DNA from: an uncultured Flavobacteriaceae bacterium
GTDB lineage: Bacteria > Bacteroidota > Bacteroidia > Flavobacteriales > Flavobacteriaceae
Assembly: GCA_964558965.1 (NCBI GenBank)
Contig: CAZLGZ010000002.1
Span: 1-42,235, forward strand
Length of the DNA: 42,235 bases
Direction of reading: 5' to 3'
Both the position numbers and the translations under genes were made by a program. Shown here one piece after another: positions 1 to 42,235 of the stretch. The notes under the pieces are model-generated. The model saw nothing but the letters and a program-made list of their open reading frames with translations. It was not told the origin of the DNA and did not search any database. Within the stretch, counting starts at the first letter, position 1; the number at the start of each line of letters is the position of its first letter.

Positions 1-901
1 TTCCTGTATAACGAGACGAAGCCAGTCGTTGGAATGGGATATCGTTCTTTTCTGCTGTTTCCAAAATGCGCTCCCGCAATCTATTCTGGATTGCTGGGGC
101 ATAAGAAACAACAGGACCTCTTCCTATAGCGGTATCGCCCTCTTTCTTCTGCTCAATCATCGGTGTAGTCGTATCGTGACATACATCAGTGACAATCGCC
201 ACGTTGGGCTTCAGTCGTTGGGTAATCATTTCCGCTCCACGAAGTCCAATTTCTTCTTGAACGGAGTTGGTGATGTACAAACCGAAAGGCAGTTTAATGT
301 TGTTTTCGTGCAGCAGGCGGCCCACTTCGGCAATCATAAAGCCACCAGCACGGTTATCCAGTGCACGGCAAACAAATTTGTCTTTATTCAGGACCTGAAA
401 TTCATCGGGGTAGGTAATTACACAGCCTACATGGACGCCCATGGCTTCCACTTCTTCCTTGTCCTTGGCCCCTATATCAATAAAGATGTTATCGAGCTTG
501 GGGGGTTGTTCCTTTTCTCCTTTTCGCGTGTGAATCGCAGGCCAACCAAAAACACCTTTGACAATACCATTTTTGGTGTGGATGTTTACCCATTTCGAAG
601 GAGCGATTTGGTGATCAGAACCTCCGTTTCGAATTACATAAATCAGGCCCTTATCTGTGATGTAATTTACGTACCAGGAAATCTCATCCGAGTGGGCCTC
701 AATGACGACTTTGTACTCTGCTTCTGGATTAATTACCGCAACGGCAGTTCCGTAAGTATCGGTGATGAACTCATCCACATAGGGTTTGAGGTAATCCATC
801 CAGATCTTTTGGCCTTCCCATTCATAACCCGTTGGTGAAGCGTTGTTGAGGTATTTTTCCAAAAACGCCATGGATTTTTCATTCAACAGAGACGTAGACA
901 T
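1..901 (-). CDS. M42 family metallopeptidase (3' end runs off the window)
   Basis: Not in the ORF track. Manual minus-strand translation from ATG 901 gives MSTSLLNEKSMAFLEKYLNNASPTGYEWEGQKIWMDYLKPYVDEFITDTYGTAVAVINPEAEYKVVIEAHSDEISWYV, with the SPTGYE and AHxDEI motifs of M42 aminopeptidases. Confidence 0.9.
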   Translation of the reverse strand, partial: MSTSLLNEKSMAFLEKYLNNASPTGYEWEGQKIWMDYLKPYVDEFITDTYGTAVAVINPEAEYKVVIEAHSDEISWYVNYITDKGLIYVIRNGGSDHQIAPSKWVNIHTKNGIVKGVFGWPAIHTRKGEKEQPPKLDNIFIDIGAKDKEEVEAMGVHVGCVITYPDEFQVLNKDKFVCRALDNRAGGFMIAEVGRLLHENNIKLPFGLYITNSVQEEIGLRGAEMITQRLKPNVAIVTDVCHDTTTPMIEQKKEGDTAIGRGPVVSYAPAIQNRLRERILETAEKNDIPFQRLASSRYTG

Positions 902-932
902 AGATATTGAGTTTTATTTATGTGAAGAAGAA

Positions 933-940
933 CAAACTTA
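933..940 (-). promoter_or_regulatory. Bacteroidota sigma-A -7 element (TAAGTTTG) for the M42 peptidase
   Basis: Exact TAnnTTTG match 31 nt upstream of the ATG. Confidence 0.6.
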
Positions 941-984
941 ACAATTATCACCCTGATTTAATAGTAAAGCCCCTCGCGATTTTT

Positions 985-992
985 TAAATTTG
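985..992 (+). promoter_or_regulatory. -7 element (TAAATTTG) for the 1018 gene
   Basis: Exact TAnnTTTG match 25 nt upstream of the ATG, divergent from the peptidase promoter. Confidence 0.55.
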
Positions 993-1017
993 GAACTGTT
1001 TTTGTGGCTGTTTTCTC

Positions 1018-1698
1018 ATGAAAAAATACCTCCTTCTCCTTTGTTGTAGTATCGGCTTGATGACTCAGGCACAGGTTGTCGAAAATGACAGCTTGACGGA
1101 GTACATGGTTAAAATGCCACAAGACTCTCTGTTTTCCAGCTCAATACCCCTTGATGAGGTCTACCTCTTTGGGAAGCTGGAATTCGCAGATCGAAAGGAA
1201 CGTCTGCGCTATTACGTTCTTCGGCGCAAGACCTTGAAGGTTTACCCTTATGCGAAATTAGCCGCTGATCGCCTGGTTGAACTGAATGATAGCCTGAAGA
1301 AAATCACCAAGCCCCGAAAAAGAAAGAAGTACACCAAAGAGGTGCAGAAGTACATTGAGGGAGAGTTTTCGGAGGAATTGAAAAAATTGACCCGCACCGA
1401 GGGTCAGATCTTGATCAAGCTTATCCATCGTCAAACCGGTAAGACGGCTTTTGAGCTGGTTAAAGAACTGCGAAGTGGGTGGAGAGCTTTCTGGTACAGT
1501 ACCACGGCGAGAGCGTTTAAAATTCGGATGAAAGAAGAGTTTCAGCCCGAGCTCATTCATGAAGACTATTTAATCGAAGATATCTTACAACGTGCCTTTG
1601 CCTATAACCGCTTAGAGCGCCAGAAATCCAAGCTCAATTACGACTACGCGAGTTTGAGTAACAAATGGAAGAAAGACCTTCCAAAGGCTCCGGAATAA
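1018..1698 (+). CDS. DUF4294-like secreted protein
   Basis: Signal peptide ending AQ. KVYPYAK and LKKLTRTEGQILIKLIHRQTG...GWRAFWY motifs recalled as typical of this Bacteroidota family. Confidence 0.75.
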   Translation: MKKYLLLLCCSIGLMTQAQVVENDSLTEYMVKMPQDSLFSSSIPLDEVYLFGKLEFADRKERLRYYVLRRKTLKVYPYAKLAADRLVELNDSLKKITKPRKRKKYTKEVQKYIEGEFSEELKKLTRTEGQILIKLIHRQTGKTAFELVKELRSGWRAFWYSTTARAFKIRMKEEFQPELIHEDYLIEDILQRAFAYNRLERQKSKLNYDYASLSNKWKKDLPKAPE

Positions 1699-1713
1699 AA
1701 AGGAAACTTCCGC

Positions 1714-1941
1714 CTATTTTTTCTTGCCGAAGAAAGCGTCTACCACTGTTTTTACGCCGACAAAACCCAGGACTATTGCAGCAATAGCCAAAGATAAACC
1801 CAACACCAGTACAGGCCAGAACCATTGGTGAGTGGTGTTTTTGAAGGCTTGAGAGAGCACCAGTGGACCGGCCACCATACAGGGAAGACTGATCAATAGG
1901 CGTTGGAAGCCTTTTACTAAGAGAGCTCGATCGGTGTGCAT
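1714..1941 (-). CDS. Small two-TM membrane protein (DUF6095-like)
   Basis: 75 aa with two hydrophobic segments and a GP motif. It fills the gap between genes and has a consensus promoter immediately upstream. Confidence 0.7.
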   Translation of the reverse strand: MHTDRALLVKGFQRLLISLPCMVAGPLVLSQAFKNTTHQWFWPVLVLGLSLAIAAIVLGFVGVKTVVDAFFGKKK

Positions 1942-1945
1942 AATG

Positions 1946-1953
1946 CAAAATTA
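1946..1953 (-). promoter_or_regulatory. -7 element (TAATTTTG) 4 nt before ATG 1941
   Basis: Exact TAnnTTTG match. The spacing implies a leaderless transcript. Confidence 0.6.
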
Positions 1954-1991
1954 CCTATATTTTCGATCTTCAGGACCCTAACATTCCTTTT

Positions 1992-3344
1992 ATGCCCTAT
2001 TCCTTACTCGTCATTGTCTCTTTGGTGGCCTTGATCATATTTTGCAGTCTTCGCCTAAAATGGCACCCGGTATTTAGTCTGTTGACAGCTGCTCTCTTAG
2101 GAGGGTTAGCACTGGGGTTAAATCCTGAGGAATTAAGCAAGACCATCGCGGCAGGCTTTGGTTCCACCCTGGGAAGTATCGGTTTGGTTATCGCATTAGG
2201 AACGGTCATTGGTCATTATTTGGAACAAACAGGAGGCACGCGCTATATCGCGGATAAACTACTGCAGTGGACCGGTCCAGCAAGGGCTCCTTGGGCACTT
2301 AATATTGCTGGGTTTGTCATCTCTATACCGGTATTTTGTGACTCTGGTTTTATCGTGCTTTCCCCGCTGACCAAATCTCTGGCGCAACGGTCGAACTGGT
2401 CTCGCTTGGTTTTAAGCATCGCTTTGGCAACCGGCCTGTACGCCGCTCATGTATTTGTTCCGCCGACACCTGGTCCTTTGGCTGCGGCAGCCTTGCTCGA
2501 CGCCAATTTGGGATTACTCTTGGGATGGGGACTCCTCGTTGGATTAATCGCTGCCACCACGGGTTATCTCTGGGCACGTTTTGGATTATCTTCTCAAAAG
2601 GCCAAAGAAGATCCACAGGAAATGAAGAACGAAGAACTAATTCAATCGTCCCGTCCAACTGGGGGTGCGGGTCATTTTTTACCGGTCCTGATTCCCGTCC
2701 TGCTTATCGGCTTGGGCTCCGTGGCCAATTGGCCGGGAAGCGCCTTGGAATCTGCCGGAATGTTTACCCTCGTGTTGCAATTCTTGGGGTCTCCTGTAAT
2801 TGCCTTGGGTGTCGGATTGTTGTTTAGTTTTCTTCTGGCAAAACGCTTTGCGGTAAAAGAGCAGCAATCTTGGATTCTGAAGGCATTTGAGCAAGCGGGG
2901 GTTATTCTCTTGGTCACCGGAACGGGTGGAGCCTTTGGTGCGGTATTAAAGACCGTCGATTTGGCTTCCATGCTTCCTTTGTCGGGAGATTCGGCCTGGG
3001 GAGCCCTGTTGGTCTTTTTTGCTTTGTCCGCCCTTTTGAAATCGGCCCAGGGATCTTCTACGGTGGCCATCCTAACGGTGAGCTCAATTGCAGCCCCTTT
3101 GTTAGGGGAGGTGGGATTGGCTAACCCTCTTGGCCGCGTATGTGCGGTATTGGCCATCGGTGCAGGGGCGATGACTGTTTCGCATGTAAACGACAGTTAT
3201 TTCTGGGTAGTGAACCAGTTTACTGGCTTGACGGTTAAACAAAGCTTAAGGTCCCTTACACTGGCCACTGGATTACAAGGTGTGGTGAGTATTGCCTCTG
3301 TAATCGCACTTTACTTGGTCCTGGGATCTACTCTTGAATCGTAA
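1992..3344 (+). CDS. GntP family gluconate:H+ symporter-like permease
   Basis: Highly hydrophobic 450 aa with IPVFCDSGF, HVFVPPTPGP, AQGSSTVA and SHVNDSYFW motifs. Confidence 0.9.
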   Translation: MPYSLLVIVSLVALIIFCSLRLKWHPVFSLLTAALLGGLALGLNPEELSKTIAAGFGSTLGSIGLVIALGTVIGHYLEQTGGTRYIADKLLQWTGPARAPWALNIAGFVISIPVFCDSGFIVLSPLTKSLAQRSNWSRLVLSIALATGLYAAHVFVPPTPGPLAAAALLDANLGLLLGWGLLVGLIAATTGYLWARFGLSSQKAKEDPQEMKNEELIQSSRPTGGAGHFLPVLIPVLLIGLGSVANWPGSALESAGMFTLVLQFLGSPVIALGVGLLFSFLLAKRFAVKEQQSWILKAFEQAGVILLVTGTGGAFGAVLKTVDLASMLPLSGDSAWGALLVFFALSALLKSAQGSSTVAILTVSSIAAPLLGEVGLANPLGRVCAVLAIGAGAMTVSHVNDSYFWVVNQFTGLTVKQSLRSLTLATGLQGVVSIASVIALYLVLGSTLES

Positions 3345-4218
3345 GGGTAGCTTTAAATTCCTGTACAATGGCAAAATACCCTAAAGGAAAGACTTCCGGC
3401 TGGCTAACATTGTCCACGACTTCGTCGTTGTCCAGATCGGTTACATCAAAGACATTACCGCGTACAATGGCCACCGGGGTTTGAAAAACCCCACCATCAT
3501 CTTGGGTTTGCTCAATAAGCAGTGTCATGTAGTCGTAAAAACCCTGATCGGCTCCCAGAATACTCACTTCAATTTCATCTCCGGGCTCTAAATCTGTGTC
3601 GTAGAAATAGGAAAACTCAAAGGGTTGCCCGTCGAAGAACTGATCCTCAACGGTCAAGAATTCACTGAACCCAAAGTCAAAGACATAGTAGTTGTCCTCT
3701 AAGGGGGTGTCCGTTATCTGCACAATGACCTCTGTGTCGTCCTCGCTGAAGAGGATATCATCTCCCTGTCGTAGTTCATGGATTTCGACACTGGGAACAA
3801 ATCGAGTCCTCGCAAAATAAAGTCTACCCTCGTGGACGATCTGTAATATCAACTCGCCGTTTGTGAAAAACTCAACAAATACGGGGTCTTGATCACTGTA
3901 GATACCGGTTCCCGGTTCCACTTCTTCCAATACAATGAAACCAGTGCCAAGACCGTCATTACCCAAATTCGAGATGGTCATTTGGGTAATATTGGACACG
4001 GGTTCGGCCTGGTTAAAGAAGGGCGTGCTCCGGGTTACCCTGATCTCAGGCCGGAAAAAGGTTTGACTCGTATCGATTCGTATGATGGCATCGACAACCA
4101 GTCGCTGTTCCTCTGCCGGAACCTCTACTTCGATCACATCTTCGCAGCCCCATCCCACACTGGCCACAAGCAGGAGGAAAATTCCTTTCTTGAGAAGAGT
4201 CAAACGGAGAGGTTTCAT
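3328..4218 (-). CDS. DUF4249-like outer-membrane lipoprotein, paralog 2
   Basis: Lipobox GWG-C followed by acidic EDVIEVE, and C-terminal VRGN...PLGYF. Lies downstream of the TonB receptor and overlaps its paralog by 4 nt. Confidence 0.8.
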   Translation of the reverse strand: MKPLRLTLLKKGIFLLLVASVGWGCEDVIEVEVPAEEQRLVVDAIIRIDTSQTFFRPEIRVTRSTPFFNQAEPVSNITQMTISNLGNDGLGTGFIVLEEVEPGTGIYSDQDPVFVEFFTNGELILQIVHEGRLYFARTRFVPSVEIHELRQGDDILFSEDDTEVIVQITDTPLEDNYYVFDFGFSEFLTVEDQFFDGQPFEFSYFYDTDLEPGDEIEVSILGADQGFYDYMTLLIEQTQDDGGVFQTPVAIVRGNVFDVTDLDNDEVVDNVSQPEVFPLGYFAIVQEFKATLTIQE

Positions 4219-5087
4219 TCTTGTTCTTCTAGGGTTAAAGTGGCTTTGAATTCCTGCACGACGGCAAAGTAACCCAAGGGAAATACGTCGGGTTGAGAAA
4301 CATTATCGACCACTTGATCATTGTCCAAATCGGTGACATCGAAGATGTTTCCTCTAACGGTAGCCACAGGCGTCTCGAAGACGCCACCGTCGTTTTGTGT
4401 CTGTTCAATGAGTAGGGTCATATAGTCGAAAAAGCCTTGATCGGCGCCCAGTATACTCACCTGCAGCTCTTGCCCGGTCTCTAATTCTTCTTCATAGAAA
4501 TAAGAAAACTCAAAGGTTTGCCCATTGAAGAATTGATCCTGAACAGTCAAGAATTCGCTGAAACCAAAATCAAAGACATAGAAATTTTCTTGATCTGCGG
4601 TGTCCGTTATCTCGACAATGACTTCGGTATCGTCTTCACTAAAAAGGATATCGTCTCCTTGTTCTAAGCGGTTGATTTCTACACTGGGTACAAATTCTGT
4701 TCGCGCGAAGTAAAGTCGATCTTCGTGTTCGATTTGTAAAATTAGTGGCCCCGAAAGGAGGGTGTCTACTGGAAAAGGTTCTGGATCGCGGTAGATCCCT
4801 GAACCGGGCTCTGTTTCTTCCAGGACCATGAATTCTTGTCCTGTTCCGTTCTCATTCAGGGCGGCCAAGGTCATTTGGGTGATATTGGAAACTGGTTGAA
4901 CCGCATCAAAAAAGGAGGCGGTCTGGGTCACGCGAATTTCGGGTTGAATAAAGGCTTGACTCGTGTCTACCCGTATAATGGCATCAATGACCAAACGCGG
5001 GGCTTCAGAGGGTACCTCGACCTCGATTACATCTTCACAAGCCGTGATAACACCGGCTAATAGGAGTAGGGCTAGAATACGGCGCAT
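4215..5087 (-). CDS. DUF4249-like outer-membrane lipoprotein, paralog 1
   Basis: Lipobox ITA-C-EDVIEVE with the same C-terminal motifs. Starts 3 nt after the TonB receptor stop. Confidence 0.8.
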   Translation of the reverse strand: MRRILALLLLAGVITACEDVIEVEVPSEAPRLVIDAIIRVDTSQAFIQPEIRVTQTASFFDAVQPVSNITQMTLAALNENGTGQEFMVLEETEPGSGIYRDPEPFPVDTLLSGPLILQIEHEDRLYFARTEFVPSVEINRLEQGDDILFSEDDTEVIVEITDTADQENFYVFDFGFSEFLTVQDQFFNGQTFEFSYFYEEELETGQELQVSILGADQGFFDYMTLLIEQTQNDGGVFETPVATVRGNIFDVTDLDNDQVVDNVSQPDVFPLGYFAVVQEFKATLTLEEQE

Positions 5088-5090
5088 AGC

Positions 5091-7523
5091 TTAGAATTTA
5101 AAGTTATAGGTGACGGATGGAATGATCCCGAAAATGGACGTTCGCACGGCTTCATTGGCTCCCGTTTCATTGTTCTGACGGAAGTTGATCGAAGCGGCAT
5201 TCATCCGGTTATAGGCGTTGTAAATACTGAATACCCATTCGCCCTGAAAGGAGCTGCCCGGTTTTTGCTTGGTCAGCAGTTTGGCTGACAAATCCAAGCG
5301 GTGATAATCCGGCAGGCGTTCCTGATTTCTGAATCCATAAATAGGTACACTCAGGCCTTGAAATTCAAACTGCCCTACAGGGTAGTTGGTGGGTTGACCG
5401 GTCTGGTAGACAAAGTTGGCATTCAAACTGAATCGCGGACTGAGTTCTAAATTTCCGAAAAGGGAAAGATCGTGGGTCTTATCAAAAGGAGTGACGTACC
5501 ATTCGCCCCGGTTTATACCCGTTTCTAAACCAGATCGACCGTTATCAATTCCCAGATCTCGACCCGGGGTCCTTTGTTCTGATCGAGACAGGGTATAGGC
5601 CAGCCAGCCGGTAAAAGAACCCGTATTCTTTCGAAGCAAGAATTCCAAACCGTAGGCCCGGGCTTCTCCATTGAGAATCACCCGTTCAATCGCTTCATTA
5701 GCGATGAGGTCAGCCCCGTCTATGTAGTCGATTCGGTTATCGATATCCTTGTAAAACCCTTCAATCTCCAGGGAATAAGCTCCGTTCTTAATATCCCGGA
5801 AATAACCCGCTGCATATTGATTCACCAACTGGGGCTCTACAAAAGGCCCACTGGGCGTCCAGACATCCAAAGGAGTAGGGGAGCTGGTGTTAGAGAGCAA
5901 ATGCAGGTACTGGGCCATACGTGTGGCACTGGCTTTTATGGCTGATTTTCCATTAAAACTCCACGAAACCGAAAGGCGAGGTTCCCAATTGAAGAAGCGT
6001 TTTAAACTTCCGCTTCGACCTGGACTCAAGGTATCGATCGGTGTGGCCTCTTGGTAGACCAATAAAAAGGGATCAAACTCTACGGGATTATCATTCTCGT
6101 AGACAAAGAACTCTTCTTGACCTAGTCGATCAAAATGGGAAGCACGTATCCCGTAGTTGACGCTGAGCCCCTCGGTGATTTCTTGTTCGACATCGATATA
6201 AGCGGCAGTCTCGTTCGCATATTTTTTAGTCAATTGCTCTTGAATAATTCCGGAGTCCGCTCGGTTGGGCTCGATTTCACCTGGATTGAAGACGTAGTAA
6301 ATGTTGTTTAACCCATAGTTGATTTGCAATTTGTCGTTGACGTAATGTTTTAAGTCGTACTTCAAATTGAAATTCTGAATCCCTGAATTCCAGCGGAAAC
6401 CGACAAAATCCAATTCCAGACCGTAGTAGTAGTCAGAGTAGATCAACGAAAGGTTAGAAAAGAGACGATCTGAGAAGAGGTGGGTCCAACGCAGGTTACC
6501 TACGCCATTACCGTACTCGTTGATAAAGCGTTCGTTAATACTGAATAAATCACGGCCAAAATAACCTGAGATGTACAGGTTGTTACGCTCGTTGAGCTTG
6601 AAGTTCAACTTGGTATTTAAGTCGTAAAAATAGGCTCGGTTGTCAATGTCAAAGAGGGGAAGAAAGAGGTGTGCATAGGAGCCTCGACCTCCGACCAAAA
6701 AGGAGCTTTTATTCTTTTTAATTGGTCCTTCCATCAAGAGGCGGCTGGCCACGGCACCAATACCTCCTTGAACTTTAAGCTCTTTGCTGTTTCCTTCTTT
6801 CTGAAAAATTTCAAGAACAGAAGAAACACGACCACCATATCGGGCTGGAATTCCTCCTTTATACAGTTTGATGTCCTTGATGGCATCTGGGTTAAATACA
6901 GAAAAGAAGCCAAACAAGTGGGAGGAATTAAAGATGATGGCTTCATCCAACAAGATGAGGTTTTGATCCGTAGCACCCCCCCGAACATTAAATCCGGAAG
7001 AGGCCTCTCCGGCATTGGTAACCCCAGGAAGCAAGACCAGCGATTTTATCACATCCGCCTCTCCGAGAACGACGGGAATTTGTTTTATAGTGCTTACAGC
7101 CAAGGTGTTCACACTCATTTGTGGCTTGCGAATATCCAGCTTTTCAACGTCTTCGGTGACCACAACTTCTTCGAGTTGTTCCGCCGCTTCATCCATAAAG
7201 AGGTTAAGGCTAACATCTTTATTGAGTTCAATGGTTCGTCTAATATCCTGGAAGCCTAACGAACTAATCCAAACGACGTACTCGCCCGCCGGAAGGGTGA
7301 TGGAATAGAATCCATACTCGTTGGTCGTGGTTCCGGTTTGGAGTTCGGGGATGGCAATGGTTGCACCGATTAAGGTTTCGTTACTGGCCGCTTCTCGAAT
7401 AGTTCCACTGAGCGTAAAGCGTTCTTGGGCTTGTGTCGTGTCGGGTAATAAACACAAGGCCAATAGGCCCCATAACAAGATGCTTCTCATGCCGGTTAGC
7501 AGAGAATGAGTAAAGTGTTGCAT
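5091..7523 (-). CDS. TonB-dependent receptor with N-terminal CarboxypepD_reg-like domain
   Basis: ETLIGAT...TNEYGFYS N-terminal domain, plug motifs LLPGV and FNVRGG...NLILLD, and a C-terminal Phe (YNFKF). Start placed at ATG 7523 (A at -3); TTG 7529 and ATG 7490 are alternatives. Confidence 0.9.
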   Translation of the reverse strand: MQHFTHSLLTGMRSILLWGLLALCLLPDTTQAQERFTLSGTIREAASNETLIGATIAIPELQTGTTTNEYGFYSITLPAGEYVVWISSLGFQDIRRTIELNKDVSLNLFMDEAAEQLEEVVVTEDVEKLDIRKPQMSVNTLAVSTIKQIPVVLGEADVIKSLVLLPGVTNAGEASSGFNVRGGATDQNLILLDEAIIFNSSHLFGFFSVFNPDAIKDIKLYKGGIPARYGGRVSSVLEIFQKEGNSKELKVQGGIGAVASRLLMEGPIKKNKSSFLVGGRGSYAHLFLPLFDIDNRAYFYDLNTKLNFKLNERNNLYISGYFGRDLFSINERFINEYGNGVGNLRWTHLFSDRLFSNLSLIYSDYYYGLELDFVGFRWNSGIQNFNLKYDLKHYVNDKLQINYGLNNIYYVFNPGEIEPNRADSGIIQEQLTKKYANETAAYIDVEQEITEGLSVNYGIRASHFDRLGQEEFFVYENDNPVEFDPFLLVYQEATPIDTLSPGRSGSLKRFFNWEPRLSVSWSFNGKSAIKASATRMAQYLHLLSNTSSPTPLDVWTPSGPFVEPQLVNQYAAGYFRDIKNGAYSLEIEGFYKDIDNRIDYIDGADLIANEAIERVILNGEARAYGLEFLLRKNTGSFTGWLAYTLSRSEQRTPGRDLGIDNGRSGLETGINRGEWYVTPFDKTHDLSLFGNLELSPRFSLNANFVYQTGQPTNYPVGQFEFQGLSVPIYGFRNQERLPDYHRLDLSAKLLTKQKPGSSFQGEWVFSIYNAYNRMNAASINFRQNNETGANEAVRTSIFGIIPSVTYNFKF

Positions 7524-7639
7524 TGTCAAATGGTGATCATTAAGTTGGTAAACAAAGCTCTAGACCAACATAATGCTCCATTGAAAGAAATCAGGGGGTA
7601 TACCTTCAGAGAAGTCGATTAGTGTTAGATGGTCTTCCT

Positions 7640-7690
7640 CTAAGGTAAAGAAAGATACCCTAACCCACTCGGAATTAACAGTTCCTTAAA
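7640..7690 (-). promoter_or_regulatory. Putative activator-dependent promoter of the TonB operon
   Basis: The minus strand reads TTTAAG-N5-GTTAAT-N26-TACCTTAG, the same geometry as at htrA and the sensor kinase. Confidence 0.4.
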
Positions 7691-7692
7691 GT

Positions 7693-9933
<2,241 letters not shown>

Positions 9934-9943
9934 TTAAGCGGTG

Positions 9944-9951
9944 CAAATATA
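9944..9951 (-). promoter_or_regulatory. -7 element (TATATTTG) of icd
   Basis: Exact TAnnTTTG match 22 nt upstream of the icd ATG, downstream of the 10009-10050 hairpin. Confidence 0.65.
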
Positions 9952-10002
9952 CAACATTTGCCGCGCCTTTTGGGTAGGAATTGCGGCTTAAGCCCCATAA
10001 AT

Positions 10003-10050
10003 AAAAGGAAAAGCCATATGCCCGGGATTGAACGCAAGCATATGGCTTTT
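10003..10050 (-). terminator. Intrinsic terminator-like hairpin
   Basis: 13-bp perfect inverted repeat AAAAGCCATATGC (10009-10021) / GCATATGGCTTTT (10038-10050). It extends by two G-U pairs plus one G-C only on the minus strand, where CCTTTTATTT follows. Confidence 0.7.
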
Positions 10051-10230
10051 GAAAGAGGCCTTGCCTCTTTGAAATAGTCCTCACCCAAGCTCTTACCATA
10101 GGAAGTTAAAGTTCGGACTATCGGTTACGAAGAACTTTTGATTCTTGTCAGGAGATACTACCTGGGTACTCCGCTTACAGACCAAAATCTTCTGAAGTGT
10201 TGATCACCCTACTAGGTTGATCGGTAATTC
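10003..10230 (-). ncRNA. Putative structured non-coding RNA, family not recognised
   Basis: Five consecutive stem-loops in a non-coding gap, with upstream -7-like elements and a 3' terminator. See findings. Confidence 0.55.
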
Positions 10231-10294
10231 TTACAGCAAGATAGAGAAAAATACTCTTCGCGATATGAAAAGTAATTAACTGGAAATAAACAGC

Positions 10295-10327
10295 TTATCC
10301 ACAAGAGTTATGCACAATTGTGAACAG
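10295..10327. promoter_or_regulatory. DnaA-box cluster
   Basis: TTATCCACA (10295-10303, perfect), TTATGCACA (10308-10316, fits TTWTNCACA) and an inverted CTGTTCACA (10319-10327, 2 mismatches), with AT-rich flanks. Confidence 0.7.
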
Positions 10328-10352
10328 CAAAAATAAAAATGAAAAGGGTGGA

Positions 10353-10703
10353 TTACTTGCGAACCTCTTTGATACGGGCCTTTTTACCAGTAAGTCCTCG
10401 GAAGTAGAAAATACGAGCGCGACGTACTTTACCTTTCTTGTTGATCTCAATCTTTTGAAGTGCCGGCATATTGATAGGGAAGATACGTTCTACACCTACC
10501 GTTCCAGACATCTTGCGGATTGTAAAGGTTTCGGTTGCTCCGCTACCACGACGTTGAATAACCACTCCCTTGAAGAACTGGGTTCTGGTTTTTTCACCTT
10601 CCTTAATTTCGTAGTATACTGTAATGGTATCTCCTGCTGAAAATTCAGGAAAGTCTTTTTTCTCTACAAATTGTTCTTCTACGAAATTGATCAAAGAATC
10701 CAT
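10353..10703 (-). CDS. rplS: 50S ribosomal protein L19
   Basis: FPEFSAGDTITV...EGEKTRTQFFKGVVI...GVERIFP...GKVRRARIFYFRGLTGKKARIKE. Confidence 0.98.
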   Translation of the reverse strand: MDSLINFVEEQFVEKKDFPEFSAGDTITVYYEIKEGEKTRTQFFKGVVIQRRGSGATETFTIRKMSGTVGVERIFPINMPALQKIEINKKGKVRRARIFYFRGLTGKKARIKEVRK

Positions 10704-10754
10704 GGTCGTCTATTTTTCGAAGCACCGAAGTGCGGCTTAATCTTAAATTGACTG

Positions 10755-10762
10755 CAAAATTA
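10755..10762 (-). promoter_or_regulatory. -7 element (TAATTTTG) of rplS
   Basis: Exact TAnnTTTG match in the trmD-rplS gap. Confidence 0.6.
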
Positions 10763-10801
10763 ATTCTTTATTTTAATACGGCAACCTTTTTTTGAATGAT
10801 T

Positions 10802-11482
10802 TCACTCCTGATCGAGTAAATCTGGTCGTCGCTCCTGGGTCCTTTTTAAGGCTTGTTCTTCTCGCCAGGCATCAATCTTTGGTGTATTTCCGCTAAGAAG
10901 AATTTCCGGAACCTTCCAATCCTTGTATTCCGCAGGTCGTGTATACACTGGAGGAGCTAGTAATCCGTCCTGAAAACTATCGGTCAAGGCAGAAGTTTCG
11001 TCATTCATCACCCCCGGAATCAAACGTATTATACTATCGGATACGACGGCTGCGGCCAATTCTCCGCCAGAAAGAACATAATCTCCAATCGAAATTTCGT
11101 GGGTGATCACATGATCCCTTAGCCGTTGATCCACTCCTTTATAATGTCCACAGAGAAGAATGATGTTTTCAAATAGACTAAAGCTATTGGCATCACTCTG
11201 TTCCCAGGGCTTACCATCTGGAGTTAGATAGGCCACTGCCTGATAATCTCTTTGACTTTTGAGTTCTTCAATGCATCGGTCCAAGGGTTCTACCATCATC
11301 ACCATTCCGGCTCCACCGCCAAAAGCGTAGTCATCCACCTGTCGGTAATTTCCGGTCGCATAGTCTCGGGGATTGTGAAAGTGAATTTCCACCAATTCAT
11401 TCTGTATGGCCCGTTGAAGGATGGAAGCTTCGAATGGACTTTGAATCAGTTCAGGAAGTAAGGTAATAATATCGATACGCAT
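10802..11482 (-). CDS. trmD: tRNA (guanine37-N1)-methyltransferase
   Basis: [35 protein letters not shown] and YTRP motifs. True start is MRIDIIT at 11482; the track start at 11560 overlaps the upstream gene. Confidence 0.96.
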
Positions 11483-11502
11483 GGTGCAGTGCTGAAGTCG
11501 CT

Positions 11503-11955
11503 CTAGTTCTTTTCCGGATTGGTCCAAAAATAGTGAAGCATCTCTTCGTCTTTGATCCAACCCAGGGATTCGTACAATTTCTGAGCCGGATTGTCAAGGG
11601 CTGTTTCTAAAGACAAACCCTTATTCTTTTCAAAGATACAGTGCGTCTTGGCTTCTTCCAGCAGTGCTTTTGCCACCCCTTTATTCCGGTAATCGGGATG
11701 CACAAAAAGATCATTCAGAATCAGCAAGGGTTTTAAACTGACCGTCGAAAAGCTGGGATAAAGCTGGGTGAAACCTACGGGCTTCCCTTCATAAGTTCCA
11801 ATAAAGATGACAGAATCGTTCTTTTGGAACCGTTCCTTGAGAAACCGCTTGCAGTCTTTTTTATTGGAATCCTGACCGTAAAACAGCCGGTATTCATGAA
11901 GGAGCTCGGTAAGCACTTTCAAAAAGTCTGGAGTCGCCCTGCGGATTCCGATCAT
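11503..11955 (-). CDS. GNAT family N-acetyltransferase
   Basis: [10 protein letters not shown]...[20 protein letters not shown] acetyl-CoA motif and [10 protein letters not shown]. Confidence 0.88.
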
Positions 11956-11972
11956 AAACTGGACAAGCTAGG

Positions 11973-12575
11973 TTATTTCTTCTTCTTGTTGTTGCGTTCG
12001 TCCAGCAATTCTCTACTCAGCTTTTGTTCTCTGTCCAACGCCCATCTGCGGTGTTGTTCAAATTCTTGTTCCATTTCTTCCAAGGCCGACTTGGCTTGTT
12101 GAGTGAGGAAATTACTGTTTCTAAATTTAAAAATAAAAAACAACAGACCTCCGAGAAGACTTAGAATCAAGGTCCAGCTGATCACCCGGTAAGATGATTT
12201 CGTGCTTGGAATACCCAAAAAGGCCATGGAGTTTTTTTCTTTCTCCAGACTTACATTGGTTTGTGTTATCGCGTTGTACAGGGCCTGTACAGAATCGGTT
12301 TTTTGAATTTGAGCACTCAATTGCTTGTCCAAACTACGTCGGTGCGCAGCAGCCTTATCCATGGAGTCTTGAATAACCTCCTTAAATCCAAGTAGTTGTA
12401 ATTCACGAATGGTCCGGTAGCGAACCCCGCGGTTTTTGTACAAACTGTTCTTTTGGGTCATCAAGGAGTCCAGTTGTTCCGTCAAGCTCTTAGGAGCCAC
12501 AGACACTTGTTCCTGGGCGTGGAGTGGTGCGCTAAGGGCCAAGAAGAGCAGGCCCAAAAACATGGGGTATTTCAT
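11973..12575 (-). CDS. Conserved hypothetical membrane protein (signal peptide, coiled coil, one TM, cytoplasmic coiled tail)
   Basis: Signal peptide, a TM segment around residues 130-150, and a C-terminal HRRWALDREQKLSRELLDERN. No SPOUT motif. Confidence 0.75.
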   Translation of the reverse strand: MKYPMFLGLLFLALSAPLHAQEQVSVAPKSLTEQLDSLMTQKNSLYKNRGVRYRTIRELQLLGFKEVIQDSMDKAAAHRRSLDKQLSAQIQKTDSVQALYNAITQTNVSLEKEKNSMAFLGIPSTKSSYRVISWTLILSLLGGLLFFIFKFRNSNFLTQQAKSALEEMEQEFEQHRRWALDREQKLSRELLDERNNKKKK

Positions 12576-12651
12576 AGGTAATCGATTTAGAGCAGAGCGA
12601 AGGTAGTCGTTTCTCTAGAATCACCAAAAATAGGTGGGCTTACTTTAACGT

Positions 12652-14100
12652 CTAGTAATACGTAAATCTCCTCACTTTTGCGATGTACTTGGCTAGGCGA
12701 ATGACCTGGTGCGAATACCCGTATTCGTTGTCGTACCAGATATAAAGCACCAATTGTTTCCCATCCTTAGAGACCAAAGTCGCCTTACTGTCATAAATAG
12801 AAGGCGCTGAAGCACCAACAATGTCAGAAGAAACGAGTTCATTGCTCAAGGAGTACTTGATCTGCTCAACCAAATCACCCTCCAGGGCGTACTTTTTCAG
12901 CAAGGTATTGACCGTGTCTTTGGAGGTCTTTTTCTTCACCTCTAAATTCAAGATGGCCAAAGAACCATTAGGGACAGGAACGCGAATGGCATTTGAAGTC
13001 AGTTTGCCTTCTAAAACTGGAAGGGCTTTTGAAACCGCTTTGCCTGCACCCGTCTCTGTGATGACCATATTCAAGGCCGCTGCCCGCCCACGTCGGTACT
13101 TGCTGTGCATATTGTCGACCAGATTTTGGTCATTGGTGTAAGCGTGAATCGTCTCGATATGCCCTTTTTGAATCCCCAAAGAATCCTCGATCACCTTTAA
13201 AACCGGTGTGATCGCATTGGTCGTACAGGAGGCTGCGGAATAGATCTTGTGATCTTCTGGTGGGAAGTTCATTTGGTTGACCCCATGTACGATATTGGGA
13301 ATCTCTTTTCCTGGAGCAGTAAGGAGGACCTTGCCAGCTCCTTTGGCTTCCAAATGACGCGAAAGGGCCTTTTTATCGCGGAAGGCTCCGCTGTTATCAA
13401 TAATCAGCGCATTGAAAATCCCGTATGCGGTGTAGTCAATGGATTCTGGTGCAGAGGCCGAAATCAGGTAGACGGTGGTTCCGTTGATGACCAGCGCTTT
13501 CTTTTTTTCATCTACTTCCACTGTGCCGCTAAAAGGTCCGTGCACGGAATCTGTTCGCAACAGAGCTGCACGCTTCTCCATATTTTCAGGAGTCAGTTCA
13601 CCGCGCAAGACAATGGCACGGAGACGCATTTGATTTCCTTTACCTGTTTTGGCCATGAGCTCTCGGGCAAGAATTCGACCAATCCGTCCGAAGCCATACA
13701 GGACGACGTCTTTGGGTTGAATCTCTTTGGATTTTTCTGCGTCTTTAAGCTTTTCTAAAACGAAAGCTTTGACATTGAGATGCGTGTGGTCTTGGGAGTG
13801 GTATTCGTAAGTGAGCTTTCCGATATCCAGTTTAGCAGGAGGGAGGCTAATGTCATTAATCGCCCGAAGGATTTCTACAGAATCAAAAATCGAAATCGGT
13901 TTTTGAACAAATTCTCCTGCATATTCGTGCAGGTGAATAATGTCGCTGACATTGAGATCGATGACCTGATTTTTGAACAATACGATCTCGATGGATTTGT
14001 CGTACCAGAGATCACTGGTGATTTTAATGAATTCTGTTGAAGCTTTTCTTCTGTCGGCCTGAAAGGCCAATTCCTTCTCGTAATTAGAAAGATCGCTCAT
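12652..14100 (-). CDS. gap: Glyceraldehyde-3-phosphate dehydrogenase, long form with ~130-aa N-terminal extension
   Basis: VVLYGFGRIGR, SAASCTTNA (catalytic Cys) and WYDNEYGYS. Confidence 0.93.
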   Translation of the reverse strand: MSDLSNYEKELAFQADRRKASTEFIKITSDLWYDKSIEIVLFKNQVIDLNVSDIIHLHEYAGEFVQKPISIFDSVEILRAINDISLPPAKLDIGKLTYEYHSQDHTHLNVKAFVLEKLKDAEKSKEIQPKDVVLYGFGRIGRILARELMAKTGKGNQMRLRAIVLRGELTPENMEKRAALLRTDSVHGPFSGTVEVDEKKKALVINGTTVYLISASAPESIDYTAYGIFNALIIDNSGAFRDKKALSRHLEAKGAGKVLLTAPGKEIPNIVHGVNQMNFPPEDHKIYSAASCTTNAITPVLKVIEDSLGIQKGHIETIHAYTNDQNLVDNMHSKYRRGRAAALNMVITETGAGKAVSKALPVLEGKLTSNAIRVPVPNGSLAILNLEVKKKTSKDTVNTLLKKYALEGDLVEQIKYSLSNELVSSDIVGASAPSIYDSKATLVSKDGKQLVLYIWYDNEYGYSHQVIRLAKYIAKVRRFTYY

Positions 14101-14132
14101 AAAAGATGAAAAAAGGGTTAGATTTTCGATGG

Positions 14133-14159
14133 CAAAAGTACTTGTTTCAAACGTTTTCG
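14133..14159 (-). promoter_or_regulatory. gap promoter (-7 TACTTTTG) with an adjacent AAACGTTT-centred palindrome
   Basis: -7 element at 14133-14140. Palindrome core at 14149-14156 within minus-strand CGAAAACGTTTGA. Confidence 0.5.
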
Positions 14160-14172
14160 TAAAATATTTCGT

Positions 14173-14210
14173 ATAAAGAAAACCCCAGCCTTTAGGCCGG
14201 GGTTTTTTTT
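14173..14210 (-). terminator. Intrinsic terminator after htrA
   Basis: The minus strand reads AAAACCCCGGCC-TAAA-GGCTGGGGTTTT (12 bp with one G-U), then CTTT. Confidence 0.85.
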
Positions 14211-14244
14211 CCTCTTCTGGGCTATTGGACGCCCACGAATTTAT

Positions 14245-15624
14245 TTACTGGATTAAACGTTCTCGATCTCCATCCTTGTTTATGAAGGTGATGGATTGTA
14301 GCTCGTATATGGATAGCCCTGACATTATGCGATTGGCGTCCTCAATATTTCTGATAGGCTCATCATTCACCTCAACAATGACTTTATTGAGAAAGCTTTC
14401 TCTTTGGTTTCTGGCAATAGCGACGACTTTCACACCTTTGTTGACTCCAAAGGTTTTGCGATCACTTTGGGTTAGGTTCTTTACCCGTAGCCCCAAAGAG
14501 TTGATGTCAATATAGGAGGCCTTTTTAAGAGTAACCGGCAAATTGAGAATCTTTCCATTCCTTTCGAGACTAACTTCAATCTGATCTCCAGGTCTTTTGG
14601 AGGCCAAATAACCCGTCAGCTCTTCAAATTTACGGACCTGAATTTCGTCCACCCCTTTGATAATATCGCCTTCTTGTAGACCGGCTTCGTCGGCCCCTGA
14701 TTCCTCTTCAACTGTAGAGACGTAAACCCCTTCAATTTCATTTAGCCCTAGCTCTATGGCTCTGGTGGTGTTGAGGCGAGGAGCACTAATACCCAATAGT
14801 CCTTTTTGAACATTGCCAAATTCCATGAGGTCTTCGATAACTTTCTTGGCAATATTAGAAGGAACGGCAAAAGAGTACCCAACGTAAGATCCCGTTTGAG
14901 AGGTGATGGCGGTATTGATACCGATAAGATCTCCATTGGTGTTGACCAGGGCTCCACCGCTATTTCCTGGATTCACGGCTGCATCCGTCTGAATGAATGA
15001 CTGGTTTCGAACCCGAGACAGAGAGCGCGCTTTGGCACTGATAATACCAGCAGTCACTGTTGAAGTCAGGTTGAATGGATTCCCAACAGCGAGTACCCAT
15101 TCGCCGATTTGGGCCTGATCGGAATTACCAAAGGCCAAATAGGGGAGGTCTTCCTCCACGTCAATCTTTAAAAGGGCAATATCAGTACTGGGATCGGCTC
15201 CGATAATCTCAGCTTCGTAGATTTTGTTGTTGTTCAGGGTTACCTGCAGTTGTAAGGATTTATCAATCACATGATTGTTGGTGACAATGTATCCATCAGG
15301 AGATATAATGACACCTGAACCAGTTCCTACTTGAGGGCGCTGACGTGCTTGGTTTCCGTACCAGAAGTCAAGAAGCCCCCCGGATCCACTGTTTCCGGCG
15401 GTGACGTTTTTTACGTGTACAACTGCATGCACTGTTTTTTGAGCGGCGATGGTAAAGTCGGCCCCTGTACTGTTGGTGACTCCCGCACGAGTAGGAACAA
15501 ATGAACTCTGGTCATCTGTACCGATAAAGCGGTAAGTTGGTTGATCAAAAAAGAGTTTATAGGCCCCCAGCGTGACGGCTCCTGCCAAAAGGGCGACCAA
15601 GAATAATCCGGCTGTTTTTTTCAT
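14245..15624 (-). CDS. htrA: HtrA/DegQ family serine protease with PDZ domain(s)
   Basis: TNNHV, DIALL and GNSGG catalytic triad motifs, an N-terminal anchor and a C-terminal PDZ-like region. Confidence 0.93.
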   Translation of the reverse strand: MKKTAGLFLVALLAGAVTLGAYKLFFDQPTYRFIGTDDQSSFVPTRAGVTNSTGADFTIAAQKTVHAVVHVKNVTAGNSGSGGLLDFWYGNQARQRPQVGTGSGVIISPDGYIVTNNHVIDKSLQLQVTLNNNKIYEAEIIGADPSTDIALLKIDVEEDLPYLAFGNSDQAQIGEWVLAVGNPFNLTSTVTAGIISAKARSLSRVRNQSFIQTDAAVNPGNSGGALVNTNGDLIGINTAITSQTGSYVGYSFAVPSNIAKKVIEDLMEFGNVQKGLLGISAPRLNTTRAIELGLNEIEGVYVSTVEEESGADEAGLQEGDIIKGVDEIQVRKFEELTGYLASKRPGDQIEVSLERNGKILNLPVTLKKASYIDINSLGLRVKNLTQSDRKTFGVNKGVKVVAIARNQRESFLNKVIVEVNDEPIRNIEDANRIMSGLSIYELQSITFINKDGDRERLIQ

Positions 15625-15654
15625 GGGTATTTATTTTATAGTAATGAATACTGT

Positions 15655-15706
15655 TAAAATTAATTTTTCCATTGGTTCCTTCTCTTTTGTTTAACGCTGC
15701 TTTAAC
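15655..15706 (-). promoter_or_regulatory. Putative activator-dependent htrA promoter
   Basis: The minus strand reads GTTAAA-N5-GTTAAA-N27-TAATTTTA. Confidence 0.5.
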
Positions 15707-15733
15707 TGTCAAAAATTCCTTAAAGATTCCCAG

Positions 15734-15741
15734 TATCTTTG
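15734..15741 (+). promoter_or_regulatory. -7 element (TATCTTTG) of the dapF operon
   Basis: Exact TAnnTTTG match 10 nt before the ATG. Confidence 0.65.
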
Positions 15742-15751
15742 CAGTCTAAGC

Positions 15752-16558
15752 ATGGCAACAATAGACTTTTTTAAATACCAGGGGGCCGGAAATGACTTTG
15801 TGATTGTTCGCCCCGAGTTCAACAAAGCAGTTAAAGACAAGACGGTTTTGATCGAGCGTTTGTGTGACCGCCGATTTGGAATCGGAGCTGATGGTCTGAT
15901 TCTATGGGAAAAAGGCCAAGAGGAGGGTGAGGATTTCCGGATGGTTTACTACAATTCCGATGGGAGAGAAAGTACGCTCTGCGGGAATGGAGGACGCTGT
16001 ATTGCGGCATTTGCCTTCCAAGTGCAAGAATTATCTGAATCCATGCAGTTTACAGCCATCGATGGTCCGCATGAGGCCGAAGTGGAAGAGCAATCTCCCG
16101 GAAACTATTGGGTGCGTTTGCAAATGCCGGATGTAAAAGAGGTTAAATCCATGGAGAAGGGGGTGTGGATGGACACCGGATCTCCGCATCATGTCGAGTT
16201 CGTTGAGAATCTCGCTACCTACCCGGTTGACGACAGAGGGCGAGAAATTCGCAACAGTTACGGAACGGCCGGAAGTAATGTGAATTTTATTGCGTTTGAT
16301 TCCCAAGGAGAATTGGGGATTCGCACCTATGAAAGAGGGGTGGAGGGAGAAACCCTCGCCTGTGGAACGGGAGTTACGGCAGCGGCTCTGGCGGCCTTTC
16401 AACAAGGCCTTACTTCAAAGAATAAAATTGACTTGCAAGCCCAAGGGGGGAAGTTACAGGTTGAATTTGACCCCATTGATGGCGGTTTTAAGAATGTTTG
16501 GCTTAGCGGTCCGGCCAACTTTGTATTTAAGGGAAGCATTGATCTCGAAAAGCTATGA
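15752..16558 (+). CDS. dapF: Diaminopimelate epimerase
   Basis: KYQGAGNDF, CDRRFGIGADG, LCGNG and RTYERGVEGETLACGTG motifs. Confidence 0.96.
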   Translation: MATIDFFKYQGAGNDFVIVRPEFNKAVKDKTVLIERLCDRRFGIGADGLILWEKGQEEGEDFRMVYYNSDGRESTLCGNGGRCIAAFAFQVQELSESMQFTAIDGPHEAEVEEQSPGNYWVRLQMPDVKEVKSMEKGVWMDTGSPHHVEFVENLATYPVDDRGREIRNSYGTAGSNVNFIAFDSQGELGIRTYERGVEGETLACGTGVTAAALAAFQQGLTSKNKIDLQAQGGKLQVEFDPIDGGFKNVWLSGPANFVFKGSIDLEKL

Positions 16559-17079
16559 GTCTTTTTCAAGGAAAACATATTCGTTTGCGCCCACTCGAGC
16601 CTCAGGATTTGACTTTTTTGGAGGAGGTCGAGAACAACCCGGAGTTTTGGGAAATTAGTCATACTGTTGCGCCCTTTGCCCGTTATACCCTGGAGCGCTA
16701 TCTAGAACAATCGACCAAAGATATATACGAGGTACGGCAGCAGCGTTTTGTCATTGCCTTGCAGGACAAGCCGTTGGGCTTTGTTGATCTTTTTGATTTT
16801 GACCCCTTTCATAAACGGGCTGGGGTAGGAATAGTCATTGCGGATCCAGCATACCGAGGAAAGGGCTACGCGAAAGAAGCATTGGGTCTTTTGATGGATT
16901 ATGCTTTTGTTCAGTTGGACCTTCACCAGCTCTACGCCAATATTCTTGAAGAAAATCAAAAGAGCATCACTCTCTTTGAAAATTTAGGTTTTAATGCAGT
17001 GGGGCTCAAAAAAGATTGGGTATTTTACCAGGGCTCTTTTAAAAACGAACTCTTGTTTCAAAAACTAAGGAACTCATGA
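16555..17079 (+). CDS. GNAT (RimJ/RimL/SpeG-like) acetyltransferase
   Basis: IRLRPLEPQD...DLFDFDP...YRGKGYAKEAL...LHQLYANI. Overlaps dapF by ATGA. Confidence 0.88.
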   Translation: MSLFQGKHIRLRPLEPQDLTFLEEVENNPEFWEISHTVAPFARYTLERYLEQSTKDIYEVRQQRFVIALQDKPLGFVDLFDFDPFHKRAGVGIVIADPAYRGKGYAKEALGLLMDYAFVQLDLHQLYANILEENQKSITLFENLGFNAVGLKKDWVFYQGSFKNELLFQKLRNS

Positions 17080-18119
17080 ATTTAAAACGCGTTGTTTGGG
17101 CCGTGGCCCTCTTGGGATTGGTCATCTGTGGATTTATTTCGTATCAGATTTACCAGGCGGTTTTTGCAGTCAATACGAATTTTGAAAACGAGAGCAGGGC
17201 GATTTACCTGCCAACCGGTGCAAACCTGGCCGATCTGGAGCAGCAGCTCTCGCCCAATATCAAGAATTGGGATTACTTCTTGGCCGTTGCACAGCGCAAA
17301 GGCTATGTGAGCAGAATTAAACCTGGCAAGTATGTCTTACTTGCTGGAATGAACAACAACGAAATTGTCAATACCCTTCGTTCACAAAATACTGCGGTCC
17401 GGGTGACCTTCAACAACCAAGAGACCCTCGGAAGCTTAGCCGGGCGAATCAGTGCGCAAATCGAGGCCGATAGTCTATCCTTACTCGAGGAATTTACTTC
17501 AGGCGAGTGGGTAGAAGACCTGGGATTAGATGAAGACACTGCTTTGTCCGCCTTCTTACCGAACAGTTACGAGTTCTTTTGGAACACTTCTGCCGAAGAA
17601 TTCTGCAAGCGAATGATCAAGGAGCACAAGACTTATTGGACACAGGAACGGGTCGAATTGGCCAAGAAGCAAGGTTTAACTCCTGTTCAAGCGTATACGC
17701 TGGCATCGATTGTTCAAAAAGAAACGGCCAAAGCCAGTGAAAGACCTCGCGTCGCTGGGGTGTATTTGAATCGCTTAAAGAAAGGGATCAAATTGCAAGC
17801 CGATCCAACCGTGATCTATGCGGTAAAGAAGTACAGTGGTAATTACGATACCATAATTAAAAGAGTACTGAACAGAGACTTGGCGGTAGACAACCCTTAC
17901 AACACCTATAAGTATGCAGGCTTACCTCCGGGACCCATTGCGATGCCTGATTTGAGCGCTCTAAATGCTGTACTGGAGCCGGAGGAGCACGACTACTATT
18001 ATTTTGTCGCGGATATGGAGCGACCTGGCTTTCATATGTTTGCCAAAACATTGGCTCAGCACAACCGAAATGCACAGCAATATTACAAGTGGATTAACGC
18101 TCAAGGCATCCGACGATAG
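17076..18119 (+). CDS. mltG: Endolytic transglycosylase MltG
   Basis: N-terminal TM, then LASIVQKET, VAGVYLNRL, LQADPT and NPYNTYKYAGLPPGPI. Confidence 0.95.
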   Translation: MNLKRVVWAVALLGLVICGFISYQIYQAVFAVNTNFENESRAIYLPTGANLADLEQQLSPNIKNWDYFLAVAQRKGYVSRIKPGKYVLLAGMNNNEIVNTLRSQNTAVRVTFNNQETLGSLAGRISAQIEADSLSLLEEFTSGEWVEDLGLDEDTALSAFLPNSYEFFWNTSAEEFCKRMIKEHKTYWTQERVELAKKQGLTPVQAYTLASIVQKETAKASERPRVAGVYLNRLKKGIKLQADPTVIYAVKKYSGNYDTIIKRVLNRDLAVDNPYNTYKYAGLPPGPIAMPDLSALNAVLEPEEHDYYYFVADMERPGFHMFAKTLAQHNRNAQQYYKWINAQGIRR

Positions 18120-18322
18120 TTATTCGTCGGTAAAAAATGTCTCTTAATCGATAAACCATTCGTCGAGAAAAGTGTCATTGATCCGTTTTTCTTTCCTCTT
18201 GGACGAAGATCAGGCACAATTCGGTTAATTTTTGCCCAAATCTTTCACCCGAAAAAAGAGGGCCTTCTATATTTGGCCCCGGAAATATAATCTCTAGCCC
18301 CAAGGAGATTGAAAACCTTTCT

Positions 18323-19009
18323 ATGAGAAAATGGATATGGATGTATTTTCACATCGGACTAATGGTTATTGCGACCCTTCACGGGTTGGCAAATCGACCT
18401 GCCCAAGAAAATTCAGTACAACTTCCCTCGTCCTTAGAGGTCGTTGATCCTGTTGCATTAAAATACCCTGCTTGTCCTGAAGACTACACGGACTGGCGAG
18501 AAACCATCCCAAAAATTGTTGTTGTACCTGCTCTCGAAAAAGACCTTGTTGGTTTTAAAGAAGCGCTTGGTTTTAAGGAGTCTCGCGGAGATTACTTTAC
18601 CATCAACACCTTGGGTTATATGGGCAAATACCAATTTGGTAATTCTACCCTAGGCTCTTTAGGCGTCTACGATGCCGAGCGTTTCATGAAAAATCCAAAG
18701 ATGCAAGAAGAGATCTTTGTGATGAATCTTTCTCGAAACAAGTGGATTTTACGTCGTTATATCGCGGCTTACGATCAAAAATGGGTAGAAGGACACCGAA
18801 TTACCGAGTCGGGAATTTTGGCTGCAGCTCACCTCGCGGGGGCTGGAAATGTCAAGAAATACCTGAGCTCACTAGGCGAACAGGACACCTATGACGCCTA
18901 TGGAAGCTGTATTTCGGATTATATTCAGGAGTTTTCTGGATATGATCTGGAAGATCTGCCGGCTATCCACAATCCTCGTTGGAACAAAACGGCTGTCTTA
19001 GGGCAGTAG
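18323..19009 (+). CDS. Secreted/membrane-anchored lysozyme-like (lytic transglycosylase-type) protein
   Basis: GFKESRGDY (candidate catalytic Glu-Ser), GYMGKYQFG and ILAAAHLAGAGNV motifs. Has its own -7 element TATATTTG at 18268-18275. Confidence 0.7.
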   Translation: MRKWIWMYFHIGLMVIATLHGLANRPAQENSVQLPSSLEVVDPVALKYPACPEDYTDWRETIPKIVVVPALEKDLVGFKEALGFKESRGDYFTINTLGYMGKYQFGNSTLGSLGVYDAERFMKNPKMQEEIFVMNLSRNKWILRRYIAAYDQKWVEGHRITESGILAAAHLAGAGNVKKYLSSLGEQDTYDAYGSCISDYIQEFSGYDLEDLPAIHNPRWNKTAVLGQ

Positions 19010-19010
19010 G

Positions 19011-19718
19011 CTAAGCCTGAATCACGTAGATAGTGGGGCGCTTGTTGAGGTCCCACAAATTGGATTCCCATTCCGCTATGGGTAAGGTTTTGATCTGCTC
19101 ACTTTCCAGGGTAATGTCCGTCGCGATACAAAGCATGGTATCTGGGTGCAGGAACTTGATCAAGTCTCCGACCATCTTGTCGTTGCGATAAGGGGTCTCC
19201 ATAAAGATCTGTGCCTGGTCTTCATCTCTCGATTTTTTCTCGAGTTGCTTGATCGCTTTTTTTCGATCGGCGCTCTCAATGGGCAAGTACCCATTAAAAG
19301 CAAAGCGTTGGCCATTCAATCCTGAAGCCATCAAAGCCAAAAGAATAGAGGAGGGGCCGACTAAGGGAACCACTTGAATTCCTTTTTGGTGGGCAATCCG
19401 TACGATATCTGCACCGGGATCTGCCACTCCAGGACATCCCGCTTCAGACATCAAGCCGATGTCGTGACCTTCTAGGCACGGATTTAAAAATTCCGGTAAG
19501 ATGGTGGGTTCCGTAAACTTATTGAGCTGCTCAAAGTGCAAATCCCCTTGGGCTTTACCAGAACTCAGTCTTTTGATAAAGGCCCGTGCCGTTTTTTCAT
19601 TCTCAGCGATATAATGATCAATCTCTTCAATTGCTCTTTTATTTGAAATCGGAAGGACCTCTAAAGGAGCGCTGTCGCCTAAGGTGATGGGTATCAAATA
19701 GAGTTTACCTTGTTTCAT
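19011..19718 (-). CDS. SAM-dependent methyltransferase, RsmI-like tetrapyrrole methylase fold
   Basis: GKLYLIP, SEAGCPGVADPG, VPLVGPSS, FNGYLP and FMETPYR motifs. Confidence 0.88.
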   Translation of the reverse strand: MKQGKLYLIPITLGDSAPLEVLPISNKRAIEEIDHYIAENEKTARAFIKRLSSGKAQGDLHFEQLNKFTEPTILPEFLNPCLEGHDIGLMSEAGCPGVADPGADIVRIAHQKGIQVVPLVGPSSILLALMASGLNGQRFAFNGYLPIESADRKKAIKQLEKKSRDEDQAQIFMETPYRNDKMVGDLIKFLHPDTMLCIATDITLESEQIKTLPIAEWESNLWDLNKRPTIYVIQA

Positions 19719-20170
19719 GCGGTTTCAAGTTTCTTTACGATCACTTGGCTGGCTGCAAGAACCAACTCGTAAACATACTGAAAGCCCTCATCGCCACCGT
19801 AATAGGGGTCAGGGACTTCCTCAACTGAATTCTCTAAAACAGATAAAAAGAGCTGGGCTTTTTCGGCGGTTTCCGCATCAGGAGCGAGCTTTCGAACATC
19901 CGCCAAGTTCTCTTTATCCATGACAAAGATATGATCGAATAGCTGAAAATCCTCGGCTTTAAATTGACGGGCTCTTTGCTTACTGATATCCAATCCGTTT
20001 GCCTTTGCGACGGCAATGGACCGTCTGTCTGGAGCTTTTCCGATGTGGTAGGCTCCTATTCCTGCAGAATCCACTTCGACTTTGTCAGCGTCAACTAGAT
20101 GTTGTAAAACGCCATGGGCCAAGGGCGAACGGCAAATGTTCCCCAGACAAACCAAAAGTACTTTCTGCAT
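19715..20170 (-). CDS. Low-molecular-weight protein-tyrosine phosphatase
   Basis: VCLGNICRSP P-loop and DPYYG. Confidence 0.95.
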   Translation of the reverse strand: MQKVLLVCLGNICRSPLAHGVLQHLVDADKVEVDSAGIGAYHIGKAPDRRSIAVAKANGLDISKQRARQFKAEDFQLFDHIFVMDKENLADVRKLAPDAETAEKAQLFLSVLENSVEEVPDPYYGGDEGFQYVYELVLAASQVIVKKLETA

Positions 20171-20179
20171 AGAAATGAC

Positions 20180-21604
20180 TTAGACGAACTTTTTATTTAA
20201 GTCTTCGATGTATTTGCGGAACTGTTTGTCGGTTTCCGCCAGGTTATCCACGGTTTTACAAGCGTGTAAAACGGTAGCGTGGTCTCTTTTTCCTATTTGC
20301 GAGCCAATACTCGCCAGGGAGGCCTTGGTGTATTTTTTTGCAAAGAACATGGCCAATTGACGGGCCTGTACAATGTGTCTTTTACGGGTTTTCGACTGCA
20401 GTGTAGCCACGTCCATCTCAAAGTACTCGGCCACCATTTTCTGAATGTAGTCAATGGATACTTCGCGTTTGGTGTTCTTGACGAATTTGTCAACCACCTC
20501 TCTGGCCAATTCCAGGGTAATATCCTTCTTGTTGAAGGAAGACTGTGCCATCAGTGAGATGAGTGCGCCTTCTAATTCCCGAATATTGGACTTGATATTC
20601 TTGGCGATGTAGTCGATAATTTCTTCCGGCATCTCGGTACCATCTCGGTACATCTTATTCTTGAGGATCGAAATCCGTGTTTCGTAATCCGGGCTTTGCA
20701 GCTCAGCGGAAAGTCCCCATTTAAAGCGAGAGAGAAGGCGTTGCTCTATATCCTGCATATCAACAGGCGCCTTGTCAGAGGTCAGGATCACTTGCTTTCC
20801 GTTCTGGTGCAGGTGATTGAATATGTGGAAGAATACATCCTGGGTTCCGGCCTTACCGGAAAGGAATTGTACATCATCAATAATCAGCACATCGATGAGC
20901 TGATAGAAATGAATAAAGTCGTTGCGGGTATTCTTTTTGACAGAATCAATGTACTGTTGCGTAAATTTTTCTGCCGAGATGTAAAGAACAGTTCGTTCCG
21001 GGTGTTTGTCTTTTATTTCGACACCAATGGCGTGTGCCAGGTGTGTTTTACCTAAACCTACTGCGCCAAATATGAGCAGGGGGTTAAAGGAAGTTCCTCC
21101 AGGTTTGTTGGCGACCGCCATTCCTGCTGAACGCGCAAGTCGATTGCTATCTCCTTCCAAAAAGCTGTCAAACGTATAGGTCGGATTGAGCTGGGATTCG
21201 ATTTTGATATTTCGGATACCCGGGATCACAAAGGGATTCTTGAGTTCTGGGTTTTTAGAAGCCACGGGGACATCCAGCTCCTGTGGGGGCACCGCCGAGC
21301 GGTTTGAACTCGGAATTTTTTCGGTGTACGGATGTTTGTTTCCATAGCGGTTTTCCATCTTAATAATGTACACCAATTTTGCATTTTCTCCCAATTCTTT
21401 TCGCAGAGCCACTTTGAGCAACTTAACGTAGTGCTCCTCTAACCACTCATAGAAAAATTTACTGGGTACCTGAATGCTTAATGCGCTCTCCGTAAGCCGA
21501 ACCGGTTTGATTGGTTCGAACCACGTTTTGAACGCCTGCGGCTGAATATTGTCCTCTATAAAAGCCAAACAATTATTCCATACCGAAGTAGCAGAAGCAG
21601 TCAT
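20180..21604 (-). CDS. dnaA: Chromosomal replication initiator DnaA
   Basis: FNPLLIFGAVGLGKTHL, LIIDDVQF, RLLSRFKWGL, NIRELEGAL and RDHATVLHA motifs. Confidence 0.98.
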   Translation of the reverse strand: MTASATSVWNNCLAFIEDNIQPQAFKTWFEPIKPVRLTESALSIQVPSKFFYEWLEEHYVKLLKVALRKELGENAKLVYIIKMENRYGNKHPYTEKIPSSNRSAVPPQELDVPVASKNPELKNPFVIPGIRNIKIESQLNPTYTFDSFLEGDSNRLARSAGMAVANKPGGTSFNPLLIFGAVGLGKTHLAHAIGVEIKDKHPERTVLYISAEKFTQQYIDSVKKNTRNDFIHFYQLIDVLIIDDVQFLSGKAGTQDVFFHIFNHLHQNGKQVILTSDKAPVDMQDIEQRLLSRFKWGLSAELQSPDYETRISILKNKMYRDGTEMPEEIIDYIAKNIKSNIRELEGALISLMAQSSFNKKDITLELAREVVDKFVKNTKREVSIDYIQKMVAEYFEMDVATLQSKTRKRHIVQARQLAMFFAKKYTKASLASIGSQIGKRDHATVLHACKTVDNLAETDKQFRKYIEDLNKKFV

Positions 21605-21797
21605 ACACGTAATCTCTTTAATTAGGTGGTTAGTGAGTAAGTCCTATGGTTCAAAACTTGTTGGGGGCATCTCCGAATGAGATGAGGCAAATATGTAAAC
21701 AATAATTTGAAAAAAAAAGCGGCTACCTCATTGAATAATTTGTTTTTTTTTCAGAAGTTATCGACCCGCTCAAAACCTTCCCTTAACAATAATCTAA

Positions 21798-22220
21798 ATG
21801 TCACGTAACACCCTGTATTCCCACGAAATAAGTCTTAGAACGCGCTACGGTGAAACAGATCAAATGGGGATTATTTACCATGCTAACTACCTGAAATACA
21901 TGGAGATGGGCCGCATCGAGTGGCTCCGAAGTCTGGGTATTTCTTACCGGGATTTAGAAGAGCAGGGATGGTTGCTTCCGGTCATAAAGGCCGAGATGGA
22001 CTTCAAAAAATCCGCTTATTACGACGAGTGCTTATTCGTGCGAACCTACCTGCTCCAAATGCCACTGGTTCGCATCTCCTTTGGGTACGAAATCCTGAAC
22101 GAAAAAGAAGAACTTTTGGTGGAAGCAAAAACCACTTTGGCCTTTATGGATAAGTCCACTTTTAGTCCAGTGCGGTGTCCGGATTTTTTAATGGAAAAAT
22201 TAAAAGCGCAGCAATCTTAA
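21798..22220 (+). CDS. YbgC/FadM-like acyl-CoA thioesterase
   Basis: RYGETDQMGIIYHANYLKYMEMGR hotdog-fold motif. Confidence 0.92.
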   Translation: MSRNTLYSHEISLRTRYGETDQMGIIYHANYLKYMEMGRIEWLRSLGISYRDLEEQGWLLPVIKAEMDFKKSAYYDECLFVRTYLLQMPLVRISFGYEILNEKEELLVEAKTTLAFMDKSTFSPVRCPDFLMEKLKAQQS

Positions 22221-22831
22221 TCCACCTGCTTGGATCGAAGAGGGGGGTATTTAGCCGTTTCATTTTGCCAACGACCAGATTGAGACTGAGCGAATCGGAC
22301 GAGGTAGTGGCATTCGGTGCCGAAATCCCGTTGCAGGATCTCTCCTCCAACAGAATGTACCAACCGATCGGCACGACTCTGTTGATCGTACGAAAAGTAC
22401 AAAGTCCATTTCTCCTGGATAACATAGGGTATTTTATGAGCGCTTTTCAGGGTTTCTGCAGCACAATCCCCGTAGGCTTGTATAAGGCCTCCAACACCGA
22501 GCTTGGTGCCTCCAAAGTACCGCACAACCACCACTAAGGCTTGGGTGATGTCTTGGCCTTGGAGTTGACGGTAAATGGGCATACCGGCAGAATTACGGGG
22601 TTCTCCGTCATCGTTCGCCCTAAAGTGATTGTCATCTCTTCCCAATCTCCAGGCGTAACAATGGTGATTGGCTTGAGGGTGCTGCTCGCGCAAACTACTC
22701 AACGCCTGCTGAATATCGTCTTCATCTTGAACAGGAAAAGCAAATCCCAGGAATTTGCTCTTACGCTCCTTAAGTTCTACAGGACCGATCTGATTTTCAA
22801 TGGTGTAAAAGGCTACTTCTTCTACCATCAC
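22217..22831 (-). CDS. YigZ/IMPACT family protein
   Basis: KSKFLG, ANHHCYAW, DDGEPRNSAG and VVRYFGGTKLGVGGLIQAY motifs. Confidence 0.93.
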   Translation of the reverse strand: MMVEEVAFYTIENQIGPVELKERKSKFLGFAFPVQDEDDIQQALSSLREQHPQANHHCYAWRLGRDDNHFRANDDGEPRNSAGMPIYRQLQGQDITQALVVVVRYFGGTKLGVGGLIQAYGDCAAETLKSAHKIPYVIQEKWTLYFSYDQQSRADRLVHSVGGEILQRDFGTECHYLVRFAQSQSGRWQNETAKYPPLRSKQVD

Positions 22832-23691
22832 TATAAGGCCAAGAGCACAATACTGGTTAAGGCCAGAAGAATTCCCAGACTTTGCATAAGACGTAAGCGT
22901 TCTTTAAAAAGGAATATACCTATGAGTGTAGTAAGGACGACAATGGCCACATTGTTTAGGGTAAAGATCGTTGCACTGCCCCAATCATCCCTATTCAACG
23001 CCCGAAGTAAAAAGTAAATCGAGAAGTAATTGGGAATACCCAAGGCAATACCCCCAGCAAGATCCCGGAGCCTTGGGCGGGGCAGATGGCCCCTTTGCAA
23101 ACCAGAAAAGACGATCCCAGAGACAGCAGCAACCGCAAAGACCAGACAAGAGAAAAGGGGGAACAAGGAGTCGGTCAAATAACCTTCTCTGATAAAGTTG
23201 ATACTGGTATCAATCACGCCTGAACCCAAGAAAATCAAGAGAGGGAGCCAAAGTGTTTTAGAAGATACTGACTGTTTGGTACTTCCTGGTGCAGTGATCA
23301 TATAAACGGCAGCCAAAGCCAAAACAATTCCTCCTATTTGCATCGTTGAAACCGTTTCTTTTAAGAAGATCAACCCAAAGAGAACAGGGATCACCAAGGA
23401 CATTTTGGTTGCTACGGAGGCGATTCCTACCCCAATTTCTTGGGCCGTTCTCGCCATTAAATTAAAGATGACAATAAAGAGAACCCCGAGGACAAGACAG
23501 CCCCAAATCCAGGGCATGGACTCCGGCCAAACCGCTTGTTCTTCCTGAAAGTAAAAGAGCAACCCCAAGCTCGCCGCCGTGGCGTAATTCACGATAATAC
23601 CATAAAGCGTGTATACTTTGTATTTGGGAAAAAGCTTAAATGCGATAAAAATGCAGGCGGAGCTGAGGACGCTAAATAGAAGATCAAGCAT
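22831..23691 (-). CDS. DMT/EamA superfamily transporter
   Basis: About 10 TM segments in two repeats, ending LFKERL. Confidence 0.8.
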   Translation of the reverse strand: MLDLLFSVLSSACIFIAFKLFPKYKVYTLYGIIVNYATAASLGLLFYFQEEQAVWPESMPWIWGCLVLGVLFIVIFNLMARTAQEIGVGIASVATKMSLVIPVLFGLIFLKETVSTMQIGGIVLALAAVYMITAPGSTKQSVSSKTLWLPLLIFLGSGVIDTSINFIREGYLTDSLFPLFSCLVFAVAAVSGIVFSGLQRGHLPRPRLRDLAGGIALGIPNYFSIYFLLRALNRDDWGSATIFTLNNVAIVVLTTLIGIFLFKERLRLMQSLGILLALTSIVLLAL

Positions 23692-24313
23692 GGTCTAGTT
23701 GTTTAGGTAAGTCAATAATATCTTGTTGTCCTACCTGTAAGTGCCAGGTTTGAATACCCAAAAGTCCAGCGGAATCCGTGTTTTCCTTTGTGTCGTCTAT
23801 AAACAGAGTTTCTTCAGGACGCAAGCCTTGCTCTTTTAGAACCTGTTCATAAATCTCTGTATCCGGTTTGCGCATGCCCATTTCGTAGGAAAGGTAAAAA
23901 CCCTTAAAAAACCCTTTAAATTCTTTGTAAGCAAGCCTTCCCATAGCTTCTTTTACGAAATCGATGTGCCATTCGTTGGTGTTGCTCAGTAGAAAGAGCT
24001 CGAACTGTTGTTTGGTTTTTAGCTTTCTGAGAAATTCCAATCGGTAAGCCGGAATATCCTTGAGGATCGCATTCCAGGCGTCTTGTATTTGATTCGGTTG
24101 AGCCTGAGGAATCATGCGTTGGAGTTCTTGGGCGAAAAAAGCAGTACTTACGGTACCCTTTTCGTAAGCCATGGCCAGTTGACTCATTTCTTCGGTGGGT
24201 TGATCATACCCAAAACGCTGCAGTTCCTTCAGAGTAGCCGGTTTGTCTAAATCGATAAAAATATCGCCGAAATCAAAGATGATATTCCGAATTTTTTCGG
24301 GTTGGGTTATCAT
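23684..24313 (-). CDS. HAD family phosphatase (YihX-like)
   Basis: IIFDFG, LLSNTN, RKPD and LFIDD motifs I-IV. Confidence 0.9.
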   Translation of the reverse strand: MITQPEKIRNIIFDFGDIFIDLDKPATLKELQRFGYDQPTEEMSQLAMAYEKGTVSTAFFAQELQRMIPQAQPNQIQDAWNAILKDIPAYRLEFLRKLKTKQQFELFLLSNTNEWHIDFVKEAMGRLAYKEFKGFFKGFYLSYEMGMRKPDTEIYEQVLKEQGLRPEETLFIDDTKENTDSAGLLGIQTWHLQVGQQDIIDLPKQLDHA

Positions 24314-25380
24314 ATAAGAAAGCTGTTTTGGGTGTTTTTGTAGAATTCTAATTGGTTATTTCCGATGGCTTCCTGCCGGATGAAATCCGCTTCAAATTGA
24401 GGAGCAGCAATACCATCCCCTAATTCAACAGGAGAACGGAAAAGGCGAATTTCGTCCCATTGACCGGAATGGAGGTAGGTGCTCAGAGTGAAAGCGCCTC
24501 CTTCCACCAAGAGACTGTTGCACTGTTTACGGTGTAAATAAGCAGCGACTTGCTTGGGAAGCTCCTCTGCAGAGCCTCGGATCTGTTCAACTTCAATAGG
24601 AGCTGGAGCAGCGTGGGTCATTCCTTCGTTGACAAAAATGGTGGTGGGAGCACTTTGATCAAAAATAGGAGAGTGAGGGCTGGTTTTTCTCTGAGGATCA
24701 ATCAAAATTCTCCTCGGGGAAGGGCCAGACCAATCTCTAGCGGTTAATTGGGCCTGGTCTTCTTCCGCTGTTTTCCAACCGACAAGGATGGATTGAATTT
24801 CTGTTCTGTATTGATGAACTCTTTGTCGAGCTGCTCGATTGGTCAACCAAACCGGAGCTTTTTCGGATCGGGTAGAGGCCAAAGGAGCGATATATCCGTC
24901 TGCGCTCTGTGCCCATTTTAATATGGTGTAGGGCCTTCTTTGTTCTTGCGCTGTTAAAAAAAAGCGCAATTCACTGCGAATTTCTTCTTCCAAAACGCCT
25001 ACATGAACCTGGCGACCCGCCTCCAGCAAGCGGTGAATCCCTTGGCCAGCCACCTGAGGATTGGGGTCCAATATCCCCACCACAACTCGTGGAATACCGG
25101 ATTCAAGTATCCTATTTACACAAGGGGGAGTCTTACCGTAATGGCTGCAGGGTTCCAAACTCACATAAATCGTGGCTTTAGAAAGCACGTCTTGGTTTTT
25201 TACGGAAGACAAGGCCATTACTTCGGCATGAGGCCCCCCAAAAGCCTGGGTGTATCCTTCTCCGATCACCTGCCCATCGCATTCGATAACACAGCCGACT
25301 GCGGGGTTTGGAGAGGCGGCCGGAAAGCCCATTCGCCCGAGCTGTATACAGCGCTTCATGAATTTTTCCTGTATCTTCAC
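24310..25380 (-). CDS. ribD: Bifunctional riboflavin biosynthesis deaminase/reductase
   Basis: PNPAVG, HAE, LEPCSHYGKTPPC, LKWAQSADG and LLVEGG motifs. GTG start. Confidence 0.95.
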   Translation of the reverse strand: MKIQEKFMKRCIQLGRMGFPAASPNPAVGCVIECDGQVIGEGYTQAFGGPHAEVMALSSVKNQDVLSKATIYVSLEPCSHYGKTPPCVNRILESGIPRVVVGILDPNPQVAGQGIHRLLEAGRQVHVGVLEEEIRSELRFFLTAQEQRRPYTILKWAQSADGYIAPLASTRSEKAPVWLTNRAARQRVHQYRTEIQSILVGWKTAEEDQAQLTARDWSGPSPRRILIDPQRKTSPHSPIFDQSAPTTIFVNEGMTHAAPAPIEVEQIRGSAEELPKQVAAYLHRKQCNSLLVEGGAFTLSTYLHSGQWDEIRLFRSPVELGDGIAAPQFEADFIRQEAIGNNQLEFYKNTQNSFLI

Positions 25381-25385
25381 AGGCC

Positions 25386-25393
25386 CAAAAATA
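25386..25393 (-). promoter_or_regulatory. -7 element (TATTTTTG) 5 nt before the ribD GTG
   Basis: Exact TAnnTTTG match inside a 21-nt divergent gap. Confidence 0.55.
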
Positions 25394-25401
25394 CAGCAAT
25401 A

Positions 25402-25899
25402 ATGCCTGATAATTCTGCCCCCGTTTTACGCTCTATTCAAGCCAAGGACAACCAAAAAATGGCGACTTTAATCCGTTCTGTTCTGGAAGAGTTGAATGTC
25501 CCTAAGGTAGGAACAGCTTATGAAGACAAAGCCTTGGACGATTTAACCGAAGCCTATAGAGAAGAGAAAGGAGACTATTTTGTGGTAGAATCCCAGGGAG
25601 AGCTGGTTGGAGGAGCGGGTATTGGTTCGCTACCCAATGCCAATCCCGAAGTGTGCGAATTGCAAAAGATGTACTTTTCTCCTGCCGCACGCGGTAAAGG
25701 CTGGGGGGATCTGATGATGAATAAATGCCTGGAAGCTGCCAAGGAGTTAGGGTATAAACAAGTGTATATTGAGACCATGCCCTACATGAAGGCCGCACAG
25801 AAATTGTATGTACGTCATGGGTTTGAATACATCGATGCTCCTTTGGGAAATACGGGTCATTATTCCTGCCCGGTTTATTTATTGAAAACATTGGATTAG
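25402..25899 (+). CDS. GNAT family N-acetyltransferase (YjgM-like)
   Basis: CELQKMYFSPAARGKGWG...YIETMPYMKAAQKLY. Start moved to ATG 25402 because the track ORF's first 133 codons are antisense to ribD. Confidence 0.88.
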   Translation: MPDNSAPVLRSIQAKDNQKMATLIRSVLEELNVPKVGTAYEDKALDDLTEAYREEKGDYFVVESQGELVGGAGIGSLPNANPEVCELQKMYFSPAARGKGWGDLMMNKCLEAAKELGYKQVYIETMPYMKAAQKLYVRHGFEYIDAPLGNTGHYSCPVYLLKTLD

Positions 25900-26774
25900 T
25901 GCTTCTAAAAGATATAGAGCAGATTTTCTTAAAGGAATTATCGGACGTCATGCCTTTAGAAGAGATCAAGACGGCCTTTGCCTGGTTGATGGAGGATTAC
26001 TGTGGCCTGGCGCGATTCGCTTTGGTGATGGATCCAGGTTACACCGTCGATAAACCGACAGAAACCCTCTTTTTTAATGCCCTGAGTCAACTTAAAGAAG
26101 GTGAGCCTATTCAGTATGTATTGGGTTATGCTTCTTTTCTCGGTGATGTATACGACCTAAATAGAGCGACTTTAATCCCACGTCCAGAGACGGAGGAATT
26201 GGTGGAGTGGGCCGCCTTATTCCTAAATGAACTAGGGGCCGCCGAGTCAATGCAGCACCCGCCTTTGCACATCCTTGATGTAGGTACAGGCAGTGGGTGT
26301 ATAGCCACTCAATTGGCTAAACAATTCCCGGAGAGTGTGGTGAAAGCGATAGACTATTCACCGGAGGCGCTCCAAATGGCTCGGGTCAATGCAGATAAAC
26401 TCGGGGTGCGTGTCGACTTTCTACAAGAAGATGTCTTGGGGGAGCATTGGAAACACCAGACCAAATACCACCTCATTGTTTCTAATCCGCCTTATGTCCT
26501 GGAATCCGAAGCAGAATCCATGGCGACCAGGGTAAAGGAATACGAGCCCTATGCGGCCTTGTTTGTATCGGACGAAGATCCCTTGATTTTTTACCGAGCC
26601 ATTGCCCTTTTTGCAAAACAGCATCTGTATCCCGGTGGAGGATTGTATTTTGAAATTAACGCTTTGAAGGAGGCTCCCCTTCTGTCCCTACTGAAAGAAA
26701 TGGGGTTCACGGGAATCGAATCCAAAGCTGATTTTCGAGGCAAGGCTCGTTTTATCCGAGCCCAAATCCCTTAA
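25899..26774 (+). CDS. prmC: Release factor glutamine methyltransferase
   Basis: EPIQYVLG, LIPRPETEELV, LDVGTGSGCI and VSNPPY motifs. Confidence 0.95.
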   Translation: MLLKDIEQIFLKELSDVMPLEEIKTAFAWLMEDYCGLARFALVMDPGYTVDKPTETLFFNALSQLKEGEPIQYVLGYASFLGDVYDLNRATLIPRPETEELVEWAALFLNELGAAESMQHPPLHILDVGTGSGCIATQLAKQFPESVVKAIDYSPEALQMARVNADKLGVRVDFLQEDVLGEHWKHQTKYHLIVSNPPYVLESEAESMATRVKEYEPYAALFVSDEDPLIFYRAIALFAKQHLYPGGGLYFEINALKEAPLLSLLKEMGFTGIESKADFRGKARFIRAQIP

Positions 26775-26780
26775 TTTTAG

Positions 26781-28790
<2,010 letters not shown>

Positions 28791-28792
28791 AA

Positions 28793-29434
28793 CTATCCTC
28801 CTTGCTGACGAATCAGGGCTTTGCGCTTGATTAAATCGGCTTCTCTTAGTTGAATACGACTTTCTAGTTTTCCCTCGAGGCGCTTGAGCATCACCGGCTG
28901 GTTCGCACTGTTCGCGCGCTTTAGGAGTCGGGCCTTCAGACTTTTCAAAACGGCTTCATTCGTTATTCGATCATCGTTCGGATTGAGAATTTCTTCATCC
29001 AGCTCCGTTAAATACTTGCGTTGACCCTCTTCTTCATAGGTGTCATAGAAACGATCGGGTACGCTGGCGATAGCCTTGTGAATGACCTCGTTAAATATTT
29101 CTCTGAATTCCGCATTGGCTCGGCACTTGGGCTGATTGGTGCAGATGAGGTTTCGGATTTCGGCTTTAGTCAACTTGTCCTTCTTTAAAAGGGAAGCCAC
29201 GAATCGGGTATCACAGGGCGTGCAGCGTTGAAAACGATAGACCTGAACAGACTTGGGTTGTGTGCGCAGGCGATTCCTTGCTTCCTTGTATTTTACCGCA
29301 TTTTTTTTTCGCAGATCATTGAGTAAAGGACGACGGACGGAGTCCTTTTTCTTTTGATCTTCTGTTCTCTCTTGAGCCTTTAGTGGGGCGCCAATAAAGA
29401 GAAGTAACAGACAGAGTGTTCCTAGCTTATTCAT
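28793..29434 (-). CDS. Secreted hypothetical protein, possible immunity/partner of the upstream lipoprotein
   Basis: Signal peptide MNKLGTLCLLLLFIGAPLKA-Q, then a basic helical protein with CTPC and C-x5-C. ATG 29434 overlaps the upstream stop. Confidence 0.7.
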   Translation of the reverse strand: MNKLGTLCLLLLFIGAPLKAQERTEDQKKKDSVRRPLLNDLRKKNAVKYKEARNRLRTQPKSVQVYRFQRCTPCDTRFVASLLKKDKLTKAEIRNLICTNQPKCRANAEFREIFNEVIHKAIASVPDRFYDTYEEEGQRKYLTELDEEILNPNDDRITNEAVLKSLKARLLKRANSANQPVMLKRLEGKLESRIQLREADLIKRKALIRQQGG

Positions 29435-30185
29435 AGATAGATTCAATTTCGTTGATTAACTGATTTCGGGTTGTTGCATCTTCTCTGAAAATGTAGACGA
29501 TACCTTCGGAAGTCCCCAAGGTGAATTGAGGTGGGTTTTCCCAATTGGGTAAGCTAAAATCAAAGATATCCATAAAGTTATCGACTTCATCAGGATGAAT
29601 GGTCGGGCAACCTTGTGAGCCACGGCTGTTGTAATTCCCTTTATCCGAAAAGCCGCTGTGAACATTGGCATACTGCACTACGGTATTGACTAGGGTCCAA
29701 CTGTATCCGGGAACAATCCGAACCGCGTCGACATCAACCATGTTCAGGCCCTTTCGGGTTTGTCCTTTGTGGCCATTGAGGTTATTGAAGTAGTGGGGCC
29801 CATCGGCTACTCGGTTTGGGCGGTCAGAGCCGACTGGGTTTTCTTGTGAATTTGGAAAGGTACTTCCTCTAAACGGCCCATAGCGGCGCTCCGAGACATT
29901 GTCGAGCACATAAACTTGGGCGGTGTAGGAGGTTCCCGCCACACCGGCGTCGTTTGGTAGATTTTCCTGATCGATAAAAAAGACTTCCAAAGGCGGAACA
30001 TCCTCCTCGGGTTCCGGTTCCGGCTCAGGATCAGGCTCGTCATCGGAGCCTTCAGTATCTCCGGGATCAGTCGTACCCTCCTCCGTTGTTGTGCCATCCT
30101 GAGGTGACTTGGTCAGGGATTGGCAAGAGAGGTGCACAAACATTCCTAGCAGCAGTAAAAGGGATAAAAGGCGGTTGATTTTCAT
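29427..30185 (-). CDS. Lipoprotein with L,D-transpeptidase/Tlde1-like catalytic motif
   Basis: Lipobox HLS-C after MKINRLLSLLLLLGMFV, an acidic Pro-Glu linker, then NVHSG-x11-SQGCPTIHP. Confidence 0.7.
   Translation of the reverse strand: MKINRLLSLLLLLGMFVHLSCQSLTKSPQDGTTTEEGTTDPGDTEGSDDEPDPEPEPEPEEDVPPLEVFFIDQENLPNDAGVAGTSYTAQVYVLDNVSERRYGPFRGSTFPNSQENPVGSDRPNRVADGPHYFNNLNGHKGQTRKGLNMVDVDAVRIVPGYSWTLVNTVVQYANVHSGFSDKGNYNSRGSQGCPTIHPDEVDNFMDIFDFSLPNWENPPQFTLGTSEGIVYIFREDATTRNQLINEIESIYE
30001..30050 (-). repeat. Low-complexity codon repeat encoding EPDPEPEPEPEE linker
   Basis: Degenerate 6-nt periodicity (GAGCCG/GAACCG) on the minus strand. Confidence 0.6.
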
Positions 30186-30189
30186 TGGT

Positions 30190-30999
30190 TTATTTTCTTT
30201 TTTTTCGCAGGTACCTGCTAAATCCAAATATAAAAAGGCCAATAATCAAAAGGAAAGGCCAGATGTTGACTAAGCCAACCAAAAACCAGACCAGATTTCT
30301 CCAGCCTGAACGGAATCCATTGCTGAATTCTTTGCCAAAGGCAGTGACCTTGGGGGTTTCTTTGTAATACGTGATCTGAATGGAAGAAAGGCTCACCTGA
30401 TTCTTGAGGTAATTCAGTCGGCCTTCCATGGATTCGATATCGCTTCGCAAACTGTTGATTTCGCGTTCGATCTCCAGAATTTCCTTCACGTTCTGTGCTT
30501 TCTTGAGGATTTCCTGGTATCGGGCTTCCAATTCTTTTTTGTTTTTCATCCGGGCTTCCACATCCAGGAACTCTTCAGTGACATCTCGTGCGCTGATGTC
30601 TTTGACATCAAATTGTTCAACACCGCTGGAAATATCTTCAATAAAACCATCAAAAGAATGGGAGGGGATACGTACGTTGACGGTTGTAGATTGTCTTCTT
30701 TCTGTATTGTAGCTCTGCTCAGAACCCATATACCCCTGGTACTTCTTTACCGCGGACTGGATTTGCTGGCTGGTGGCCTCGAGATTCTCGGTTTCGAATT
30801 CCAATCGACCATTGCGGATGAGCATACGTTCAGAGGGGGCCACTTGATCCGTTTCTTGAACAGGCGAATTTGACGGAGCCTTAAATTCCTCAACCATGGA
30901 AATTTCGGAATTGGGAACACCTTCGGAGCTTCCGCCTCCGCAGGCCAGAGCCATCAATGAAATCCCGACGGCTAGTGTAAAGGACTGAATGTATTGCAT
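30190..30999 (-). CDS. DUF4349-like lipoprotein/membrane protein
   Basis: Lipobox ALA-C, RMLIRNG, VRIPS, DVTEEFLD, coiled coil and a C-terminal TM with IWP. Confidence 0.85.
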   Translation of the reverse strand: MQYIQSFTLAVGISLMALACGGGSSEGVPNSEISMVEEFKAPSNSPVQETDQVAPSERMLIRNGRLEFETENLEATSQQIQSAVKKYQGYMGSEQSYNTERRQSTTVNVRIPSHSFDGFIEDISSGVEQFDVKDISARDVTEEFLDVEARMKNKKELEARYQEILKKAQNVKEILEIEREINSLRSDIESMEGRLNYLKNQVSLSSIQITYYKETPKVTAFGKEFSNGFRSGWRNLVWFLVGLVNIWPFLLIIGLFIFGFSRYLRKKRK

Positions 31000-31226
31000 A
31001 CCAAATCTTTCCTCTAATATAAGGAAACCAAAAAAGGGGGTAAGCAGAAAGGTGTGAATGGTCTGTTTGTATTCTTTATTGGTAGGGCGAAAGCACCGTT
31101 AATCCGAGAAAATCCGTTAGAAAACGCACAAATCTCTCTTAATTTATGAACAATACTTATCTTACCTTCGCAACAGCTTTCGGCGGTCTAGAAACTGCCG
31201 GAGGAATCCGTAAATTTTAAGACCAG

Positions 31227-31760
31227 ATGGTATTTAGGGCGCTTCAGGAAAAATTGAAGGTTAATTCGGGACGCAAACTTCTTAAAAAGCTCATCGCCCA
31301 ACCGAAAGAACCGACCAACAGAACCAAAGGCTTACACAGCATTGGGATCATTGTTGATATGGATAACTTCCCTGAAGCGGACACCTTCTATGGTTTGCGC
31401 AACGATTTTGCGTTGCGCCCCAATGGAGTGCAGATCATTGGTTACAAAAGAGAGTACGACAAAACATCACCTTTCGGTATTCAGTTTTTTACCGATCGGG
31501 ATCTCGGTTGGAATGGCCAGATTGAAAACGGCCACGTCACTGAATTTTTAAGCCGAGAATACGATGTGTTGATCAACTACTACGAAAGAGAGACCCTGTT
31601 GCTCAAACTACTCACTTTAAGTACTACCGCCCGTCTACGTGTTGGCTTCGCTGAAGTTGACAACCGGTTAAATGACCTGATCCTGGACACCACTCTGGAA
31701 GAAATTGAGGCATTTAAACTGGAACTAAAAAAATACTTGACGGTACTTGGAGAATACTGA
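31227..31760 (+). CDS. Conserved Bacteroidota hypothetical protein (DUF6913-like)
   Basis: DLGWNG...EYDVLINYY...RVGF motif, in its usual position upstream of dapA. Confidence 0.75.
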   Translation: MVFRALQEKLKVNSGRKLLKKLIAQPKEPTNRTKGLHSIGIIVDMDNFPEADTFYGLRNDFALRPNGVQIIGYKREYDKTSPFGIQFFTDRDLGWNGQIENGHVTEFLSREYDVLINYYERETLLLKLLTLSTTARLRVGFAEVDNRLNDLILDTTLEEIEAFKLELKKYLTVLGEY

Positions 31761-32649
31761 TGCACGAGGGTGGACCGGAGTAGGTGTTGCACTAATCACC
31801 CCCTTTTTAGACAATTACAACATTGATGATCAAGCCTTGTCTCGACTGGTCGAGCATTGCATTGATGGCGGATTAGATTATTTGGTTGCCCTGGGCACTA
31901 CCGGAGAAGCGGTCACGCTTAACCGGGAAGAAAAGCAGCGGGTAATGGACATTATTCGCGAAGCCAATAAAGGGCGCTTACCACTCATGTTGGGGTATGG
32001 TGGAAACAACACCCAGCAGATGATCGAAGAACTACCACATTTCAATTTAGAAGGATACAGTGCATTTTTATCGGCCAATCCTGCTTACAATAAGCCGACA
32101 CAGGAAGGTTTACTTGCTCATTACGGCGCCTTGGTCGAAGCCGCACCTTTACCTATACTCTTATATAATGTGCCCGGTCGATCGGCTTCCAACATGGAAG
32201 CCTCTACAACGGCTGCCTTAGCCAACAGGTATCCGAGTTTGATCGGAATTAAGGAAGCTTCAGGCAATCCTTTGCAGCAGACCAAAATCGTTCGGGATGC
32301 CCGGGACTCCTTCTTGTTGATTTCGGGGGATGATATCAGTGCACCGGCGACCATTTTTGCAGGAGGAAAAGGGTTGATCAGTGTTTTGGGTCAGGCTTTG
32401 CCAAAAGAAGTAGGGGCCATGGTTCGTGCTGCACTTGACGGAGATATAGAGAAGGCCAACCGTATTCACCGAACCCTTTTGAACCTGATCGAGCTGCTCT
32501 TTGAAGAAGGAAATCCGGCCGGGGTCAAAGCCCTGCTTCAGCAATTGGGAATTGGAGGACTGCAGGTGCGTTTGCCTTTAGTGCCCGCCTCAAGTGATTT
32601 ACAAGAGCGAATCGCTGCAGAATACCAACAGATCAAGAACCTGCTCTAG
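31747..32649 (+). CDS. dapA: 4-hydroxy-tetrahydrodipicolinate synthase
   Basis: ALITPF, LGTTGE, LYNVPGR, GIKEASG and SGDD motifs. The start is uncertain (TTG 31747; see findings). Confidence 0.93.
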   Translation: MENTDARGWTGVGVALITPFLDNYNIDDQALSRLVEHCIDGGLDYLVALGTTGEAVTLNREEKQRVMDIIREANKGRLPLMLGYGGNNTQQMIEELPHFNLEGYSAFLSANPAYNKPTQEGLLAHYGALVEAAPLPILLYNVPGRSASNMEASTTAALANRYPSLIGIKEASGNPLQQTKIVRDARDSFLLISGDDISAPATIFAGGKGLISVLGQALPKEVGAMVRAALDGDIEKANRIHRTLLNLIELLFEEGNPAGVKALLQQLGIGGLQVRLPLVPASSDLQERIAAEYQQIKNLL

Positions 32650-32730
32650 GCGTTAAAGGCCTCTAAAAAAATTGCTCAGCTTGCGAAAGGAGTTTATTTT
32701 TCGCTGTATTGTTTATCTCAGGTGAAATCT

Positions 32731-32738
32731 TAACTTTG
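32731..32738 (+). promoter_or_regulatory. -7 element (TAACTTTG) 4 nt before the bamD ATG
   Basis: Exact TAnnTTTG match. The spacing implies a leaderless mRNA. Confidence 0.6.
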
Positions 32739-32742
32739 CAAA

Positions 32743-33573
32743 ATGCTTCAAAAACAAGGGTATATTCTGTTAGTCGGCTGTTTGGCCATCCTTTTGGGCT
32801 CCTGTAACGAGTACCAAAACGCTCTAAAAAGTACGGACATCAAAGAGAAGTACGAATTGGCCGAGCGCTACTACAACGAAGGAGATTTTAAAAGAGCTCA
32901 GCGCTTGTTTGAGCAGATCGCACCCAAATACCAAGGGAAACCTCAAGGGGAGCGCGTAATGTTCTTTTTGTCGTCTACCCAATTTAAGAACCGATCCTAC
33001 TATTTGTCAGGTTATTCTTTTGAACGCTTTTTGAAGTCCTACCCGAATTCAGACAAGAAGCAGGAAGCGGCTTTCTACACGGCGAAGAGTTACTATATGC
33101 TTTCGCCAAAGTATTCTTTGGACCAGACCGACACGGACAAGGCCCTGTCTAAATTGCAGGACTTTATCAACGGTTTCCCGGAATCGGAATACTTTAATGA
33201 AGCCAATGAAATGGCGTTGGAGTTGACGCGTAAAAAAGAACAAAAGGCCTTTGAAATTGCGAAGCAGTTTGATCGATTGGGGGAATTTAACCTTCCTCTC
33301 TTGATCTCTTCTATTACCGCCATGGATAACTTCTTGATCGAACACCCTGGTTCAGAGTTTAGAGAAGACGCCTACTACTACAAACTTAAATCAGCGACTA
33401 TCCTCGCTTTGAATAGTACGATTCAAAAAAAGGAAGAGCGCATAAACGAAGCCAAGGAGGCTCATCGTTTACTATTTAAATATTTTCCGGAAACAAAATA
33501 CTCCAAGGAGGCACAAGCCCATTTGGAATCTCTGGAAAAGGAACAAGAGTTAGTTACTAATTTGTCGAAATAA
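32743..33573 (+). CDS. bamD: Outer membrane protein assembly factor BamD
   Basis: Lipobox LGS-C, TPR-like repeats (YPNS, FPES, HPGS) and SLDQTDT, in a dapA-bamD-rpoZ-coaBC context. Confidence 0.9.
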   Translation: MLQKQGYILLVGCLAILLGSCNEYQNALKSTDIKEKYELAERYYNEGDFKRAQRLFEQIAPKYQGKPQGERVMFFLSSTQFKNRSYYLSGYSFERFLKSYPNSDKKQEAAFYTAKSYYMLSPKYSLDQTDTDKALSKLQDFINGFPESEYFNEANEMALELTRKKEQKAFEIAKQFDRLGEFNLPLLISSITAMDNFLIEHPGSEFREDAYYYKLKSATILALNSTIQKKEERINEAKEAHRLLFKYFPETKYSKEAQAHLESLEKEQELVTNLSK

Positions 33574-33575
33574 GT

Positions 33576-33902
33576 ATGATTGATTTAAAGTCATCACAAG
33601 CACCGGTCTCAACCATTACCTTTAACCGTAACGAGTTTGATGCTCCTACAGAGAACATCTATGAGGCTATTTCCATTACTGCCAAAAGAGCCATTCAGAT
33701 CAATTCTGAGATTAAAAAGGAGTTGCTTGAAAAATTAGAAGAGTTTGCTACCTACAGCGACAGCCTGGAAGAGGTATTCGAAAACAAAGAGCAAATCGAA
33801 GTTTCTAAGTTTTACGAAAAACTACCTAAGCCACACGCCTTGGCCATTGAAGAATGGTTGAACGACAAGATTTACCACCGCAATACAGAGAAAGACGAGT
33901 AA
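33576..33902 (+). CDS. rpoZ: RNA polymerase omega subunit (Bacteroidota type)
   Basis: NIYEAISITAKRAIQIN...EVFENKEQIEVSKFYEKLPKP, directly before coaBC. Confidence 0.9.
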   Translation: MIDLKSSQAPVSTITFNRNEFDAPTENIYEAISITAKRAIQINSEIKKELLEKLEEFATYSDSLEEVFENKEQIEVSKFYEKLPKPHALAIEEWLNDKIYHRNTEKDE

Positions 33903-35111
33903 ATGCTCCGGTCTAAACGGATACTCGTTGGGGTCACGGCTGGAATAGCGGCTTACAAGATTCCATTTCTTATCCGTCTCTTAATTAAGGAAGGGGCAGA
34001 GGTCCAGGTGGTGATGAGCAAAGCTGCTGCTGAGTTCGTTGCACCGATTACTTTGGCGACCCTTTCCAAAAACCCGGTACATACCGACTTCATCAATGAA
34101 GAAGAAGGCAAGATCGACTGGAACAACCACGTCGAGCTGGGCCTTTGGGCTGATTTGATGATCGTTGCCCCAGCTACGGCAAACACCTTAGCTAAGATGG
34201 CCAACGGTCAATGCGATAATTTGCTATTGGCTACTTATTTTTCTGCCAAATGCAGGGTCTTCTTTGCCCCAGCCATGGATTTGGACATGTATGCCCATCC
34301 CACGGCTCAGGCTTCTATTAAAAAGCTCAAGTCTTTTGGAAATATCGAGATCCCGGCCGAGGAAGGGGAACTCGCCAGTGGTCTAGAAGGCAAAGGCCGT
34401 ATGGCTGAACCCGAAACTATGATTTCCCGTATTAAGACCCATTTAGCGTCAGAGGCACCTTTACGCAATCAAACGGTTCTCTTGACCGCCGGACCGACGC
34501 GGGAACCCATTGATCCGGTCCGTTTTTTGAGTAACCGGAGTACGGGCACCATGGGTTATGCTTTAGCAGTAGAAGCCGCAAAAAGAGGGGCTCGTGTCAT
34601 TTTGGTCAGTGGACCCTCGAGCTTGCCCAATCCCGATCCTTCGATTGAACTTATTCGGGTCGAAACAGCAGCGGAGATGCTAGAGCAGTGTTTAAAGCAC
34701 TTTGACGCTTCAACCGTTTTTATTGCCTCTGCCGCAGTTGCAGATTACCGTCCGGAACAAGTACACGATCAAAAGGTCAAAAAGAAAGCCGGAGACTGGT
34801 CTATTGGACTGGAGCGTACAGCCGATATCCTTAAAACCCTTTCGGAACAAAAATCCAATCAATTTTTGGTGGGATTCGCTCTGGAAAGTGAAAATGGCTT
34901 AGAAAATGCTCAAGCTAAGCTCGAGCGTAAGAACCTGGATGCAATTGTTTTAAACACTTTGGAAGACGCCGGTGCCGGATTTGGGGCCGGAACCAACAAA
35001 GTCACCTTTTTGGATAACAAAAAGAGGCAAATTCCGTTCGAATTGAAGCCAAAGGCCGCCGTGGCCAAGGACATTTGGAACGAAATTCAAAAGAGACTCG
35101 ATGAAAATTAG
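33903..35111 (+). CDS. coaBC: Phosphopantothenoylcysteine decarboxylase/phosphopantothenate-cysteine ligase
   Basis: GIAAYK, APATAN, APAMD, TAGPTREPIDPVRFLSNRSTGTMG and VGFALE motifs. Confidence 0.97.
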   Translation: MLRSKRILVGVTAGIAAYKIPFLIRLLIKEGAEVQVVMSKAAAEFVAPITLATLSKNPVHTDFINEEEGKIDWNNHVELGLWADLMIVAPATANTLAKMANGQCDNLLLATYFSAKCRVFFAPAMDLDMYAHPTAQASIKKLKSFGNIEIPAEEGELASGLEGKGRMAEPETMISRIKTHLASEAPLRNQTVLLTAGPTREPIDPVRFLSNRSTGTMGYALAVEAAKRGARVILVSGPSSLPNPDPSIELIRVETAAEMLEQCLKHFDASTVFIASAAVADYRPEQVHDQKVKKKAGDWSIGLERTADILKTLSEQKSNQFLVGFALESENGLENAQAKLERKNLDAIVLNTLEDAGAGFGAGTNKVTFLDNKKRQIPFELKPKAAVAKDIWNEIQKRLDEN

Positions 35112-36000
35112 CGTCCGTTTTACTCTACTTCTCGTGGCTTTATTGGTCATCAACACGACCAATGCGCAGGAACTCAATTGTTTGATAACGGTTAATTCTG
35201 ATCAGGTTAGCCAAACCAACCAACAGGTCTTCAAGACACTAGAGCGCTCCCTTACGGATTTTGTAAACAAGACGAAGTGGACCAACCGCCCCTATAAAGA
35301 ACAGGAACGCTTAGAGGCCCGAATCTTTATCAACGTTACGGCTTATGATTCGGATCGCTTCCAAGCCAGTATCCAATTGCAGAGTAACCGACCGGTCTAC
35401 AATACCTCGTATCAAAGTCCCATTTTAAATTACCGGGATGGGAATTTCAATTTCCGTTACCAGGAATTTGAACCCTTGGTGTATAACCCGAATAACCTAG
35501 AATCCAACCTGATCGCTGTGGTTTCTTATTACGTCTACATCATGTTAGGTCTAGACGCAGATACCTTTAGTCTGCAAGGAGGAGATCCTTATTACCGTCA
35601 AGCACAGCGAATTGTCACTCAGGCACAAGGAAACGGTCTCGCCGGTTGGCAGCAAGAAACGGGATCACGCACTCGTTTTGAATTGGTCGATAATTTGTTG
35701 TCAAACACCTTCAGAGAATACCGCATCGCTCTTTATAATTACCACCGCAAGGGGTTGGATATCATGGCCGATAACAACAGCACCGGGAAGCAGGTAATTG
35801 CCGGAAGTATTCGGCTTTTTGAAACCTTGATCAAAAGAAGACCAAACGCCTTTTTGATTCAGACATTCTTTGACGCCAAGTCAGAGGAAATTCGAAGTAT
35901 TTTTTCGGATGGGCCTCAGGTAGACTTGGTCCGATTGACCGAAACCCTGAATCGGGTAGCTCCATTTTACTCGGATACCTGGAAGAAAATCTCCAAATAA
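35101..36000 (+). CDS. DUF4835 family secreted protein (PorD-like, T9SS-associated)
   Basis: Signal peptide ending AQELNC, RPVYNTSY and YHRKGLD motifs, lying between coaBC and recN. Confidence 0.8.
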   Translation: MKISVRFTLLLVALLVINTTNAQELNCLITVNSDQVSQTNQQVFKTLERSLTDFVNKTKWTNRPYKEQERLEARIFINVTAYDSDRFQASIQLQSNRPVYNTSYQSPILNYRDGNFNFRYQEFEPLVYNPNNLESNLIAVVSYYVYIMLGLDADTFSLQGGDPYYRQAQRIVTQAQGNGLAGWQQETGSRTRFELVDNLLSNTFREYRIALYNYHRKGLDIMADNNSTGKQVIAGSIRLFETLIKRRPNAFLIQTFFDAKSEEIRSIFSDGPQVDLVRLTETLNRVAPFYSDTWKKISK

Positions 36001-36062
36001 TTTTTCGTCCCTGACGACCTTTTTCAGTCGCTTGTTGTAAGTTGTAATTCTTCAGACTCTTT

Positions 36063-36070
36063 TATCTTTG
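36063..36070 (+). promoter_or_regulatory. -7 element (TATCTTTG) of recN
   Basis: Exact TAnnTTTG match 20 nt before the GTG. Confidence 0.55.
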
Positions 36071-36090
36071 AAGACTAAACTTAGCGAAGC

Positions 36091-37764
36091 GTGTTGCATT
36101 CTTTGTCCATCTCGAATTATGCCTTGATTGATTCTCTGGAATTGGATTGGGAACAGGGCTTGACGACCCTAACCGGGGAAACAGGCTCAGGTAAGTCCAT
36201 TTTACTAGGCGCCCTTTCTTTGGTTTTAGGGAAGCGGGCAGACACCTCTGTTTTAAGAGATCCAGGCAAGAAATGCATCATTGAAGCCAGCTTTAAGATT
36301 GGTCATTTACCACTGCAGTCACTTTTTGAAGAAAACGACTGGGATTGGGAGGACATTAGTCAACTTCGACGCGAAATCCTTCCTTCCGGAAAATCCCGCG
36401 CCTTTATCAATGATACACCGGCACCCATTCAGCAAATACAACAGCTCAGCGTTCACCTGATTGACATCCACTCCCAACACCAGAGTTTGGATTTGTTTTC
36501 TAAAGACTATCAGCGTCAGGTACTCGATGTATTCGCCGGAAACCTCCCCACCTTGACCGCTTACCAAGCCGAATACCGGAAGTTTAAGGCCTTGCAAAAA
36601 GAGTTGGAGGAAAAGCGACTTCAGCGACAAGAAAAAATACAAGAAGAAGATTACAAGAGCTTCTTGCTCAAAGAATTGGAAGAGGCTAATTTGGATCAGG
36701 CCGATCCATCGGCATGGGAGGAAGAGTACGAACTGCTCAGTAGTCAGGAGAGAATCAGCGAGATTCTCTCGGGTCTTCAGCAACTATTGCAGCACGAAGG
36801 CAGTGGCGTCTTGGATCAAATGGCCCAGTATAAAGGAGCGCTCCATAGCTTGACTTCTTTGGGTAAGCGTTTTGAAGAACTCGCTCAACGTTTCGAATCT
36901 TCTTATATAGAATTGGATGATTTGGCCGTAGAGGCCGAGAATCAACTCAATCAACTGGAAGGTGATCCTGGGCGCCAACAATGGCTAAGCGAGAGGTTGC
37001 AATTGCTCTTAGATTTGCAGCGGAAGCACTTGGTGGATGATGTTGCGGCCCTTGTCGAGAAGCGAGATGCCTTGGCTACCGAGCTGGACGATACGGCTCA
37101 TTTGGATCAGCGGATTGAAGCGCTGGAAGGGTTGATTGAAGAAGCGAAGACACGTCTCGAAAATCTGGCGACTCAGCTGACTGAGCAGAGACAAACCGTG
37201 GTGCCCCAACTCAAGCAGAAGCTAAGCGAGGACTTGAGTTTATTGGGTATGCCCTCTGCGCAGTTTAAGGTTGAGTTTCATGCGAGTGATGACTTCTTGG
37301 CTGGTGGAAAAGAAGAAATTGAATGGCTGTTCTCGGCCAATGTCGGAGGAGATTTCGGCAGTCTAAAAAAGGTAGCCTCTGGCGGAGAACTTTCCAGAAT
37401 TATGCTGGTGGTCAAGGCCCTATTAGCTGAACATCAACAATTACCTACCCTGATCTTCGATGAAATTGACACGGGAGTTTCTGGCGAGATTGCCGATCAG
37501 ATGGGGCGTATCATGAAAACCATGTCGCGTTTTATGCAAATTATTGTGATTACCCACTTGCCTCAAGTAGCGGCTAAAGGTCAGCAACACCTCAAGGTCT
37601 ATAAGCGGGAATCAGGAGGAGAAACCTTCACGGGCGTGGAAGTTCTTGGGCGTGAAGAACGTTTGCAGGAGTTGGCCTCCATGATTAGTGGCAAAGACAG
37701 AAGCGAAACAGCTCTTCGTCACGCAGAAGAATTACTTGCGACTCAGGACTCCGTCGACCGTTGA
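36091..37764 (+). CDS. recN: DNA repair protein RecN
   Basis: TGETGSGKS Walker A, long coiled coil, ASGGELSR, LIFDEIDTG and ITHLPQVAA. Confidence 0.96.
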   Translation: MLHSLSISNYALIDSLELDWEQGLTTLTGETGSGKSILLGALSLVLGKRADTSVLRDPGKKCIIEASFKIGHLPLQSLFEENDWDWEDISQLRREILPSGKSRAFINDTPAPIQQIQQLSVHLIDIHSQHQSLDLFSKDYQRQVLDVFAGNLPTLTAYQAEYRKFKALQKELEEKRLQRQEKIQEEDYKSFLLKELEEANLDQADPSAWEEEYELLSSQERISEILSGLQQLLQHEGSGVLDQMAQYKGALHSLTSLGKRFEELAQRFESSYIELDDLAVEAENQLNQLEGDPGRQQWLSERLQLLLDLQRKHLVDDVAALVEKRDALATELDDTAHLDQRIEALEGLIEEAKTRLENLATQLTEQRQTVVPQLKQKLSEDLSLLGMPSAQFKVEFHASDDFLAGGKEEIEWLFSANVGGDFGSLKKVASGGELSRIMLVVKALLAEHQQLPTLIFDEIDTGVSGEIADQMGRIMKTMSRFMQIIVITHLPQVAAKGQQHLKVYKRESGGETFTGVEVLGREERLQELASMISGKDRSETALRHAEELLATQDSVDR

Positions 37765-37803
37765 ATTTAGATATCTTTACGGCTCAAAATTGAGAATTAC
37801 ACT

Positions 37804-38619
37804 ATGGCAAATCAATTATTATCGGGAAAGAAAGGGATCATTTTTGGAGCGCTTGACGAAAATTCCATCGCCTGGAAAACTGCTGAACGCGTTTTCGAAG
37901 AAGGGGGTCAGTTTGTGTTGACCAATGCGCCTATCGCCATGCGCATGGGTAAAATCAACGAATTGGCAGAAAAAACCAACTCCATTGGCATTCCTGCTGA
38001 TGCGACGAGCGAAGAGGACTTGGCCCAGCTGGTTGAGCAAGCTACGGAGCATTTGGGAGGTAAATTGGATTTCGTATTGCACTCTATCGGTATGTCGGTA
38101 AACGTGCGAAAGGGGAGAGCTTATACCGATGAGAAATATGACTTTACAGCCAAAGGATGGGATGTATCCGCTTTGTCTTTTCACAAAGTGATGCAATCCC
38201 TTTACAAGGCCGATGCCATGAATGAGTGGGGGAGTATTGTAGCCCTGACCTATATGGCTGCTCAGCGTACCTTCCCGGACTACAATGATATGGCCGATAA
38301 CAAAGCCTACCTGGAATCAGTAGCCAGAAGTTTTGGTTACTTCTTCGGCAAAGAAAAGAAGGTTCGCGTGAATACTATTTCACAAAGCCCGACTCCGACT
38401 ACAGCTGGTCAAGGAGTAAAAGGATTTGATGCTTTTATCAATTATGCCGAAAAAATGTCTCCACTAGGAAATGCTACGGCAGCGGAGTGCGCGGATTATA
38501 CGGTGAGTCTCTTCTCTGATTTGACCCGCAAGGTGACCATGCAAAACTTATTTCATGACGGTGGTTTCTCCAATACAGGAGTGAGCCAGGAAGTAGTCGA
38601 TATTTTCGCTGATTCATGA
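37804..38619 (+). CDS. fabI: Enoyl-ACP reductase
   Basis: GKKGIIFGALDENSIAW, LHSIGM, YNDMADNK (YxxMxxxK) and HDGG. Confidence 0.92.
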   Translation: MANQLLSGKKGIIFGALDENSIAWKTAERVFEEGGQFVLTNAPIAMRMGKINELAEKTNSIGIPADATSEEDLAQLVEQATEHLGGKLDFVLHSIGMSVNVRKGRAYTDEKYDFTAKGWDVSALSFHKVMQSLYKADAMNEWGSIVALTYMAAQRTFPDYNDMADNKAYLESVARSFGYFFGKEKKVRVNTISQSPTPTTAGQGVKGFDAFINYAEKMSPLGNATAAECADYTVSLFSDLTRKVTMQNLFHDGGFSNTGVSQEVVDIFADS

Positions 38620-39641
38620 GTGCCCGCCGGTACTCAATTGTAATTCCGGTATACAACCGTCCAGAAGAGTTATTAGAACTACTGAAGAGCCTGGAGGTGC
38701 AGGAGTCACCTCCATGGTTCGAGGTGGTGGTCATCGAAGATGGCTCCACCAAAGATGCTCGGCGGATAGCCGAGTCCTTCCAATCCAAATTTCCAGTCCA
38801 ATACCATTTTAAAGAGAACACCGGCCCGGGGGACTCCCGCAATTTTGGGATGTCCAAAGCCGAAGGGGATTACTTTATCATTCTGGATTCTGACTGCATT
38901 CTTCCTCCGAAATACCTGAAGGAAATCGAAAGAGAGTTGACTGCGGACTATTGTCCTTTGTTCGGAGGGCCAGACCGGGCACGAAAAGATTTTAATTCCT
39001 GGCAAAAGGCGGTGAGCTACAGCATGACAAGCCCCTTGAGCACTGGAGGAATCCGGGGTCGGAAGAAAAGTGTTGGTCGCTTTCAGCCCAGAAGCTTCAA
39101 CATGGGTATTTCATCCGAATTATTCCGTGAAACGGGTGGGTTTGGAGACCTTCATCCGGGAGAAGATCCTGATTTGAGTTTGAGAATATTCCATAAAGGG
39201 CATCAAAGTCGCCTGTTTCCGGACGCCTTTGTCTACCATAAACGCCGAATCGACACCGAGGGGTTTTTAAAGCAAGTCTATCTCTTTGGTCTGGCCCGTC
39301 CCTTACTAAGTCAATGGCACCCTGCTTCAGCGAGACTTGTTTTTTGGCTACCGAGTATGTACCTCTTGGGAGGGGTGACTGCTATGATCCTGGCTCTGCT
39401 TGGATTCTACGGGCCACTTTATCTGGTGATTGGATACGGCTTGGCTGTTTTTGTTCACGCATTGGCCACAACCAGCTCTCTAAAGATTGCTTTGCAGTCT
39501 GTTTACGCGGTGAATGCCCAGTTGATTGGGTACGGCTGGGGGTTTTTAAAATCCAAATTCTTACTTACATTTAGAAAAGAAAGCCCAGAGCACCTATTGC
39601 CTGAGCTTTTTCGATTCAAAAAGAGAGAAGGTGCTAAATAA
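38616..39641 (+). CDS. GT2 family glycosyltransferase with C-terminal TM segments
   Basis: SIVIPVYN, EDGS, GPGDSRN, LDSD and GED motifs. Confidence 0.9.
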   Translation: MSARRYSIVIPVYNRPEELLELLKSLEVQESPPWFEVVVIEDGSTKDARRIAESFQSKFPVQYHFKENTGPGDSRNFGMSKAEGDYFIILDSDCILPPKYLKEIERELTADYCPLFGGPDRARKDFNSWQKAVSYSMTSPLSTGGIRGRKKSVGRFQPRSFNMGISSELFRETGGFGDLHPGEDPDLSLRIFHKGHQSRLFPDAFVYHKRRIDTEGFLKQVYLFGLARPLLSQWHPASARLVFWLPSMYLLGGVTAMILALLGFYGPLYLVIGYGLAVFVHALATTSSLKIALQSVYAVNAQLIGYGWGFLKSKFLLTFRKESPEHLLPELFRFKKREGAK

Positions 39642-40596
39642 AATTAAAGAAGGAATCAACCAGCGAAAAGCACGCATGTTTTCGGTCTTTTTGGCCTGCT
39701 CCTTTATGATTTGGCTGGTGAGTAATCTCTCCGAGACTTACGAATCACGAGCACTTTTTGACTTGAATTTTGAAAGCTTACCGGAAGGAGTGGCTCTAGA
39801 GAAGGGCTTACAGCAAGAACTTCGACTTAAGCTGAGGGCCTCGGGTTTTCGGTTTTTAACGGGGAGTTTTGGGCAGCAAGAACTTAAGATTAATCTCAGT
39901 GGGTTAACAGAGCAAGAGGGTCTGTATTACCTGACCAGAACCGAACTCAGTGCACAAATTGAAAAGCAGCTGACGAATTCCGTTTCTCTTTTAGAGCTAG
40001 AGCTTGACAACGATACGCTGTTTATCGGGGCTTATCCGCTCATCCGCAAGACAGTGCCCATTCGCCCCAACCTTGAACTTTCGGTTACTCAGAATTACCG
40101 TTTGTACGGAGAGGTGGTGGTCATACCGGATTCAGTCGAAATTGAAGGTCCAGCCAGCGAGCTCAATCAAACAACTGAGATAGCAACCCAGCGAATTATC
40201 CTCGAGAATATTTCGGATGATTTTTCAGAAAAGAGCCTCTTGTTGCATCCTGAACTTCTGGTCAACAGCAAGCTCTCGGTGTCTACGGTCTTAGTGAAGG
40301 GTGAGATTGATCGTTTTTCGGAGCAAGAAATTAAGGTTGATATCAGTCGAAAAGGTATACCCGATAGTGTGGCCATTCAATTGTTACCCACACAGGTGTC
40401 GCTCATTCGTCGTGGTCGCCCCGAGAATCTTAAGAAATTAGAGGCCAGTGATTTTGAGGTAGAAACCTTTATTTCTGATGTTAGTCAAATTGGAACAGCA
40501 AGCAGTCTGGCTCTGCGCCTGACCAAACAGCCAGACAGTATTTTATCTGTCCGCATCACTCCGGCACGTGTACGGGTGATTCGCAATTCTCAGTAA
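39631..40596 (+). CDS. YbbR/CdaR-like membrane-anchored protein
   Basis: N-terminal TM, repeated beta-rich units (PDSVEIEGP, PTQVSL, PARVRV), lying before coaE. Confidence 0.75.
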   Translation: MLNKIKEGINQRKARMFSVFLACSFMIWLVSNLSETYESRALFDLNFESLPEGVALEKGLQQELRLKLRASGFRFLTGSFGQQELKINLSGLTEQEGLYYLTRTELSAQIEKQLTNSVSLLELELDNDTLFIGAYPLIRKTVPIRPNLELSVTQNYRLYGEVVVIPDSVEIEGPASELNQTTEIATQRIILENISDDFSEKSLLLHPELLVNSKLSVSTVLVKGEIDRFSEQEIKVDISRKGIPDSVAIQLLPTQVSLIRRGRPENLKKLEASDFEVETFISDVSQIGTASSLALRLTKQPDSILSVRITPARVRVIRNSQ

Positions 40597-40607
40597 GCTT
40601 TTTCATC

Positions 40608-41204
40608 ATGTACATTATTGGACTTACGGGAGGCATTGGTAGTGGAAAGTCCACCATTGCTCACTTCTTTAAAGAGTTGGGAGTACCTGTTTACGATTCA
40701 GATGCCGAAGCCAAAGCCCTTATGCATGATTCTGTGTCTTTGCGATCAGCCCTTATAAAGGAGTTTGGAAAGGAGGTTTATTCGGGTGAAAGCTTAAACA
40801 AAACCTGGCTGGCTCAGCGCGTCTTTAGAGACGAAAAAGCCCTGGAAAAACTAAATTCTTTGGTGCATCCGGCTGTGCGTGAGCACTTTTTGAGCTGGGT
40901 GAAATCCCAGGATTATCCTTATGTGATTCAGGAAACAGCCTTAATTTTTGAAAATGAAGCCGCGGATCGATACAGCGAAACCCTCTTGGTTGTGGCTCCT
41001 GAAGATGTTCGTATACAGAGAGTTATAAGTAGAAACGGCTGGACAGAAGAGGGGGTAAGGGAGCGGATGAATGCCCAATTACCCGATCAGGTGAAAAGAG
41101 AACTAGCTGATGCAGTCATCGAAAACCTCGACCTCGAAGTAAGCCGTTCTCGGGTGGAACAATTACATAGGTACTACCTGCAGCAGGCGACGAAATCCCG
41201 ATAA
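40608..41204 (+). CDS. coaE: Dephospho-CoA kinase
   Basis: IIGLTGGIGSGKST, LNSLVHPAV and RMNAQ motifs. Confidence 0.96.
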   Translation: MYIIGLTGGIGSGKSTIAHFFKELGVPVYDSDAEAKALMHDSVSLRSALIKEFGKEVYSGESLNKTWLAQRVFRDEKALEKLNSLVHPAVREHFLSWVKSQDYPYVIQETALIFENEAADRYSETLLVVAPEDVRIQRVISRNGWTEEGVRERMNAQLPDQVKRELADAVIENLDLEVSRSRVEQLHRYYLQQATKSR

Positions 41205-41238
41205 AAAACACATTTCCTCCTTGAATTTTAACATTTCT

Positions 41239-41289
41239 GTTAAGGATTGGTTAAACGCCAAAGCTCTAAATGTTAAATGTCTAATTTTA
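41239..41289 (+). promoter_or_regulatory. Putative autoregulated sensor kinase promoter
   Basis: GTTAAG-N5-GTTAAA-N26-TAATTTTA, 5 nt before ATG 41295. Extra TTAA cores at 41228 and 41273. Confidence 0.5.
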
Positions 41290-41294
41290 CTTTA

Positions 41295-42235
41295 ATGAAC
41301 AAGAAATTGTTTGTTCTTCTTGTGGTTTTAATGAGCCTCTCCTTAGTAGGCATCATTTTTGTGCAGGGGTACTGGATCAGAACTTCGGTGCAGAACAACG
41401 AAGAACAGTTTTCCAATGTAGTGGCAGAAGTGCTCAACAATGTTGTTGAGAAAGTGGAGCAGAGGGAGTTGCAGGACTACTACAGTCAGGTATCTGAACT
41501 GGTAGATAGTGTGCGTCCTGAATCTCAGGAGTTCCAGAGCATTTTCTTCATTGATCGCGATATCAGCTCCAATGAAATCATGTTCTATTCGCACGGCATT
41601 TTGGAAGAAAAATACGAAGTCAATTCTACGCTCTTTGAAAACGGTGAAATTACGGATGGATCTGACCCGCAAGCGGTAGATCAATCGATCAGCACCTACA
41701 CCAGTAAACGGACCAAAGCAATTTTCCGCGAGGATTATGGCCTGGATGGCAAGCCCTCCCAATTATTGCCTATTCAGCGTTGGGAGAAAATCGGAAACCT
41801 GTCTCAAGGCGAACGCCTGATGATGAACGACGTTTTTCTGCAATACGCCAAGGCGAAGCCCATTCACGAGCGGGTGCAAACCCAGGAGTTGGATTTATTG
41901 ATCAGCAATGAATTGCAGCGCCTCGGTCTTGATTTGGATTACGAATACGGGATTGTGAGTGACGGCTACCCGACGCGCATTAAGTCTCAGTACTTCAAGT
42001 ACAACCAAAATGCAGATTACAAGGCCCCCATTTTTAGGGATATTGATTCAAACACAGCCTTTGCGCTGATGCTGAACTTTCCCAAGAAAAGAGGTTTTCT
42101 GCTTAGCAGCATTATGGGTATGGCCATCTTGTCTCTTGCCTTTACACTAGTCATTGTGTTGGCTTTTGTCAGTGCGATTTATCAGCTGATTCGGCAGAAA
42201 CAGATTTCAGAAATCAAATCGGATTTCATCAACAA
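41295..42235 (+). CDS. Two-component sensor histidine kinase (RprX-like), truncated by the window end
   Basis: Not in the ORF track. Starts MNKKLFVLLVVLMSLSLVGIIFVQGYW (TM1), with a periplasmic domain and TM2, then YQLIRQKQISEIKSDFIN leading into the H-box. Start and end are in the same frame. Confidence 0.88.
   Translation, partial: MNKKLFVLLVVLMSLSLVGIIFVQGYWIRTSVQNNEEQFSNVVAEVLNNVVEKVEQRELQDYYSQVSELVDSVRPESQEFQSIFFIDRDISSNEIMFYSHGILEEKYEVNSTLFENGEITDGSDPQAVDQSISTYTSKRTKAIFREDYGLDGKPSQLLPIQRWEKIGNLSQGERLMMNDVFLQYAKAKPIHERVQTQELDLLISNELQRLGLDLDYEYGIVSDGYPTRIKSQYFKYNQNADYKAPIFRDIDSNTAFALMLNFPKKRGFLLSSIMGMAILSLAFTLVIVLAFVSAIYQLIRQKQISEIKSDFIN

What the first reader, a model, noticed from the sequence alone, without database searches (positions are those of the whole stretch)
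10003..10230. Unannotated ~220-nt multi-hairpin RNA between rplS and icd
Seen, in minus-strand order: hairpin 1 GATCA-x-CCT/AGG-x-TGATC (10202-10222); a long interrupted rod 10129-10192 (GAAGA/TCTTC, TTTTG/CAAAA, GGAG/CTCC, TAC/GTA); a 7-bp stem ATAGTCC/GGACTAT (10074-80/10115-21); an 8-bp hairpin AAAGAGGC/GCCTCTTT (10052-70); then a 13-bp terminator-like hairpin with a U-rich tail. ACCGAT leads into two of the stems, exactly 100 nt apart. A -7-like TATCTTGC (10236-43) sits just upstream. icd has its own consensus promoter downstream of the terminator, so this looks like a free-standing transcript rather than an icd leader. It lacks the hallmarks of tRNA, tmRNA, RNase P and SRP RNA and is not a single 6S-type rod. 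Inference: a possibly undescribed Flavobacteriaceae ncRNA.
Basis: partly seen in the sequence, partly recalled or inferred. Interest (0 to 1): 0.85.

Follow-up and report, generated by a model that had tools for sequence, protein, structure and literature searches.

The report
Abundant uncatalogued RNA of marine flavobacteria
The gap between two housekeeping genes holds a stand-alone folded-RNA gene that recurs across marine Flavobacteriaceae, matches no Rfam family and is about a thousand times more abundant than its neighbours in one transcriptome of a close relative; it likely works as a protein-binding RNA, and its promoter is predicted to be controlled by the replication initiator DnaA.

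Summary
Confirmed and extended. The hairpins are present, and the gap holds a minus-strand RNA gene (predicted 10231 to about 10003, 229 nt) with its own promoter and terminator. In one transcriptome of a sister species it had contig depth about 29,000 against 6-27 for icd and rplS, with a 5' end near 10222 (one study only). It is the smallest form of a single-copy Flavobacteriaceae family (111 RNAs, 229-642 nt). The terminator pattern is in 151 of 301 genomes, and the 500-nt subgroup shows 53 of 82 pairs with compensatory change. Rfam has no match. Against: the window's own body folds no better than shuffles without the terminator and has no detectable sequence likeness to the long forms, so its orthology rests on position and signals. 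Function is inferred: a DnaA-linked, Nus-protected, protein-binding RNA. The scan had not noted this family by sequence; it has unverified notes on other Bacteroidota RNAs with boxA.

The parts
10003..10231 (-). Non-coding RNA gene, predicted 229 nt (start 10231 inferred from the -12..-5 position of the promoter box; 3' end in the U-tract near 10003)
   Evidence: (depth, 5' adapter end at 10222)
10284..10327 (.). Array of four DnaA-type boxes: 10327-10319 pointing towards the RNA, then 10316-10308, 10303-10295 (perfect TTATCCACA) and 10292-10284 in the opposite sense; box 4 overlaps an IHF-like consensus in relatives
10236..10243 (-). Bacteroidota -7 promoter box TATCTTGC (TAnnTTGY type)
10202..10222 (-). 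5' hairpin 1; the observed 5' contig end in run X3 is at its first base
10129..10192 (-). Interrupted rod; its base pairs with, and would mask, the 3' half of the boxA-like motif
10126..10137 (-). boxA-like motif AAGTTCTTCGTA (family consensus ACGTTCTTTATA; Flavobacteriaceae rRNA boxA AAGTTCATTGACATATTG)
10073..10122 (-). Domain closed by GATAGTCC/GGACTATT; its 3' arm CTATTTCAA matches the closing arm of the last domain of long forms
10052..10070 (-). 8-bp hairpin seen only in this genus
10003..10050 (-). Intrinsic terminator with family-conserved stem AAAGCCATAT...ATATGGCTTT and U-tract
9944..9951 (-). Separate consensus promoter TATATTTG of icd, downstream of the terminator
   Evidence: sequence
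10353..10703 (-). rplS (L19), upstream neighbour
7693..9921 (-). icd (monomeric IDH), downstream neighbour

Best explanation
The locus is a stand-alone gene for a very abundant, folded, non-coding RNA that likely acts as a protein-binding scaffold or sponge, is predicted to be transcribed like an rRNA operon (boxA loading the Nus complex) and is likely tuned by DnaA bound to the box array before its promoter. Steps: (1) a sigma-A-type promoter fires at about 10231 and the transcript ends at the conserved terminator; shown by sequence and one transcriptome of a sister species. (2) DnaA on four boxes held about 96 nt upstream of the start sets promoter output; the boxes are shown, DnaA binding and regulation are inferred. 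(3) The boxA recruits NusB-S10 so that an untranslated RNA of up to 640 nt escapes Rho and folds, and its 3' half is then tucked into a stem; motif and pairing are shown, Nus binding is inferred from E. coli and B. subtilis. (4) The mature RNA is a string of independently folded domains that presents helices and loops to a protein partner rather than a seed to mRNAs; structure is shown for the 500-nt subgroup, the partner is unknown. The window's 229-nt form is read as a reduced member.
For: Expression: depth 29,468 over 10005-10171 against 27 for rplS and 6-12 for most of icd. A contig of depth 17,875 ends in sequencing adapter at 10222, nine bases from the predicted start (run X3). Conservation: the exact terminator pattern is in 151 of 301 family genomes, at two sites in only six, reversed control 0. 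The -7 box sits at offset 91-94 from the array in 62 of 64 cassettes. A promoter profile built without the window's genus finds the window as top hit in its genome, E 0.004. Structure: 43 RNAs of about 500 nt, 82 pairs, 53 with change on both sides, 95.9% of cells paired, 0 of 500 shuffles, slid controls 38-47%. In my tree-based test on 33 of them the top 11 covarying pairs all lay in the structure, 3 at E<0.05. There is no shared ORF. boxA: GTTCT lies in the first 130 nt of 102 of 111 RNAs and in 36 of 39 representatives against 7.5 expected. A matrix of it ranks the rRNA-leader boxA first in 3 of 5 leaders and within the top three in 5 of 5, and the same rRNA motif recurs before 23S in 4 of 4 operons. 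DnaA-type boxes: the same TTATNAACA box is dense at the probable origin and paired upstream of gyrB and an HU gene. This is the only cluster with a perfect TTATCCACA in the window's genome.
Against: No partner or phenotype is known. Expression rests on assembled contigs of one study. Run X1 was flat (DNA-like), X9 had no cover over the RNA (its contigs diverge on both flanks) and X12 barely covered the locus. The window's body has z -0.5 to -1.1, profiles of long-form bodies do not find it, and the 3'-end covariance model ranks its terminator only second in its genome at 31.8 bits, a score ordinary terminators reach. The RNA differs from the sister species at 6.5% of sites, close to icd's 8.2%. 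The 15-sequence Maribacter-type alignment gave no significant covariation (best E 0.5). Seven relatives keep the RNA without the box array, so DnaA control is dispensable. In the window the boxA is degenerate and at +95, later than the usual +40 to +78.
Confidence: 0.45

Rival explanations
1. Nus decoy: the RNA's job is to display boxA in very high copy and titrate NusB-S10, linking rRNA antitermination to DnaA status; the body only stabilises it.
For: boxA and the terminator are the only sequences shared by all size classes, the window included; body length varies from 229 to 642 nt; abundance is very high.
Against: The 3' half of boxA is paired in a stem: 6 of 6 pairs in 59 of 91 RNAs and at least 5 in 75, with the best of seven loop lengths chosen, which inflates this; it is also paired in the window. 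The 500-nt subgroup keeps 16 helices and an invariant loop, more than a decoy needs.
Confidence: 0.13
2. Trans-acting base-pairing small RNA that regulates mRNAs through a seed.
For: Own promoter and terminator; SrcF of Segatella (272 nt, structured, abundant) is a Bacteroidota precedent (passages of 10.1101/2024.04.05.588293); the invariant loop GTCAATACATTTTGAAA of the 500-nt subgroup could be a seed.
Against: No single-stranded stretch is shared across subgroups except boxA. The bodies are mostly paired with GNRA-type loops. The invariant loop itself forms a 4-bp stem. mRNA targets were not searched.
Confidence: 0.14
3. The working part is the DNA: a DARS- or datA-like DnaA-box cluster, with the neighbouring transcription unit serving to reset or modulate it.
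For: Box orientation (first opposite to the rest) equals the E. coli DARS core (PMC6868365 introduction). Box 4 fits the IHF consensus perfectly in 65 of 109 arrays. The array is single-copy and 1.0-1.5 Mb from the probable origin in six genomes.
Against: Spacing differs: offsets 0/11/24/35 against 0/14/26 in DARS1 and DARS2. Only one HU/IHF-family gene was found in this 84%-complete genome. The RNA persists without the array in seven relatives, and its fold covaries. This can be true alongside the best explanation.
Confidence: 0.11
4. The family is functional, but the window's short body is a decayed or unrelated replacement kept only between an old promoter and terminator.
For: No profile hit to long bodies, weak folding, and near-neutral divergence from the sister species.
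Against: Extreme abundance with a defined 5' end; the boxA-like motif, the last-domain arm and the terminator are retained; most sister-species changes are unpaired or keep the pair.
Confidence: 0.11
5. Cis-acting leader or riboswitch of icd, or 3' extension of the rplS mRNA.
For: Nearly always upstream of icd. rplS has no clear terminator hairpin in this genus. One X3 contig spans 9463-10069.
Against: icd has its own promoter and is 0.7-5.4 kb away in 8 relatives. rplS is not adjacent in L009, L010, L012, L020 and L084. Depth is about 1000 times that of either gene.
Confidence: 0.04
6. The gap is the chromosomal origin and the hairpins are incidental.
For: Box cluster; dnaA lies 10 kb away in the window and in several relatives.
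Against: In three complete genomes GC skew keeps one sign across the locus (11 of 11, 10 of 10 and 9 of 11 samples) and switches 1.0-1.3 Mb away, at the gap upstream of rnr, which has dense boxes and trio-like repeats.
Confidence: 0.01

Closest known systems
Orphan large structured bacterial RNAs (OLE, ROOL, GOLLD, raiA motif); properties recalled, not read here
   Same: Stand-alone, abundant, multi-domain, covarying helices with GNRA-type loops, no ORF, function open
   Different: No Rfam match to any of them; chromosomal, single-copy, found only in marine Flavobacteriaceae among those searched; size varies almost threefold; no phage or plasmid copies found
rRNA operon leader with boxA (E. 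coli UGCUCUUUAACA, B. subtilis AUGAUCUUUGAAA; PMC13753749 passages)
   Same: Promoter, 5' hairpin, boxA about 40-80 nt in, then a long stalk enclosing a large domain; matches the family's own rRNA boxA
   Different: No rRNA or tRNA follows; the boxA 3' half is paired in a local stem; no longer likeness to the rRNA operon than shuffles give
E. coli DARS1/DARS2 and datA (PMC6868365 introduction; PMC11724364 passages)
   Same: DnaA-box cluster far from oriC, first box opposite to the next two, IHF-like site, next to a promoter (datA lies by a tRNA operon)
   Different: Spacers 2/4/2 nt instead of 5/3 nt; box consensus TTATNAACA; locked at fixed distance to an RNA promoter; activity untested
6S-Flavo RNA (RF01685)
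   Same: Abundant stand-alone RNA of Flavobacteria
   Different: The genome's copy is on contig C51; this RNA is multi-domain, not one rod with a central bubble
SrcF of Segatella copri
   Same: Bacteroidota, abundant, about 270 nt, structured, with a 3' stem-loop
   Different: Confined to Segatella and controlled by fructans per the preprint; sequences were not compared
icd and icd-II motifs; L19-Flavobacteria leader (RF03130)
   Same: Same neighbouring genes
   Different: icd is Pseudomonas and icd-II Polynucleobacter, both cis-acting; the L19 leader lies upstream of rplS

Membership tests
Any Rfam 15 family | Score at the gathering threshold | tested here: not met
   0 hits in the window; best E 3.7 in the gap; none over cut-off inside the cassette in 10 + 15 relatives' loci
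6S / 6S-Flavo | Match to RF01685 or RF00013 | tested here: not met
   RF01685 hit is on C51, RF00013 none
tmRNA | tRNA-like ends and tag reading frame | tested here: not met
   ARAGORN finds none in the window; full tmRNA elsewhere in 5 of 5 relatives; no full tmRNA was found in this 84%-complete genome
RNase P RNA / SRP RNA | Match to RF00010 / RF00169 | tested here: not met
   Copies on C253 and C170
icd-linked riboswitch or leader | Always directly 5' of icd on the same transcript | tested here: not met
   icd 0.7-5.4 kb away in 8 loci, with its own promoter
Small-protein mRNA | Conserved ORF | tested here: not met
   Best shared sense ATG with an ORF of 10 aa or more: 18 of 50 and 6 of 27 sequences
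oriC | Located at the GC-skew switch | tested here: not met
DARS core | Boxes I and II opposite, III parallel to II | tested here: met
DARS core | Conserved 5-nt and 3-nt spacers | tested here: not met
   2 and 4 nt here
DARS core | ADP release from DnaA | not testable with these tools
   needs biochemistry
boxA antitermination signal | Likeness to the lineage's rRNA boxA, near the 5' end | tested here: met
   one base differs consistently (GTTCT against GTTCA) and the window's copy is degenerate
boxA antitermination signal | Binds NusB-S10 and blocks Rho | not testable with these tools
   needs binding and reporter assays
This new Flavobacteriaceae RNA family (is the window a member?) | Same locus, array spacing, promoter, boxA-like motif, terminator | tested here: met
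This new Flavobacteriaceae RNA family (is the window a member?) | Body homologous to the long forms | tested here: inconclusive
   no profile hit; only short arm matches; just two short-form sequences available

The most novel reading that the evidence does not exclude
A previously unrecognised housekeeping-level RNA of marine Flavobacteriaceae that couples replication to ribosome synthesis: DnaA on a DARS-like array sets the output of an rRNA-style transcript, which in turn titrates or scaffolds Nus or nucleoid proteins.
Probability: 0.15. Interest if true: 0.9.

Novelty: new variant of a known kind. Interest (0 to 1): 0.7.

Why it matters
Marine Flavobacteriaceae are major degraders of algal polysaccharide and include easily cultured genera, yet an RNA that reaches about a thousand times the depth of a ribosomal-protein mRNA in one dataset is uncatalogued. 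The family offers a natural deletion series (229 to 642 nt, with and without the DnaA-type array), which makes its essential core directly testable. It also points to a DnaA-controlled non-coding RNA, and as a by-product gives a lineage-specific DnaA box, a boxA and a probable origin upstream of rnr.

Tried and rejected
oriC: rejected by GC skew in three complete genomes (the fourfold-site skew was too noisy to use). Anti-boxA pairing (conserved TCAAT loops pairing with rRNA boxA): duplex energies were no better than shuffled 16-mers, rank 24, 8 and 19 of 30; rejected. Derivation from, or pairing with, rRNA: longest matches were at shuffle level. Direct BLAST of the window RNA found only the sister species among 60 relatives. 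A metagenome pattern scan for more short forms gave 5 unrelated terminators. Viral contigs, phages and plasmids gave no match. The 3'-end covariance model is too generic outside the family. The subgroup loop matched exactly only at the cassette; 9 of the other 10 loci examined lay inside ORFs. The array pattern was found in 11 of 45 family genomes, 0 of 26 of one large genus (inferred to be Flavobacterium) and 0 of 205 other genomes of the order; it missed the window's own divergent array. In F. psychrophilum the rplS-icd gap is annotated only as weak read-through (PMC9723704 supplementary file 4). The sigma-70 scan tool is not suited to these promoters and missed the terminator. Known errors: three transcripts (L232, L223, L103) were cut short by my script and dropped from counts after (114 to 111), but they were still in the profiles and counts. 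In one search dnaA was translated from the wrong strand, so its arrow is reversed but its distance holds. Literature searches for this RNA found nothing. The library lacks most subscription papers; one supplement of PMC9723704 was too large to read; bioRxiv supplements were closed; later motif-discovery papers were covered only through Rfam.

Full report
Observation. The gap lies between rplS (10353-10703) and a monomeric icd (7693-9921), both on the minus strand. The region folds better than shuffles (z -3.4), but the terminator supplies that signal; without it z is -1.1, and without the 8-bp hairpin too it is -0.5. Rfam 15 gives nothing in the window. 6S-Flavo, RNase P and SRP RNA sit on other contigs. 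No full tmRNA was found in this 84%-complete genome, but it lies elsewhere in 5 of 5 relatives.

Expression. Four of 23 listed runs were laid, all as assembled contigs. In X3, a transcriptome whose variants match the sister species G001, depth over 10005-10171 was 29,468, against 27 for rplS and 6-12 for most of icd. A contig of depth 17,875 ends in adapter at 10222. F. psychrophilum promoters place the TAnnTTTG or TAnnTTGY box at -12 to -5 (PMC9723704, passages), which predicts a start at 10231. The adapter orientation fits a minus-strand RNA if the library is of the usual stranded type (inference). X1 was flat, X9 lacked cover over the RNA but diverged on both flanks, and X12 barely covered the locus. 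Expression therefore rests on one study.

Family. BLAST finds only the sister species, but icd-anchored loci show a conserved cassette: box array, promoter, variable body, terminator. The exact terminator pattern is in 151 of 301 Flavobacteriaceae genomes, with a reversed control of 0. Among 30 rplS loci returned from 52 genomes lacking that pattern, 15 had array and RNA, 3 had the RNA only and 12 had neither next to rplS, 7 of these with icd following closely. I collected 111 RNAs of 229-642 nt, median 448; the window and its sister are the two shortest. The cassette is independent of its neighbours: rplS is not adjacent in five loci and icd is 0.7-5.4 kb away in eight. It was not found outside Flavobacteriaceae in the genomes searched, nor in viral contigs, phages or plasmids. 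F. psychrophilum shows only weak read-through in this gap (supplementary file 4).

Structure. For 43 of the 50 members of the largest subgroup (those of 480-530 nt), RNAalifold predicts 82 pairs in 16 helices. Of these, 53 show change on both sides, 0 of 500 shuffles reach the observed values, and slid partners pair in only 38-47% of cells against 95.9%. A tree-aware test on 33 sequences put the top 11 covarying pairs all in the structure, 3 at E<0.05; the 15-sequence Maribacter-type set gave none. Nine of 11 relatives' bodies fold at z -2.4 or lower without the terminator (15 shuffles each). No ORF is shared. The plan is a string of domains ending in a stem whose 3' arm CTATTTC precedes the terminator, as in the window. 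Profiles of the long bodies do not find the window and the 3'-end model ranks it second in its genome. Its membership therefore rests on position, array spacing, promoter (top hit, E 0.004), the boxA-like motif and the terminator.

Signal 1, DnaA-type boxes. The window has the genome's only cluster with a perfect TTATCCACA. Relatives have four TTATNAACA-type boxes, with the -7 box at a fixed offset in 62 of 64 cassettes. I first took this for oriC, since dnaA is 10 kb away. In three complete genomes where dnaA is 0.75-1.6 Mb away, GC skew does not switch at the cassette. It switches where the gap upstream of rnr lies, which is dense in the same boxes and has trio-like repeats. An Ori-Finder call near mnmG is reported for a relative (PMC12843772, passages); I did not check whether it is the same place. 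The same box is paired upstream of gyrB and an HU gene. So the array is likely a DnaA site away from the origin. Its orientation matches the DARS core (PMC6868365, introduction and passages; PMC11724364, passages), but its spacing does not. Seven relatives keep the RNA without it.

Signal 2, boxA. The only body motif common to all size classes is GTTCT(T). It resembles AAGTTCATTGACATATTG, which precedes 16S and 23S in these bacteria, and the E. coli and B. subtilis boxA consensus (PMC13753749, passages). boxA loads NusB-S10 and shields untranslated RNA from Rho (PMC13753749; PMC12360218, passages). In most long forms its 3' half pairs with a sequence just upstream, and in the window it pairs in the base of the rod. 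This suggests use during transcription and masking afterwards (inference).

Mechanism. Most likely (0.45): a DnaA-tuned, Nus-protected, stable RNA that acts by binding protein. The existence of the RNA gene I put near 0.9. Rivals are a base-pairing sRNA (0.14), a Nus decoy (0.13), a DARS-like DNA site with secondary transcription (0.11), a decayed short form (0.11), a leader (0.04) and oriC (0.01).

Novelty. No Rfam family matches, and four paper searches returned nothing on it. The icd and icd-II motifs are proteobacterial cis elements (PMC2864571 and PMC8632094, passages). SrcF was seen as passages only. Properties of OLE, ROOL, GOLLD and raiA are recalled. Earlier scan notes describe other Bacteroidota RNAs with boxA-like leaders, but place and sequence look-ups found no note on this RNA, and their relation is untested. 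Verdict: a real, uncatalogued RNA family of a known general kind, interest 0.7.

Noticed in passing
L285 (G253:C1 about 406.5 kb), L286 (G236:C1 about 2,394 kb), L329 (G165:C1 about 1,394 kb), G000:C4:1-275: Probable Flavobacteriaceae replication origin upstream of rnr (rpiB on the other side in L285 and L286): dense TTATNAACA boxes and a box followed by trio-like repeats; it lies inside the GC-skew switch in 3 of 3 genomes sampled and far from dnaA.
   Followed up: partly
L269 (G001), L266 (G236), L284 (G001): Paired TTATNAACA boxes upstream of an HU gene and of gyrB, suggesting a DnaA regulon of DNA-handling genes.
   Followed up: partly
window 20180-21604 (minus strand): dnaA with no intergenic box cluster beside it; its helix-turn-helix reads RDHATVLHA in the window and 5 of 5 relatives, which may relate to the relaxed box (E. 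coli has Thr at the Ala position, recalled).
   Followed up: no
window about 10704-10800: Relatives carry the L19-Flavobacteria leader (RF03130) here; the window's copy did not reach the Rfam threshold.
   Followed up: no
window 10321-10352: No clear terminator hairpin after rplS in this genus, unlike most relatives.
   Followed up: no
L017, L028, L033, L074, L077: A gene of about 190 codons that looks like a pentapeptide-repeat protein (by eye, not scanned) is inserted between the RNA terminator and icd.
   Followed up: no
L062 positions about 331 and 839: A second box-array-like stretch just downstream of the RNA terminator.
   Followed up: no
L305, L306, L303 (rRNA promoters): Tandem repeated promoter-plus-boxA-like units upstream of 16S genes; extra boxA-like copies in the spacers of G229 and G073.
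   Followed up: no
alignment A1 columns 417-434; 23S-5S spacers in L312-L314: The invariant loop of the 500-nt subgroup and the terminator 5' arm contain (G/A)TCAA(T), resembling a 23S trailer sequence complementary to boxA; duplex energies did not beat shuffles.
   Followed up: partly
window 3328-5087: Two tandem paralogous lipoprotein-like genes downstream of a TonB-dependent receptor-like gene.
   Followed up: no
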